From NCBI GenBank assembly GCA_965216875.1, contig OZ244207.1:1280001-1344000 (forward strand): a DNA stretch of 64,000 nucleotides. The letters run 5' to 3'. This document shows, piece by piece, positions 1 through 64,000 of this stretch (positions are counted from its first letter, which is position 1; every line of letters begins with the position of its first letter). The notes under the pieces were generated by a model. The model did not search any database, was not told the DNA's origin, and saw nothing but the letters and a program-made list of their open reading frames with translations. A program made the translations under genes and the position numbers. Source of the DNA: Rubripirellula sp. GTDB lineage: Bacteria > Planctomycetota > Planctomycetia > Pirellulales > Pirellulaceae.

Positions 1-542
1 GGCAAAAGCCAGGCCGCTCTTTGATGCCCGATGGGACGATGGATGGACTCAGCAAGCGTGAACTTGTTGATCTGATTACTTTTCTATCCGAGTTGGGTCG
101 AACCTCTGCGTTTACCGTGTCGACTCAACCGGTCGTGCGTAGCTACGAGACACTGATTTATAGCAATGAAGCCAATCGCCGATTGAATCGCACGAGCACC
201 GACACGGTCGCAAGTGATGATCCAGCAATGCAGTGGCGCGTCATCACATCCAAGGTTGACGGTTCGTTGCCGCTTGGTGAACTCGATCAATTCAAACAGC
301 ATCGGCAGACGCCACCAACCTCGTTTGTTCGGTTTGTGATCGAATTGCCAAGCAAAGGCGCAGCGGGGCTTGAGTTGCCAAACGAAGGGATCGAAGCCTG
401 GGTCGACGGCAAGCCGACACCTGTCTGGAAACTAAAAGAGATTGTGCTCGAGCAAGGCAAACATACTGTGGTTGTTGCCATCGATCGATCCGAAGTGAAT
501 GAAGATTTGTTGGTCTCGCTGACAGCCGACGCAACCAACTAG
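1..542 (+). CDS. C-terminal part of a large planctomycete-type heme-binding/membrane-bound dehydrogenase-like protein (5' truncated by window edge)
   Basis: The frame is open from the window edge. The motif SLMPDG...LSKRELVDLITFL resembles the end of the putative heme-binding cytochrome c domain of PVC proteins. Confidence 0.6.
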   Translation, partial: QKPGRSLMPDGTMDGLSKRELVDLITFLSELGRTSAFTVSTQPVVRSYETLIYSNEANRRLNRTSTDTVASDDPAMQWRVITSKVDGSLPLGELDQFKQHRQTPPTSFVRFVIELPSKGAAGLELPNEGIEAWVDGKPTPVWKLKEIVLEQGKHTVVVAIDRSEVNEDLLVSLTADATN

Positions 543-552
543 CGCAGTTCCC

Positions 553-768
553 GTGAGCCGCTGGCCGTCAGGCCTCGGGCTCTTGCCGACGCGCATCGAG
601 TGTGAAGGCGAGTAGGGCCCGGCCGCTCACGCGATCGCGGCTCATTGCGATCTGTAGCACGCCGGATCAGCGTCGCTGTTGCTCCTTGATCCGGCCTACC
701 ATTGTCGCCTTTCGCTCCGCGAAAGTAGCTTTGGTGCTCGCGGCTTTCGCGGAGCGAAAGGCGACTAT
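553..768. repeat. Composite REP-like palindrome cluster (GCCGGATC..GATCCGGCCTAC unit plus GTCGCCTTTCGCTCCGCGAAAG..CTTTCGCGGAGCGAAAGGCGAC unit)
   Basis: Inverted repeats between convergent genes. The same units recur near 8990, 37137-37222, 40795-40930, 48849-48997 and 54186-54224. Confidence 0.85.
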
Positions 769-771
769 GGA

Positions 772-1797
772 TCACTTGGTGAGTGTGATCTGTGATTCGC
801 CAATTTCGACATCGATCGAGCCGGGAAGGGTGAACCTTGAATCGGTTTGAGCTTCACGAATCGCATCCGCTACGCGCAACCAGTGTTCACGCGACATTTC
901 GCCGAGCGGCCAGCGTTGCGAATGCCAAAGTTCTTTCATGGCTGCGACGACAACCGGCGTAGCAACCTCCGCGTCTTTTCGAACTTGGATCGGGCGATCA
1001 CCGACCAGGTTTCGACTGAGCCAAACTCGAGCTTGTTCGTTAACAAAATCGTCGAGGTCGCCGATCGATGCCGAAGCGCGCAGGATCGCGTCGGAGGCGT
1101 TGGGGAATTGCGACTGGATGATTGGGACCAGCTCGTTGCGAATCCAATTGCGCGTGTATTGCGATTGAGCGTTGCTCGAGTCTTCACGCCACGTTTGGCC
1201 GATCGACCGCAGCGCATTGCGAATCAATTGTCGTCGCGTCTGTAAAAGGGGGCGGATCAAGACAAGGTCGTCACCGAGTGGACGATGCTTGGGGATGCCA
1301 GTTAGCCCACTCGGGCCGGTGCCGCGAAAAAGGTGATGCAAAACTGTTTCGACGGTGTCGTCGGCGGAATGAGCGACAGTGATATAGCGAGAACCGGTTT
1401 CGGCCGCGACCTGTCGCAGAAAATCCAGTCGGGATCGCCGCAATGACGACTCGTCATGCGCCTGGTCGGACGCGGATTGCGAGATGAATGGGAATTTGAG
1501 GTCGTTGGCGAGCTCTCTGACAAACGCTTCGTCGGCATCCGATTCGGCACCACGAAGACGATGGTTGAAATGCGCGAGCGTTACAAAACCCTGTACGAAT
1601 GTGACTGCGAAAGACCGCAGACGATGCATCGCGATTGCGAGGGCCACGCTGTCGGCACCGCCGCTGCAGCCGATCACGACGCCTACGTTTTGCCAACGCC
1701 GCAGAGGCCAGGCGGCTTCGAATTCACGGAGCAATCGATCAAAAGTGTCTTCGATTTCCCGATCTGCGGGCACGTTGATTTCCCCGTCTGCGGGCAT
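772..1797 (-). CDS. tilS: tRNA(Ile)-lysidine synthetase
   Basis: PP-loop SGGADS, HFNHRLRG, AHSADDTVET, IRPLL, WREDSSN and YTRNWIR motifs. Confidence 0.95.
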   Translation of the reverse strand: MPADGEINVPADREIEDTFDRLLREFEAAWPLRRWQNVGVVIGCSGGADSVALAIAMHRLRSFAVTFVQGFVTLAHFNHRLRGAESDADEAFVRELANDLKFPFISQSASDQAHDESSLRRSRLDFLRQVAAETGSRYITVAHSADDTVETVLHHLFRGTGPSGLTGIPKHRPLGDDLVLIRPLLQTRRQLIRNALRSIGQTWREDSSNAQSQYTRNWIRNELVPIIQSQFPNASDAILRASASIGDLDDFVNEQARVWLSRNLVGDRPIQVRKDAEVATPVVVAAMKELWHSQRWPLGEMSREHWLRVADAIREAQTDSRFTLPGSIDVEIGESQITLTK

Positions 1798-2335
1798 GTT
1801 GTGGCCTAGTATTTCACCGCGTGGTTGTTTCGCCGCGGTCCGCGAGGTGGTAATCTCTTTAACACAGTCTGAACAAACTCTTGCTCAACTGTCGACGTGA
1901 ACAACAAAGATTAACAACTCCATCGGACAACAAAATCACCCGGCTTTGCCAGCTCCTGCCCGTGTTGCGTTGAATCTCTTTTCGAATCGACAAAACGCAT
2001 TGCTGCATTGACTCGGCGTTGTCTCCCTTGCCTTCGCCCTTTTCCCATCATGTGGATTTTACTTTGCGTGTTGATTCGGCTCGCCGACAGTTGTCGGAAG
2101 GGTCGATTCTTCGCCGCGGTCGCTCACGGCGATTCGCTGGTTGCGAAGCAAAACCATGATTGGAATTTGATGGTACAAGGCCAACGGCGAACGTCTCCGC
2201 AAAGCCCCGTGCTCGCCACCTCTCTTGTCGAGCCAACGCACCTTTCGCGTAAACAAACGCGAGTTTCAGCGATGATGCTGCGCTCGTGCGCGTTGGGGGT
2301 ACGGTTTTGGAGTCCTCTGGATCGAGGACGGATAG

Positions 2336-3895
2336 ATGACAGCGACTATCGCACTGTACTGCCTGATTTCACTGATCGTGGGATTGGCCGCATCCTTTGG
2401 CTTTTTCAAATGGACCGAAAAAGGCCGACAGGCCAAGCTTCAGGAAGAGGCTAACCAAGTACTCAATAACGCTCGCGAGTCGGCCGAAACGGAACGGGGC
2501 CAGCTTCTACTGGCGGCGAAAGAGTCCGCTCTGTCGATCAAGGCCGAGGCGGAATCGGAAATCGCTGATGGCCGCAAGAGTCATCTGGTCCGCGAAAAGA
2601 AACTCGATCGACGTGACGAGCTGCTGCAACAGCAAGAAGATGCTCTGCGAAAACAGCAACGAGGTCTCGAGAGCAGCCAAAATCGCCTGGCAACCCAAAT
2701 GCGCGCGATCAACGACCAGCGGGTAAAGCTTGATGCAGTGCTGAAGAAGCAGCAGGAGGTGCTTGAATCGGCCAGTGGCATGACGCGCGAAGAAGCCGGT
2801 CAGCGGCTCATGGAAGCTTTGGAACAAGACCTTCAACATGAACGCGGGTCGGCATTGCTGAAGCACCAAAAGCAGCTCGAAGAGTTGGTCGACCAGCAAG
2901 GTCGCGAAATGTTGCTGACTGCGATCCAGCGTTATGCGTCGACCTATACGGCTGAGACGACAACCAGCACCGTCGATGTTCCGACCGATGACATGAAAGG
3001 TCGCATCATCGGCCGCGAAGGACGAAACATTCGCGCTTTCGAAAAAGCGACGGGGGTCGACGTGATCATCGATGACACACCGGGCGTGGTGATCGTCAGT
3101 GGCTTTGATCCCGTTCGCCGTGAGATTGCACGCCAAGCATTGGACGCGCTGATTAGCGATGGACGGATTCACCCCTCACGAATTGAGGAAGTCGTCGGTG
3201 AGACGGAGAAGAAGATCGACGGCTTCATTCTGCAAAAGGGGCGTGAAGCGGCCGACGAAGTGAACGTTCCAGGCTTGAACGACAAAGTGATTCGGATGCT
3301 TGGGCGTTTGCATTTTCGAACGTCCTACAGCCAAAACGTTTTGCGACACAGTATTGAAGTGGCGTTCATTTCGGGGTTGGTTGCCGAGATGTTGGGGATG
3401 GACGCTGATCTCGCACGTCGCTGCGGGTTGCTGCACGACATCGGCAAGGCGGCGGATCACGAGCTCGAGGGCGGGCATCCGAAGATCGGCGCGGATCTTC
3501 TGCGGCGCAATGGCGAAGGCGCCGAAGTCGTGCATGCTGCGTTTGGCCATCACGATGAAATTGTTGTGGAGCACCCGTATACAATGCTCGTCGCGATCGG
3601 CGACGCTTGCAGCGCGAGCCGACCCGGCGCTCGTCGTGAATCGCTTGAACGCTACGTCAAACGGATGGAAGAGCTCGAGGCGATCGCAACGCGATTCGAA
3701 GGAGTCCGTCAAGCGTTTGCCATCAGCGCTGGCCGTGAGTTGCGAGTGATCGTCGGTAGTGAAAAGACGACCGATGAAGACGCCGCTGCGATCTGTCGCG
3801 ATATCGCGAAGGCCTTTGAACAAGAATTGACTTACCCCGGTGAGATCAAAGTCACGGTATTGCGCGAATCGCGATTCGTCGAAACGGCAAAGTAG
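2336..3895 (+). CDS. rny: Ribonuclease Y
   Basis: N-terminal TM helix, coiled coil, KH domain ([14 protein letters not shown]), HD domain (LLHDIGK), SASRPGAR and YPGEIKVTV. Confidence 0.97.
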
Positions 3896-3973
3896 CTCTC
3901 ACTGATTGACCATTGCTGACGTTTGTCCCGCCGGCGTCACCTTCAAAAATATTCCCGCCTACAAGAGTTTGTG

Positions 3974-5233
3974 ATGAACTTCCTTTGCCGCTGCAGTGTG
4001 CTGTCGATGATGCTCAGCACGTTCGCGTTTGCTGTGGAACCGACCAAGACCGATTGGCCCAATTGGCGCGGCCCGCGGCACGATGGAACGGCAGAGGCCG
4101 ATCAGAATCCACCGCTGCAATGGAGCGAGACTGAAAACGTGTTGTGGCGAGCCAAAGTGGCTGGCCGCGGTCATGGATCAGCAATGGTGCTTGGTGACCA
4201 TGTATATCTTGTTACCGCAGACGCAAGCCGTGAGGTTCAGGTCTTGCTCTGTTTCGATCGCGCAAGCGGCACACAGCAATGGGAAGCGATCGTTCATGAG
4301 GGCGGGTTCAAGGTCAAGGGAAAGAAACAGCCAAATGAAAAGGCGTCGCTCGCTTCTTCGACACCCGCCACCGACGGTGAATTGATTTATGTGACCTTTT
4401 ACAACGACCACGCCGTCTGGGTAACGGCGCTCAGCTTGGGTGGCGACATCGTTTGGCAAAAGAAAGTCAGCGACTACATCGTCCATCAAGGGTTCGCCGC
4501 TTCGCCATTGCTTTACGGGGATTTGGTGATCGCGTCAGCGGACAACAAAGGCGGCGGCGCGATTGTCGGTTTCGATAAGAAAACGGGTGGCGAGGTTTGG
4601 CGGCACAAGCGACCGGAGTTACCCAACTATCCCTCGCCGATCGTGATCGATGCCGCAGGCCGCACGCAGCTTGTCATGACCGGTTGCGAACGGGTGACCT
4701 CGCTCGATCCGACGACGGGGAAAGTGATTTGGGAGATCGAAGGTTCGACGACCGAATGTGTGACCACAGCGGTGTCCGATGGCACGCATGTCTTTACAAG
4801 CGGAGGTTACCCCAAGAACCACATGTCCGCAGTGAAGGCCGATGGATCAGGCACCGTCGTTTGGGAAAACAACCTGCGCAACTACGTTCCCTCGATGGTC
4901 GAACACGATGGTTATTTGTTCTTGACGCTCGATGCCGGGATTGCGAGCTGCTTTCGCTGTGACGATGGCGAACAGGTTTGGAAAGCGCGGCTGGGGGGCA
5001 CCTTCAGCAGTTCACCCGTGCTTGTTGGCAATCGTATCTACGCAACCAACGAGGATGGTGAGACCTTTGTTTTTGAAGCCAACACCGAGGAATTCAAACA
5101 GCTTGGAAAGAGCAAGCTGGGAACAAGCGTCTTTGCTACGCCCACCATTTGCGGTGGTCAGATCTTTGCACGCGTCGCCAAGATGAATGGCGACGTTCGA
5201 GAAGAGTACCTGTATTGCCTAGGCAACAAGTAG
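3974..5233 (+). CDS. Secreted PQQ-binding-like beta-propeller protein (BamB-like, planctomycete-expanded family)
   Basis: Signal peptide, DWPNWRGP, ASSTPATDG and repeated G..vW motifs. Start placed at ATG 3974. Confidence 0.9.
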   Translation: MNFLCRCSVLSMMLSTFAFAVEPTKTDWPNWRGPRHDGTAEADQNPPLQWSETENVLWRAKVAGRGHGSAMVLGDHVYLVTADASREVQVLLCFDRASGTQQWEAIVHEGGFKVKGKKQPNEKASLASSTPATDGELIYVTFYNDHAVWVTALSLGGDIVWQKKVSDYIVHQGFAASPLLYGDLVIASADNKGGGAIVGFDKKTGGEVWRHKRPELPNYPSPIVIDAAGRTQLVMTGCERVTSLDPTTGKVIWEIEGSTTECVTTAVSDGTHVFTSGGYPKNHMSAVKADGSGTVVWENNLRNYVPSMVEHDGYLFLTLDAGIASCFRCDDGEQVWKARLGGTFSSSPVLVGNRIYATNEDGETFVFEANTEEFKQLGKSKLGTSVFATPTICGGQIFARVAKMNGDVREEYLYCLGNK

Positions 5234-5242
5234 CGGGGCGTC

Positions 5243-5762
5243 CGTGAGCCGAACACGCAAGCGTCGGGCCGTGAAAAACCGAACCGTCGTAGCTACCTTC
5301 GCCAGAAGGTGGATGAGCTGGCGAGCCGCGTCGTGAGAAAATCCCACGCTCTGGCGATAGCTGTGAGCCGAACGCGCTAGCGTCGGGCCCCGAGAAGACA
5401 GACCGTTGTAGCTACCTTCGCCAGAAGGTGGCCGCGCTCGCAAGCTGCGTAATAAAGATATTCCCACGCTCTGGCGATGGCTGTGAGCCGAACGCGCTAT
5501 CTAGCGTCGGGCCTCGAGGAATCAAACCGTCGTAGGTGCCTACCCCAGTCGAGGTTCCTGCGAGTCGGCTATCGAATTCCCACGCTCTGGCGAGCGTAGT
5601 TACGGAGAAGAGTAGGGCCCGACGCTAGCGCGTACGGCTCACAGGTAGAAGGTGGTGAACCGGGTAAAAAATAAAAAACCACGCTCTGGTGAGCGTGGCT
5701 ATGGGGATGGTCGGGTTGTCATGCGGAGCACGACCTACTTCGTCATGCGGAGCATGACCTAC
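5243..5762. repeat. Tandem cluster of GTAG-type REP-like elements (BIME-like)
   Basis: Repeated GTGAGCCGAACGCGCTAGCGTCGGGC, GTAGCTACCTTCGCCAGAAGGTGG and CCCACGCTCTGGCGA units, plus two GTCATGCGGAGCA(T/C)GACCTAC copies. A related copy lies at 61141-61282. Confidence 0.85.
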
Positions 5763-6226
5763 TGGTTGCCGGTTGGCTCGCCGCTGCCGAGTTGGGCGAG
5801 GACTTGCAGCACACCATTGAGGTGAGCGAGGCGAGGTCCGAAGCGATCGACAAATTCGTTCAGCATGTACTCACCTTCCATGAGGTGGTCTTCGCTGTCT
5901 TGGATCTCTTCGGTCAAGCTGTCGAGGAATTGCGTTTGCACGCGTGAAAGCGTTTCAGCGGCACTGCGGCAGGAACGGGCCAAATCAGGATTGGCGTTCT
6001 TCCATTGCTGCAGCTCGTTGACGCGTTGCTTGTGCGCCGCGGCTTGCTGTTGAACCATGTCTTCAAGCAATCGGTTTTGCTGTTGTTGGCCAGCCACCAA
6101 TGCACGCAGCAACTCAATCACCACCCGTTCGTTTGATGCAGGCGTTGCTTCCGAGTCTGCTTCCGCCGAAACATCAATGCGAAACATGGGAGAGATAGGT
6201 TCCTGTTCGTACGACATAACTTGCAC
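5759..6226 (-). CDS. Conserved hypothetical coiled-coil protein
   Basis: 155-aa helical Q-rich ORF ending EFVDRFGPRLAHLNGVLQVLAQL. The start may be ATG 6217. Confidence 0.7.
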   Translation of the reverse strand: MQVMSYEQEPISPMFRIDVSAEADSEATPASNERVVIELLRALVAGQQQQNRLLEDMVQQQAAAHKQRVNELQQWKNANPDLARSCRSAAETLSRVQTQFLDSLTEEIQDSEDHLMEGEYMLNEFVDRFGPRLAHLNGVLQVLAQLGSGEPTGNQ

Positions 6227-6605
6227 TTCCGATTACTTCTTTGCTGACAACACCAAGCGGTACGCTGAGTATAACCAACGAAAATTCGCATTGTGCGGCA
6301 ATCGAAAAACGAGGCACACTTTTTTGCGTTGATCTTTGATTTCTTCGAAAGATTCCTAAAGTTTTCGCTTGTTTTCCATGTGTTGGCATAACCGGAGTAA
6401 CCGTTAAAGTCCGCGCAGACCGGCGCCGATGAACAGAACGTACGTCCGCCGGACGTAGGTAGAGAGTTTCTGCAATGAGGTTGCCTGTTGGTGTTTCCCA
6501 AGCGGGGGTGCGTCAACAAATTGACGGCAGTTGTCGTCGGTTTCACGCCAACTTTTTTTGCATGCAATGGTGAGCTCTCTTGCCTCTGCGTCACCTCCCA
6601 ATTGA

Positions 6606-7178
6606 TTGACCAACGACGACTCGCAAGTGGCTGATAAATCGGATCAAACAACTCTTGGTTATTACACGGTTGTCCAGGACGATCACACCGGATGGACTGG
6701 CGGGCTACTGCTGCTTAATCGCGCAGGACGACCGCTTGAGTTTCAGTGCACGCTTCCAGTGCGACCGACCAAAGCACACGAGATTCTGTTTGGGCCGACA
6801 CTGCGAGATCATTTGATTGGTGAAGTGATTGGCCCGTTGTTGGTGAAACGTTGCCGATTGCCGATCGCAATGTTGTGCTGTGACCAACCCGAAGCGCTTC
6901 AATTGGAAACTCGCATTCAAGTTCCGATCGCGTTGGTTTCGGAAGCGGCTGAGGGTGACGAAGGTCCAGTGACCGGAGACATGTTGACGGGGGCATCGAG
7001 TATCGAGCTTGCCGGCGCAACGCTGTGTGTACCGATGGAGGTTGCGGATCGAGCACGCGATATCGCGGGACGATTCGGCGACTTGCCTGATGCGGTCGAG
7101 CCTTTCGAGCGGATCCGCGAAGCGATTGCCGAGGCTCATTCGCAGCTTGCGCGGGCCCAAACGGCTCGCGCAGCTTAG
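6606..7178 (+). CDS. Hypothetical protein (GGLLLLN..GRPLEFQCT motif, C-terminal EPFERIREAI)
   Basis: 190-aa ORF immediately upstream of and co-oriented with the SNF2 gene. Confidence 0.7.
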   Translation: MTNDDSQVADKSDQTTLGYYTVVQDDHTGWTGGLLLLNRAGRPLEFQCTLPVRPTKAHEILFGPTLRDHLIGEVIGPLLVKRCRLPIAMLCCDQPEALQLETRIQVPIALVSEAAEGDEGPVTGDMLTGASSIELAGATLCVPMEVADRARDIAGRFGDLPDAVEPFERIREAIAEAHSQLARAQTARAA

Positions 7179-7212
7179 CGCTGGTTGCATCCGTCGATTG
7201 CGAGGCAAACGC

Positions 7213-8967
7213 ATGTGGCATCAAAAAGCTCCCAACTCAAGCAGCACTCAGGCTCAGCGGACCCTTACGGCCGAAATCGATCAATCGCACAGCTGGTGCG
7301 TTGACGACTTTGTGCCTGAGGATGTTGTCACGCTGCCGCTTGAAAAACTCGAGCCAAAGTCGCTTCCGATTCGGTTACCGAAGCTGAAGCCGCAAACCAC
7401 AGGCTTCCTCTTTCCCGAAGCCAACCAGTGGGTGCCGCCCAAACCGCCAGCGCCGCCCAAGAAGGCAACCGCCGCTGAAAAGAAGAAGCGTCGCGAACAG
7501 ATGAAGGAACTGTCGCGGCATCGAATCAAGCCACCCAACGACGTGGTCAAACTCCAGGACCGGTTGTATTACCTCTTGCAGCCACCGCTCGGCGTCTTGG
7601 TTGGTAGCGGGCAATTGAATTTTCCGTTCAACCCGTTTCCCTACCAATTGGACGGGATCGCCTTTATGTTCCCGCGTTACTCGGCCATCCTCGCTGATGA
7701 GATGGGGTTGGGTAAAACGATGCAGTGCATCAGCACGATTCGTTTGTTGCTCTGTAGCGGCGAGATCCGCAGTGTGCTTTTGGTCTGTCCCAAACCGCTG
7801 GTCACCAACTGGCTGCGCGAATTTTCCGTTTGGGCGCCCGAGATTCCGATTGCTGCGATCGAGGGCAATGCGAGTAAACGTGAATTCGCTTGGCGTTCGC
7901 CCGATGTTCCTGTGAAGGTCGCCAACTATGAGCTCTTGATGCGCGACAAGGACATCGTTCTTGATAGTGGGTTGCACTTCGATTTGGTGGCGTTGGACGA
8001 AGCCCAGCGAATCAAGAACCGCAATAGCACGACGAGTGAAATTGTGCGCTCGATTCCACGGACGCGATCATGGGCATTGACGGGAACGCCCGTCGAAAAT
8101 TCGCCGGACGACTTGGTGGGAATCTTTGACTTCCTGTCGCCAGGCTACTTGCGTACGGGGATGCCGATGGCCGAGATGGCCAAGCAGTCGCGCGACTACA
8201 TCATTCGCCGTACCAAAGACATGGTGCTTGATGACATGCCACCCAAGCTCTACCGCGATGCCGAACTCGACCTGACGCCCGAGCAATGGGCGACGTACGA
8301 ATCGGCCGAAAAGGAAGGAGTGATTCAGCTCGAGGAGTTGGACCAAGAGTTGACGATCCAGCACGTCTTTGAACTCGTTCTGCGGTTGAAGCAGATCTGC
8401 AATTTTGATCCCGCGACCGGTTCGAGCGCGAAGCTGGAACGGTTGGTTGCAGATATGGAAGAGGTGGCCGCAAGTGGCAAGAAGGCGATTGTTTTCAGCC
8501 AGTGGGTGGCAAGCGTCGAAAAGATGCGCCCGGCGCTCGAGCGATTCGGGCCGTTGGAATACCACGGAAAGGTGCCTCACAAGAAACGCGACGGTGTGAT
8601 TGATCGGTTCAAGAACGATCCCGATTGCAGCGTGATTCTGATGAGTTACGGCGCGGGCAGCGTTGGATTGAACCTTCAGTTCTGTGAGTACGTATTCTTG
8701 TTCGATCGCTGGTGGAACCCCGCGATTGAAGATCAAGCAATCAATCGTGCTCATCGGATCGGCGCCGCCGGTGCCGTGACGGTGACGCGTATGTTGGCAA
8801 TGAATACGATCGAACAGCGGATCGCGTCAGTGTTGGATCAGAAACGCGAAATGTTCGACGCTCTCTTTTCAGAAACGGGAGACGGCCCGGCGGCGGGTGG
8901 ACTAAGTCGTGACGAAATCTTCGGACTCTTCGACTTGCGTGCACCAGGCGGGAAGAAAGTCGCCTAG
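7213..8967 (+). CDS. SNF2-family helicase/ATPase
   Basis: LADEMGLGKT, DEAQRIKN, LTGTPVEN, LKQICN, GLNL, WWNPAIEDQA and RAHRIG. The start is uncertain (ATG 7213 chosen). Confidence 0.95.
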   Translation: MWHQKAPNSSSTQAQRTLTAEIDQSHSWCVDDFVPEDVVTLPLEKLEPKSLPIRLPKLKPQTTGFLFPEANQWVPPKPPAPPKKATAAEKKKRREQMKELSRHRIKPPNDVVKLQDRLYYLLQPPLGVLVGSGQLNFPFNPFPYQLDGIAFMFPRYSAILADEMGLGKTMQCISTIRLLLCSGEIRSVLLVCPKPLVTNWLREFSVWAPEIPIAAIEGNASKREFAWRSPDVPVKVANYELLMRDKDIVLDSGLHFDLVALDEAQRIKNRNSTTSEIVRSIPRTRSWALTGTPVENSPDDLVGIFDFLSPGYLRTGMPMAEMAKQSRDYIIRRTKDMVLDDMPPKLYRDAELDLTPEQWATYESAEKEGVIQLEELDQELTIQHVFELVLRLKQICNFDPATGSSAKLERLVADMEEVAASGKKAIVFSQWVASVEKMRPALERFGPLEYHGKVPHKKRDGVIDRFKNDPDCSVILMSYGAGSVGLNLQFCEYVFLFDRWWNPAIEDQAINRAHRIGAAGAVTVTRMLAMNTIEQRIASVLDQKREMFDALFSETGDGPAAGGLSRDEIFGLFDLRAPGGKKVA

Positions 8968-9267
8968 GCCCGATCCGGCTCTCTCGATAGTCGCCTTTCG
9001 CGCTGCGAAAGTAGCGTCCCTATACGCCTCGGTCGCGAAGCAAGAAGCGACTCGAGCGAAACTCGACGCCAAAAGCCCCCTGTCTCTTTGCGAGGCCGGA
9101 CTCTGCGGGCGATCGATACCTCGAATGTCTGCTGAGTCGCGTACCGAAGCGCGAAAAAACTTCTCTGCCGAAGGTTTTCCGAGGTGGCAATGCACCCCCA
9201 CCTTGTTTGGTTTCGGCTAAGATTAACCGAGTCATTTCTTGGACCCGACAGGACGTAAAAGCTGCTG

Positions 9268-10272
9268 ATGAGTAACACCGTAGAATCGATGCAGGCCCAA
9301 GCCGAAGAGTTTCGCGACCGATACACAGCTGTCCGCGACATGATTGGACGTGTGATCGTTGGTCACGACGACATTGTGCACGGTGTGTTGACGGCCATGC
9401 TTTGCGGCGGACACTGTTTGCTCGAAGGTGTACCGGGCCTCGGCAAGACGATGTTGGTTCGCACGCTGGCTGAGGTGATGGATTTGAATTTCAATCGGAT
9501 TCAGTTCACGCCCGACTTGATGCCGGCTGACATCCTGGGAACCAACATGATCGTCGAAGACGAAGATGGTCGACGCCGGTTCGAATTCCAACAGGGACCT
9601 GTCTTCACCCAGATCCTGCTTGCTGACGAAATCAACCGAGCGACGCCCAAGACTCAGTCGGCGATGCTCGAAACGATGCAAGAAGGAACGGTCACTGCGG
9701 CGGGGACTCGCTTCGAACTCGATAAGCCGTTCTTTGTGCTGGCGACCCAGAACCCCATTGAGCAAGAGGGGACTTACCCGCTGCCCGAGGCGCAACTTGA
9801 CCGCTTCCTGTTCAAGCTTGTCGTGGGCTACAGCAGTCGTGAAGACTTGAATACGATCGTCGATCGCACCACGCGTGGTGAAAAGATCGAGCTCGAAAAA
9901 GTGATGGAAGGCAACGAGATCCTTAAGTGGCAAGCCTTGGTGCGTGAAGTCATCCTTGCGCCGCACGTGCAAGATTATTTGGTGCGGCTGAATCTGGGGA
10001 CCCATCCTGATGGGCCTCATTCGGTTGATGCCACCAACAAGTACGTGCGTTGGGGGGCCAGTCCTCGTGGTGCTCAAACGTTGGCGCTCGCATCGAAGGT
10101 GCGTGCACTCTTGGAAGGACGCTACAACGTCAGTTTCGAAGATGTGCGTCGGGTCTTCCTGCCAGCGATGCGACATCGTGTCTTGCTCAATTTTGAGGCT
10201 CAGGCTGAAGGCGTTGATCCAGATCAAGTGTTGCTAGACATCCTCGAAAAGGTCCCTGAAAAGGCGGACTGA
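9268..10272 (+). CDS. MoxR-family AAA+ ATPase
   Basis: GVPGLGKT, RIQFTPDLMPADI, DEINRATPKTQSA and ATQNPIEQEGTYPLPEAQLDRF. Confidence 0.95.
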   Translation: MSNTVESMQAQAEEFRDRYTAVRDMIGRVIVGHDDIVHGVLTAMLCGGHCLLEGVPGLGKTMLVRTLAEVMDLNFNRIQFTPDLMPADILGTNMIVEDEDGRRRFEFQQGPVFTQILLADEINRATPKTQSAMLETMQEGTVTAAGTRFELDKPFFVLATQNPIEQEGTYPLPEAQLDRFLFKLVVGYSSREDLNTIVDRTTRGEKIELEKVMEGNEILKWQALVREVILAPHVQDYLVRLNLGTHPDGPHSVDATNKYVRWGASPRGAQTLALASKVRALLEGRYNVSFEDVRRVFLPAMRHRVLLNFEAQAEGVDPDQVLLDILEKVPEKAD

Positions 10273-10423
10273 GTTTTTTCTTGGCAATCAACAGTAGATG
10301 CATCGTGCTTGTGAGAGCGAAGAGGTGCGTTTACGAGCGGGAATGAGGCTTGAAGTGAAGGTCCGCTCGACCTAGATTGAATCTTGTCGATCGAAATGCT
10401 CGCCTTATTCAAGTGGGAAGGTT

Positions 10424-13180
10424 GTGGCAACTTCAGATGCTGGGCATCCGTTGAGTTTCGTCGGGGTGGGCACCGAAGAGCTGCTTACCACGCTGATCAA
10501 TTCAGCGAACCATCTCGTTTGGTGCACTTCACTCGACGGCCAAACGCTGCTCTACACGAACCCCGTTGCCGAACGCATCTACGGGCGTCCTCTCTCGGAC
10601 TTGCTCAGCCAAAAGGATTACTGGATTGAAGCGATTCATCCTGATGATCGGCATGCGGTGATCGAGAATCTCAAGTCGCTCGGCAAACAACAGCAGATTG
10701 AGCACGAGTACCGTATCGTCCGTCCCGACGGTTCGGTGGCATGGCTTCACGATCGAATCAGTATCGTTTGTGATGCCGGTGGCAACGCGATCTATGTTGG
10801 TGGGATCGGTACCGACATCACCGCCATTCGTGAATCCGAGGCTCGGTACAGTTCTCTTGTCGAAAACCTGCCGCTGCATGTGTTGCGCAAAGATCGTGAC
10901 GGCAAAGTTTTGTTTGGGAACCAACGCTATTGCGAAGCAATCGGGTTGCCGCTCGAGGAGTTGGTTGGCAAGACCGATTTTGATCTCTTCCCTAACGACC
11001 TTGCGAGTAAATATCGCGACGACGATTTGAGAGTGATCGAAACGGGACGCGTTTTCAACGACGTTGAAGCGCATCAGACACCGGATGGTCGACGCGTGTA
11101 CGTCGAAATATTCAAAGGTCCGATCAAAGACTCGTTTGGCAACAATGTCGGCGTCCAGGTGATGTATTGGGATGTGACGCGGCGCAAGCAAGCTGAAGAG
11201 GAAGTGCGTCACGCCAAAGAGCTGGCTGAGGCAGCGAATGAAGCGAAAGGCCAGTTCTTGGCGAACATGAGCCATGAAATCCGGACGCCGATGAACGGGA
11301 TCGTCGGGATGACCGAGTTGCTTCTTGCGACGCAGCCGACCGACGAGCAGCGCAACTACATGATGATGGTGAAACAGTCCGCTGATTCGCTGTTGCGATT
11401 GCTAAACGATATCCTCGATTTTTCAAAGATTGAAGCGGGCAAGCTCGATCTCGAACAAACCGTTTTCAGCCTCCGCGACTGTATCGGTCAAACACTGAGG
11501 ACGTTGGGACAACGTGCGGGTGAAAAAGGAATCGAACTTGTCTACGACGTTGCTTCCGAGTTACCCGACGTGTTGTCCGGAGACGCCGGACGGCTTGGTC
11601 AAATCTTGCTGAACCTGGCTGGCAACGCGGTCAAGTTTACCGAGCGCGGCGAGATCGCGATTGATGTTCGGCCCCAACAGATCGATGGCAAGTCGGTTTG
11701 TCTGCACGTTTCTGTTCGCGATACGGGAATTGGGATTCCTGAATCGAAACGGGAGCACATTTTTGAATCGTTTAGTCAAGTCGATGCGTCGACGACGCGT
11801 CGCTTCGGTGGTTCGGGGCTCGGATTGGCGATTTCAAGCCAGCTCGTTCAGTTGATGGGCGGCAGCATCTGGGTAGAAAGTCGTGTTGGGGTTGGGACGA
11901 CGTTTCATTTCACCGCCGAGTTTGTCGTCGCTGATGAAGGACACCATGATTCGGTGGATAGCGACCGCCTCGATCAGTTTCGCGTGCTTGTTGTTGATGA
12001 CCACCCGCAAAGCCGCATCAACCTCTCTCGGTTGTTGTCGGATTGGGGATTCAACGTTGTGGCCGTCGAGTGTGCGGGCCAAGCACTTGGGATGCTTCGA
12101 GAGAGTGCCAATGCCAACCGAGCGTTCGATGTGGTTTTGATCGATCGCTGGATGCCGGATGTCGACGGACTCGATCTGGCTGGCCAGATTCGCAGTGATG
12201 CGCAGATTGCCGGATGCAAGCTGGTGGTGCTTTCGATGGGCACCTCTGTCGGTGACATGGAAGTTTGTCGTCAGCTTGAGATTGGACGGTACCTTCAAAA
12301 ACCGGTCGTTCACCACGAGTTGCATGAGACACTGTTGCAATTGCTCGGGCTGCGCCCTGACTCGAACGCGACGTGGGATGGATCAGATGAGCGTCGCAGC
12401 GTTCCGCTAAAGATTCTGCTTGCCGAAGATGGCGAGGTGAATCAGCAGGTGGCGGTCGGTCTTCTGGAGCAGCGTGGGCATCAGGTGGTGGTTGCCTGTG
12501 ACGGTGCAGCCGCGGTCGACGCGTATGAATCAGGTCAATTCGATCTGGTGCTGATGGATGTTCAAATGCCAACGATGGATGGTTTCGCCGCAACGGAGCG
12601 AATCCGGCAACTGGAACAGCAACAGGGCAACCGGACACCAATCATTGCCATGACGGCAAGTGCCATGAAAGGTGATCGCCAGCGATGTCTCGAGGCTGGC
12701 ATGGACGATTATGTCTCCAAGCCGGTTCGACCCGCGAAGTTGTTTGATGCGATTGGGCGTTGCGTGTTTAACAGCACGGTTTCGCATCCGCAATCACAAG
12801 AGGAGCGACCGAGTGAGACGCACGATCTTGACGAGACGGTCGAGTCCGATGACGTGCTCGATCTCGTCGCAGCACGTGAGTTATGTGGTAACAATGATTC
12901 TCGCCTGCAACTGTTAGCTGAGACGCTGCTGAGCGAGGCGAGTGAAATCGTTCCACAGATCAAGGAAGCGATGGCCGACCAGGACTGGCCCGTTGTCCAG
13001 CGTTTGTCCCACACCTTGAAGGGTTCTGCAGCGGTCTTCGGCGCACAACGCGTTGTCGACGCATCGTGGGAATTGGAACATCATTGCCAGAGCAGCCCGG
13101 CCGAAAATGATGAGCGATTCGTGGAACTTGAAATCGCGGCTGACCGTTTGGTCAAAGCGCTCGCGCTCCTGGTGCGATGA
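10424..13180 (+). CDS. Hybrid sensor histidine kinase (PAS-PAS-HisKA-HATPase-REC-REC-Hpt)
   Basis: Two PAS/PAC domains, FLANMSHEIRTPMNG, NLAGNAVKFT, DTGIGI, GGSGLGL, two receiver domains and Hpt SHTLKGS. Confidence 0.95.
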   Translation: MATSDAGHPLSFVGVGTEELLTTLINSANHLVWCTSLDGQTLLYTNPVAERIYGRPLSDLLSQKDYWIEAIHPDDRHAVIENLKSLGKQQQIEHEYRIVRPDGSVAWLHDRISIVCDAGGNAIYVGGIGTDITAIRESEARYSSLVENLPLHVLRKDRDGKVLFGNQRYCEAIGLPLEELVGKTDFDLFPNDLASKYRDDDLRVIETGRVFNDVEAHQTPDGRRVYVEIFKGPIKDSFGNNVGVQVMYWDVTRRKQAEEEVRHAKELAEAANEAKGQFLANMSHEIRTPMNGIVGMTELLLATQPTDEQRNYMMMVKQSADSLLRLLNDILDFSKIEAGKLDLEQTVFSLRDCIGQTLRTLGQRAGEKGIELVYDVASELPDVLSGDAGRLGQILLNLAGNAVKFTERGEIAIDVRPQQIDGKSVCLHVSVRDTGIGIPESKREHIFESFSQVDASTTRRFGGSGLGLAISSQLVQLMGGSIWVESRVGVGTTFHFTAEFVVADEGHHDSVDSDRLDQFRVLVVDDHPQSRINLSRLLSDWGFNVVAVECAGQALGMLRESANANRAFDVVLIDRWMPDVDGLDLAGQIRSDAQIAGCKLVVLSMGTSVGDMEVCRQLEIGRYLQKPVVHHELHETLLQLLGLRPDSNATWDGSDERRSVPLKILLAEDGEVNQQVAVGLLEQRGHQVVVACDGAAAVDAYESGQFDLVLMDVQMPTMDGFAATERIRQLEQQQGNRTPIIAMTASAMKGDRQRCLEAGMDDYVSKPVRPAKLFDAIGRCVFNSTVSHPQSQEERPSETHDLDETVESDDVLDLVAARELCGNNDSRLQLLAETLLSEASEIVPQIKEAMADQDWPVVQRLSHTLKGSAAVFGAQRVVDASWELEHHCQSSPAENDERFVELEIAADRLVKALALLVR

Positions 13181-13208
13181 GTCCAGCGGCGCGATGGATC
13201 GCGTTCTC

Positions 13209-13318
13209 ACACTCTCCTTTGGGAGAGTCGGGCTCTAAGGCCCGGAGAGGGGCTTTTGCAACGGTTATTCCCTTCCCCGGACTTTGCGTCCGACCCTCCC
13301 GCAAGCGGGAGGGTGATT
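13209..13318. repeat. REP-like element (CTCTCCYTTGGGAGAG...CCCTCCCGCAAGCGGGAGGGTGA)
   Basis: Near-identical copy at 42211-42320, with internal hairpins. Confidence 0.85.
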
Positions 13319-13340
13319 GATGGTGGGAACGAAACTCCAA

Positions 13341-13871
13341 TCAGCGGCACTCGTCGGCTGCAAGATCCGCTCGATAGCGTCGACCTCGTTCGACATAGCT
13401 ATTGGCTGCGTGTCGAATCATAGCGATCTGCTCGTCCGTGACCTCGGCGACGACCTTTGCCGGGCTACCAAGGATCAAGGATCCTGCGGGGAACGATTTG
13501 CCTTCGGTCACCAACGCACCGGCGCCAACAATTGAATTCTTTCCGATCGAGGCGCCGTTGAGCACGATTGCTTGCATGCCGATAAGGGTGTCTTCGTCGA
13601 TCGAGCAGCCGTGAAGGGTCGCTTGGTGGCCGACGGTCACGCGTGCTCCGAGGGTCATCGGATAACCCGGATCGGTGTGAAGGACGGCGTTGTCCTGGAC
13701 GTTTGCTCGGGCGCCGATTTCAATCAATTCATTGTCGCCACGAATGACAGCACCAAACCAAACACTGCTTTCGGGGCCAAGTGTGACGTTGCCGATGATG
13801 GTCGCAGTGTCAGCAATGTAACAGTCCTTATCAACGCGGGGACTCTGGTCGCCAAGTTTGTACAGCGACAT
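13341..13871 (-). CDS. Gamma carbonic anhydrase family protein (YrdA/PaaY-like hexapeptide repeat)
   Basis: WFGAVIRGD, NVQDNAVLH and TVGHQATLHGC. Confidence 0.92.
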   Translation of the reverse strand: MSLYKLGDQSPRVDKDCYIADTATIIGNVTLGPESSVWFGAVIRGDNELIEIGARANVQDNAVLHTDPGYPMTLGARVTVGHQATLHGCSIDEDTLIGMQAIVLNGASIGKNSIVGAGALVTEGKSFPAGSLILGSPAKVVAEVTDEQIAMIRHAANSYVERGRRYRADLAADECR

Positions 13872-13954
13872 GTCGGATTCCGTTTCGGTGAGTGGGTTGG
13901 TCGGTCGTCAGGTCGGATAGAATGTCGCTGACGTTCAATGAAGAGGATCGAAAG

Positions 13955-15160
13955 ATGAAGCAAATCATACTGGCTGTTGGAATCTTTTTCGCCCTACTGG
14001 TTCCCGGCGCTGCCCAAGCCCAATTCAGTCAAAAACAACTTGGCCAATGGTTGAAGCGTTTTCCTCAGGCCGACACCAACGGCGATGGAAAACTATCCGC
14101 CCAGGAAGCCAACGCGTTTCGCAAGAAGCTGTCTGGCAATCGACAGCGTGGCGGAGGAGTGCCACGGGAGTTTCCTGTCGATCCGGGCTGGGATGCCGAT
14201 GCGTTCCCAGAGCACGCGATTTGTTATCTCGATCCCGAGGAGATCGCAAACGCGTTTGGATGGGTGAAACGCGGCAATGAAATGGCCATCACCCGGTACG
14301 ACAAACCAGCGGACGATTCATTGCGTATCGTTGCGACGGGCCATAGTTTCATGGCGCCTGGTTTCGCGACCTTTCCAAAAATTGCAAAGGCGGCTGGTCT
14401 GCAACAACCGCCACTGTTGACGCATACTGGCGGCGGCATCACCGGAAGTGCTCGCTACAAGTGGGAACAAGAGAACGGCATCTTTCAGTTCGATAAGAGG
14501 CCCACGCCAAAGTTGCTCGCGTCGATCTGCAATGCTCATTGGGACGCGATGATGTGGGGCCCCTACTACAAGGACCGACCCGAATACTATGCGTGTTGGA
14601 TTGACTTCTGTTTGAAGTACAACCCCGACATGAAGTTCTATTTGGCCGATGCGTGGCCTCAACTCGAGCAACTTGCGTCGACACCGAGCGACGAATCGGA
14701 ATTGACGACCGAGGTCGTTGCGCGTCTCGGGCAGGAGCGGTTTGCAGAAAACGAAAAGCTCATCAATACACTGAACGAGAAATATCCGGATCGCGTCTTT
14801 GTGCTGCCAACTTGCGAAGCCATGGTTTTAGCTGTGGACTACTACCATCAGGGCAAGCTGCCAGGAATAGAAGGAATCCATACAGCGGTTGGCAAAAAGC
14901 AACGATCACTTTGGCGAGACCGGCTCGGCCATCTTGGCCCAGGTTTGGGACAGCTCGAGGGCTACGTCTTTTACGCAACGATGTATGGGCGCTCGCCTGA
15001 ATTGATCGGTGACGAGATCGAGTTCTCACGATCAGGTTACCCAAGCCCTGATCTTGATCGGGTGTTTCGTAAGATTGCGTGGGAAGCGGTGCTGAAGAAC
15101 CCGCTTTCGGGTGTCACGGACGAAGATGGAAATCAGATCGGTGATCGTTTTGAAGATTGA
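13955..15160 (+). CDS. Secreted EF-hand-containing protein with SGNH-hydrolase-like domain
   Basis: Signal peptide, DTNGDGKLSAQE EF-hand, ATGHSF block and D..GH block near the C-terminus. Confidence 0.65.
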   Translation: MKQIILAVGIFFALLVPGAAQAQFSQKQLGQWLKRFPQADTNGDGKLSAQEANAFRKKLSGNRQRGGGVPREFPVDPGWDADAFPEHAICYLDPEEIANAFGWVKRGNEMAITRYDKPADDSLRIVATGHSFMAPGFATFPKIAKAAGLQQPPLLTHTGGGITGSARYKWEQENGIFQFDKRPTPKLLASICNAHWDAMMWGPYYKDRPEYYACWIDFCLKYNPDMKFYLADAWPQLEQLASTPSDESELTTEVVARLGQERFAENEKLINTLNEKYPDRVFVLPTCEAMVLAVDYYHQGKLPGIEGIHTAVGKKQRSLWRDRLGHLGPGLGQLEGYVFYATMYGRSPELIGDEIEFSRSGYPSPDLDRVFRKIAWEAVLKNPLSGVTDEDGNQIGDRFED

Positions 15161-16351
15161 TTGACCGAAAGTGTAGGCATGGATGTAGAAAGACTGCGCG
15201 GTGAAACGCCGGCGACGTCAGCTTTGGTTCATTTGAACAATGCCGGGGCATCCCTGATGCCTCAGCCGGTCGTGGACGAAGTGACCAGCTACCTCCGTCT
15301 CGAAAGTGAAATCGGCGGTTACGAAGCTGCAGCGTTTCGAGCGGCCGATATACGCGTTGCCTATCGTCAAGTTGCGAATCTGATTGGAGCCCAGCCGCAT
15401 AACGTCGCGTTCACTGAAAATGCCACCGTTTCGACGGCACAAGTGCTGTCGGCGATTCGGTGGAACCGAGGCGATACGATTGTCACAACGCGGAACGACT
15501 ACGCGTCGAATCAGATTCAGTTCCTCGCGTTGCAAAAGCGTTTCGGTATCCGCGTTTTGCGGGCCGAGGATCGAGCGACTGGTGGCGTTGATGTTTCATC
15601 GCTTGACGACTTGGTCGCAAAGCACCGTCCCAAGCTTGTTTGCGTGACGCACATTCCGACAAACACCGGAATGGTTCAGGATGTGGTGGGGGCCGGTCAA
15701 ATATGCAAACACCATGACGTTCCGCTGTTGGTCGATGCATGCCAATCGATTGGCCAAATGCCAGTTGTGGTCGGCGAGATTGGCTGCGATTTTCTTTCTG
15801 CCAGCTCGCGGAAGTTTCTACGAGGACCACGCGGCTGCGGCTTTCTTTACGTTTCCGACCGCGCCCTTGAAGCGGGTCTCGAGCCGTTGTTCATCGACAT
15901 GCACGGAGCAAATTGGGTCGATGCGGATCGATACGAACCTACGGCCGATGCGAGTCGTTTCGAGAATTGGGAGTTCGCTTGGGCATTGGTGTTGGGGACG
16001 GGAGTGGCGGCAGACTATGCCACTTCGATTGGGCTCGATGCCATCGAAGGCCGGATTCGGTTGCTTTCGCAATACCTGCGCAAGGAGTTAGATCAATTTC
16101 CACGAGTACGGTTGCTGGATCGAGGCGAACGTTTGTCGTCCGTGGTTTCGATCGAGGTTGAAGGAGTCGACCCAGATTGGTTGGTGACGCGGTTGCGCAC
16201 AGAGAAGATCAACACGTCAGCGCAAAAAAGGGTCTACGCCGTGATTGATTTTGATGCCAAAGGTGTCGAAAAGTCGTTGCGTCTCTCACCACACTACTTC
16301 AACACGGTTGAGGAGATCGATCGGGTGGTTGCAGTGCTGAAGCAAGCGTGA
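15161..16351 (+). CDS. Class V PLP-dependent aminotransferase (cysteine desulfurase / C-S lyase-like)
   Basis: HLNNAGASL, VDACQSIGQ, SSRKFLRGPRG and RLSPHYFNT. Confidence 0.9.
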   Translation: MTESVGMDVERLRGETPATSALVHLNNAGASLMPQPVVDEVTSYLRLESEIGGYEAAAFRAADIRVAYRQVANLIGAQPHNVAFTENATVSTAQVLSAIRWNRGDTIVTTRNDYASNQIQFLALQKRFGIRVLRAEDRATGGVDVSSLDDLVAKHRPKLVCVTHIPTNTGMVQDVVGAGQICKHHDVPLLVDACQSIGQMPVVVGEIGCDFLSASSRKFLRGPRGCGFLYVSDRALEAGLEPLFIDMHGANWVDADRYEPTADASRFENWEFAWALVLGTGVAADYATSIGLDAIEGRIRLLSQYLRKELDQFPRVRLLDRGERLSSVVSIEVEGVDPDWLVTRLRTEKINTSAQKRVYAVIDFDAKGVEKSLRLSPHYFNTVEEIDRVVAVLKQA

Positions 16352-16439
16352 TGGTCTTCGTGAGGGTGAGGCTTCCGCCGAACTGGGGCTCGGCAACCGC
16401 CGAACTGGCTGCCGGCTCCGCAGGAGCGTCGCCCGCCCG

Positions 16440-17165
16440 CTATGGCGACACCGTTTCTTCGGCGACACCTTCGTTTGCGTTGCGGGGGTCGCGAAAACGG
16501 TATCCGATTCCGCGAACCGTTTCGACGAGGCCAGCGTTGTCTCCGAGCTTCTTTCGAATCGCTCGGATGTGAACATCGATGGTTCGCTCGAGGACGATTG
16601 CATCGCCGAGTGCTGCATCGATGAGCTCGCTGCGGCTGAAGGCGCGACCAGGTTGGCGAATCATGGTATCGAGTAATGCAAATTCGCTCAGCGTCAGGTC
16701 GAGCGTTTCTTCGCCAGCTGTGACGCAGTGACGACCGCGGTCAATGACAATGCCTTGGCAGGCAACAACGCTGCGAGCATCGGCGGCGGTAGAACGCCGT
16801 CGCAACAAGGCTTTGATTCGTTCGAGCAGAACTTTGACGCTGAAGGGTTTGGTGACGTAATCGTCTGCCCCCATGGCGAGTCCAACGACTTGGTCGGTCT
16901 CTTCCGATTTGGCGGTCAGCATGATGACCAGCACGTCGCTTTTGGCCGGATTGGCACGCAGGCGGCGGCAGACTTCCAAGCCATCGATGACGGGAAGCAT
17001 GAGGTCGAGAACGATGACATCGGGAGTTTTGTGTTGGGCTTGGTTGAGTCCGTCTTGTCCGTCGTGCGCGACCGAGACGTTGTAACCAGCCTGTTCCAAA
17101 TTGTACGAGAGGACTTCCGACAACGAACGGTCGTCCTCGATGATCAAAACGTTTTGCTTGGCCAT
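16440..17165 (-). CDS. phoB: Phosphate regulon response regulator (OmpR family)
   Basis: REC plus winged helix (DVHIRAIRKKL, ETVRGIGYRF). Last gene of the pst operon. Confidence 0.9.
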   Translation of the reverse strand: MAKQNVLIIEDDRSLSEVLSYNLEQAGYNVSVAHDGQDGLNQAQHKTPDVIVLDLMLPVIDGLEVCRRLRANPAKSDVLVIMLTAKSEETDQVVGLAMGADDYVTKPFSVKVLLERIKALLRRRSTAADARSVVACQGIVIDRGRHCVTAGEETLDLTLSEFALLDTMIRQPGRAFSRSELIDAALGDAIVLERTIDVHIRAIRKKLGDNAGLVETVRGIGYRFRDPRNANEGVAEETVSP

Positions 17166-17174
17166 GGTTATTGT

Positions 17175-17849
17175 TTATTGGACGACGGCGTCCAGATCGT
17201 GTTTGTGGCGAGCGATTTCGCCGTCGACGAGATAGATCACGTCTTCGGCGATATTGGTTGCGTGGTCGGCAATCCGTTCGACATAGCGGGATGCGGAAAA
17301 CAGGTACATCGCTGCTTCCACAAGTTCAGGCTGAGTCTTCATGACCTGCTGGACTTGTTCGATGACTTCGCGGTTGAGTGCGTCCACTTCTTCGTCACGC
17401 ATGCGTACCGCGCCGGCCGTTTCGACATCCATACTTACCAGGGCATCCAAAGCCGCCTGCACCATGGCAACCGTGACTTCAACCATGCGGTCAAACGTTT
17501 CTGGCACCAACAAGCCGGCGTGGCCTGAGAGGCTGCTTGCACGTTCGGCCACATTGACGGCCAAGTCTGCGATTCGTTCGAGGTCGTTGTTGATTTTCAG
17601 GATCGTCACCACCCGTCGCAGGTTGATTGCAACGGGTTGGTGAAGGGCGAGGATCTTGAGGCATTCCTCTTCGATTTGCACTTCTTGTTCATCGACGATG
17701 GTTTCGTGCTGCATGACGTCCGAGACAAGCTCGGGTCGCATTTCGCGAATCGCGAGGCACGCCTTCTGGATCATCTCTTCGACAATCGAAGCTTGCGAAA
17801 GAACTTGTCGTTCGAGCGTTTCGAGGTCGCGTACGAAGTGTTTGCTCAT
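17175..17849 (-). CDS. phoU: Phosphate signalling protein PhoU
   Basis: LALHQPVA, DLERIADLA and ERIADHATNIAE repeats. Confidence 0.95.
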   Translation of the reverse strand: MSKHFVRDLETLERQVLSQASIVEEMIQKACLAIREMRPELVSDVMQHETIVDEQEVQIEEECLKILALHQPVAINLRRVVTILKINNDLERIADLAVNVAERASSLSGHAGLLVPETFDRMVEVTVAMVQAALDALVSMDVETAGAVRMRDEEVDALNREVIEQVQQVMKTQPELVEAAMYLFSASRYVERIADHATNIAEDVIYLVDGEIARHKHDLDAVVQ

Positions 17850-17851
17850 CG

Positions 17852-18784
17852 TTATCCAAATCTGCCCGTGATGTAATCTTCGGTTTGTTTTTGGGTGGGC
17901 GCGGTAAACAGCTGATTGGTTGGACCGGCCTCCACCAGACGTCCTTCGAAAAAGAAGGCGGTTTGATCCGAAACACGCGCCGCTTGCTGCATGTTGTGGG
18001 TAACGATCACGATCGTGTAGTTGTCACGCAATTCAAAAATCAGGTCTTCGATACGAGCGGTCGACGCGGGGTCAAGCGCCGAAGCGGGTTCGTCCATCAA
18101 CAGAACATCAGGATTGGTCGCCAACGCGCGGGCAATGCAAAGCCGTTGCTGCTGGCCGCCGGACAACCGAAGTGCTGAGTCGTGGAGTCGATCTTTGACT
18201 TCATCAAGCAATGCGGCTCGCTCAAGTGAATGCTCGACAATCTCCAGCAGGGCGGCGCGATTGCGAATGCCGCCCAGGCGAGGACCATAGGCGACGTTTT
18301 CGAATATCGATTTTGGGAAGGGGTTCGACTTTTGAAACACCATTCCGACGCGTTTGCGAAGCTCAACCACGTCGGTTTGCGGGTGGTAGATGTCTTCGTT
18401 GTCCAGAAGCACGTCACCCTCAACGCGAGTGTTGTCGATCATGTCGTTCATTCGATTGAGGCAGCGAAGGAACGTCGACTTGCCGCATCCAGAGGGACCG
18501 ATGAACGCGGTCACAAGCTTTTCGGGGATACGCAGTGAGACATCTTTGAGGGCGAGGCTGTGGCCGTAGTAGAACGACAGGTGATCGGCTCGGATCTTTG
18601 GATGGATCCCGGCAAGATCCTCGGCCGTTGAGGGCGCTCCGCTGCGTTCGACTTTGGGAGCCGAAAGCGATGGCGTGCCGCTGTCGACGCGAGACGATTC
18701 AGCGGTATCTGTCGACATGGGTTGCGGTTCCATTCGGGAGGGCTCGGTGGTTTTCTTTTGGATGGTCAAATTCATCGTCATCAA
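17852..18784 (-). CDS. pstB: Phosphate ABC transporter ATP-binding protein
   Basis: [37 protein letters not shown] and [10 protein letters not shown]. Confidence 0.97.
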
Positions 18785-18811
18785 CTCGAATATCTCTTGT
18801 GGGACGAGGTT

Positions 18812-19687
18812 TTACCAGCGAATTCGTTTGGCGTACTTTTGTCGAAGGAATACGGCGATCGCGTTCATGCAGATCAGGACGACGAGCAGCACGATGATTC
18901 CACCCGCTGCGACGCTGTGGAATTCAGCCTGAGGGCGTGACGTCCAGTTGAAAATCTGAATCGGGAGTGCCGTGAACTGATCCATCGGACCTTGGGGCGT
19001 AAACGGCACAAAGGCAGCTGCACCCACGGCGATCAATGGTGCGGCTTCCCCAATGGCTCGCGACAAGGCAATGATCACTCCAGTCATGATGCCGGGCATC
19101 GCCGCCGGCAAAACCTGACAGCGGACCGTTTGCCATTTCGTTGCTCCCAATGCGTACGATCCGTGGCGAATCGAATCGGGCACGGCTCGCAGTGCTTCTT
19201 GCGTGGCAAGAATGATGATCGGCAAGACAACCAGCGAAAGGGTAAGGGCACCCGAGAGCAAACTGCGACCCATCGACAGCGTTTGGACAAACAGCCCCAA
19301 GCCCAAGATGCCGTAGACAATCGAGGGCACGCCCGCCAAGTTGGCGATGTTGATTTGGATCAGCTTGCGCCAACGTGATGCACGAGCATACTCTTCCAGG
19401 TAGATCGCGGCGCCAACGCCCGCTGGCAGCGAAATCATGGCGGTCATCACCGTCAACCAAATGCTTCCGGCAAGTGCCGATTTGATTCCGGCCTTGTCTG
19501 CGTGCCGCGATGGGAAACTCGTCAGAAAGTCAAAGCTGACGTACTGTGAGCCGTGCGAAAAGATGTTGACCAGGAGGAACACCAAGGTCGCTACGCAAAG
19601 CAAGGTTGCCCCAAGGCAGGCAAACTTAAACAGGTTCGCAGCGATTTGAATATTGCCTCCGGTGCGACGGAGTCCACCGGAACTCAT
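18812..19687 (-). CDS. pstA: Phosphate ABC transporter permease
   Basis: NLAGVPSIVYGILGL and ALSRAIGEAAPL. Confidence 0.95.
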   Translation of the reverse strand: MSSGGLRRTGGNIQIAANLFKFACLGATLLCVATLVFLLVNIFSHGSQYVSFDFLTSFPSRHADKAGIKSALAGSIWLTVMTAMISLPAGVGAAIYLEEYARASRWRKLIQINIANLAGVPSIVYGILGLGLFVQTLSMGRSLLSGALTLSLVVLPIIILATQEALRAVPDSIRHGSYALGATKWQTVRCQVLPAAMPGIMTGVIIALSRAIGEAAPLIAVGAAAFVPFTPQGPMDQFTALPIQIFNWTSRPQAEFHSVAAGGIIVLLVVLICMNAIAVFLRQKYAKRIRW

Positions 19688-20628
19688 TCGTATTTCTCCC
19701 TCATGATGCTGACAACAAACTGTGCCAACAGATTCATGGCCATCGTGAAGATAAACAGCGTTAGCCCCACTGCGAAGATTGTGCGGTATTCAGGGGTGCC
19801 TGCAGGCGTGTCGCCGAGGCTGACCTGAACAATGTAGGCCGTCATGGCCTGGATGCTCTCGAGTGGATTGAGCGTCAGGTTGGGTGTCGCACCGGCGACG
19901 AGTGTGACCGCCATCGTTTCGCCGATCGCTCGTGAAATCGCGAGCAGGAACGAGGCGATGATTCCAGAGATCGCTGCGGGCACCACGATTTGGACCGTCA
20001 CATGGAATTTCGTGGCACCCAATGCGTAGCCCCCTTCGCGGAGCGAATTGGGGACCGATCGAAGGGCGTCTTCACTCAGCGAGATGATCATCGGCAGGAT
20101 CATGATGCCGACCACGATGCAAGCACTTGCTGCATTGAAGACTCCGGCACCTGGAAAGATCCAGCGAATGATTGGCGAGATAAAGACCAGGCCCACGTAT
20201 CCGTAAACGACCGATGGTATTCCTGCCAAAACCTCAAGCACAGGTTTGACGATGTCGCGGAACCACGGCGATGCATATTCGCTTAAGAAGATTGCCGTTC
20301 CGAGTCCGAGCGGGACAGCAACCAGTGCTGCCCCCGTCGCGACCAGGACGGTGCCGCAAACCAAAGGCATGATGCCAAAGTGTTGCGGCTTAAAAAGTGG
20401 TGTCCACTTGGTGTCCGTCAGGAACTCGACGATCGAAACGTCAAAGAAGAACTGAACGGACTCGTAAAGCAGAATGACGACAATGCCGATCGTGGTCAGC
20501 ACCGAGATCGCAGCACAACCTACCAGGAAGATATGCACTCCCGATTCGATCCACTGGCGAATCCGCGTTTCGTTCGATTGCGAACGCAACTGAGACAGCG
20601 GCCTTGCAGTCGTTGGATTTGAGCTCAC
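19684..20628 (-). CDS. pstC: Phosphate ABC transporter permease
   Basis: LAGIPSVVYG and ISRAIGETMAV. The start codon is uncertain. Confidence 0.95.
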   Translation of the reverse strand: MSSNPTTARPLSQLRSQSNETRIRQWIESGVHIFLVGCAAISVLTTIGIVVILLYESVQFFFDVSIVEFLTDTKWTPLFKPQHFGIMPLVCGTVLVATGAALVAVPLGLGTAIFLSEYASPWFRDIVKPVLEVLAGIPSVVYGYVGLVFISPIIRWIFPGAGVFNAASACIVVGIMILPMIISLSEDALRSVPNSLREGGYALGATKFHVTVQIVVPAAISGIIASFLLAISRAIGETMAVTLVAGATPNLTLNPLESIQAMTAYIVQVSLGDTPAGTPEYRTIFAVGLTLFIFTMAMNLLAQFVVSIMREKYE

Positions 20629-20703
20629 TCGCGGTGATCCTGTTTATTGGCTTGTCGTCGCCACTTCCAAATGCGGCCGAGCACTCAACCTCGGCCCGAA
20701 GGC

Positions 20704-21642
20704 TCAGCCTGAAGTTGCCGAAGAGTAAGCCTCTTCGTTCTTTTTGGCTGCGTCGTCCGAGATGGCAACGTAGCCGACCTCCGAGGCGAGGTCACCACAG
20801 TTGTCCAAGTAGAACCGAACGAACTGTTGCACGTCCTCGCGATCCTTCAAAGCGTCTTTGCGGACGTAGATGAAGATCGGACGCGACAGTGGTTGGTAAG
20901 TGCCGTCACGAACGGTTTCTTCCGATGGGGTCATCGGGCCATCGCCACCATCAACACCCATTAGCTTTAGGCGACCTTTGTTTTCGATGTAGTAAGCGAA
21001 GCCAAAGTAACCCATTGCGAACTTGTCTTCTTGAACACCGGTGACCAAGACATTGTCGTCTTCGCTGGCGGTGTAATCGGCTCGCGAAGCACCTTCTTCG
21101 CCGTTGATTGCTTTGGTGAAGTAATCAAAGGTGCCCGAATCGGTACCAGGTCCGTAGAGGTGAATTTCCTCTTCTGGCCATTCAGGGTTGATGTCGCTCC
21201 ACTTCTTGACGCCACTTTCGGGACGCCAGATTTCTTTGAGTTGCTCGACCGTTAACGAGTCGCACCAGTCGTTCTCGGGGTTGAGGACAACGGCCAAGCC
21301 ATCAAAGGCGACTTCAAGCTGGATGTATTCAACACCAGCGGCTTCACACTTCTCTTTTTCGCTGTCCTTGATCGGACGCGATGCACCGCAGATCTCGATC
21401 GAGCCGTCGATGAATTTCTTGAATCCACCACCGGTTCCTGAGAACCCGGCCGTGACGCGGATGCTTTGGGTGGTCTTTTGGAACTCCTCAGCGACTGCTT
21501 CGGTGACCGGGTAGACCGTGCTCGATCCGTCGATCTGAATCGTCGTGGTCGATGCTGTCTCGCTCGAGCATCCCACACAAAGTGCCATCGCTGCGGTGGC
21601 GGCAACGGTTCCCATGCGTCCTAGAAACATGCGTTTTTCCAT
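20704..21642 (-). CDS. pstS: Phosphate ABC transporter substrate-binding lipoprotein
   Basis: Lipobox-like CVGC, IDGSSTVYP, SGTGGGF, SGTFDYF and YQPLSRP. Confidence 0.95.
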   Translation of the reverse strand: MEKRMFLGRMGTVAATAAMALCVGCSSETASTTTIQIDGSSTVYPVTEAVAEEFQKTTQSIRVTAGFSGTGGGFKKFIDGSIEICGASRPIKDSEKEKCEAAGVEYIQLEVAFDGLAVVLNPENDWCDSLTVEQLKEIWRPESGVKKWSDINPEWPEEEIHLYGPGTDSGTFDYFTKAINGEEGASRADYTASEDDNVLVTGVQEDKFAMGYFGFAYYIENKGRLKLMGVDGGDGPMTPSEETVRDGTYQPLSRPIFIYVRKDALKDREDVQQFVRFYLDNCGDLASEVGYVAISDDAAKKNEEAYSSATSG

Positions 21643-21808
21643 TTTCTTTCGTGTTTCGCTGTAAAAAGCAGGTTGGCATCCGTTTGCTAGCTAGGCAAGG
21701 CAGGGGCCTGCAGGCTAGCAGAAATTGAGGGCAGATCCGCGAAAGGTCACGGCCTCGAAGAAGGTTGAAATCCGCCTCTGGATGAGTGCCCGAAAGCTAA
21801 ACCAGAAA

Positions 21809-21836
21809 TGTGAAGACTTCATTAAGAGTTTGTGAA
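21809..21836 (-). promoter_or_regulatory. Putative Pho box (three 11-bp-spaced half sites) upstream of pstS
   Basis: The minus strand reads TTCACA-aactc-TTAATG-aagtc-TTCACA with exact 11-nt periodicity, followed by a TAGCTT -10-like hexamer. Confidence 0.7.
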
Positions 21837-21846
21837 TGCAAGCTTT

Positions 21847-23631
21847 TTAGATCCGCGGGAGTCTTACGGTGAAAGTGGTTCCCCTTCCGGGCTCACTTTC
21901 GACATCCACGCGCCCATTAAAAGACTGGGTCAGATGCTTCACAATCGACAGGCCGAGACCGGTCCCGCCCAATTCTCGTGACCGGGCTTTGTCCACGCGA
22001 TAGAACCGCTCGAAAAGGCGGGGCAGGTGTTGCGCAGGGATGCCGATACCGGAATCGCGAACTTCGATCACACCATACTCGGCTTCACCCTTCCAGGCTA
22101 CCGTGATCGATCCCCCTTCGGGAGTGTACTTGATCGCGTTGTTGATCAAGTTGTTGAGGATTTGCCGAACGCCTTCCTCGTCAGCAACGACATTCAGATT
22201 GGGCGTGTGGGCATCGCTGTTGATGGTCAGCCGCTTGGCCGCAACCTGAGCCTGTTGTTGTTTCAAGCAGGAGGTCACCACCTCTTGAACATCGACCGTT
22301 CCGATATCGAACGCTTGCTGGCCGGATTCGATTCGGGCCAGCGATAGGAGGTCGAGAATCAGTTGATGAAGCCGTTCGGCTTGGTCTTCGATGTTCTGGA
22401 CGAACCGGAGTCGATTGTCTCGGTCGTCCAATGCGCCCTGACTGAGCGTTTCTGCGTAGGCTTTGATCGCGCTAAGGGGTGTCTTCAGCTCGTGCGAGAC
22501 GTTGGCAACGAACTCTTGTCGCATCGATTCGAGTCGACGCAGTTCGGTAACGTCTTGAATCACGAGAATGAATCGTGTGGTCGGTTCTTCGGTAAGCAGA
22601 TTGGCGTAGACGCTCAAAGCGCGCGGTTCTTGATCGCCCATTTCGATTTCGACGCGACGCGATTCTTGATCGGCTTGGCACTCGACAAGCGCAGCGTGAA
22701 GCTTGTGACTTCGAACGACTTCGAGCAGTGGTCGGCCCTGTGCGTCCGAGGGCGAAAAACTCATCAATCGGCCCGCTGCTGCGTTGGCCAGCACGACGCG
22801 TTGTCGATCGTCCAGCGAGATCACGCCCTCAGCCATCCCTTCCAGGACGGTGGTCAGGCGTTGGCCGCTTTCGCGCAGCTCCATTTCGCGTGAAGAGAGT
22901 TGGTCGCTCATGCGGTTGAAGCCTCGCGCCAACACGCCAAGTTCATCATGCGAGCGAATGTAGACGCGTTCTCGGTAGTCACCATCAGCGATACTCTCGG
23001 CCGCCGACGTCAGCCTCGTGACGGGCCGAGCGACCGTTGCAGCAACGAAATAGCTGAGGAAAACGACACCTAGGCTAACCAAGGCTCCGACCAGCCAGAT
23101 CAATCGCTTGATCGAGGCCACCTCGGCGCGAATGTCGTCCGTTTGCATCGCAGTCCGAACCAAACCGACCGGTTTCTCGTTGAGGTCGGCCCGAATGGCG
23201 ACGTAAAGCATCGAGCTTTTGAGGGTCGGGCTGATGCGTTCAGAGGTCCCAAACCCGAGCTCTCGAGCGCGCACGAGTTCGACGCGTTGGTGATGGTTTT
23301 CCATCGCTTGGACTTCTGCCAGACCGTCGCGTGACGAATCGGCAAGGACCACACCTTCCATGTCGACCAGCGTGATTCGCGTTTCGACCTCACTGCCGAG
23401 ATGCTTGACCTGTTGCTGCAGTGTGTCGTTGCTGCCATCAGGCAGTGCATCGATGAAGTTGCTTCGCACGAGCCTTGCCGTCGAAGCGAGCTGTTGCTGC
23501 AGCAATGCCTCGACCTGTGACTCCTGCCATCCGCTGACGATCACGACAAACATCACCGTTGCTGCGAGATTCAGCGCGGCGTAGGTGATGAACAGTTTCC
23601 AAAAGAGTCGCGATGACCACACGATAGACAT
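21847..23631 (-). CDS. phoR: Phosphate regulon sensor kinase (HAMP-PAS-HisKA-HATPase)
   Basis: FVANVSHELKTPL, NLINNAIKYT and FERFYRVDKARSRELGGTGLGLSIVKH. Adjacent to the pst operon. Confidence 0.9.
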   Translation of the reverse strand: MSIVWSSRLFWKLFITYAALNLAATVMFVVIVSGWQESQVEALLQQQLASTARLVRSNFIDALPDGSNDTLQQQVKHLGSEVETRITLVDMEGVVLADSSRDGLAEVQAMENHHQRVELVRARELGFGTSERISPTLKSSMLYVAIRADLNEKPVGLVRTAMQTDDIRAEVASIKRLIWLVGALVSLGVVFLSYFVAATVARPVTRLTSAAESIADGDYRERVYIRSHDELGVLARGFNRMSDQLSSREMELRESGQRLTTVLEGMAEGVISLDDRQRVVLANAAAGRLMSFSPSDAQGRPLLEVVRSHKLHAALVECQADQESRRVEIEMGDQEPRALSVYANLLTEEPTTRFILVIQDVTELRRLESMRQEFVANVSHELKTPLSAIKAYAETLSQGALDDRDNRLRFVQNIEDQAERLHQLILDLLSLARIESGQQAFDIGTVDVQEVVTSCLKQQQAQVAAKRLTINSDAHTPNLNVVADEEGVRQILNNLINNAIKYTPEGGSITVAWKGEAEYGVIEVRDSGIGIPAQHLPRLFERFYRVDKARSRELGGTGLGLSIVKHLTQSFNGRVDVESEPGRGTTFTVRLPRI

Positions 23632-23733
23632 CCAGGCAACGAGTCAACTTAGCGTCTGTCGCCTACCTTATTGGATCGGACTGCTACCAGCAATCGGCAG
23701 CACACCCCGTTCACGCAAAGATCATCAATGCAC

Positions 23734-23910
23734 TCATGCTAAGAACATCGACGCCATGACAACGAACGCGATGATCAGCGGCACGACGATGATTCCCGTG
23801 ATCGCATGTGCCAACAGCCCACTTTCGATCGAAGTGTTCGGTTCGGCATCTTCGGTCTTCGGCTCGTTCGTTTCGCCCGGTGGGCGATAGGGGTTTGCTT
23901 CTTCGGCCAT
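23734..23910 (-). CDS. Small single-pass membrane protein with NPYxPP motif
   Basis: MAEEANPYRPP... followed by one C-terminal hydrophobic helix (58 aa). Confidence 0.55.
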   Translation of the reverse strand: MAEEANPYRPPGETNEPKTEDAEPNTSIESGLLAHAITGIIVVPLIIAFVVMASMFLA

Positions 23911-23967
23911 GGGGGCCTCGACCAGGTTTTGGAAAGAGGGGGCGTTGAAACACGCGTTAAAGAGTTT

Positions 23968-24043
23968 GGCGTGTGGCAGCACACGCAAGGATTGGTGCGT
24001 GCAAGCTCACACAAGAATTGGTGCGTGCAAGCACACACCCTAC
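23968..24043. repeat. Short tandem REP-like repeat (GGTGCGTGCAAGCACAC, ~26-nt period)
   Basis: Three degenerate copies ending in CCCTAC (GTAG on the minus strand). Confidence 0.65.
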
Positions 24044-24056
24044 CAAAAGGCTTGGG

Positions 24057-26288
24057 CTAGGCTGGAGTGGGAGCCAAAGATTTGGTGGGGTCGACGATGT
24101 CACGATCGATGCCAACGTAGTCGGCGTCGCTTTCATCGACACGTGGCCGTACCGTTCCAAAGTACAGCAGGCAGGTCACCGCAACACCAATGCTGACCAC
24201 GATCCACATCGGTTGATACGCCGGTCCGGCATCGGTCGAACGCAAGAAGAGCGATGCGCCCTCCCATTGGCTCGAGGCGATGCGTTCCATCGAAACGGAA
24301 AGGGCATTGTTGGTGAAGTGAATCAAGATGCCCGGCAACACACTTCCTGTTCGCAGGGCAATCCAGCCGAGCAAGACACCCATCACCGTCGCGGCGATCG
24401 ATTGCTGGAGCACGCCGTGAGAAACACCAAACAGGATGGCGGTGATCAAGACGGCACGAAGGCGTCCGCGTTCTCGAACCAAGCCACCAAAAATGAAGCC
24501 GCGGAAGGCAAGTTCTTCACAGATCGCAGGGACGAACGCCATCAGGAACAGGACGCTCAACCAAGGTGCGGTCGAGATCTTTTCTGCAAATGGCCGCATC
24601 GCTGCCGCGGCTTGCTCGCTAATCGGGTAGGTGTAGCTGATCCATTCGGCAAGCAGGACATACATCGGATGCAGGGTCACACCGAGCAAAACCGCAAGCG
24701 GCAAGGTTGTCCAGTGCGGCATGCGGATTCGCAAGCTTTGACGCAGTGAGGTGGTCAGTACCGTGGCCATCAACAAAGCAGGAGCCAGGATCAAGCCGAT
24801 TTGCGGCAGCAGGACCATTTGAGCAATCCCACCAAAGCCATCTGGCATCTCGGTCACGGCCAACTTGCCAAAGAAGAGGCCGACCAAGATGATCGCACCA
24901 CAGACAAAGGCTTGCGTCGGTGTCGCGGCAATCTGACGATCACGCCAAAGGTGTTTGACCCAGCTGCTGAGTTCCCATTGGTCGCCGCCGCCGAAGAGGA
25001 CTTTTTCTTCTTCGAATTGACGTCGGGCCCAAGAGACGGCCAGCCACAAGCATCCCGTTGTCACGCCAGCGACGATTGGCAGGTGCCACAGGGCCAAGCC
25101 GTACTGGCCTTCGACCAGAGCGCGAACCAAAAGGAACATTCCCGTGACAGGAATCAGGCTGGTTCCGGCAGTCAACGTTGTGCCAGGTAGCATCGGTAGC
25201 AGTACCAACGGCAACGTGACCATCATCAATGGCATCAAGTAGTATTGACCTTCCTTGCTACTTCGGGCCATCGCGGCAACCGAAAGTGCCAGAGCACTGA
25301 AGAGTGCCGATAGGGGCACCAGTGCAACGAGCAACCAAAGCATCGGAGCGATGGGTGGAGCGCCGATGCCGCCTTCGCCCCCAACGCCCATCTGTCGAAA
25401 GACGAACGAACTGGTGACGAGCATGCTGCTGGCGTTTAGCAATGCCGTCAACATGCTGAAGGTGGTTACGGCACCAAGCTTGCCCCAAACGATTTCGCTG
25501 CGTAGGGCAGGGCTGCAAAGAAGTGTTTCGAGTGTCCCGCGTTCTTTTTCGCCAGCAACCAAGTCGATGGCTGGATAGAACGCTCCGGTCATCGCCCAAA
25601 CGAGCATGATGAACGGAAGGAGTTTGCTCCAGAAAGCGGCTTCGCGCGTTTGATTGGGCGCGATGTCGATGTCGCTCAGCTTGAAGGGCTCGAGCATTTC
25701 AATGTCGATGCCCGAGTTGGTCAAGCGATCTTGAATCCAGCCATTACGCCATTGACTCAATAATCGCCCAACGCGGTCTCGTGCGACCATCGATTGGTCG
25801 GATGCCACGTTGTAAAGCAGTTGGACCGATGCGGCTTCGTCTGTCAGACGTGCATCGACATCGGTGAATTTGGGCGGCACGATCACGACCGCGTCAAACG
25901 TTCCTTCGCGAACCCACTGCGACGTTTGTTCTTCAATATTGCCTTTCCTGAACTCGTCCCATCGATGGGTGATCAGTTCAAGCGGGTCGGTCTCGCCCAA
26001 GCTGCTGGCAAACCGATCGTCTTCGATCAGGATGGGAGCATTGGTCAGGTGTTCGGTTCCGACAACACAAACCGAAGTGGGGTGTTGCCGAGTGAATTGA
26101 GCGATTTGTAGCAGGAGCGTTCCAACCAGCGGGTACAGCAAGATTGGAAGCACAGCGATCGTGAACAGCGTTCGGCGATCACGCAATTGATCGCGCATTT
26201 CTCGCAGGTAGATCAACCAGATCGCTGACAATCTTGGCTTGCCAGACTGGCGTGCCAGGCGTCGCTTCTCTTCGGAGGACAAGCTCAT
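24057..26288 (-). CDS. ABC-2 permease fused to CPBP/CAAX (Abi) intramembrane protease (NatB-like)
   Basis: [13 protein letters not shown] permease motif. C-terminal [12 protein letters not shown] and HFTNN CPBP motifs. Confidence 0.9.
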
Positions 26289-27085
26289 TGGGCACCTCCA
26301 GATAGTAGAAGTGCCTCTTCGCTTTCCATCGTGTGTTCGTCTTCTGCCAATTCGTGGCGACTGAGCAATCCGAAGAACAGCTCTTCAAAGTCGCGTTCGC
26401 TGTGGCGTGAGCGGAGTTCGGTGAGTGTTCCGCTATCGAGGATTCGGCCGCGATACATGATGGCGATGCGGTCGCAAAGTCGTTCGACTTCGCTCATGAT
26501 GTGCGTCGAAAAGATCAAGCACTTGCCGGCTTCGCGAAGTGATCGAATCACGGAAAGCAAGTTACGTGCAACAAGGACATCGAGGCCGAGTGTGGCTTCG
26601 TCAAAGACGAGCACCGGTGGGTCGTGTACCAAGGCGCGGGCGATGGAAACCTTTTGTTTCATCCCGGTCGACATCTTCGAACCGGGCACGTCGCGAAAGT
26701 CGTTCATTCGCAACTGGTCAAACAGGTTTTCAAGTCTGTCTTTGAGGTGCTTGGCGGACATGCCATGCAGGCGACCAAAGTATTCGACCAGTTCCCAGGC
26801 CGTCATGCGGTCGTAGATGGCTGTGTTGTTGGAGACGAATCCGATGCGTCGTCGTACTTCTGCGGGGTCTGTGACGACGTCGTAGCCACCCACGGTTGCG
26901 ATGCCGCTGGTTGGCGAAAGCACGGTGCTCAAGATTCGTAGCACGGTTGTCTTTCCCGCGCCATTGGGGCCAAGCAGGCCAAAGATCTCACCGGGCCGAA
27001 CGGTGAAGGAAATGCGATCGACAGCGACGAAGGGTCCTCGTTGGACGTCCTCGTAGGTCTTCGTCAGATGTTGAACTTGAATCAT
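26285..27085 (-). CDS. ABC transporter ATP-binding protein (NatA-like)
   Basis: [28 protein letters not shown] and STHIMSE. Start trimmed to MIQVQ. Confidence 0.9.
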
Positions 27086-27318
27086 GCCGTCGTGCTTGGT
27101 GTGGGCCGCTTCGTCAGAGACGCGCCACCACATACCACGTGCGCCGGTTGTTCCGGTAATGTGGGCGCATCGGAAGCGATCTCTATCGGACACTAGCCCG
27201 CCATTAGGCCCCAGGCGGGTCGCACGACTAAAGAACTGGAGGAAACCAGCAGAGGGGACCGGACTAACCGGCAATCGCTGCAAATCTTTGCGAGCGACGA
27301 AGTTTTCGAGGTCGTTTG

Positions 27319-28626
27319 CTAATCTTTGACTCGCAATCGCACGACTTCGCCACTAACGGCTTCAAGCTGCTGGATCTCTTCGGTCGCTGCTTTGGCCGCG
27401 CCATCGGTTGCTTCGTGAGTCATGACGACCAGCGGAACCAGGCCTTCGTTGTCGCCTGATCCGGTGCTCTCATGTTGAATCACCGAAGCGATGGAAATGC
27501 GATGTTTGGCCAGGACGGCGGTGATGGCGGCGAGCGTGCCGGGGTGGTTGGCTACCTTCAAACGGAAGTAGAAACGACCTTTCAGTGTGTCGGCGTCACG
27601 CAGGATGACGCGTGGCGGCTGGTCGCTCGAAAAATACTCGAGCGTTTCGAACGTCAATCGTGTTCGGCCCACCGCGGTGTCGATCAAATCAGCGACGACG
27701 GCAGAGGCGGTCGGCATTTGGCCGGCACCGAGTCCGTGATAAAAGACCGGGCCTACCGCGTCACCGACGGCGCGAATGGCATTGAACGCGTCGCGGACTT
27801 CGGCGAGTGGTGTCCCGATGGGAACAAGCGTCGGAGCGACCGACAATTCGAGACCGTCCTCGGCAAGTTCGGCGACGGCGAGCAGCTTGATGCGATAGTC
27901 GAGTTCACGAGCGTAACGCAAATCGCTCGGGTCCAGATTGTCGATCCCTTGCCGCGGGATTTCGGACCAATCGGCGGTGGCGCCGAATGCCAAGTGCGCA
28001 AGGATCGCAAGTTTTTGAGCAGCATCGGTGCCGTCAACGTCCATGGTCGGATCGGCTTCGGCATAGCCGAGTTCTTGGGCGAGGCGAACGACGTCGGCGT
28101 ACTCGGCGCCCTTTTCATCCATCTGTGAGACGATGAAGTTGCTTGTTCCGTTGAGGATCCCTTCGAGCGAAACGATCTGATTCGCAGACAGGCATTGGCT
28201 GATGTTGGCGATGATCGGAATCCCACCTGCGACCGATGCTTCGAAGGCGATGGTGCGGCCGAGTTGTCGTGCTCGGGTAAAGAGCTCGGGGCCGTGTTCG
28301 GCGAGCAACGCCTTGTTGGCGGTCACGATGTCTTTGCCCGATTCGAGCAACTGGAGCATGATCGACCGGGCTGGTTCGAGGCCGCCAATCAGCTGGGCGA
28401 CCACAGTGATGTCGTCATCGTTGATGACATCTTCGACCGACTCGGTCAGGACGCCCTCGGGGACGTCAACGTCCCGCGGCTTGTTGAGGTCGCGCACGAC
28501 GGCCTTTTTCAGCCACATCGTCCGCCCAGCATGTCGGGCGGTGCGGTCGCCATGATCAAGCAATAACTTGGCAACGCCCGTTCCGACGGTGCCCATTCCC
28601 ACGATAGCTACGTTTGTCTTTTCCAT
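27319..28626 (-). CDS. hom: Homoserine dehydrogenase with C-terminal ACT domain
   Basis: [40 protein letters not shown] and [11 protein letters not shown]. Confidence 0.96.
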
Positions 28627-28808
28627 GACGGAGAATCGTAGCTGGAACGATTGAAAAGGACGAGGTGGGTGGGGGCATTTTCACAGCCGCCAGCCACGCG
28701 GCGGGCCAGATCGGCCAAACGCCACGAATCGAGTCGGTGGGCCAAAAGGACGGCCCCCGCCGGTAGGCGCAATTCGGCCATGCCGGTCGGCAGTATCAGG
28801 AAGAGCCG

Positions 28809-29906
28809 TTAGGCAGCGCGGCGTGTTTGGTGGATTCGGCGACTTGCTGCTTCGACCCGTTCTCGGACCATCGCGTGAGGCCCGATTTCGGTGGTGCCTG
28901 CGTTGGCGTACCACGCTCGTTGATCGATCGACTGCAAGACTTGTTCGGCGACGGCGACGGCTCGCGCTCCCGAGGCACCATCGACGGTCGGCGAAATCCC
29001 TGTTTGAATGCTGATCACAAAATCATGCAGTTCGTCCAGGATCGCGTTTCGAGGTTCGAGCTCGAGTGTCTCGCAGCGAAGTCGGCTGCTAAAGAGTTGG
29101 TCCTTGTAACTCAGCGGATCATCCGTATCGCTGGTCAGGTCGAACGAACGATCGACAACCGTTTCGCATGGACGCACGACCGACAGCGCTGGGGCTCCGA
29201 AGTCGATATCGGCAAAGCCGTTGCTGCCGAACACCTGCATCTGACGCGCTGGCGCGGGGCTGACGCGGGATGCTTTGAGGTTGGCGACCATGCCGCATTC
29301 GAATTCGATCCGCGTCTCGGCTAGGTCGTCGTGGCTGCTGATCAATGCCACACCGCTGCTTGAGATCGACTTGACGGAAGCATCGGTCATCGAAAGAACG
29401 AGGTCGATGTCGTGAATCATCAAGTCCATCACGACGCCAACGTCCAGGCAGCGTCCCGGGAAGCTTGAGGCGCGAACGGCTTCGACGTACTTGACGTCGA
29501 CGGCCAGTTCTTCGAGTGCCGTGAAGGCTGGATTGAAGCGTTCGACGTGGCCCACTTGAAGTGTGAGCTGCCGAGATGCCGCAAGCATCGCGATGCGCTG
29601 TGCATCGGCCGCGGCAACGGTCAACGGCTTTTCAACAAGCAAGTGCTTGCCAGCTTTGATCAATGTTTTGGCGATGTCGGCGTGGTAATCCGTTGGTGCG
29701 GCAATGATCGCTGCGTCAATGTCGTCGATGCAATCACGGTAGTCCGCATGCGTTGGCACCGAAAAGAGTTTTGCAGCATTGTCACGGGCTGCTTCGACGG
29801 GGTCGCTGATGGCGACCAGTTCCGCACCATCAACTTGCCCGAGTAGTTTGGCGTGGATACGACCGAGGTGGCCGGCACCGATGACTGCGATTTTGAGACG
29901 GCTCAT
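28809..29906 (-). CDS. Gfo/Idh/MocA oxidoreductase, GnnA-like (UDP-GlcNAc 3-dehydrogenase candidate)
   Basis: GAGHLG, EKP, QVGHVERFNPA and DLMIHDID. Overlaps the lpxA stop. Confidence 0.85.
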   Translation of the reverse strand: MSRLKIAVIGAGHLGRIHAKLLGQVDGAELVAISDPVEAARDNAAKLFSVPTHADYRDCIDDIDAAIIAAPTDYHADIAKTLIKAGKHLLVEKPLTVAAADAQRIAMLAASRQLTLQVGHVERFNPAFTALEELAVDVKYVEAVRASSFPGRCLDVGVVMDLMIHDIDLVLSMTDASVKSISSSGVALISSHDDLAETRIEFECGMVANLKASRVSPAPARQMQVFGSNGFADIDFGAPALSVVRPCETVVDRSFDLTSDTDDPLSYKDQLFSSRLRCETLELEPRNAILDELHDFVISIQTGISPTVDGASGARAVAVAEQVLQSIDQRAWYANAGTTEIGPHAMVRERVEAASRRIHQTRRAA

Positions 29907-30712
29907 GCTGCGTTCCTCCGATCACGTCCGCGACCGTGGCGACCACCGCTGGTGTGATCAATGAAGTCGAACAAATGTTTCAATACGGGGCGGATCGGAC
30001 CGCTTTCCAGTAGTTCTTGTCGTGCTGCTTGGACACCAACGCGTGCTCGGTAAAGAAGCTTGTAGGCTTTCGAGACCGCTTGTACGTCGTCGTGTGGGAA
30101 GTCGTGGCGTTTGAGCCCGACGACGTTTGCTGCACGAGGTTTGGCGGGTTGGCCGTCAACAATCATGTAGGGAGGCACGTCGTGAAGCACGCGACTCATT
30201 GCGCTGATGAACGCCAATTGGCCGATCGATGCGAAATGGTGAACGCCGACGCCGCCGGCGATGGTGACGTCGTTGGCGATATGGACGTGTCCGCCGAGCA
30301 TGCCGTTGTTGGCCATCACAATGCGGTCGCCGAGGTGGCAATCATGCGCGATGTGGCCACCGACCATGAAGTAGTTGTTGTCGCCGATTCGGGTGACGCC
30401 CTCTTCCTTTTCTGTGCCGCGATGGACGGTACAGTTTTCTCGGAAGGTGTTGCAGTCACCGATTTCGACACGCGTGGGAGCGTCGCGGTAGCCCGTGTCC
30501 TGAGGATGGGCACCGATCACGCAACCTGGAAATAGGTGGTTGTTGCAGCCGATCGAGGTGATACCTGAGATGACGACGTGATCTTCGATGATCGTGTCGT
30601 CGCCGATGGTGGCGTCAGGTCCGATCACGCAGAAGTGACCGATGCGAACGTTGTTGCCGATGTTGGCCCGAGGGTCGACAACGGCGGTCTGTGCAATGGC
30701 AGGATTACTCAT
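29903..30712 (-). CDS. lpxA: Acyl-ACP--UDP-N-acetylglucosamine acyltransferase
   Basis: Hexapeptide repeats, PQD, FRENCTVHRGT, HIAHDC, LGGHV and DVPPY. Confidence 0.95.
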   Translation of the reverse strand: MSNPAIAQTAVVDPRANIGNNVRIGHFCVIGPDATIGDDTIIEDHVVISGITSIGCNNHLFPGCVIGAHPQDTGYRDAPTRVEIGDCNTFRENCTVHRGTEKEEGVTRIGDNNYFMVGGHIAHDCHLGDRIVMANNGMLGGHVHIANDVTIAGGVGVHHFASIGQLAFISAMSRVLHDVPPYMIVDGQPAKPRAANVVGLKRHDFPHDDVQAVSKAYKLLYRARVGVQAARQELLESGPIRPVLKHLFDFIDHTSGGRHGRGRDRRNAA

Positions 30713-30802
30713 GATGTCTCCGGCAAAACAGTGCGGGGGTGTTTTTGCCAAAAAAGGGACAGACACTTTTTCCGAGGAAAAGGAGTCGTGGCACCTTTTT
30801 CG

Positions 30803-31699
30803 TCACGCGGCTCTTCGAGACTGGCTCGAGTGAGTCGCGTTGGTTGTTTGGTTGGCGGCGAGTTCGGCAAGGTGGCTGGCCATCTTGCCGTTCAATTTGT
30901 GTCCGCCTCGAAACGAAACAAAATTTCCGACCAGGTCGATTCCCGCCAGCGCGAGGTCACCGATCAAGTCGAGCGTTTTGTGTCTTGCGCACTCGTTGGT
31001 GTAACGGTATTCGTTATCAATCGGTCCTTCCGGTCCGATCACCAGCAAGTCTTGGTTGGATACGTGACTGGCAACGCCGGTGGCGCGAATCTCGTTGGCT
31101 TGCGCCTCGGTCACGAAGGTGCGTGCTGGAGCGACTTCGCGCGAAAACCTTCGCGGTGTCAGCTCGACGCGGTAATTCTGGTTTGGGATGGGCGACGGCC
31201 CATCGAAGCTCAGTTGGTATTCGAAGGTGGAGCGATTGCCACGCAGCGGGCTCGCTTCGATCCACCCGTCGACGCCACCGATGCGAATGTTTTGTTGGAT
31301 GAACAAGGTCGGTCGCGACTTGGCTTGCACGATCAGACCAGCGTGGCGAAGCGCATCGACAATGGCTTTGCTGCTGCCGTCGAGTCCTGGAAGCTCCTCG
31401 CCATCGATTTCGACAATGCAGTTGTCGATTTCGAGTGCGTACAGAGCGGCCATCAGGTGTTCGACCATCTGGAATTGTGCGTCGCCGCTATGAAGGTTGG
31501 TTCGCAGCGAAGCGTCTTGTCGCTGAGAAACATGTGCGGCGCATTCGGGCGAACCGTCGAGATCGGTTCGCACGAGTTTGACTCCCGTGCCACTTTGGGC
31601 GGGATGAATCGCAACGCTGACTTCTTGGCCAGTCCAATACCCTTTTCCTGAGAAAGAGCACGAAGCTGCGATCGTGTGTTCGTTGCGTGAAGTGATCAC
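30803..31699 (-). CDS. lpxC: UDP-3-O-acyl-N-acetylglucosamine deacetylase
   Basis: VEHLMAAL, DGSS, APARTF, RHKTLDLIGDL and GGHKLN. GTG start after a GGAGG RBS. Confidence 0.93.
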   Translation of the reverse strand: MITSRNEHTIAASCSFSGKGYWTGQEVSVAIHPAQSGTGVKLVRTDLDGSPECAAHVSQRQDASLRTNLHSGDAQFQMVEHLMAALYALEIDNCIVEIDGEELPGLDGSSKAIVDALRHAGLIVQAKSRPTLFIQQNIRIGGVDGWIEASPLRGNRSTFEYQLSFDGPSPIPNQNYRVELTPRRFSREVAPARTFVTEAQANEIRATGVASHVSNQDLLVIGPEGPIDNEYRYTNECARHKTLDLIGDLALAGIDLVGNFVSFRGGHKLNGKMASHLAELAANQTTNATHSSQSRRAA

Positions 31700-31870
31700 G
31701 CTGCGGCCTCCCTGCCGTCCAGCCGACAAATCCTTCTGTCGGCATTGTGATGCGTGAACGTCTCGGTCAATCGGACCAGGACATAAATTGGATAGGTTTC
31801 GCCGCAGAATGCGGCGTCACAGACAAGTCCGTAACGCCGCGATGAGATCTGGAGCGGATCGGATTGGCAA

Positions 31871-32482
31871 TTATTTGCGAGCGGGAGTTCCGCCAGCAAC
31901 CTCGACACCCTTCATGGTTTGGTCAAGGTATTGCATCACGCCTTTGGTCATGTCCAGGGCGTCGTCGTGATAAACGACACTCTTCATCACGCCACGGATC
32001 ACCGTGTCGCCTTGATCACGATCCATTTCTTCGCTGTTGTAACGAAGAACCAGATTGATCTTGTAGTGTTGAGCCAAGAACTTCACACCGGAAGCGATGC
32101 GTTGGTAGTTCTCGAAGTAGATCTTGGCTTCTGCGTCGCCAAGTTCTTTGCGTTTTCGGTTCATGTCCAAACGCAACTTCGATTCCATCGAAGCGACCAA
32201 CTCTTCTTGTTGTGAGTAGGCGGCGGTGCCTACTTTCAACGTTTTCAGTTGAGCTGCCGCGTCTTGAAGTTCCTGACGCTTCTTCGTCAACTCGGCGTCG
32301 TAAGCCTTCAGCTCGGATTCGACCTTGCTGACCTGGGCTTTGATGCCGGGATGGTTCTTGAAGATGTAGGCAACGTCGACAACCGCTACTCGGTGATAGT
32401 CTTCAGCCGATGCAGTGACGGGTGCCAGTGCAGATAGAGTAACCAAGGCCATACCAATGGCCACTTTGCCGATAAATCGCAC
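31871..32482 (-). CDS. skp: OmpH/Skp periplasmic chaperone
   Basis: Signal peptide, VAVVDV, coiled-coil body and LDMT. Directly upstream of lpxC. Confidence 0.8.
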   Translation of the reverse strand: MRFIGKVAIGMALVTLSALAPVTASAEDYHRVAVVDVAYIFKNHPGIKAQVSKVESELKAYDAELTKKRQELQDAAAQLKTLKVGTAAYSQQEELVASMESKLRLDMNRKRKELGDAEAKIYFENYQRIASGVKFLAQHYKINLVLRYNSEEMDRDQGDTVIRGVMKSVVYHDDALDMTKGVMQYLDQTMKGVEVAGGTPARK

Positions 32483-32760
32483 GTCCGCTCTCCTTGCGTA
32501 ATGGGTGCGCTTCCAATCTCTGACGATCATGCGTTCAAGTCGAACATTCGGCGTCCGTCGCCGAAATCCAAGGCATGTTTCGCCGTCACCGGAGGTTGCT
32601 CCGATGACTCGATCGCTCGGGATTGTGTCACCACTTGGCGTGGGCGTAAAGGTTGATCATGACCGAACACGGTGCTCGGTAAAAACTTTTCGGAAAAACA
32701 TGGTCCCCGGCGGCTAGCCGCTTGTTGGCACAACGATTCGTTATCGAAACGCCAACATGT

Positions 32761-34770
32761 CTAGGGTCGTTCTTCCAATTCCACCGTGATTTGCTTGGTC
32801 GTTCCGTCGCGAAGAAATTCAATCGAGAGGCTTTCACCAGGGTTTTTACCCCGCATGAAATCCAGGACATCCGTCGAGGATGCAACGCTTTTCTTGCCCA
32901 GTTTGACCAGCTGGTCGCCGGTGCGCAGTCCGCTTCGCTCGGCAGGTCCGTCAGGGGTCAGGCCCGAGATCGTCACCTTGTTGTCGTCATCCGAGAGGGT
33001 TACCCCAATGAAAGCCGTCATTTGACGGCGAATTTTGACGCGATTCTCGGTCTGTGCGTACGTTGGACGCTCCGCTTGGATCGCCAGCTCATGCGCGACT
33101 GCAGAAACTGTATCGGTTATGCGGGCCATGCCACCAAAATCGATTTTGTCGAAATCATCGGTTGGGCGGTGATAATCGTTGTGGAGCCCAGTAAAGAAGA
33201 ACAGGACCGGCACGCCAGCTTCGTAAAACGATTGGTGATCACTCGGCCCGTAGCCCGTTGCAACCTTCATCAAATTGAATTGCCCAATCTGGTTGGAGCG
33301 ATCAACCAGCTCATCAAATCCGGTGGCCGAACCCGTTCCGTAGACCGTCAATTCGTTGTCACGGATTCGGCCAACCATGTCCAAGTTGATCATGGCCACC
33401 GTCGATTCGATCGGGAAACGCGGGTTGCGGACATAGTGTTTGCTGCCCAACAGCCCCCGTTCTTCGCCGGTGAAGGCAATGAAAACGAATCGGCGATGCG
33501 AATCGACGTTGCGCAACCCATCAACCATGTTTCGAGCGATTGCTAGCATCGCCGAGGTGCCGCTCGCATTGTCGTCTGCGCCGTTGTGGATCGCGATCGT
33601 TCCCGGGGCGAGCGACCCGTAGCCTCCCATGCCGACATGGTCATAGTGAGCGCCGACGACGACCGTTTCATCGGCGAGGTCACCTTTGCCGGCAAGCGTG
33701 CCGATCACATTGCTGCTGGCGGCGTTGGTTGGTTTCAGTTCGATCTTGAGCGTGCAGTCGATGCCCATCAAATCAGCGCTGGCCGGTTTGGTGGCCTTGT
33801 CGATTTGTTGTTCGAGTTCTTCGAGGGATTTACCTGTTGAGCTCTTGAGGAGACTGCTTGCGAGTTGGCGGGAAATCGTCGCAACGGGAATGGAGTCGCG
33901 ATTGCCAATCCGACGACCAGCTTCCCCGACCTCAAGCAGGCCTTTCTGTGCACGATTCAAATCGGTTTGGAGTGATCGAATCATGTTGTCGATATCGTTG
34001 ATTCGACGAGCAAACGTACGGCGATTGTTTTTGGCTTCGGCTGGCAGTTGCTCAATCTCTTTTTGAATCTTTGCTTTGCGTTGCTGCTCGCGAAAGATCT
34101 TGCTGCGTTCGTTTTGAACGCCTGCTAGAACGCTGGTCGGGTCGTTGATGATGATGATCGCCGAGGCGCCATGTTTGATTGCGTTGGCGATTTTGGAGGC
34201 AAAGTAAGCGTGCGGCGTGTTGCGAGTCCCATTGAACTTGCTTGAAGGCACGTTCATGCCTGGTTCTTTGCGGATCACCATGACCACTTTGCCCTTGGCG
34301 TCGACGCCCGAATAGTCGTCGTAGCCGAACTCAGGTGCCGTGATTCCGTAACCTGCGAAAAGGACTCCACCGCTTACCGTGCCTGACGCTGATCCGATGG
34401 CGAGCGGGTTCATTGCTTCATCGAACTTGGCAGTGATCGGTTCGTCGTCGGTCAATTCGAATTTCAGGAAGTTGTTCTCGGGCAATCCGGCCCGTGCACC
34501 CAGGCTGATGCTCAGTTCTTGCATAGGCGAGCCATCGAACAGGTCGGTGTTGAGTCCGATTTCTTGCATCCGTGTGGCGACATAGTCGGCCGCAACGTGA
34601 ATGGAATCGTCGACCGAGCTGCGTCCCTTCAGTTCGTCGCTGGCAAGGTGCTGCAGGTCTGCGCGAAGTTGAGTTTGAGTCTTTCGAGAGAACTCGCTGC
34701 TACGAGGACGTTCGGCCAGTCCCGTGGCGGTTACGGAAAGAGCGATCAGGCAAAAGGAAAGCATGCGCAT
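32761..34770 (-). CDS. M28 family aminopeptidase with PA and PDZ domains
   Basis: GAHYDH, GADDNASG, FTGEERGLLGS, NLDMVG, SDH and C-terminal PDZ. Confidence 0.92.
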   Translation of the reverse strand: MRMLSFCLIALSVTATGLAERPRSSEFSRKTQTQLRADLQHLASDELKGRSSVDDSIHVAADYVATRMQEIGLNTDLFDGSPMQELSISLGARAGLPENNFLKFELTDDEPITAKFDEAMNPLAIGSASGTVSGGVLFAGYGITAPEFGYDDYSGVDAKGKVVMVIRKEPGMNVPSSKFNGTRNTPHAYFASKIANAIKHGASAIIIINDPTSVLAGVQNERSKIFREQQRKAKIQKEIEQLPAEAKNNRRTFARRINDIDNMIRSLQTDLNRAQKGLLEVGEAGRRIGNRDSIPVATISRQLASSLLKSSTGKSLEELEQQIDKATKPASADLMGIDCTLKIELKPTNAASSNVIGTLAGKGDLADETVVVGAHYDHVGMGGYGSLAPGTIAIHNGADDNASGTSAMLAIARNMVDGLRNVDSHRRFVFIAFTGEERGLLGSKHYVRNPRFPIESTVAMINLDMVGRIRDNELTVYGTGSATGFDELVDRSNQIGQFNLMKVATGYGPSDHQSFYEAGVPVLFFFTGLHNDYHRPTDDFDKIDFGGMARITDTVSAVAHELAIQAERPTYAQTENRVKIRRQMTAFIGVTLSDDDNKVTISGLTPDGPAERSGLRTGDQLVKLGKKSVASSTDVLDFMRGKNPGESLSIEFLRDGTTKQITVELEERP

Positions 34771-35210
34771 GATCAATGTCGAGACTCCGGAATCGGTTGG
34801 GATCTTGATTTCGCGTTGGCCGTGTTCGGCAAGGCGGCCGTGCCACCTCGCGACACAAGTGCGAGAGCGGTTCATCGAGACCTCAGCATAGTGGACTGCA
34901 AAGAGACGCCACAGTGTCGGCGGGCGACGATTTGCAAATCAGAGGCCGGATTGTGGGGCTCGAAACATCGCCGTCAGCCCTTTTCGGAAAAGTCTTCCAA
35001 ACCGGAAGGGTCTGGGCGAAAGTCGCGACATATCTGATCAGGTTCACGGGCCCCGGAGCTCCATTGCGGGGTGAATTTCGCTAATTGGACGCCACGGTTG
35101 GGGATCGGCTAGGATAGACGGGACCTTTTCAAATCCCGACCCCACCTACAAGCCACCACGGTCGGCCCTTTTCAGCGATTGCGATGGCTTGTTGGCATGC
35201 GACCGATGCC

Positions 35211-36092
35211 ATGAATGCAGACGATCTACACGACCTGTACAAAATGTTGCGCGGCAGCCGTTCCGCGTTGATGGTTCTTGATGCTCGCGGCCTTTTCATG
35301 GATCGCCAATATGAAAAAGCGCTCGCGCTGTTGGTCGAGTCTCGAGATGCCTTCGCGGAAAGTCGCACTCGGTTGATGAAGCAGGATGCCGAAGCTGAAG
35401 GTGCAAAGACCAAGGGAAAAGACAAGGCAAAGAACAAGGAAGCTGAGCGGGCGGCGCGTCGCATCAAACGAAAGCAAGACAAGGTGAAGGAGATTCTTGA
35501 CACCTTCGATGAACTTGTGCCACAAGTTGAAAAGCTCGCTAAACGGCGCGCCGACCGACAACCGACCGAGAAGGTGGACGCGGCACCCGAGGCTGCGGAG
35601 CCAAGCGAAGCTGCGGAGTCGAATGCCGAATCGATCGGGCAGTCGGGTGGTGGATCCGGACGCCAAGTATTGGACTTGCCAAGAACGTCTTCGATCCCAG
35701 CTCGGCCGAGTGAAGTGACCCGTGAGTTTTCCGAGGCCTTCCGCGCTTCTTCGGGTGATCAACAGCTGGGGGTCATCAGCCAGTTTTTTGGCTTTTGCGA
35801 AGTGCAGTCTGAAAGTGACATTCATGCCGACGCGCTCTACTACATTCGCAGCGGCGAGAAGAGTTTCTTGATTCGTACGCTAGCGGATGCTTCGGTCGCC
35901 GGCGAAATCACGATGGCGACCGCGATCGATTCCAAACCGATGAAGCCGTTCAAGCCGAAGGCGTTTTTGAAGCTCGGCAAGAAACGAAAGATGGTGCTTC
36001 TGACATCGCGATCGCGAACCGACGCGGGCGACGCCGCCGCGGAGTACGATACTCAGTACGACACCGATTTTGACACCGACTTTGACCTCTAG
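35211..36092 (+). CDS. Hypothetical protein with acidic C-terminal tetrapeptide repeats
   Basis: ~290-aa ORF ending EYDTQYDTDFDTDFDL. Confidence 0.65.
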   Translation: MNADDLHDLYKMLRGSRSALMVLDARGLFMDRQYEKALALLVESRDAFAESRTRLMKQDAEAEGAKTKGKDKAKNKEAERAARRIKRKQDKVKEILDTFDELVPQVEKLAKRRADRQPTEKVDAAPEAAEPSEAAESNAESIGQSGGGSGRQVLDLPRTSSIPARPSEVTREFSEAFRASSGDQQLGVISQFFGFCEVQSESDIHADALYYIRSGEKSFLIRTLADASVAGEITMATAIDSKPMKPFKPKAFLKLGKKRKMVLLTSRSRTDAGDAAAEYDTQYDTDFDTDFDL

Positions 36093-36104
36093 CTCGGATT
36101 CGGC

Positions 36105-37139
36105 ATGACGACCGCAGAGGAAAGCGAACCCACTGAAGATCAGCTCGCGATTCGCAGCTACTTCGAATCGGATCGATTTCACGCGGGGCGAGTGATCCAG
36201 CATGCAAAATTGCCGCGGCGGCCGATGGATTCGCTGCCCGTTTTCGCCGCAAGCGGGATTCCCAGCTTGGTGATGGGCATCTTTGGATTGGCGGCGTTGA
36301 CCTGCGTGTTTGGCGCGGCGTTGCCGATGGTGATGCATTTCATCGAGGAATCCAACATCGGCAGGCCAAGCTATCTCTGGATGATGGTGCTCGTACAGTC
36401 GGTCCTCTACCCGCCGCTGCTCGCGTTTGCGTTTTCGATCACTGCCCCGATGTTCCATCACATTGCGCTCAGCGCGCGGTGTCTGCTCTCAGCGCTTGCG
36501 ACGCTGCCGGGTTGTTTTTGCTTTCTGATTTCGATCGAGTTCTTTGAAGGGCATCGCAACAGTATTTGGTACGACTTCTTCATTGTGATGTCCGCCTGTT
36601 TCGTCGCGGTGGCAAGTGTCGCGGTGATCATTCAGCTGTTCACCCCTTGGACGGCGACCCATTTGCTAAGGCGAGGTCAGTCGTTGCCGCAAACGGGCTT
36701 GCGATCGTTGATCGAATTGACCGCGATTGCGGCGGCCGCTTGTGCCGTGATCATGGCCAACAATTTCATGGAATACTGGGAAGGAGTCCTTCTGTTTGCT
36801 GGGGTGGGTCTGATCCTTTCCTTCACAATCATCTCGGTGATGATGGCGTTCTTGCGGCCGCGGGGGATTAACCCGTGGGCGATCGTGATCGGCATGTGTT
36901 TTACGTTTGCTGCCGCGTTTTTCGTCTCGGGCTTCTTTGCCGCCCTCGAATTCGGCTGGGACGCGATCGGCCAGGACGCCCTCTATGTTGGCGTTGCCGC
37001 GTTTTACGGTTCGATCGTTATCACCCTGGTGATGGCGATGTGCATTGTTTGGCTTCGCTCATGCGGTTGGAGTTGTATCCATCGGCGTGAGTACCAGAAA
37101 GCGATCGAGTCCGAGTTGGGAGACGAAGATTTCCAGTGA
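36105..37139 (+). CDS. Multi-pass membrane protein
   Basis: About 8 hydrophobic segments. Confidence 0.75.
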   Translation: MTTAEESEPTEDQLAIRSYFESDRFHAGRVIQHAKLPRRPMDSLPVFAASGIPSLVMGIFGLAALTCVFGAALPMVMHFIEESNIGRPSYLWMMVLVQSVLYPPLLAFAFSITAPMFHHIALSARCLLSALATLPGCFCFLISIEFFEGHRNSIWYDFFIVMSACFVAVASVAVIIQLFTPWTATHLLRRGQSLPQTGLRSLIELTAIAAAACAVIMANNFMEYWEGVLLFAGVGLILSFTIISVMMAFLRPRGINPWAIVIGMCFTFAAAFFVSGFFAALEFGWDAIGQDALYVGVAAFYGSIVITLVMAMCIVWLRSCGWSCIHRREYQKAIESELGDEDFQ

Positions 37140-37222
37140 GCCGTGATCGCGTAAGCGGCCGGGCTTTGTTTGTTGTGCGATACTGCCGGATCTGCGTCGC
37201 TGTCGCTCCTTGATCCGGCCTA
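37137..37222. repeat. REP-like element
   Basis: GAGCCGTGATCGCGTAAGCGGCCGG plus GCCGGATCTGCGTCGCTGTCGCTCCTTGATCCGGCCTAC, as at 553-699. Confidence 0.8.
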
Positions 37223-37651
37223 CTTTGCAAATAACTGACTCCGGTCCTTGAACGCTTTGAATTCGAGCGCGTTGCCGGATGGGTCGAGAAAGAACATGGT
37301 GGCTTGTTCGCCCACTTCCCCTTTGAAGCGAACGTAGGGTTCGATCACAAACTCGATCCCCTTCGCTTTGAGTCTCTCGGCCAGCTGTTGCCACTGTTGC
37401 ATTTCGAGCACAACACCAAAGTGCGGCACGGGGACATCGTGGCCATCGACGGCGTTGTGGTGATTGCGCGCTGCGTCGACTTGCATGTTCGGTTTTTCGT
37501 GGGCGACGATTTGATGTCCAAACAGGTCATAGTCGACCCAGGTCGTGTCGCTGCGCCCTTCGGGCAGTCCAAGCACGTCACCGTAAAACTCTCTCGCCAC
37601 GCCAATGTCGTGAACCGGGAACGCATGATGAAACGGGGTAAGGTTTGGCAT
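37220..37651 (-). CDS. VOC/glyoxalase family protein
   Basis: [23 protein letters not shown] and [10 protein letters not shown]. Confidence 0.9.
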
Positions 37652-37655
37652 CGAT

Positions 37656-38750
37656 TCAATCCTTGGGGTGGCTCGTTCCAGCGACGACGCGATGGTTTTC
37701 GGAGTCGCCGACAAAGTAGCCATGCTCGGGGTGGAAGGAAATCCCGTGCGGCCGTTTCAAGGCCGTGGTTCTGTCCGATTGATTTCCGCCCATCGCGGTT
37801 TCGACCGTCCCCTGCTGGAGGTTGATGCGCCGGATGGCATGGTTCTCGGTGTCGACAACAAGCAGTCTTCCTCGCGAGGACATCACCAAACCCTTGGGGC
37901 CAGCGAACGTTGCATCCAGCGCCTTGCCCCCGTCCCCCGTGTATCCTTTCTTTCCGGTTCCCGCGACGCGGTGCAGTTTGTCGGTGGACCGGTCAATGCG
38001 CCAGATACTGTTCCCTTCGCGGAGCGCGATCCAGATCGAGTCCTCGTCGACCGCAAGTGAGCGTGGACCAAACAACGGCGCACCGAGCGCGTCCTGGCCG
38101 TCGATTGGCATTTTGCGTTTGCCCGTTCCTGAGATCGTCGTCACGATTCCCGTTTTGAGGTCGATGCGACGCAAGCGGTGATTGCCCGTGTCGGCAACAA
38201 GCAATCCGCCGGACGGGTCAAGCACCACGCTGTGAGGCTGTTTGAACTGAACATCCGTGCCCGACTTACCGTCGCCGGCGAAACCAGGTTTGCCGTTTCC
38301 GGCCAGGGTGGTGACGACGCCGGACTTTGCGTCGATGAATCGAATCACATGGTTGCGAGTGTCTGCGACGTACAAATTGCCCGACGGGTCGATCCGAACT
38401 TCGTGTGGCCAATTGAAGGCGGCCTCGGTTGCCGGGCCGCCGTCGCCGGTGTAGCCAAGTGTTCCGTTGCCAGCGATGCGCCGCAGCTTTTTGCCGGTGA
38501 CATCGGTTTTCCAAACGCATTGGTCGTCAACGGTGGTCAGCCACACGTCGTTGCCAATGATCTCGACTCCAAAGGGGTTGCCAAGCTTGATTGCCGTCGC
38601 GGGGCCGTTGGGTTGGTCCGCTTCGTAGGGGGACGATCGTTTGTTCGGTTGGCCCGATCCGGCGAAAGGACGAACGTCGTCGGCCAAGACGGAGCACGCG
38701 AAGGAGGCAAGAAAGAGAGGCAGGCAGTGACACGCAAACGAGCGAAGCAT
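37656..38750 (-). CDS. Secreted NHL-repeat beta-propeller protein
   Basis: Repeated AGxG..G..GDGG...A.F..P and ADTxNH motifs, with signal peptide. Confidence 0.88.
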
Positions 38751-38914
38751 AGGAAGTTTGTCAGAGGTGGGTGGGGTTGGTGGGAGCCCGTTCAATTTAG
38801 CGAGCCGAATCTCGTTTTTCAGCAGGGAGGCGGTTTTTCGGCAGGGAGGTGAACTGGCTGCCTGAATCACGGTACGATCATGGCTTCAAATCCACCGTCG
38901 GGGAAAACGAATTC

Positions 38915-40786
38915 GTGCAAAAAGTCGAAGTCAGCGTTTGGGAAGGAAAGACGGAGCTTTGGACCGGGATTTCGAAGACACCGCTTGAGATTGGTCGCCA
39001 GCAAGAGGGCGATTCGGGCCCGCTCGAGTTGCAGGATCTCGGTGCCAGTCAGCGTTTGGTGATCGCACCCGTGTCGGCACGCTCGATTCCGCGCCAAGCA
39101 TTGCGCGTCGAATCCCCCAATGAACGCACGATTCGAGTCGCGAACATCCATCCGCGGCTTTCGTTTTATGTTGGAACCGAAGCGAAGCCACTCGGACCCG
39201 GCGAATCGTTTGAAGCCGGTGACGAGATTGTCGTATCGCTCCCAGAAAACCGAACGGTGCGCGTCCAGTCCTGCGGAGTCGACAGTGGGGTTGCGCCCGC
39301 GAGCAGTGGTATGGACGCATTGGCGACCAACTACCGGACGCTGTCAGCACCGCTTGAATCGACCTTCGAAAAAGATTCGCCCGTTCGTTTTAACGAGCTG
39401 TTTGGCGAAAAGAACCGTGAAGACCAAGGTCGCGTCGCTGTCGAGTTGGTGCGTTCGGCACTGACCGTTGTCCAGCAGGCGGCAGGATCGAACGAGTTTT
39501 ATGACTCGGCGGTGCGTAGTGTTGCAACGATGGTCGAACTCGATCGCGCGCTCGTGTTGGAACGCATCGGTGATCGCTGGAAAGTTCGCTCGGCCTACTC
39601 CAATTCGATGGCCAGTTCGATCGATACGGAATCGGAAGAGCCGTCGTACAGCCGCTCGTTGCTACAGCGTGTGTTGCGCACTGGAAAGACGATCATCTAC
39701 GATCCGGCCAACTACATGCACACTCAAGATTCGTCGATGATGATCTTGGATCGTGCGGTCGCTGCGCCGATCGTTGATGAAAAGGGAAACGTGATCGCTG
39801 CCCTGTATGGTGACCGCAAATACGGATCAGGCAACCAAGACACACCTATCGGCGATCTTGAAGCGGCGCTGTTGGACGTGATGGCCAGTGCCGTTGCATC
39901 GGGCATCAATCGCCAACGTCAAGAAGCGATTCGTTCTAACCTGACGCAATTCTTTTCACATGAGATCGCGGCGCGGCTTGAGAAAGATGACGGCACGTTG
40001 CTTGAAGGACGCGATGCTGAAGTCAGCGTTCTGTTTTGTGACATTCGAGGATTCAGCGCGATCTCCGAGCGTGTTGGAGCGAGGCGAACGATCGAATGGA
40101 TCAACGACGTTTTAACCGAACTGAGTCATTGCGTGATCCGACAGCATGGCGTGTTGGTCGATTATGTGGGCGACGAAGTGATGGCGATGTGGGGCGCGCC
40201 CGATGATCAGCCCGATCATGCGGTCCGCGCCTGTCGCGCCGCCGTTGAAATGCTTAGCTTTATCGAACCGCTGCGCGAACGCTGGAAGGAAATCACGCCC
40301 GACAAGTTTGGCTTTGGGATCGGGATCAGCACCGGAGTTGCCCGCGTTGGCAACACCGGGTCGAAGGTGAAGTTCAAGTATGGACCACTCGGCCCGACGG
40401 TGAACCTGGCCAGTCGAGTTCAAGGCATTACCAAGAAGCTGGGTGTGGCCGGCCTGATCACCGATTCGACCGCCGAGGCAGTCGGTCGCGCGTTTGACCA
40501 TCGACGACTTGCGGTGGTGCGCCCGGTCGGTTTCACCGAACCGGTTGGGCTTCATGAACTGAAAGAAGGTGCCAACGAAGACTGGCGCCAAATGGCTCAC
40601 CGATATGAATCGGCGCTTGCATCATTCGACAGCGGGGACCTCACTGGTGCGGCCCGTCAGCTTGCATCTCTTGTCCATGACCACCCCGAAGACAATCCGA
40701 GCGTCGTTCTCTTGGGACGTGTGGTCGACGCGCTGACGCGGAAAGAAGAACGGGTCGATCCCGTTTGGGTGATGGACAGCAAGTGA
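38915..40786 (+). CDS. Class III nucleotidyl cyclase with N-terminal FHA-like and GAF domains
   Basis: LFCDIRGFS, YVGDEVMA, GNTGS and VNLASR. Central GAF region. The start is uncertain. Confidence 0.88.
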   Translation: MQKVEVSVWEGKTELWTGISKTPLEIGRQQEGDSGPLELQDLGASQRLVIAPVSARSIPRQALRVESPNERTIRVANIHPRLSFYVGTEAKPLGPGESFEAGDEIVVSLPENRTVRVQSCGVDSGVAPASSGMDALATNYRTLSAPLESTFEKDSPVRFNELFGEKNREDQGRVAVELVRSALTVVQQAAGSNEFYDSAVRSVATMVELDRALVLERIGDRWKVRSAYSNSMASSIDTESEEPSYSRSLLQRVLRTGKTIIYDPANYMHTQDSSMMILDRAVAAPIVDEKGNVIAALYGDRKYGSGNQDTPIGDLEAALLDVMASAVASGINRQRQEAIRSNLTQFFSHEIAARLEKDDGTLLEGRDAEVSVLFCDIRGFSAISERVGARRTIEWINDVLTELSHCVIRQHGVLVDYVGDEVMAMWGAPDDQPDHAVRACRAAVEMLSFIEPLRERWKEITPDKFGFGIGISTGVARVGNTGSKVKFKYGPLGPTVNLASRVQGITKKLGVAGLITDSTAEAVGRAFDHRRLAVVRPVGFTEPVGLHELKEGANEDWRQMAHRYESALASFDSGDLTGAARQLASLVHDHPEDNPSVVLLGRVVDALTRKEERVDPVWVMDSK

Positions 40787-40794
40787 TCCAAAAG

Positions 40795-40930
40795 ATTGTC
40801 GCCTTTCGCTCCGCGAAAGCAACGCTGTTAAACGCAACTTTCGCGGAGCGAAAGGCGACTCTATCGAAGCTCGACTTCAAGAAAGTCAGCTCGAATTGAA
40901 TGCCCGGCCGCTTACGCGATCACGGCTCAA
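40795..40930. repeat. REP-like elements
   Basis: GTCGCCTTTCGCTCCGCGAAAG/CTTTCGCGGAGCGAAAGGCGAC palindrome plus CCGGCCGCTTACGCGATCACGGCTCA. Confidence 0.85.
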
Positions 40931-40981
40931 TGTTCTGGTGCCGCGTTTTCGCCTCAGTCATTCGACTTGATTGCCCAGCGC

Positions 40982-42052
40982 CTACTTGTTTTGCGGTGCG
41001 GCGGGTTGCTGTGCCATCTGTGGATTCGTTGGCATGTAGGGATTGCGGTGCACCTTCCAGTTGGCTGGTGGCTTTTGGGGGATGAAGTTCTTCAGGAAGC
41101 TGTTCATCACTCCGGCAATGATGCCGTTTCGTTTGACGTCGGTGAACTCGTAATGATCCCACTCGGCCGCGGTCTTGGCGTTGAAGTTCGGCGGGTAAAG
41201 GATCAGCGCGTGTGGCAGGAACGTCTTCTTATTCAAAGCGATCTGAACCAGTTTGTATTGTGCACGGTCTTCTTGGGTCTTTGGCCAAGCTTCGACCATG
41301 TAGACGTCGGTTCCTTCAGGAGCTTTGACCTGACGGATCCAGTAACGCTGCTTGATTTTCGCAGCATCAAGATTGAAGACGAACGGCAGCGGACTGTTGA
41401 AGATTTCTTTGCCGCGAAGGTTTGGCGGCAGGTCTTGGATGTTGCACTCTTCTTTATTGCGATCGTATTCGATGATCTTCTCGCCGTCGCAAACCCAGTA
41501 TTCGCCGTGAGTGTTGAGCCGAGTCTTGGGGTTCACCTTGGGGGCGAATTGAGGTTTGCCTTCTTGCATGTGCGTGAAGTAGAGCAAGCTGTCGACACGG
41601 AATAGTCCGCGGTCAGGTGCGGCATACTTGATCGCTCCTTCGGCATACCGGGCGTGAACACCCGCGGGAGCGGCAAGCATGTCAAAGTGCCAGCGTTTAA
41701 AGCCGCACTCGAGCGTTTTGGTACCCTTGCTCTGCATTTCCCAACTGGCCAGCAGTTGATTGAGCTGTGCTTCGGCTGCAGCATTGAGCGGTGGAAAGGG
41801 TGCGGCCGCCTGAGCAGGTGCTGCCGTTCGTGCCTGTCCCTGTGCGGCTGCCAGTGGCTGTCGAGCGGTTTGACCCTGCTGGGCAGGTTGCGTCTGAGTG
41901 CGTGCGTCCTGGACGTATTGCTGTGCGGTGTTGGCTCCGCTTTGACCGGCATTGGCTCCACCACGTGCGTAGCTAGGAGTTCCCGCTTGTTGGGCAAGAG
42001 CGGGAGCCGAGATTAGTGCGGCGAAAATTGTGGCCCATGTCAGTCGCATCAT
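40982..42052 (-). CDS. Planctomycete-specific secreted protein (TIGR03009-like, LolA-like fold)
   Basis: Signal peptide, Q/A-rich linker, EYWVCDG, PLPFVF and LPHALIL. Confidence 0.7.
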   Translation of the reverse strand: MMRLTWATIFAALISAPALAQQAGTPSYARGGANAGQSGANTAQQYVQDARTQTQPAQQGQTARQPLAAAQGQARTAAPAQAAAPFPPLNAAAEAQLNQLLASWEMQSKGTKTLECGFKRWHFDMLAAPAGVHARYAEGAIKYAAPDRGLFRVDSLLYFTHMQEGKPQFAPKVNPKTRLNTHGEYWVCDGEKIIEYDRNKEECNIQDLPPNLRGKEIFNSPLPFVFNLDAAKIKQRYWIRQVKAPEGTDVYMVEAWPKTQEDRAQYKLVQIALNKKTFLPHALILYPPNFNAKTAAEWDHYEFTDVKRNGIIAGVMNSFLKNFIPQKPPANWKVHRNPYMPTNPQMAQQPAAPQNK

Positions 42053-42210
42053 CCGTGACGCCTGTTAGGTGCGAGGTGCAATGAACGTCGAGTTTCGCTG
42101 CGCATCCGAACGGCAGCGTGGGCGGATCGTAGCAACGACGGTCGATGAGGCGAAAGAGGAATCTCGCAGGACGCTGCGGAGAGGCGTCGGTTTGTGAACT
42201 GCGCTTATTA

Positions 42211-42320
42211 ACACTCTCCCTTGGGAGAGTCGGGCTCTAAGGCCCGGAGAGGGTTTGTTTATCGGAATCAATCCCTCCTCGGACTTTGCGTCCGACCCTC
42301 CCGCAAGCGGGAGGGTGATT
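42211..42320. repeat. REP-like element (second copy of 13209-13318)
   Basis: Near-identical flanking hairpins. Confidence 0.85.
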
Positions 42321-42551
42321 TGCACGTTGCACCGCGTGAAACTTGCCGGGCGGACGTTGCAAACACATCGAACTCGCGATTGTGTCATCACTCTGATGGT
42401 CAAATCGGCCCGTGAAACTCACCTCGCTAATATTTTGCGATTTGAGAAGCTCTACGGGTCATGACGATTCGGCGGAGTGCCGATGTTTGACGAAGAGAGG
42501 CGATGCGCGTCAACGAGCCGACGTGCGCGCCAATGTTTGGGGGACAACGGG

Positions 42552-43622
42552 ATGCCGATACATTTTCCACGACGGAGCTTTTTGGCCACTGCTGCAGCGT
42601 TTGCAATTCCAACGCTCGCGCAAGGCCAAGAGCCAGAAACGATCATTGCATTGCGTGAAACGACGGGCGAGACCTTTCCTGTTTCGTGCCATGCCGTTCG
42701 GCTTGGCGGTCGACGCAGCGAATTGGGCGTGGTGATCACTGCGGTGGCCCTGCATCCCTCGGGAGATGCCATCGCGGTCGCTGGCGACGACCATGTGATT
42801 CGGATATTGCACACCGATTCGCTTTCGGAAGTCGCCAAGTTGGAAGCGCACCGAGACTTGGTGCCGACCCTCGCGTTCGATCCTTCGGGCCGACGATTGC
42901 TTTCGGCCGGGAACGACGGCCAACTGATCATCTGGGAAAAGGACGCGACGCGCTCCCTGGGATCGTACAAAGTCGATCAAAGAATGACCGGTACGCCGGC
43001 AATCACCTGCGTGGCCTTTTCAAACGCGGGCGACACCTTTGCGGCTGTTGGCTTTAGCAACGTCGTTTACGTCAGCAGTCGCACCGGAACGTCGAAGCTC
43101 TCTTTCGAGTGCGACTGCAATGATCTGCGAGCGGTCACTTATCGTGATGACGATGGTGTCTTGGCCGTCGCAGGGCGGTCCGGACACATTCATCTCTTCG
43201 ATCCCGCCACCGGGAAGATGCTTGCCGAGTCTTTGATTCACGAAGGTCGCGTGCATCAAATTGCATTCCATCGCGATTCGGGATTGGCGGTGAGTGTTGG
43301 CGATGATGGATGCGTCTGTGCCTACGACAGCGAAACGCGCCGGCTCGTCAATCGAACCAAAGTGACCCGTGGCAAGTTGTTTGCCGTCACCGTAGTTGAT
43401 CGCGAGCGCGTTGCGGTGGCCGGTTCGGACAACAAGGTTCACGTTGTGAATACCAAAGACGCGGTGATCGAAGTGAGCTTGGCAGGGCATCAAGGTTCCG
43501 TCTCGGCGCTTGCTGCCGGCGGCGCCAGCGTTTACTCCGGCGGCTATGACGCATCGCTTCGTCGCTGGGCGATCGATCTTGGTTCGGAACGTATCGCGGA
43601 AGTCCCCGAGATCGATCGCTGA
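42552..43622 (+). CDS. WD40-repeat protein with probable Tat signal
   Basis: PRRSFL twin-arginine motif and GH..V..L/SGGYD..LRRW WD40 repeats. Confidence 0.85.
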   Translation: MPIHFPRRSFLATAAAFAIPTLAQGQEPETIIALRETTGETFPVSCHAVRLGGRRSELGVVITAVALHPSGDAIAVAGDDHVIRILHTDSLSEVAKLEAHRDLVPTLAFDPSGRRLLSAGNDGQLIIWEKDATRSLGSYKVDQRMTGTPAITCVAFSNAGDTFAAVGFSNVVYVSSRTGTSKLSFECDCNDLRAVTYRDDDGVLAVAGRSGHIHLFDPATGKMLAESLIHEGRVHQIAFHRDSGLAVSVGDDGCVCAYDSETRRLVNRTKVTRGKLFAVTVVDRERVAVAGSDNKVHVVNTKDAVIEVSLAGHQGSVSALAAGGASVYSGGYDASLRRWAIDLGSERIAEVPEIDR

Positions 43623-43693
43623 CCGACGCCTCAGCACAACGACACACGGCAACGTACGACTACGAATGAGACGGCACACGGAGGTGCCAAAGC

Positions 43694-46600
43694 GTGATTT
43701 GGAAATCGAAACGCCAGCGAAACCAAGTTCGAGAAAACAACGATCCGGTGCGGCGACGAAGGTCGCGAGCGCCCGAGCGACTCGAGGGTCGACGGCTCTT
43801 GGCTGCAGACCCGATTCACGTCGGTGTCGTTTATCTCGAAACCGATTACCTGGAGAGTGACCAGGATGTCGGTAGCGATTCGCGCGGCGACCGCTTCATC
43901 TTGTCCTTTACCGGTGGTGCTGCAGACACCGAATTGAATCAGATTCGGATCAGCACCGACAAGGATGGTGATGGAATCTCGGTCGGTGATCCCATTTACG
44001 ACACAGCCACTGGCGGGCGGGGCAAGCAGGGGGCGCACAACTTCCAGGTCTTGCGAATTGAAACCACCGAGCCTGGACGCACACCCAGTGTGACGGCGGA
44101 AGTTGCCGACGGCGGCCAATTGTTGGTGCTGAACCTCTCGGATTTCAAAGCGGGCGACCGTCTTGAATTTAGCATCGATGTTGACGAAGTGCTTCGCAAT
44201 GCGCTCGATCTCGCGATCTTCAACGATCGTCTTGACGTGATCACATCGGGACAGGAATTCCAAGATTCCATTCTCGAAGCAACTTTCGACGCGCCGCATT
44301 ACGAAACGGCTCAGGCTGACGCAATTTTCTTGAACGACTATGGTGATCCCGCAAGTTTGCTCGGGATCGATTTGCCTCCTGACGAAGGGGATGATCCGTC
44401 AAGCCGCCCCGACCGATCGGCGGCCGCCGTGGCGTCAACCACGCAAACGCCGAAGCCCATTTCGATCAGCGGGCACGTCTGGGTCGACAACGACTTGGAT
44501 CTGCTTCGCGAAGCCAGCGAAGCGACCATCGGCGGAGTGCAAGTCGCTCTTTGGAAGTTTGATTCCGAAGCCAACCAATACGTCGACACGGGGCACCGCG
44601 CGACAACGGGCGTGACCGGCAGGTACGAGTTCGGCACTGGGCTTGGACTGATGCCCGGCACGTATCGGGTGGTCGAGTCACAGCCTGGCGGCTATTTCAG
44701 CGTCGGCGCCGTCACAGGAAATGTAGCGGGAAGCTCGACAGGGTCGATCGAATCCGTTGATGTGCTGACCGGAATCCACATTCCGCTCGGCGGAACCGCA
44801 GCCGAGAACTATGACTTTGCGGAAGCGGATCCAACATCGATCAGCGGTTTCGTTTATCGCGACCTTGATAACGATGGCGTGCGAGACGCTGGAGAATCGG
44901 GGATTGCAGGTGTCGAAGTGCGCCTGGTTCCGATCAATGCGCCATCGCAATCGTCGTTGACCGTTCGGACGGGTAGTGATGGTTCGTATCGATTCACTGG
45001 TCTTGCGCCGGGCAAGTACGAAGTCATCGAAGTGAATCAGCCAGCTGGGCTTGGCGACGGTAAAGACACACCCGGGACAGTGCGTGGCGCGACGGTTGGC
45101 ATCGCCGATCAACCGGGGGATCGCATTACGGCGATCATGCTCGCCGGAGGTGATGATGGGATCGAGTACAACTTCGGTGAGTTGCCACTAAGTGCTCTGT
45201 CGGGCTACGTCTTCCTCGCGGCGCCCGGCCACGACTGCGAACCAACCCACGGGCCCGATGGCAACATTCCGCTCGCCGACGTTCGAGTCGCCATCCAGGA
45301 CGAACAAGGGCAAACCGTTGCCGAAGTCCGAACGGGCAGCGACGGTGGTTATCGATTCGAGAACCTGACGCCGGGTACTTATCAAATCATTCAGTACACG
45401 CCGGATGGGTTGCTCGACGGATCAGCTCATCCAGGACGCATTGAGGGCGTGCGCGTTGGTACGGTTACCGTCGATGGGTTGATCCAGGACATTCGACTCA
45501 GCAATGCTGATGGCGTTGACTACAACTTTTGTGAAATCGCACCTGCAAGTGTCAGCGGATACGTCTACCACGACCAAAGCAACGACGGGCAACGCGATCA
45601 AGGCGAGGCGGGGATTGCCAACACAACGATCGATTTGGTCGACCAGAGTGGCGCGACTGTTGCAACCACCACCACCGACGCAAATGGCCGCTACGAGTTT
45701 GCAGGACTGGAGCCAGGACGCTACAGCATCCGAGAAACGCAGCCCAATGGCTACTTTGATGGGATCGATTCGGTTGGAAACATCCGCGGCAGCCAAGTTG
45801 GGCAGGCCAACGCAAACGACCAATTGTCGTCGATTGAACTGAAACAGGGTGATGCGGGCGTCGAATACAACTTCGGTGAATTGGCTCCAGCGAGTATCGC
45901 TGGCCAAGTTCACGTCGATTTGAACGACAATTGTTTGGTGGATCCGGGCGAAGAGACTCTCGCCGACGTTGTGATTCGGTTGCTCGACGCGCAAGGCAGC
46001 GAAGTGGCTCGCACAACAACCAATTCCGATGGCCGCTATGAATTTGCGAACTTGGCTCCTGGCACCTACACGCTCGTCCAACAACAGCCAAGCGGCGTGA
46101 TCGATGGCAATGCGATGCCCGGCAACGTCGGTGGTACGGCAAATTCATCCAACGTGATCGATGACGTGGTGCTTACCTCGGGCGCTGTTGGCGTTGATTA
46201 CGATTTTTGCGAGAAAGCACCAGCAGCAATCGTTGGAAACGTGTTCGGTGACCTTGACGGCGATTGCGTTCGAGACGCTGGCGAAGCGGGCATCGAGAAT
46301 GTCACGATCGAGCTCTACGACGCATCGGGCCGACTGGTTGCAACGACAACAACCGACGCCGCCGGTGATTACCGCTTTGAAGGTTTGTCCGCCGGACAAT
46401 ACACGGTCCGCGAGCTGCAACCGACAGGTTGGTTGCAAGGCAGCCAGCACGCCGGTTCAGGTGGTGGCGACGACTCGGTTCAGGACACCATCTCGCAGAT
46501 CCAACTCGGGTGGGGACAGCGACTGACGAACTACGACTTCTGCGAGTTGCCGACATCGTCGATCACCGGAATCGTTTTCGTCGACGGAAACGGAAACTGC

Positions 46601-48850
46601 GTTCACGACAGTTCGGAGCAGCTCGTTGCGGGTGTGACCATTGAACTGCGCGACGCGTCGGGACATCTCGTAGCGACAACAACGACCGATGGAGCAGGAC
46701 GCTATCGCTTCGATGGTCTCGCAGCCGGTGAATACCAGATCATTGAACGGCAACCCGGTGAACTGTTTGACGGGAATGAGATGCCTGGCACTGGTAACGG
46801 ATTTGTCCTTGGCGATGATGCGTTGGGAGTCCAGCTGCTGACCGGACAAAATGTGGTCGATTACAACTTCTGCGAACTCGCACCGGCAACGCTGATCGGT
46901 TGCGTGTGGGAAGACACCACGGCGAACAACCAGTTTGATGCGGGCGAAGTTCCTGTCGCCGGCGTGATTATTGAGCTGCTTGACGCTGACGGCAACGTTG
47001 TTGCGCAGACGGTGACCGACCATGCTGGGAAATACCGTTTCGAATCACTGCGTCCTGGAACCTATAGCGTTCGCGAAACGCAACCGGTCGACCTGTTCCA
47101 TGGTGGCCAACTTGTTGGAAGCGAAGGTGGTGTGGTTGCTGGGCAAGACGTCATCGCCAACATCAAATTGCGAAGCGGAGTCGTCGCCGACGGGTATGAC
47201 TTCCCCGAGATTCCGCCGGCCACGATCTCGGGCTATGTCTTCCAGGATGGCGACGAGATCGAAGTTTCCGAGATTCCTGACGCAACCGAGTTGCGCGAGT
47301 TTTCGGATGGCCTGTTGACCGGCGACGACACGCCGATCGCTGGGGTCACGCTGTCGTTGCGTACGGCCGACGGCGAAGTCGTTCCGGTCTCGATGGCGAT
47401 CAATGGCATCTATTTCGGCGATGGTGTTTCGGTCACAACAGACGCCGATGGATATTACCAATTCAGCGGTTTGCGACCGGGCGTTTACCACGTCTTCCAA
47501 TCGCATCCCGATGGCTTTGTCGATGGTCTTGATTCTCCGGGCACGACCGGTGGCTTGGCCGTGAACGCCGCGGATGATTACAGCGAATCGGACCAGCGAT
47601 TCGTCGATTCACTGGGGCTTTCGGATCACTACGACGCCATCTTGAGTGTTGGCGTCGTCGGTGGCCAGCACTCGCAGCACAACAACTTCAGTGAACTTGT
47701 GATTGTGCAGGTCGATGATCCATTGATTCCAATTTTGCCACCGCCGACGGTGGTGACGCCGGAGTCCGAGTTTGCACCGATCGAGACTTTCCTGCAGCAA
47801 ACGCAATCACTGATTCGCGCAACGGCTTTGGTCGACACCGACTACCAGCCGCCATTCATCTACGCCAACAGTGACTGGAACATGTCATGGCACTTGAGCG
47901 TGATCAATGCCGGCTTCCCTCGCGGTCCCGTTGAAGCTGGCAGTTCGGTGATTCGAAGTGTGAGTGTGCGAAGCGGTGCCGTCTCATGGCGTGATGGTCA
48001 ACACACAAAGGGATCGTGGTCGCTCGTCAACGATGGTCGGCTGCAAACGATGGATGGGCTGACATTGGGTGAAGACTCAGCGGTGCCGCTGAGTGGTGAC
48101 TTCAATGGTGACAACCGTGACGAAGTCGCGATCTACGTCAACGGAAACTGGTACGTCGATCTCAACGGCAACGGGCGCTGGGATGCCGGGGACCTGTGGA
48201 TTGGACTCGGCACCGAAATGGATCGACCAGTCGTGGGTGACTGGGACGGCGATGGCAAAGATGACATCGGAATCTTTGGACCGCAATGGATGCGCGATCG
48301 GCTGCGCATTCCGCGCGATCCCGGTTTGCCTGATAAGCAAAACCAGCGGCGGCGAGACTATGAGTCGTACGACTACGCGGCTGATGAGAATGTGAAAGAG
48401 GAAGAGAAGCGTGAACTCAGGCATGCCGCACTCGGTGACAAGTCGCGCGCCGATGCCGTGGATCATGTGTTCCGCTATGGCGATCAGGTCGACACGCCCA
48501 TCTCGGGCGATTGGAACAGCGACGGGATTGATCAGATCGGTATCTTCCGCGAGGGACAATGGGTCCTCGACGTCGACGGCGATGGACGCTGGACCGGTCT
48601 GGATGAGTACGCCGAATTTGGTCAACCAGGTGATGTGCCTGTGGTCGGTGACTTCAACGGCGATCGCATCGACGAAATCGCTGTGGTTCGTGGCAACACT
48701 TGGATCATCGATAGCGATGGCGATCGCAAGATCACCGCCAACGACAAGCGGATCGAAGTGCCACGGCCAAGCGAAGATAGCCAACCGATTGTTGGTGACT
48801 TTGATGGCGACGGAAAAGACGAGCCAGGCTACTACGACGAGGCTGCTTAG
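43694..48850 (+). CDS. Large surface protein with planctomycete extracellular N-terminus, ~9 SdrD B-like repeats and FG-GAP-like C-terminal repeats
   Basis: ERLEGRRLLA N-terminal motif, repeated ISGxVxxDxxxxG...GxYxFxxLxPGxYxxxExQP...YNFxE units and GDFNGD/GDWDGDG motifs. Confidence 0.9.
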   Translation: MIWKSKRQRNQVRENNDPVRRRRSRAPERLEGRRLLAADPIHVGVVYLETDYLESDQDVGSDSRGDRFILSFTGGAADTELNQIRISTDKDGDGISVGDPIYDTATGGRGKQGAHNFQVLRIETTEPGRTPSVTAEVADGGQLLVLNLSDFKAGDRLEFSIDVDEVLRNALDLAIFNDRLDVITSGQEFQDSILEATFDAPHYETAQADAIFLNDYGDPASLLGIDLPPDEGDDPSSRPDRSAAAVASTTQTPKPISISGHVWVDNDLDLLREASEATIGGVQVALWKFDSEANQYVDTGHRATTGVTGRYEFGTGLGLMPGTYRVVESQPGGYFSVGAVTGNVAGSSTGSIESVDVLTGIHIPLGGTAAENYDFAEADPTSISGFVYRDLDNDGVRDAGESGIAGVEVRLVPINAPSQSSLTVRTGSDGSYRFTGLAPGKYEVIEVNQPAGLGDGKDTPGTVRGATVGIADQPGDRITAIMLAGGDDGIEYNFGELPLSALSGYVFLAAPGHDCEPTHGPDGNIPLADVRVAIQDEQGQTVAEVRTGSDGGYRFENLTPGTYQIIQYTPDGLLDGSAHPGRIEGVRVGTVTVDGLIQDIRLSNADGVDYNFCEIAPASVSGYVYHDQSNDGQRDQGEAGIANTTIDLVDQSGATVATTTTDANGRYEFAGLEPGRYSIRETQPNGYFDGIDSVGNIRGSQVGQANANDQLSSIELKQGDAGVEYNFGELAPASIAGQVHVDLNDNCLVDPGEETLADVVIRLLDAQGSEVARTTTNSDGRYEFANLAPGTYTLVQQQPSGVIDGNAMPGNVGGTANSSNVIDDVVLTSGAVGVDYDFCEKAPAAIVGNVFGDLDGDCVRDAGEAGIENVTIELYDASGRLVATTTTDAAGDYRFEGLSAGQYTVRELQPTGWLQGSQHAGSGGGDDSVQDTISQIQLGWGQRLTNYDFCELPTSSITGIVFVDGNGNCVHDSSEQLVAGVTIELRDASGHLVATTTTDGAGRYRFDGLAAGEYQIIERQPGELFDGNEMPGTGNGFVLGDDALGVQLLTGQNVVDYNFCELAPATLIGCVWEDTTANNQFDAGEVPVAGVIIELLDADGNVVAQTVTDHAGKYRFESLRPGTYSVRETQPVDLFHGGQLVGSEGGVVAGQDVIANIKLRSGVVADGYDFPEIPPATISGYVFQDGDEIEVSEIPDATELREFSDGLLTGDDTPIAGVTLSLRTADGEVVPVSMAINGIYFGDGVSVTTDADGYYQFSGLRPGVYHVFQSHPDGFVDGLDSPGTTGGLAVNAADDYSESDQRFVDSLGLSDHYDAILSVGVVGGQHSQHNNFSELVIVQVDDPLIPILPPPTVVTPESEFAPIETFLQQTQSLIRATALVDTDYQPPFIYANSDWNMSWHLSVINAGFPRGPVEAGSSVIRSVSVRSGAVSWRDGQHTKGSWSLVNDGRLQTMDGLTLGEDSAVPLSGDFNGDNRDEVAIYVNGNWYVDLNGNGRWDAGDLWIGLGTEMDRPVVGDWDGDGKDDIGIFGPQWMRDRLRIPRDPGLPDKQNQRRRDYESYDYAADENVKEEEKRELRHAALGDKSRADAVDHVFRYGDQVDTPISGDWNSDGIDQIGIFREGQWVLDVDGDGRWTGLDEYAEFGQPGDVPVVGDFNGDRIDEIAVVRGNTWIIDSDGDRKITANDKRIEVPRPSEDSQPIVGDFDGDGKDEPGYYDEAA

Positions 48851-48997
48851 CGGCCAGGCACCGGTTGCTTGTTACGCGCTGGCCGGGCCCGAAGCCTGAC
48901 GGCCAGCGGCTCACGAAGGCACGTGAGCCGCGATCGCGTAAGCGGCCGGGCATTTTGTACACGCTGGAACGCCCAAGGCCTCACGGCCAGCGGCTCA
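48849..48997. repeat. REP-like element
   Basis: GCCTGACGGCCAGCGGCTCACG and GAGCCGCGATCGCGTAAGCGGCCGG, inverted copies of units at 553-643. Confidence 0.75.
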
Positions 48998-49058
48998 ACG
49001 CTGTAATCCTCATCGCGATCGAACTGCAAAAAGCGGCCGTTTTTGCTGCTAGCGGCAC

Positions 49059-49087
49059 TTGACTGGCCGAGTGACTCTCTCTAAAAT
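49059..49087 (+). promoter_or_regulatory. Sigma70-type promoter (TTGACT-17 nt-TAAAAT)
   Basis: TTGACT at 49059-49064 and TAAAAT at 49082-49087, exact 17-nt spacer, upstream of the DUF1559 gene. Confidence 0.7.
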
Positions 49088-49092
49088 GCAAA

Positions 49093-49113
49093 TGCTATTG
49101 ATTCTCAATAGCA
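49093..49113. promoter_or_regulatory. Fur-family-like operator palindrome TGCTATTGA-TTC-TCAATAGCA
   Basis: Perfect 9-3-9 AT-rich inverted repeat overlapping the predicted transcription start. The core ATTGATTCTCAAT resembles the Fur core AATGATAATCATT. Confidence 0.6.
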
Positions 49114-49239
49114 GAAAAATCGACGACGCAGCAAGCCACGGGGCCGCCCATTCTTGGGCGGGCTCCTTTCGCCAGCCACGCTCGGTTCTGACTTCGGTTC
49201 AACGTGAACCGAGGCTGATTCCCTTCGTGTGCTTTCGAA

Positions 49240-50154
49240 ATGAGGAGCCACAACGTGACCCGTCACACATCACCGCTGCGCGCACTGGGCCGCAGTGCGA
49301 ACCGCAGCGCTTTCACTCTTGTTGAGCTGTTGGTTGTCATCGCAATCATTGGCATTTTGGTTGCCCTGCTTTTGCCCGCCGTTCAAGCTGCCCGCGGCAG
49401 CGCACGGCGCATGAGTTGCACCAACAACATGCGTCAGATCGGATTGGCACTTCACAATTACCACGCCACCTTCAAGGAATTCCCCGAAGGCTCTCGGCAA
49501 AGCAACTTCATTGGCCCACTTGCTTCCGTATTGCCTTATCTCGAAGAGGGGAGCACGTACCAACAGTTCGATTTCAGCAAGCGCTACTCGGACCCTTACA
49601 ACCAGGAAGTTGCCGGTCAAACGATTGCGACCTACTTGTGTCCTTCGATGCCATTGCCGCGCGAAGTCCCACTCGTTTCCGCTGGCGAAACGGGAGGACC
49701 TTCGAGTTATCTCGGAAACGAGGGAACGGCTTCGTACATGCGCACCAACGATGGCATGTTCGGTCTGAACTGGCCGACTTACGGTTTCAGGAATCCCGCG
49801 ACGAAGTTTCGTAACTTCACCGACGGTACAAGCACGACGTTTGCGTACGGCGAAACCACGTATGACATGCTCGACTATACGTGGCGTCCGCCTTCGCCAT
49901 TGGCAGGCGAGGTCAAATGGGGAACGGGACGATGGGTGCTTGGTTATCCCGCGATCTCGCTTGGCACGACGCTCAAGGAAATGAATGTTCACAACGCGGC
50001 CAACAACGGCGGTTTTCAAAGCATGCATCCCGGCGGCGTTCATTTCTTGTTTGTCGATGGCAGTGTTCGGTACTTGAACGAGTCGTTGGATCGAGAAACC
50101 TACAATGCGATGGCGACCCGCAATGGGCATGAAACGATCGAGGTGGTTGAATGA
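49240..50154 (+). CDS. DUF1559 prepilin-type N-methylation domain protein
   Basis: [44 protein letters not shown] and [15 protein letters not shown] (H-X9-DG). Confidence 0.95.
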
Positions 50155-50570
50155 GACCGCTGAATCTTTTGATTGCGGGTCTTGTTGTTGCCATCGCAAA
50201 CGGTTGCAGCCGCGAGCCCGAGCCAACGCGCGTCGCCGTCCGCGGGACGTTGCAGTTGTCGGGCCGACCTCTGTCTGACGTCACGGTCAGCTTTGTGCCA
50301 AAGAAGCAGGGTGTCAGTGCGACAGCAAACGTTGTCGCTGGCCAGTTTGAGATTTCGGCGGAGCAGGGCCCCAGTCCAGGCGAGCATTTCGTTGTCGTAC
50401 GACCGAAATTCCCCGAGTTTGACCAAGCGATGGAGCAAATCGAAGCGGGCAAACGTGATCCGCTTAACGTTGCTGCTGTCCCGCTCGCCTATCAAAAGCC
50501 GGGCCGATTGAAGGCAACACTCGAAGAACAATCGGACAATGAGCTCACCTTCGAGCTCTCGTCACACTGA
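50151..50570 (+). CDS. Small lipoprotein (carboxypeptidase-regulatory-like fold; usual DUF1559 partner)
   Basis: Lipobox ANGC, VRGTL..GRPL...VSF.P and PLAY. Confidence 0.85.
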
Positions 50571-50607
50571 TACAATCAACCAAAACTCCCATTCAATAAG
50601 CGAAGCT

Positions 50608-52257
50608 ATGCAAACCCATTCCACCATGATTCGATCGGCGATGCTTTCGATCGTTTTTGCGGCCCTCGTGACGAGCGGTCCCGTCCTCGCACACTTTCCG
50701 TGGCTCTGTGTCCAAGACGACGCAGCGGTTCTCTTTTTCGGCGAAGACATCACTGACCGAACCTACCAACTGCCCAAGTCGCTCCAGGCGTTCCCGTTGC
50801 AGCTCGCCTCCGCTGGCGGAGCTTCGGTCTCGCTCGAAACCGTCGCGGTCGACACTGACAAACTTGTCGGCTTGCGCGTCGTAAACAAAGAGTTGCCGTC
50901 ATCGGGCCTGATTCATGGTCAAGCGACCTACGGCGTTTATCATGGCACCAAGCTGACCTATTACGTTCAACACGCTCTCGATCTGTCCAACGAGTCGTTG
51001 CAAGCCAAGAGTTCCAACGAGCTTCAAGCACGTTTGTCCAAGATTCCCGAAGGTGTCAGAGTCGTCGTGATGCGACAGGGCAAGCCGCTCGGCGACTCGA
51101 CGGTCAAGCTCTACTGCGACGAAGGCCATTTGGAGGCGGAACACAAGACTGACAGCGACGGGGCGTGTGAATTCACCACAAGCGAATTGGAAGGTGGATT
51201 GAATGCGATTGTTGTTGGCGCAAAAGAAGAGGATGCGGTCGGCAAAGTTGGCGATATCCCCTACACATCTGAAACACACTATTTGACGGCCACCTTCGTT
51301 TGGGGCGAAGAGAAGCGTGATGATTCTGTCGACGTCTCGGCCTCAGGCGTTGCCGACTTGCCGTTGGAATTGACCAGCTTTGGGGGTGCGGTCCACGACG
51401 GACGCCTTTTTGTTTACGGCGGGCATACAGGGTCCGCTCATTCCTATTCAACCGCCGAGCAATCGAATCAGTTTTTCTCGATTGATGCTCAGGGAGCCAA
51501 GCAATGGACGGAGCATCCCGCGGGGCCAAGACTTCAAGGCTTGGCTCTCGTTTCGACGCCGCGCGGTCTCTATCGCATCGGCGGTTTCACTGCGATGAAC
51601 GAAGAAGGTGAAGAGCACGATCTGCATTCTCAGGCTACCGTGTCGCGTTTTGATGCGGAGAAGAACCAGTGGGTTGAGGCGCCCGCCCTGCCAGAACCTC
51701 GGTCATCTTTCGAAGCGTGCTGTGTCGGAACCGAGATCTTCGTTGTCGGCGGGTGGTCGCTAAACGGGAGCGATGATTCCTCGTGGCATTCAACGGCGTG
51801 GCGGATGGACGTTGCCGCTGACAATCCCAAGTGGGTCCCCATCGCCGATCCGCCATTCCAGCGTCGTGCGCTCGCCGTGTTGGCTCACGAAGGCAAGGTT
51901 CACGCGATTGGTGGGATGGCCAAGCAGGGAGGCCCCACAACACGGACCGATGTCTATGATCCCAAGACGGACACCTGGACCAAGGGCGCCAATTTACAAG
52001 GCGCTCCGATGTCGGGTTTTGGTTGCAACGGCGATTCGATGGGCGGACGTTTGGTGATCACCACCGTGACAGGCGAAGTCCAAGTCTTGTCCGAAGATGA
52101 CAAAACATGGCAGGTCCAAGGCAAACTCAAGCCAGGTCGCTTTTTCCATTTTGTCGCGCCGGTCAATGACGACACGCTGCTGTTGGTCGGCGGAGCGAAC
52201 ATGTCGATTGGTAAGTTCACCGAAGTGCAGAAAGTTACTCTAGGGCAAGCCAACTAG
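50608..52257 (+). CDS. Secreted protein: DUF4198-like N-terminus (AHFPW, FFGE) plus Kelch-repeat propeller
   Basis: The signal peptide ends at AHF, leaving an N-terminal His. Kelch GG...W repeats in the C-terminal half. Confidence 0.8.
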   Translation: MQTHSTMIRSAMLSIVFAALVTSGPVLAHFPWLCVQDDAAVLFFGEDITDRTYQLPKSLQAFPLQLASAGGASVSLETVAVDTDKLVGLRVVNKELPSSGLIHGQATYGVYHGTKLTYYVQHALDLSNESLQAKSSNELQARLSKIPEGVRVVVMRQGKPLGDSTVKLYCDEGHLEAEHKTDSDGACEFTTSELEGGLNAIVVGAKEEDAVGKVGDIPYTSETHYLTATFVWGEEKRDDSVDVSASGVADLPLELTSFGGAVHDGRLFVYGGHTGSAHSYSTAEQSNQFFSIDAQGAKQWTEHPAGPRLQGLALVSTPRGLYRIGGFTAMNEEGEEHDLHSQATVSRFDAEKNQWVEAPALPEPRSSFEACCVGTEIFVVGGWSLNGSDDSSWHSTAWRMDVAADNPKWVPIADPPFQRRALAVLAHEGKVHAIGGMAKQGGPTTRTDVYDPKTDTWTKGANLQGAPMSGFGCNGDSMGGRLVITTVTGEVQVLSEDDKTWQVQGKLKPGRFFHFVAPVNDDTLLLVGGANMSIGKFTEVQKVTLGQAN

Positions 52258-52274
52258 CATGAAAGGGCAAGCCA

Positions 52275-52299
52275 CGGCGGGAGCGTGAGGCTCCCGCCG
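52275..52299. terminator. GC-rich hairpin between convergent genes
   Basis: CGGCGGGAGC-GTGAG-GCTCCCGCCG 10-bp stem with no clear U-tract. Confidence 0.5.
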
Positions 52300-52328
52300 C
52301 GGACTTGATCTCTTGAAGCCGGCGTTTG

Positions 52329-52982
52329 CTACGCCGAAGTCACTGGCATCTCGAGTGTACGAATCGCAAAGTCACCGAGGGTTGCAGACAGGCTTTGCTG
52401 CTTTCCTTCAGCGACGTAGCGGACCAGCGTTTCACTCGCCAAGACTGCCGACAGGATGGCGAGGTTCCGGGCGAGCGGGTACTCACAAACGTCGCCTTCG
52501 ACGTCGTTTGGCACTCGGTATTGGTCGTCCCAGACGACTTCACAGTAGTCTTCGAAAAGACCAACGTGCAGACACGGCATGTCAACCTTGCGTACGTGCC
52601 GCTGGACCCTTTGGCGAGATTGCGAGTTGTCAAAGGCATCAACGACGATGTCAGCCTGCTTCAAGAGCGACTTGACGTTACGATCATCAAGCTTTTTGGC
52701 GCTCGCTTCGATTTCAAGACCGACCGAGCGAAACAGCTTGGCACGCAAGATATCGACCTTGCGCGCACCAACGTCTGCGACATCGTACAACTGAGTGCTG
52801 ATGTTGTGCTCTTCGACACGGTCAAAGTCGATCACGCGCAGACGCCGAAACCCTTGGCGTAGCAAGTTGTCGACGAGGTTGGAACCGATCGCGCCGGCAC
52901 CACAGACCACAACCAATGGCTGGGCAAGGTTAGCCAGGGCCTCTTCACCTCGGTAAAGTTCTTCGTGCATCAGTGGTTTCAT
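52329..52982 (-). CDS. ThiF/MoeB/E1-like adenylyltransferase
   Basis: CGAGAIGS, DFDRVEEHNISTQLY, GARKV, DAFDN...R and candidate catalytic Cys in DVCEYP. The MoeB Zn-binding CxxC pairs are not seen. Confidence 0.9.
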   Translation of the reverse strand: MKPLMHEELYRGEEALANLAQPLVVVCGAGAIGSNLVDNLLRQGFRRLRVIDFDRVEEHNISTQLYDVADVGARKVDILRAKLFRSVGLEIEASAKKLDDRNVKSLLKQADIVVDAFDNSQSRQRVQRHVRKVDMPCLHVGLFEDYCEVVWDDQYRVPNDVEGDVCEYPLARNLAILSAVLASETLVRYVAEGKQQSLSATLGDFAIRTLEMPVTSA

Positions 52983-53135
52983 GTCTATGCCTGTTTTGTT
53001 TGGAACCGGACAACTCAAAAAAACGTATCGAGGCGGTCTCGCTAACGCGCCCGTTGGTCGTACCGCCCAGGAGCGGAATGACCGGCCTTCCAAGGTCGAT
53101 ACGACCAACGGTGTCGCGTACCGAAAAAATGAACG

Positions 53136-54185
53136 CTAGCGGCGGCGAGGTTGGTTTCGGCGAGGATGAATCCGCCAGTATTCCTCTTCGCTCATGCCTT
53201 CGTTTTCATCGCCAATTGCCAGCAGCGAACCGTCGTCAGAGCCTTCACGAAGGACACCGACGAGGCTTCCAAGGTCGAACTTGTGATCCTCGCCACTGAG
53301 GCAGATGCCTGCGACATGCAACGACAAGTCGCTCTTGGCGACCGACGACGTGTACCGTGCACCGTCAACGTTGAACGTGACACGGTAGCTATCGTTGCGT
53401 TCCATGTAGTCGACCAATTCGGCGCCCGCGTGGGACAACGATTCGTACAACCTTTGCTGATGCATGTCCGCGAAATGGAGTTCGTTCCTTTCCTGTGTTT
53501 CCACACGGAATTCGGAGCGACGTCCCGGTCGGTCACGCGTCCGGTTGGGTTGAGTCAGCCCCAAGTAGTTCCACTCGTATGCCGCCCGCTGCGCGGCGGT
53601 CAGTCCTGGCCGATCGAGCTCCTTGGGTGGCGTTCGCTCCAGCAGGTGTTCGCGCAGCGCCGCCGGCGCGGCCAAGTCGCCTCGCAGGACCAGCTCGTCA
53701 TACCAGAATCGAACGCCGTCAAAACGGACCGAGATCGAATCGAACAACTGCACGTCTTGGCAAAGTGCAATGGGAACGAGCCCTTGGACGTGAATGCGAC
53801 GATCGCCTTGGTGGGCAAGCGTCGCCAGCCACTGGCCCGCTTGGGTTTGGGCGTCACGCCCGACAGCCTTTTGGGTCAGGATCATCTGCAGTCGCGGGAA
53901 AAGATCGAGGTAGCTGCGTCGCTGCATGAGCGAAGCTTCACGCACCAGAACCGCTTCCCGGTGTGACAATGGCGAAAAGACGCCCCAGCCTTCGAAGTCA
54001 TCGGGGGCAACCGCTAGCGTGCACATCACGCCGGCGATGCGGACGCGCACAACGCCCCCGGCTGCGACCGGCGCAAGAAACTCGCTCTGCAAGAATTGAT
54101 TTTCCTGCTCAGCGAGTCGCTTCATCTTTTCGAAGAGGCTGGTGTTTCGCTTCATTGGAGTGGGGGTGCTTTGAGGGTTAACCAC
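53136..54185 (-). CDS. Hypothetical protein with C-terminal AGICLSGED.KFDL Cys motif
   Basis: 349-aa ORF co-oriented inside the E1/Ro60 cluster. The start may be an internal Met. Confidence 0.75.
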   Translation of the reverse strand: MVNPQSTPTPMKRNTSLFEKMKRLAEQENQFLQSEFLAPVAAGGVVRVRIAGVMCTLAVAPDDFEGWGVFSPLSHREAVLVREASLMQRRSYLDLFPRLQMILTQKAVGRDAQTQAGQWLATLAHQGDRRIHVQGLVPIALCQDVQLFDSISVRFDGVRFWYDELVLRGDLAAPAALREHLLERTPPKELDRPGLTAAQRAAYEWNYLGLTQPNRTRDRPGRRSEFRVETQERNELHFADMHQQRLYESLSHAGAELVDYMERNDSYRVTFNVDGARYTSSVAKSDLSLHVAGICLSGEDHKFDLGSLVGVLREGSDDGSLLAIGDENEGMSEEEYWRIHPRRNQPRRR

Positions 54186-54224
54186 GTAGGCCGGATCAAG
54201 GAGCGACAGCGACGCAGATCCGGC
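54186..54224. repeat. GTAG-type REP element
   Basis: GTAGGCCGGATCAAGGAGCGACAGCGACGCAGATCCGGC, reverse complement of the 37185-37222 unit. Confidence 0.8.
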
Positions 54225-54235
54225 ACGGTCTGGTC

Positions 54236-55072
54236 CTACGACAGCGACGCTTCAATGCACAGCTGCGCCGTCAATTCCGTCGTCGTGACGGCACTTTGCA
54301 GCGTTGCGAAGTCAAACGAATCATCATCGACTCCGGCCTGATCGAGCACCTTCGTGATCGAGTCGTCGTTTAAACGCATGCCCGCTCGCAGGAAGTCACC
54401 GCCCGTCTTCTGGTAATGACGGGCCTGGGGCACACGGGTTCGCTTGAGCCAAAGGTGACTGATCACGTGATACACGTTGCCCGCGCCCCACGCGAATCGG
54501 GCGGAGACGACCGGAGCCTGGTACTTGAGCATCAACTCGTGGCTCGCCGCTTCGACTTCCACCTTGTCGTGGTCGAGCACCGCGATGGGGTAGCTTGCAG
54601 CTTCAAGCCACCATTGCGGGTCGGCGCCAAGAACAACCACGCCGCTCCACAGGCTGTCGTTGTTGGGTTCAACCCCGACTACTTCGTCAGCGCTACTGTG
54701 CCCCTTGCTGTGCGCGATCGTTCCGGGAAACGACGGCTGCACAACGGTTCTCAAGGACCAGTCGGTCGAAATGAGCCAGCCGCCGTCACGAACAAAGGGT
54801 TCCGCGTTCTTCTTCAACGCGTGACTTGCGCTACTGGAACAGTTAGCAAACAGGATCTTTGCCTTGGCGAGGCCCTTGGCACTGACTCCGGTCCGGTGCG
54901 GCACCTTGAGACGCTTGAGCACTTCTTCCGCACTGTCGTAGGTGCCCGGGTTGACGGAGACATCGTCCGCTTGCAATCGACACAACGCCTCGTGACGTTG
55001 TGGCGTTTGCAGGGCGAGTCGCTCGCGAACGGCAATTGCGGCAAGGTCATACGCCCGAGCCATCTTGTTCAT
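54236..55072 (-). CDS. Hypothetical protein, possible class I glutamine-amidotransferase-like (DUF4159-like) fold
   Basis: GTYDSAEEVL, ILFANC, FVRDGGWLISTDW and GNVYHVISH pattern. Confidence 0.6.
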   Translation of the reverse strand: MNKMARAYDLAAIAVRERLALQTPQRHEALCRLQADDVSVNPGTYDSAEEVLKRLKVPHRTGVSAKGLAKAKILFANCSSSASHALKKNAEPFVRDGGWLISTDWSLRTVVQPSFPGTIAHSKGHSSADEVVGVEPNNDSLWSGVVVLGADPQWWLEAASYPIAVLDHDKVEVEAASHELMLKYQAPVVSARFAWGAGNVYHVISHLWLKRTRVPQARHYQKTGGDFLRAGMRLNDDSITKVLDQAGVDDDSFDFATLQSAVTTTELTAQLCIEASLS

Positions 55073-55138
55073 GATCTGTAGTTTCCTTTTTGTTTGATTG
55101 TTGGGTTAGGGTCTGAGGGCTCACAGACATTCTTCTTC

Positions 55139-55297
55139 CTCGTTCCCAAGCTCTGCGTGGAAACGCACTCTCGGACGCTCCGCGTCCCCTTAGGCGTGCG
55201 GGCCGCAGAGCGGCAAGTCGTCTGTTCCCACGCGGAGCGAGGGAACAAGAGCCGTGAGCCTGAACTCGGAACGCCCGTCATGCGGAGCATGACCTAC
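55139..55297. repeat. REP-like elements (CTCGTTCCCAAGCTCTGCGTGG.. family and GTCATGCGGAGCATGACCTAC)
   Basis: Palindromic units. The last unit is identical to that at 5742-5762. Confidence 0.7.
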
Positions 55298-55375
55298 GAA
55301 AAGGCGCTCAAAAGTGCCGCTGCCCGATTCGTTTGAAAGGGGCAGCGGCATCGTGTTGCTCATGCACTTGCTCGC

Positions 55376-56980
55376 TCACGCACTCTTTCGAGCGGGAAGC
55401 GGGAAGTCCATGATTTCCATCAACAGCTCGAGCTTGCTTGGTCGCGAGAGCATTGGGATCAAGTTCGGCAACGAGTAGTAGTCGCCCGAGAACTGGAAGA
55501 TGTCGATCGGGATCTTTTCCCGTCCGCACAACTTTTCCAGGTAGCTGCTGCCACCCGGCGTACGAACGATAAAGAGCGACGGATCGCACTTCATGGTTTC
55601 TCGGTATTCACGCAATGCCGTCACGAAGGGCGGCGGCGTGTTCTCTTCCTCGTCGGTGATCATGATGATCTGCTCAACATAGATCTCCTTCATCGTCAGT
55701 GCCTTGATGGCAACGCCACACGACGTGCATCCGCCTGCGGTGATGCCTTCCATCGCACGTTCCCAATCAGCCAAGCTCTGACCTTCCGGAACGATCGGGT
55801 AGGGCACGGTATCGAAGGCGAACGTGTAAAGCTCGCTTTCGCAAACGGCCGAGATCATCGCACCGATCCGCTTACCCAACTCGATTGCCTGTTCCATCGA
55901 AGACGACTTGTCGATCAACAGCGCCGTTGGACGCTTGATTCGACCCTTCGCCTTGACTTGTGCATCGGCAACTTCGTCAAGTTGGTCACGGAGTGCACCG
56001 TCGACGCCCGTCGCTTCGATTGCCTTCTTGGCCTTGAAAGCACTCACACGACTTGCGTTCTTGGCGTCACCCAGCTTTGCCTCAACCAATTCCTTGATCT
56101 CGGGGACATTCATTGCGCCTCGACGCTTGAGCATTCCCAGGTTGTTGATCAATTCCTGTGGGCTCATCTGATCGACGAGTGCCAACAGGACCGTTGGCGT
56201 CATCTGGTGAATCACCGTCGACGCGATTCGGTAAGGAATTCGGTGCTGAACGATGGCCTCCGCCTGTTCGGCTGGACTCTTGGCTTGCGCGAGAACGCGC
56301 AGCGCGTAGAGTCGGCTGTCAGGAGGTGGTTGATCGTCGAACAGAATCTGCTGAGCGCGGTCGCCAGGCTTGATGTGCAGCAAAGCGTAAAGACGCTTCA
56401 TTGCCTTTCGAGCTGCCAGCACGCTACCATCGAACCAATCGTCGTCCGCTTCACGTTCTCGCAAGTAACGCGTGATTTCGGTCTTCATTGCGCGCGGAAC
56501 GTTACGGAACAGTCCGAATTGCTCGGTGATCGTTTCGGCATCGCTCGGCTTTGCCTTAGACTTCGTTGAAGCCTTGGCAGTCGTGCCGAGGACTTGACGT
56601 GCGACATCGCGACGCCCCTTGCGGGAAGCCTGTGCAAGGGCCTTGGCCTTTTCACCCTTGCGAATCTTGCGCGTCTTCTTGACACCCGAGATGAAGTTGA
56701 CAACGCGAATCACCTGGTAAGGAGGCAGTTCACGCAACATCGCCAAACCGACTTCGCGGTGTCCCGAGAAGTCCGAAAGGACCAAGTTGATGATGAACAT
56801 TTCCTTGTGGTCGCGCACGTCGCCACTCTCGCTGTACCAAGCACCAAGACGCACGTAGAAACGCGGGTCCTTGGTGATCAGGTCCGAGTGGACTTGCCAA
56901 ATCGATTCGAGGTCTCGGTGGGGCGTCGTCAACAGGGTGTTGAGGATGCCAAGTCGAAGATCCTGTTCCGTCGTTACCAT
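55376..56980 (-). CDS. Ro60/TROVE-like RNA-binding protein with C-terminal vWA domain (divergent Rsr homolog)
   Basis: 534 aa with a helical, basic N-terminal region (DPRFY..L..W...VRD, ..LINNLGML). C-terminal vWA MIDAS (IDKSSSM, GGCT, ITDEEEN). Flanked upstream by Y-RNA-like elements. Confidence 0.7.
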   Translation of the reverse strand: MVTTEQDLRLGILNTLLTTPHRDLESIWQVHSDLITKDPRFYVRLGAWYSESGDVRDHKEMFIINLVLSDFSGHREVGLAMLRELPPYQVIRVVNFISGVKKTRKIRKGEKAKALAQASRKGRRDVARQVLGTTAKASTKSKAKPSDAETITEQFGLFRNVPRAMKTEITRYLREREADDDWFDGSVLAARKAMKRLYALLHIKPGDRAQQILFDDQPPPDSRLYALRVLAQAKSPAEQAEAIVQHRIPYRIASTVIHQMTPTVLLALVDQMSPQELINNLGMLKRRGAMNVPEIKELVEAKLGDAKNASRVSAFKAKKAIEATGVDGALRDQLDEVADAQVKAKGRIKRPTALLIDKSSSMEQAIELGKRIGAMISAVCESELYTFAFDTVPYPIVPEGQSLADWERAMEGITAGGCTSCGVAIKALTMKEIYVEQIIMITDEEENTPPPFVTALREYRETMKCDPSLFIVRTPGGSSYLEKLCGREKIPIDIFQFSGDYYSLPNLIPMLSRPSKLELLMEIMDFPLPARKSA

Positions 56981-57013
56981 TGCTGCGATTCATCTCCTGG
57001 GAAGAAAGGGGAT

Positions 57014-57102
57014 CGCGGTCATGCAACGTGCAATGCAACGCACCACCATGAGTCGGCAGAGTTACCGACGCAAATGAAGTGTTTCGTGCGTGCGCGACCG
57101 CG
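57014..57102 (-). ncRNA. Candidate structured RNA (Y-RNA-like terminal stem, no tRNA arms)
   Basis: Minus-strand 5' CGCGGUCGCGCA pairs with 3' UGCAUGACCGCG, with internal hairpin GUCGG..CCGAC. Confidence 0.35.
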
Positions 57103-57115
57103 TTGAAAAACGATG

Positions 57116-57205
57116 CGGGTCAAGCCGAGTCGCGCTGGGACTCAAAGAGAACGAGTGACTCAAAGAGAATAATGTGCGCCGTGTGATCGACTCTTGCCGC
57201 GACCG
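57116..57205 (-). ncRNA. Candidate Y RNA (YrlB-like, pyrimidine-rich loop)
   Basis: Minus-strand 5' CGGUCGCGGCAAGAGUCG pairs with 3' CGACUCGGCUUGACCCG, which includes the Y-RNA 3' motif CUUGAC. The loop carries UUCUCUUUGAGUC twice. Confidence 0.45.
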
Positions 57206-57250
57206 AGGGCCGCAAAATCGATTGACGGCCGTCGAGTCAAGCTAAGAGAA

Positions 57251-57390
57251 ATTGTCCGTACAAGTTGCGAGAGCCATGACTCTCCCAGGGTGTTTCATTC
57301 TTGAAAGCGGGAGAGGAAGGATTCGAACCTTCGACAGGAGTTTCCCCCAGTCTTGCCGTTTGTATGCTCGTACCATTGGGTACGGACAAT
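57251..57390 (-). ncRNA. Y-RNA-like (YrlA-like) tRNA mimic, copy 3 (no D arm, GNRA hairpin in place of anticodon arm)
   Basis: 11-bp terminal stem AUUGUCCGUAC/GUACGGACAAU, T arm GAAGG-UUCGAAU-CCUUC and acceptor-like stem CUCUCCC/GGGAGAG. Confidence 0.75.
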
Positions 57391-57498
57391 GGGTTGGTAT
57401 TGGATGCAGCGGCGGTGGTTTTTGAATCGATCATTGAATTGCTGCTGCCTCCTAAACTGATAGAGACGCGTGTGCTAGGAAATCGAACCAAGAAAAAT

Positions 57499-57663
57499 TC
57501 CCGTACAAGTCACCAAAGCGATCAAAACAAAGTGCTCTGCCAATTGAGCTACTGGCCGTTTGGGTTGCCGAATTGCAACGGCGAGTCGGCCAGGAAGGAT
57601 TCGAACCCTCAACCACTCCATTAACAATGGTTAGTTTGTAAGCTTCTGTCGTTGGGTACGGGA
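57499..57663 (-). ncRNA. Y-RNA-like (YrlA-like) circularly permuted tRNA mimic, copy 2 (anticodon-like loop GUU)
   Basis: Terminal stem UCCCGUAC/GUACGGGA. In order: loop UUGUUAA, T arm GAGGG-UUCGAAU-CCUUC, acceptor CUGGCCG/CGGCCAG closed by a loop, D arm UA-GCUC-AAUUGGCA-GAGC. Confidence 0.85.
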
Positions 57664-57710
57664 TGGATCAAGGATCTCTTTGTGTGGTTTGGTGTTGAAA
57701 CGTTCGAGGT

Positions 57711-57859
57711 GCCGTACAAGTCGCTCAAGCGCGAAACTAAGTGCTCTGCCAACTGAGCTACAACGGCGGCGTTATCGTGAAGCGCCGTTGGCGGGACTCG
57801 AACCCGCGGCCTCTTCCTTCAGAGGGAGTTGTTTGTAGGCTTGTTTCGTTGGGTACGGC
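57711..57859 (-). ncRNA. Y-RNA-like (YrlA-like) circularly permuted tRNA mimic, copy 1 (anticodon-like loop CUG)
   Basis: Terminal stem GCCGUAC/GUACGGC. In order: loop CUCUGAA, T arm GCGGG-UUCGAGU-CCCGC, acceptor CAACGGC/GCCGUUG closed by a loop, D arm UA-GCUC-AGUUGGCA-GAGC. Confidence 0.85.
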
Positions 57860-57895
57860 CCAAGAACGAATTCGCTTTGCCGGAAAGACGTTTCG

Positions 57896-58123
57896 TTAAC
57901 CGAAGACGGCTTCCGGACGCAGAGTCAAATTGCCTGTTTGATGTCGGTCGACAACGTAATGGACAAACTTGGCCTGCGCAACGTCCAGGTAAGTCGCCAA
58001 TGCTGACTTGACATCTTGGTCGCTTGACATTGTTCCAACGTCAAGGTCGGCCATGGGGATGTCCCAGCTTCGGCCATCAAACCGGACGTGAAGGACCGGT
58101 GCATTTTGAGTTGCTGCAACCAT
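57896..58123 (-). CDS. Small putative ubiquitin-like (beta-grasp) protein ending in Gly
   Basis: 75 aa with a GGAGG RBS. Beta-beta-alpha-beta-beta pattern and terminal strand LTLRPEAVFG*. An E1-like gene lies in the same cluster. Confidence 0.65.
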   Translation of the reverse strand: MVAATQNAPVLHVRFDGRSWDIPMADLDVGTMSSDQDVKSALATYLDVAQAKFVHYVVDRHQTGNLTLRPEAVFG

Positions 58124-58239
58124 GATCACCTCCAAACTTGAAAAAACTTCAACAACGTGATGCGTTGTTTGTTGAAGTAAAAGACAGGGCTGGGCAAAGG
58201 AGGTTCGCGAGAATTGTGGTGGTGCGACTTGCCAGTTTG

Positions 58240-58297
58240 TAGTACCGGCTTCAGCCGGATTGGCCTGAAGATTCCGGCTGAAGCCGGTACTACGAAC
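58240..58297. repeat. GTAG-type REP doublet
   Basis: GTAGTACCGGCTTCAGCCGG ... CCGGCTGAAGCCGGTACTAC perfect inverted pair. Confidence 0.8.
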
Positions 58298-58306
58298 GGC
58301 GCTTCG

Positions 58307-59203
58307 CTACGGTCGCGTTGCGACGGCGTCGTGAATCACCTTCAAGATTCGCTCGCGTTCTTCGCCCACCAGCGGCATTCGTGGCGCTCGCACTCGCTCG
58401 CTACCGAACCCGAGTTCGCTGCAAGTGAGTTTGATGTACTGAACCAGTTTGGGGTGGCTGTCAAAGTGCAGCAGTGGCATGTACCAACGGTAAACCGCGA
58501 GCGCTTTGGCGTAGTCACCTGCCATTGCAGCGTCCCACAGCAGGCGGTTTTCGCGTGGGAACGCATCGACGAGTCCAGAAATCCAACCGGTGCAACCAAG
58601 CAGGATGCTCTCGAGGGCAACATCGTCTAAGCCCGAAAAGATGAGGTAGCGATCTCCGAGCGCGTTGAACAAATCGGTGATGCGCCGGACGTCGCCCGAT
58701 GCTTCTTTGATGCAAACGATGTTTTCGACATCGGCCATTTCCTGGAACATTTCTGGCGTGATGTCGACGCGATAGACGGGCGGGTTGTTGTAGCACATGA
58801 TCGGCAAACGGGTTGAGTTTGCGACCGTGCGAAAATGATTGACGGTCTCTCGGCCGTCGGAGTTGTAGACCATGCCCGGCATGACCATCAAACCGTCAAG
58901 GCCAACCTCTTGGCAAACGGCCGCGGTTTCGCATGCGTTCTTTGTCGTGAACTCAGCCACGCCGCTGAGGATAGGAACCTTGCCACCGGCAACGTCGACT
59001 GTTGTCTTGAGGACTTCACGTTTTTCGTCGAGCGAGAGCGAGCAGTTTTCGCCGATCGTTCCGAGCATGACCAAACCGTGGACTCCACCATCAAGCAGGG
59101 CTTCGACGTGTTGGGCGGTCGCTTCAAGATCGAGTGAGAAATCGTCTTTGAATTGCGTGGGGACGGCGGGGAAAACTCCCTGCCAATCAACTTGCATGGG
59201 CAT
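58307..59203 (-). CDS. Dihydrodipicolinate synthase-family lyase (probably hydroxyproline-pathway deaminase type rather than DapA)
   Basis: WQGVFPAVPTQF, GTIGEN, YNNPP.Y, IKEASGD and KLVQYIKL. Confidence 0.85.
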   Translation of the reverse strand: MPMQVDWQGVFPAVPTQFKDDFSLDLEATAQHVEALLDGGVHGLVMLGTIGENCSLSLDEKREVLKTTVDVAGGKVPILSGVAEFTTKNACETAAVCQEVGLDGLMVMPGMVYNSDGRETVNHFRTVANSTRLPIMCYNNPPVYRVDITPEMFQEMADVENIVCIKEASGDVRRITDLFNALGDRYLIFSGLDDVALESILLGCTGWISGLVDAFPRENRLLWDAAMAGDYAKALAVYRWYMPLLHFDSHPKLVQYIKLTCSELGFGSERVRAPRMPLVGEERERILKVIHDAVATRP

Positions 59204-59414
59204 GAGGATGTCTCGAGCGTGGTGGATGGAAGGTTGGCGATGGAAAGAGAATGCCGACTGGCATCTTCGAGGCGGGAAGGGCAATAGTCTAGCTCTTCGT
59301 TTCGCCGGGGCGAACCCTGGGTGCCGCATCAACGCGAACGCGAGATTTCTGCGCCTTTTGATCACTCCAGCGGGCGACAACATTGAACTAGAATGGACGT
59401 CCCGACCTAAGTCC

Positions 59415-59720
59415 ATGCCGGAAAAGGAACTCAAGTTGCTCGACTACTTTGCGCTCATTGTGCTCGTTGTTTTGTTTGCAGCCGCCATTGCGATATGGGT
59501 GGTACTTGGCATGATGCCTGGCAAGATCGCTCGAAGTCGCAATCACCCTCAAGCCGACGCGATCAACGTGTGCGGATGGTGGGGTGTGCTGACGATGGGG
59601 ATCCTGTGCCCACTGGCTTTCATCTGGGCCTACAGCAGACCGATCAATGTGGTCGCAACCAAGCCTAAAGATGACTCGGGCGAATGCGATGACGCGCGCG
59701 AAGAAGGAGCCGAGGGATGA
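59415..59720 (+). CDS. DUF3302 (YibI/YiaW-like) inner membrane protein
   Basis: PGKIARSRNHPQADAI..CGW and PLAFIWAY. Confidence 0.85.
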   Translation: MPEKELKLLDYFALIVLVVLFAAAIAIWVVLGMMPGKIARSRNHPQADAINVCGWWGVLTMGILCPLAFIWAYSRPINVVATKPKDDSGECDDAREEGAEG

Positions 59721-61099
59721 TTGTCTTTTTGACGCTCTGCTATGTCGGGTTGTTGGCTCTCGCGATCAAGATCGGCGTGATCAGACTCACACTGTTTTGG
59801 AAGCTGTCGCCTGCGCTCTGGATGGTGCTCCTGTTCGTGGTGTTGTTTCTGCCGATGCAATGGGGCGCGCCTGGTGGCAACGTCAACGTTTATCAATATG
59901 TGATTGAGATCATACCGAATGTCAGCGGCGAGGTGGTCGAAGTTCCCGTCAAACCTCTCGTTCCGATCAAGAAGGGGGAGGTTCTGTTTCGAATCGATCC
60001 TGTGCCGTTTCAAGCAAAGGTTGATCAATTGACGGCTCAACTTGAATCAACGGTCCAGAACGTCGAGCGGCTGAAAGCGGCTGCGGAGGCTGCGGATGCG
60101 ACCGTGCTCAAGACGCAAGAGCAGGTCTCCGTCAAAGAGGCAGAAATCGCGGCATCGGCCGCTTCAGTCGACGTCGCTGTACAGGACGTCAAAACTGCTG
60201 AAACGACTTTGGATCGAAACACCAAGCTGGTCGCCGACGCGAAGGTGCAAGAAGCTGCGGCGCGTCGTGAACGTGATCGCCAAAAGCAGCTGCTGGTACA
60301 AAATGCGGGTTCCCAATCCGACACCGACAAAGCGGAGCTTGATTTGGCGGCGATGGTTGCCCAGTTGAACACAGCCGAAGCAGACCTGCTGACGGCTGCT
60401 CAAGGAGTGGAGTCGGCAGCTGCGAGTCAACGTTCGGCTGAATCACTCCTGAAGAAGGCGGAGTTGGAACTTAAGCAACTTGTCGATGCCGAGATGCCGC
60501 GCGTCAAGGCGAACGCTCGTGAAGCAAAGATCGCGGCCGAGGCGACCATCGATGGCGAGCACGTTTCGATCGCCGAAGTTCGGGCGCAACTTGAAGCGGC
60601 TCAGTTCGACCTCGAGCAAACTGTTGTTCGCGCTCCGTCCGATGGCCACGTTACCTTGTTGACGCTACGCCCAGGCCAACGGGTTGCGAATTTTCCGGTG
60701 CGTTCTTGGATGGCGTTTGTTGACCATGAACAGACGACCGTTGCGGTGGAAGTCGAACAATACGCGATGCGGCATATCGAAGTGGGGCAACAGGCCGAGG
60801 TCACCTTCAAGATGAAGCCTGGAAGGGTCTTTGCCGGCACGGTGGATCGGATCAATCGCAGCACATCGGACGGTCAAATACAACCGTCCGGGCAAATCGT
60901 CCAAGGGCCTCAATCTGCATCGGGCCAAGCATTGGGTGTGGTTGTCAAGATTGACCCCGATCAAGGTATCGAGCCAAACCAGCTCGCGGGTGGTGCACGC
61001 GGGTCAGCCGCCGTTTACACCGACTCGGTCAAAGGCACACACATTATTCGTCGCGTCATGATTCGAATGGATGCATGGATGAATTATCTTGTTCCGTGA
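59717..61099 (+). CDS. HlyD-family membrane fusion protein (YibH/YiaV-like)
   Basis: P.VSG.V..V.V, KGEVLFRIDP, coiled coil, TVVRAPSDG and IRRVMIRMDAWMNY. Confidence 0.9.
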   Translation: MIVFLTLCYVGLLALAIKIGVIRLTLFWKLSPALWMVLLFVVLFLPMQWGAPGGNVNVYQYVIEIIPNVSGEVVEVPVKPLVPIKKGEVLFRIDPVPFQAKVDQLTAQLESTVQNVERLKAAAEAADATVLKTQEQVSVKEAEIAASAASVDVAVQDVKTAETTLDRNTKLVADAKVQEAAARRERDRQKQLLVQNAGSQSDTDKAELDLAAMVAQLNTAEADLLTAAQGVESAAASQRSAESLLKKAELELKQLVDAEMPRVKANAREAKIAAEATIDGEHVSIAEVRAQLEAAQFDLEQTVVRAPSDGHVTLLTLRPGQRVANFPVRSWMAFVDHEQTTVAVEVEQYAMRHIEVGQQAEVTFKMKPGRVFAGTVDRINRSTSDGQIQPSGQIVQGPQSASGQALGVVVKIDPDQGIEPNQLAGGARGSAAVYTDSVKGTHIIRRVMIRMDAWMNYLVP

Positions 61100-61140
61100 A
61101 TCACAGAGGTTGTCAGCGGCCCGTTGGTTGCGTGTTCTTA

Positions 61141-61282
61141 CGTGAGCCGCTCGCGCTAGCGTCGGGTATGCTTGCGTAGCTACGCTCGCCAGAGCGTGGT
61201 GCAGTGGAAAACGGCCAACCCGACCACCTTCTGGCGAAGGTAGCTACGATGTTCTTTGTTTGCCGCACGCGCTAAAGTCGGG
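61141..61282. repeat. GTAG-type REP cluster (same family as 5243-5702)
   Basis: GTAGCTACGCTCGCCAGAGCGTGG ... CCACCTTCTGGCGAAGGTAGCTAC. Confidence 0.8.
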
Positions 61283-61315
61283 CATGTTCTGTGAAAGGAC
61301 GGTGGAACCAACGCT

Positions 61316-62593
61316 GTGAACACAAAAAAGATCAACCCCTACGCGCCGCAAGACCATCGTGACGAGTCGGGGCAGCCCAGTGGCGTCGACCACGAAGCAA
61401 GCCTTACGTTGCCCCGATTATCGCTTCGCGTCGACAAGATCACGCGTTCGCTCAATCGCGACGCGGCGGTCGAACTTGCATCGCGTTGTACGCCTGTGCC
61501 CGATCCGACCGGACGCAACATTGGCCAACGTTCGTCGCGTTTGGTATTGGTCACGGCGATCTTTGGAGCTCTGGCTCTTTCGATGTATCTGTTCACTTCC
61601 GATGACGAAGTCGCTCCGACGCAAGGGCCGACAACGGATGTGTTTGGTCAGGCACTCCTGGTGCTAACGGGTGTCGTTGCGCCTTTGGTTGCTGGTGGCT
61701 TGGTCGCTGCGCTCTTTATCGTGCATCGCGACCGAAATCCTGACAGTAAGACGCCGCTTTATGGTGACTTGTGTTTTGATTTGCACCCCGATTGGATCGA
61801 AGTGAAGTGCGAGCTGTTTGAGGGCGCCAGTGAAAAGGTGTTTGTGTCATGGAGTGATCTTGTACCAAGTCATTCGGAGGATGCATGGCTTCTGGCAGCA
61901 CCCGGATTGAGGCCCATCCTTTTGAAGAAGGATTGGTTCGTTGATGCCGATGGATTCGACAGGTTTGTGGGCACACTTGCGCAGTGGCAGAACGATCGAA
62001 TTTTGCTTGAAGCCGAGGGAGAATGGGATAGCAGCGTCGTGCCACGAGTGGCATTTCCGAGCGGGAGTCCGTTTCGCTTGACCGCTGGTGAAGAGATGGT
62101 CTACCGGCTCAAGCAAGCAGACCATTTGAGAGCCATCCTGCCCAAGTACACGACCAATCCGATCGGATTGCTGCGGCCGCGATTTTGGCTTGTTGGATCA
62201 GGAGTGCTTGTTGTGGTTGGGCTGATCTGTCCGATTTACCACAACTTGCAGTTCGGTGGTTACGTCTCGGCCTCCAAATACTTTTCTGTCGCAAGCGGTC
62301 TCATCACCGGAATCATTTGGTTCTCACTTGGCAACAGCATTAAGACCATGCTGGCGATTGAGTTCAAAGGAGTACTCAATCAGCAGGAGTTGTGGACCGA
62401 ACGGTTTGGTAGCAGGATTCGCTACCGCATCGACGAGATGAAGACACGCATCCCGCTCGATGACGGATTCGCGATTGGCGATGCCGAAGGGGAATTCGTG
62501 ATTGCAATCGGCAAGGACGCGTTCGAACAGGACGACGCATTCGACAGCTTGGTCGCCTCGGTTTGCGTGCAAGAGCGGCCGAGCACGAGCTGA
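61316..62593 (+). CDS. Hypothetical membrane protein (NPY motif; two TM-pair plus beta-domain modules, YcxB-like)
   Basis: INPYAP N-terminus and two pairs of TM helices, each followed by a soluble domain. Confidence 0.65.
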   Translation: MNTKKINPYAPQDHRDESGQPSGVDHEASLTLPRLSLRVDKITRSLNRDAAVELASRCTPVPDPTGRNIGQRSSRLVLVTAIFGALALSMYLFTSDDEVAPTQGPTTDVFGQALLVLTGVVAPLVAGGLVAALFIVHRDRNPDSKTPLYGDLCFDLHPDWIEVKCELFEGASEKVFVSWSDLVPSHSEDAWLLAAPGLRPILLKKDWFVDADGFDRFVGTLAQWQNDRILLEAEGEWDSSVVPRVAFPSGSPFRLTAGEEMVYRLKQADHLRAILPKYTTNPIGLLRPRFWLVGSGVLVVVGLICPIYHNLQFGGYVSASKYFSVASGLITGIIWFSLGNSIKTMLAIEFKGVLNQQELWTERFGSRIRYRIDEMKTRIPLDDGFAIGDAEGEFVIAIGKDAFEQDDAFDSLVASVCVQERPSTS

Positions 62594-62604
62594 CCCGGCC
62601 CGCG

Positions 62605-63774
62605 TTATGCGAGGCCACCTGCATACGGATATTGCGGGGCCCCAGAATTAGCAGCAATCAATCCGTCAGCGTGTTTGCGGATTGCGGCGTCCGAGACTGC
62701 GTATCCCCAATTGATCAATTGGTCTTGTCGGCTTTCCGGTAACCGTTTCAATCGTGTCGGCGTATCGGCAATGCGAATCGAATCACGGAACGGGGCATCG
62801 AGTGCTGTCGACAGGGAATAGTTCTCGATGTTCGTGCGAATGCCCCAGTAGGTGCCTCTGCGCGTTTTCGAGATGAAGTCACCAATCAGCTCGCGTTTGC
62901 GAAGCGAACGAACTTGGTTATCGACGATTTCGAGAATGCGTTTGCTGTGTTGGGCCCAATCACCGGCAGGTTCTCCTTCCGGCATCATTTTTCCACCGCC
63001 GTCACTCACCAGGATCGTCTTGAATCGTTTGCAAGTCTCTAGGCCGAGGTTGTCGTACACGCCACCGTCGGTCAACACGAGCGTGTCCGTGTAGGGTTCG
63101 CTTTGTAAATCACATTTGGGATCGCGTTCAAAATCGCTCGGGTCGACATCAATTTCCGCTGGCGAAAGGAACGGTGGGAATGCCGAGGATGCCGCGACCG
63201 CTTCGGCAAGTTGGATTTCGGAGTTCCGGATCATCCCAACGCGAAAATCAGCGACGTAGGGTTTCGAGAAGCGAACCAATGCACCTGATTGCACGCTCGT
63301 TGCGTTGATGACAAAACGAGGGCCTTGATCGTCGGTTGGTAAATCTTGCAACGTTGCATTCGAAAAGAGGATGTCGTTGTAGTGTCCCACGATTCGATCA
63401 CTCACGCTGCCCGGCAGCAGCACGCCGCCCAAGATCGATCCGCGATCAATGGTCTCGCTCGCCATGCGACGAATGGGATCAATCAGCATGGTGTCGAGGT
63501 TGGTGCACGATCCGCTGTCGTCGAATTGCAGGCGGCGCCAATTCATGCCGAGCACTGCAGCCGTGATCGATCCGCCCGACACGCTTGAGATCCGAGCGAG
63601 CTTTGGTAAGAGTCCTAGTTCGTTGATGCGAACGATCGCGCCGACGTGGAACAACATCGCGCGGTAACCGCCACCAGAGAGGCAGAGTGCAATGCCATCT
63701 TCTAAGACCGAGCGAGATTGATCGCCATCGGGGTCCGCTGCTGAGGAGACCGGGTGATTTGGTTGACCAGACAT
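62605..63774 (-). CDS. Patatin-like phospholipase
   Basis: LSGGGYRA, SSVSGGS, ASSAFP and DGGVYDNLG. Confidence 0.9.
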   Translation of the reverse strand: MSGQPNHPVSSAADPDGDQSRSVLEDGIALCLSGGGYRAMLFHVGAIVRINELGLLPKLARISSVSGGSITAAVLGMNWRRLQFDDSGSCTNLDTMLIDPIRRMASETIDRGSILGGVLLPGSVSDRIVGHYNDILFSNATLQDLPTDDQGPRFVINATSVQSGALVRFSKPYVADFRVGMIRNSEIQLAEAVAASSAFPPFLSPAEIDVDPSDFERDPKCDLQSEPYTDTLVLTDGGVYDNLGLETCKRFKTILVSDGGGKMMPEGEPAGDWAQHSKRILEIVDNQVRSLRKRELIGDFISKTRRGTYWGIRTNIENYSLSTALDAPFRDSIRIADTPTRLKRLPESRQDQLINWGYAVSDAAIRKHADGLIAANSGAPQYPYAGGLA

Positions 63775-63867
63775 GGATACCCCATCGCTGTTAAACTGCC
63801 TTGCTAATGATCCTACGTAGGGTTTGATTCTAGCATTCTTGTGAGTTGGTTTTAGGTGGATGTCGCG

Positions 63868-64000
63868 ATGAGTCGTTTGTACAGGTTGTTGTTCACGATT
63901 GTGTTGGGCGTCGCAACGGCACTGCCCTCGATCGCCGAGGAGAATTCGAGTTCGCCCGAAATTGCCGTCAAGCAAGTGAGTGATCAGAACGTTCGGCTTG
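63868..64000 (+). CDS. N-terminus of a secreted protein (3' truncated)
   Basis: MSRLYRLLFTIVLGVATALPSIAEE... signal peptide, open to the window end. Confidence 0.5.
   Translation, partial: MSRLYRLLFTIVLGVATALPSIAEENSSSPEIAVKQVSDQNVRL

Follow-up and report, generated by a model that had tools for sequence, protein, structure and literature searches.

Bacterial Ro60 particles and the ubiquitin-like operons of bacteria are the described systems closest to the locus reported here. In Rsr/YrlA systems the RNAs are encoded upstream of Ro60, and a terminal stem that serves as protein-binding module is combined with an effector module (PMC4201824). Several such RNAs (YrlA, YrlB, Yrn1) may lie a few kb upstream of the gene for the bacterial Ro60 (Rsr) on the same strand. 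YrlA is permuted in such a way that the T arm is followed by a closed acceptor stem and then by the D arm, with a YUAY-like motif ahead of the tRNA part, and it is characterized as an RNA that 'lacks the anticodon loop' (bioRxiv 10.1101/312249). In many YrlAs, Chen et al. noted that the T arm is preceded by a 'V' stem-loop of lower conservation. The binding partner of the tRNA-like part in bacterial Y RNAs is posed as a question in the discussion of PMC4201824. A phage-borne Ro60 particle is known from phage phiLo, where Ro60 occurs together with Yrl1 and Yrl2, requires a CGAA motif in its RNA and has been proposed to act against host defence (PMC12135203). The patchily distributed Bil and Bub operons, on the other hand, encode a ubiquitin-like protein (Ubl) ending with Gly, an E1, a JAB peptidase and a candidate E2, and the Bil E2 has been proposed to choose its targets directly (PMC11601596).

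The locus that we describe was found in the window, i.e. the whole 64,000-nucleotide stretch of Rubripirellula sp. DNA under study, and it shares features with each of these systems. Several RNAs are situated a few kb upstream of a Ro60-like gene and share its strand, their tRNA-like parts are permuted as in YrlA and follow a YUAY-like motif, relatives occur on phages as in phiLo, and the linked genes resemble those of Bil and Bub. The differences are equally clear. Unlike Rsr, the protein shares no more than 14-17% identity with solved Ro60s and is TROVE-negative in Pfam, and its loci are linked to Ubl, E1 and JAB genes instead of RtcB. Unlike YrlA, the RNAs carry GYNC-CCNA and not GNCGAA as 5' motif, both strands of their stem are conserved, and an anticodon arm may be retained whole; across the family four permutations occur, along with bare anticodon loops and 23S rRNA copies. 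The phiLo particle differs by its CGAA motif and its PNPase partner, and the available text of that report mentions neither ubiquitin-like genes nor an rRNA mimic (PMC12135203). Bil and Bub operons, as far as they are described in the accessible part of PMC11601596, have no RNA or Ro60 component, and Bub uses Tyr and Ser, whereas the operon described here keeps Cys in both enzymes. A combination of Ro60 with Ubl, E1 and JAB, or a Y RNA bearing an anticodon arm or an rRNA insert, was not described in the literature covered by our search, which had several key reviews outside its reach.

Results

Three RNA units and their Ro60-like neighbour

The following features form the core of the locus:

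57711..57859, minus strand: RNA A, handle plus permuted tRNA body (anticodon arm, T arm, closed acceptor stem, D arm)
57815..57827, minus strand: anticodon-like arm of RNA A, loop CUCUGAA (predicted anticodon CUG, Gln)
57499..57663, minus strand: RNA B, handle plus permuted tRNA body in the same order as RNA A, the acceptor loop bearing an additional hairpin
57618..57630, minus strand: anticodon-like arm of RNA B, loop UUGUUAA (predicted anticodon GUU, Asn)
57251..57390, minus strand: RNA C, handle plus stem-loop stacked on the T arm and closed acceptor stem, without D arm
55376..56980, minus strand: divergent Ro60/TROVE-vWA ring protein of 534 aa with intact MIDAS site, assigned by profile and fold searches

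Sequence inspection confirmed the three units at the positions and on the minus strand given in the original prediction; both anticodons are read from the sequence. Each unit begins with CCGUACCCAA and finishes with ACUUGUACGG. As also predicted, the outer pair varies while pairing is kept, the first pair of the 7-bp core being G-C in A, C-G in B and U-A in C, and AGCNUACAAAC, the 3' GCU and the T arm are common to all of them. The claimed homology of the units applies, according to the alignment, to the two end blocks and the T arm, whereas the middles differ. We refer to the two shared end blocks as the handle, and the insert lies between its halves. Unpaired C residues do exist in the terminal helix, not as a single-C bulge but as an internal loop with CCNA opposite ACUY. 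Regarding tRNA-like content, the T arm had been recognized correctly, but the anticodon arms, the rRNA-like inserts of relatives and the ubiquitin-like genes had been overlooked. Folding z-scores of -1.9 (A), -3.1 (B) and -3.7 (C) were obtained, with the terminal helix closed in all three.

The suggested Rfam search revealed a YrlA (RF02553) signal for two units, though only 39.5 bits were reached in B and 34.1 bits in A against a gathering threshold of 69 bits, and no match for C; the scores of relatives (26-39 bits) are likewise under the threshold. A and B show the YrlA order of T arm, closed acceptor stem and D arm, and their acceptor stems comprise 7 bp. RNA C is without D arm, and its insert type recurs among relatives. 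In place of the YrlA 5' motif GNCGAAN0-1G, all three units have GUACCCAA, and A and B possess canonical 7-nt anticodon loops, the element whose absence characterizes YrlA. Hence, the RNAs resemble parts of the Ro60-Y RNA particle, yet they depart from YrlA in score, 5' motif and anticodon loop. The YrlA 'V' stem-loop may be the same anticodon element that went unrecognized. ARAGORN made zero tRNA calls over the window, and no sigma-70-like promoter was found at 55000-58400. Explanations of the units as chance repeat, terminator or tRNA gene were ruled out by ARAGORN, by the counts in genome and shuffled sequences and by covariation. Between the genes, imperfect inverted repeats occur at window positions 55130-55300 and 58240-58300, which are probably REP-like elements.

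The assignment of the neighbouring protein to the Ro60 fold was corroborated by two approaches. A profile built from 95 family sequences returned human Ro60 (E=2.6e-17) as well as Xenopus Ro60, phage phiLo Ro60 and Deinococcus Rsr, with phiLo Ro60 as best full-length match (positions 24-394). The AlphaFold model of the 534-aa protein (pLDDT 92.7) gave Foldseek hits whose top 12 rows were all Ro60 (E 5e-12 to 5e-10, TM 0.54-0.60, 510-580 columns) at 14-17% identity to solved structures. The family profile was needed to reach Ro60 in the PDB, where the single sequence found no match. Pfam TROVE (PF05731) matched 0 of the 95 family members and nothing in the Rubripirellula genome, with a positive Deinococcus control, and the 534-aa ORF matched vWA_Ro60 below threshold only. 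The MIDAS signature DxSxS...T...D is almost completely preserved, with D357, S359, S361 and D443 in 95/95 and T419 in 94/95 sequences. Four RNA-contacting basic residues were taken from phage Ro60 (PMC12135203). In an HMM alignment with hand-derived offset, K141 corresponds to K166 (K/R in 82/95) and R178 to K204 (K/R in 64/95), R137 is placed one residue off R163 (R/K in 73/95), and K142 aligns with T167. Longer Ro60-like proteins of 820-880 aa are encoded at L004:499-3147, L067:5089-7548 and L068:5107-7593; they have about 300 extra N-terminal residues belonging to no Pfam family, and no handle RNA was detected by pattern at the latter two loci.

The handle defines an RNA family

Searching both strands of the 8.26-Mb genome with the strict handle pattern yielded four sites, namely A, B, C and one orphan. 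The orphan (C1:2482555-2482691; L114:6556-6692) is located 1.1 Mb away from the operon, shows the normal D-anticodon-T order and is named tRNA-Gly(TCC) by ARAGORN; no operon gene was found beside it among ORFs of at least 100 aa. With a slightly looser pattern, 192 matches were obtained in real loci compared with 2 in 5.74 Mb of shuffled sequence (five rounds). The matches are spread over 75 of the 112 sequences scanned (a set without L001, L006 and the duplicate L011), and all except one (191/192) are on the Ro60 strand. The expectation that homologs occur near TROVE-like genes was thereby borne out, with handle RNAs on the same strand beside Ro60 relatives in 63/79 genome loci and 8/23 viral loci.

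The inner four pairs of the handle are GUAC/GUAC (50), GCGC/GCGC (36), GCAC/GUGC (25), GUGC/GCAC (22), GUCC/GGAC (16) or GUCU/AGAC (6), and since pairing was demanded by the search pattern, only the variety of pair types represents evidence. The loop variants among the 192 RNAs are CCAA (77), CCUA (54), CCCA (40) and CCGA (21). A covariation test turned out positively in an alignment of 45 A/B-class sequences, which were picked from 65 with T-acceptor-D order plus 27 related ones: 96.2% of cells pair, and the covariation value of 0.52 compares with at most 0.11 in slid controls. Both-sided changes were observed in 24/34 pairs and, within the acceptor stem that had been selected by no filter, in 7/7 pairs. 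Hence, the three units belong to a real, covarying RNA family. The position of the handle and the likeness of CCNA/CUYG to the CGAA motif are consistent with a role as Ro60-binding site. The family was missed or mislabelled because the Pfam TROVE and Rfam thresholds are blind to it and ARAGORN labels 26 handle RNAs as tRNAs.

tRNA-like inserts

The proposal of interchangeable modules is upheld well beyond what the window shows, with a constant handle and a variable insert across the 192 RNAs. The class counts are approximate, because some tRNA inserts of normal order were assigned by the classifier to other classes: 43 inserts show the order anticodon-T-acceptor-D (A and B among them; 25 with canonical loop), 19 are D-anticodon-T with the handle replacing the acceptor stem, 5 are T-acceptor-D-anticodon, 22 are T-acceptor-D in which no anticodon arm was found, 51 have a T arm without detected D arm (C among them), and 52/192 are without T arm. 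Altogether four tRNA permutations occur among the relatives.

The 7-nt loops at the anticodon position obey the Y32-U33-R37 rule in 57/90 cases (null mean 7.8, maximum 17 in 2000 trials), and these canonical loops give 30 anticodons, which differ within all 20 of the 20 loci that have at least two U33 loops. Short inserts without T arm hold a canonical anticodon stem-loop in 12/38 cases (null mean 0.2, maximum 3), and some of them consist of nothing more than this bare stem-loop. The remaining 33/90 loops are non-canonical, and anticodons beginning with A were seen (AGU, AAU, AAC, AGA, AAA), which are rare in bacterial tRNAs. These non-canonical loops and odd anticodons would fit drift as part of the picture as well as selection.

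Other insert types were also noticed. A long stem that precedes the T arm and contains a conserved symmetric GUG/GAG internal loop recurs at L009:5345-5493, L008:4352-4487, L012:4960-5109, L013:655-807 and L017:5549-5687. Multi-hairpin inserts without T arm are present at L081:5622-5765, L082:5695-5819 and L029:4091-4234, the last of which opens with a helix-69-like stretch. Moreover, the Rubripirellula genome contains two large arrays made up of divergent tRNA genes (C1:591000-608012 and 628016-632638; about 48 ARAGORN calls) separate from the housekeeping set, and a tRNA with anticodon CUA and ordinary body at C1:3282034-3282109, called Pyl by ARAGORN, which is possibly an amber suppressor or another mimic.

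rRNA-like inserts in relatives

In L070, L076 and L077 the insert opens with 12-14 bases of host 23S rRNA positions 2651-2664, which we take to be the sarcin-ricin loop (SRL), followed by a copy of positions ~1060-1148 (in the narrower match 1070-1142), presumably the uL11-binding GTPase centre. The two sites are distant in the 23S sequence and neighbours on the ribosome. Two such inserts searched with Rfam both matched LSU rRNA (E=2e-11 and 1.5e-9), slightly below the cut-off. Other inserts copy 23S positions 1908-1938, which we regard as helix 69-70, as detected by alignment in L012, L014 and L073 and by eye in L071 and L029. A second segment resembling helix 67-68 received support in 2/5 of these H69 inserts (1 and 4 of 300 shuffles), the remaining three giving none.

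A metagenome scan with a pattern that contained the SRL and part of the handle, leaving the GTPase centre and gene linkage unselected, gave at least 120 matches, of which 80 were taken and 73 are distinct. Among the matches listed, the GTPase-centre part is present in 49/73 (null maximum 28 versus cut-off 36) and the full strict handle in 27/73, 26 of them with GTPase centre. An operon gene lies within 4 kb in 21/73 of the matches listed, and among the handle-bearing SRL RNAs listed, 14/27 have no operon gene within that distance. The viral collection yielded 0 matches when scanned for the handle-SRL and handle-H69 patterns, and no rRNA insert is present within the window. Mimics of 16S rRNA, 5S rRNA and tmRNA were not convincing beyond T-arm matches, the 16S gene ends being approximate. 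In four cyanobacterial arrays an extra ribosomal L7/L12 gene was found (L071:5169, L073:4899, L076:4977, L081:5190). These copies adjoin a protein of 230-240 aa and often also a GNAT acetyltransferase.

Ubiquitin-like genes and the operon

The other genes of the operon in the window are:

57896..58123, minus strand: candidate ubiquitin-like protein (Ubl), 75 aa, ending with RPEAVFG
54236..55072, minus strand: accessory protein, 278 aa, of no named family, present in 5/79 genome loci
53136..54149, minus strand: cysteine protein, 337 aa, with N-terminal OB folds, C-terminal alpha/beta domain and invariant Cys283; E2 candidate
52329..52982, minus strand: ThiF/E1-like adenylating enzyme (Pfam ThiF E=4.6e-28) with conserved Cys166

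Ubl relatives exist at 71 loci, and H12, G17, R69, P70 and G75 are invariant in 36 sequences. The terminal Gly is invariant too; in some phage copies one, two or a few residues trail it, which could be trimmed by JAB. No match was found for the Ubl in Pfam, NCBIfam and PDB sequences, and the ESM Atlas provided unnamed clusters only. The E1 is a minimal adenylation domain of 217 aa, whose Cys166 lies late in the chain and is kept in at least 90% of 49 aligned rows. JAB was above the Prok-JAB cut-off in 2/3 relatives tested and is present in 35 loci; a search with one query did not find it in the Rubripirellula genome, the window included.

The Cys of the cysteine protein is conserved in 66/68 sequences within an invariant G-x-C-L. 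It is preceded by a helix and four strands and followed by a helix, an order that presumably resembles UBC folds. This topology together with a motif makes the protein an E2 candidate; neither sequence nor structure searches found an E2 fold, and their matches were dominated by the OB domains. Foldseek returned nothing at E<=0.001, with proteasomal ATPases and RNase II-type nucleases in the best rows, matched by their tandem OB domains, VIA-align gave OB folds at residues 84-159 (best Z 6.6), and the ESM Atlas contained no usable match. A repeat adhesin suggested by PDB profiles for the whole protein and its C-terminal part was dismissed as chance on account of weak single-domain scores. The N-terminal helix with tandem OB folds bears a weak similarity to the substrate-entry domain of Mpa/ARC (Foldseek E about 5e-3).

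The predicted complex of Ro60 and the cysteine protein scored 0.55 versus 0.00 for the best control, with contacts agreeing to at least 41% and partner pLDDT of at least 65. In the benchmark the mark was passed by 116/157 solved and 2/215 mismatched complexes, and values of 0.60 or lower were shared by 18 solved complexes and both mismatches, so that the model suggests a contact between the two proteins weakly.

The usual gene order is Ubl, RNAs, Ro60, optional accessory gene, cysteine protein, JAB and E1. The 79 genome loci, many truncated by contig ends, contain RNAs in 63, Ubl in 48, cysteine protein in 45, E1 in 42 and JAB in 21 cases, and the corresponding numbers for the 23 viral loci are 8, 21, 21, 14 and 14. 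The Ro60 family is patchy, occurring in 5/301 genomes of the phylum including the present one, and it is represented in Planctomycetota, Chloroflexota, Cyanobacteria and others as well as on viral contigs of up to 572 kb. No sulfur-transfer enzyme was found among the recurring neighbours, and PADLOC models did not match Ro60, Ubl or cysteine protein.

Discussion

How might an array of tRNA- and rRNA-like RNAs cooperate with ubiquitin-like genes? The same handle is joined to modules ranging from tRNA bodies to anticodon loops and 23S sites, which points to a display of the translation surface. The sites mimicked by the inserts are those recognized by anticodon nucleases, ribotoxins and translation factors. 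We propose that the RNAs serve as baits in an RNA-guided ubiquitin-like tagging machine, a reading to which we assign a probability of roughly 40%. Accordingly worded as a sequence of events, the operon would be transcribed and the RNAs excised, each closed by its handle. The Ro60 ring would hold the handle, a step for which homology argues well, and thereby permit one protein to carry any insert. The insert, judged by its sequence likeness to anticodon arm, tRNA elbow, SRL with GTPase centre or helix 69-70, would then show a translation surface and trap the protein recognizing it, most likely a toxin or defence enzyme that cuts or modifies RNA. The E1 would activate the Gly-ended protein and, using its Cys, hand it over to the cysteine protein. 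The latter, docked on Ro60, would join the tag to the captured protein and inactivate or mark it, and JAB would trim the tag or take it off. In bacteria such a machine might protect translation, and in large phages it might counter host defences that cut tRNA or rRNA. Of the accounts that also cover the fixed association with Ubl, E1 and JAB, RNA-baited tagging is the simplest. The bait function is further favoured because the inserts differ within an array, the loci are mobile and patchy, and large phages carry them. The more specific version, a programmable ligase in which Ro60 and handle RNA together act as E3 and the exchangeable insert picks the protein to be tagged, is put forward more tentatively. 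Against the RNAs as baits stand the orphan RNA, the SRL RNAs without operon gene within 4 kb, the RNA-poor viral loci, the window in which JAB was not found, the non-canonical loops and A-initial anticodons, the missing family match of the Ubl and the lack of an E2 fold match in searches dominated by OB domains.

Other explanations account for parts of these data. The Ro60 particle might be a platform for RNA repair or modification on which damaged tRNA or rRNA is held or the mimic is offered as cofactor, with the Ubl cascade modifying RNA or a repair enzyme under translational stress. Canonical Ro60 has been described as an RNA repair platform with a tRNA-like partner (PMC7824862), at least three ordinary tRNA genes lie within 6 kb in 17/102 loci, the RNA 2'-phosphotransferase KptA recurs in 3 loci, and OB folds such as those of the cysteine protein often bind RNA. 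However, no RNA ligase was found among neighbour clusters present in at least 4 loci, and bare anticodon loops and inserts copying factor-binding sites of the ribosome would be left unexplained; we consider repair unlikely. Ranking behind it in our estimate, Ro60 might merely stabilize RNAs that absorb nucleases or titrate elongation factors, synthetases or uL11, while the Ubl genes hit some other target. The whole mimicry evidence is compatible with such passive decoys or regulators, as are the orphan RNAs and the many phage loci with Ubl genes in which no RNAs were detected, but in phages as in the various phyla the usual position of the RNAs is between the Ubl gene and the Ro60 gene, and the weakly predicted contact of Ro60 with the cysteine protein also speaks for a connection.

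The RNAs might instead tether Ro60 to PNPase or another ribonuclease for the decay of structured RNA, with the tRNA fold providing stability. This function has been shown for Y RNAs of Deinococcus, Salmonella and phage phiLo (PMC4201824, PMC12135203), and it would suit the weak YrlA match of A and B and the about 22 relatives with T-acceptor-D order in which no anticodon arm was found. Canonical anticodon loops and rRNA copies are not needed for stability, however, 52/192 inserts are without T arm, and nothing would account for the fixed association with Ubl, E1 and JAB; we regard a tether of this kind as quite improbable. Least probable, in our opinion, are permuted tRNA precursors that mature to working tRNAs, or drifting relics of a decaying tRNA array. 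The 7-bp acceptor stems of A and B would agree with precursors, given that a YrlA of M. smegmatis with such a stem is reported to be cut by RNase P and to gain CCA, and so would the tRNA calls for 26 handle RNAs and the often adjacent tRNA arrays. Maturation would nevertheless require handle removal at four different positions, rRNA pieces foreign to tRNA are found among the inserts, and compensatory change affects all 7 pairs of the acceptor helix, which was not selected by any filter.

If the RNAs indeed act as baits, bacteria and giant phages would trap translation-attacking enzymes with bait arrays, and swapping the insert would retarget the tag. Provided that the Ubl genes choose their targets via the ribonucleoprotein, this would represent RNA-directed protein tagging. 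The natural mini-copies of SRL plus GTPase centre and of helix 69-70 deserve attention on their own account. The small number of viral handle RNAs can be explained in two ways: either the handle diverges there, or the tagging genes function without RNA. In the large-phage loci L090-L094 and L103-L108, Ubl, Ro60, cysteine protein, JAB and E1 are kept, with few or no handle RNAs found by pattern. Three large-phage copies adjoin a WGR-PARP gene.
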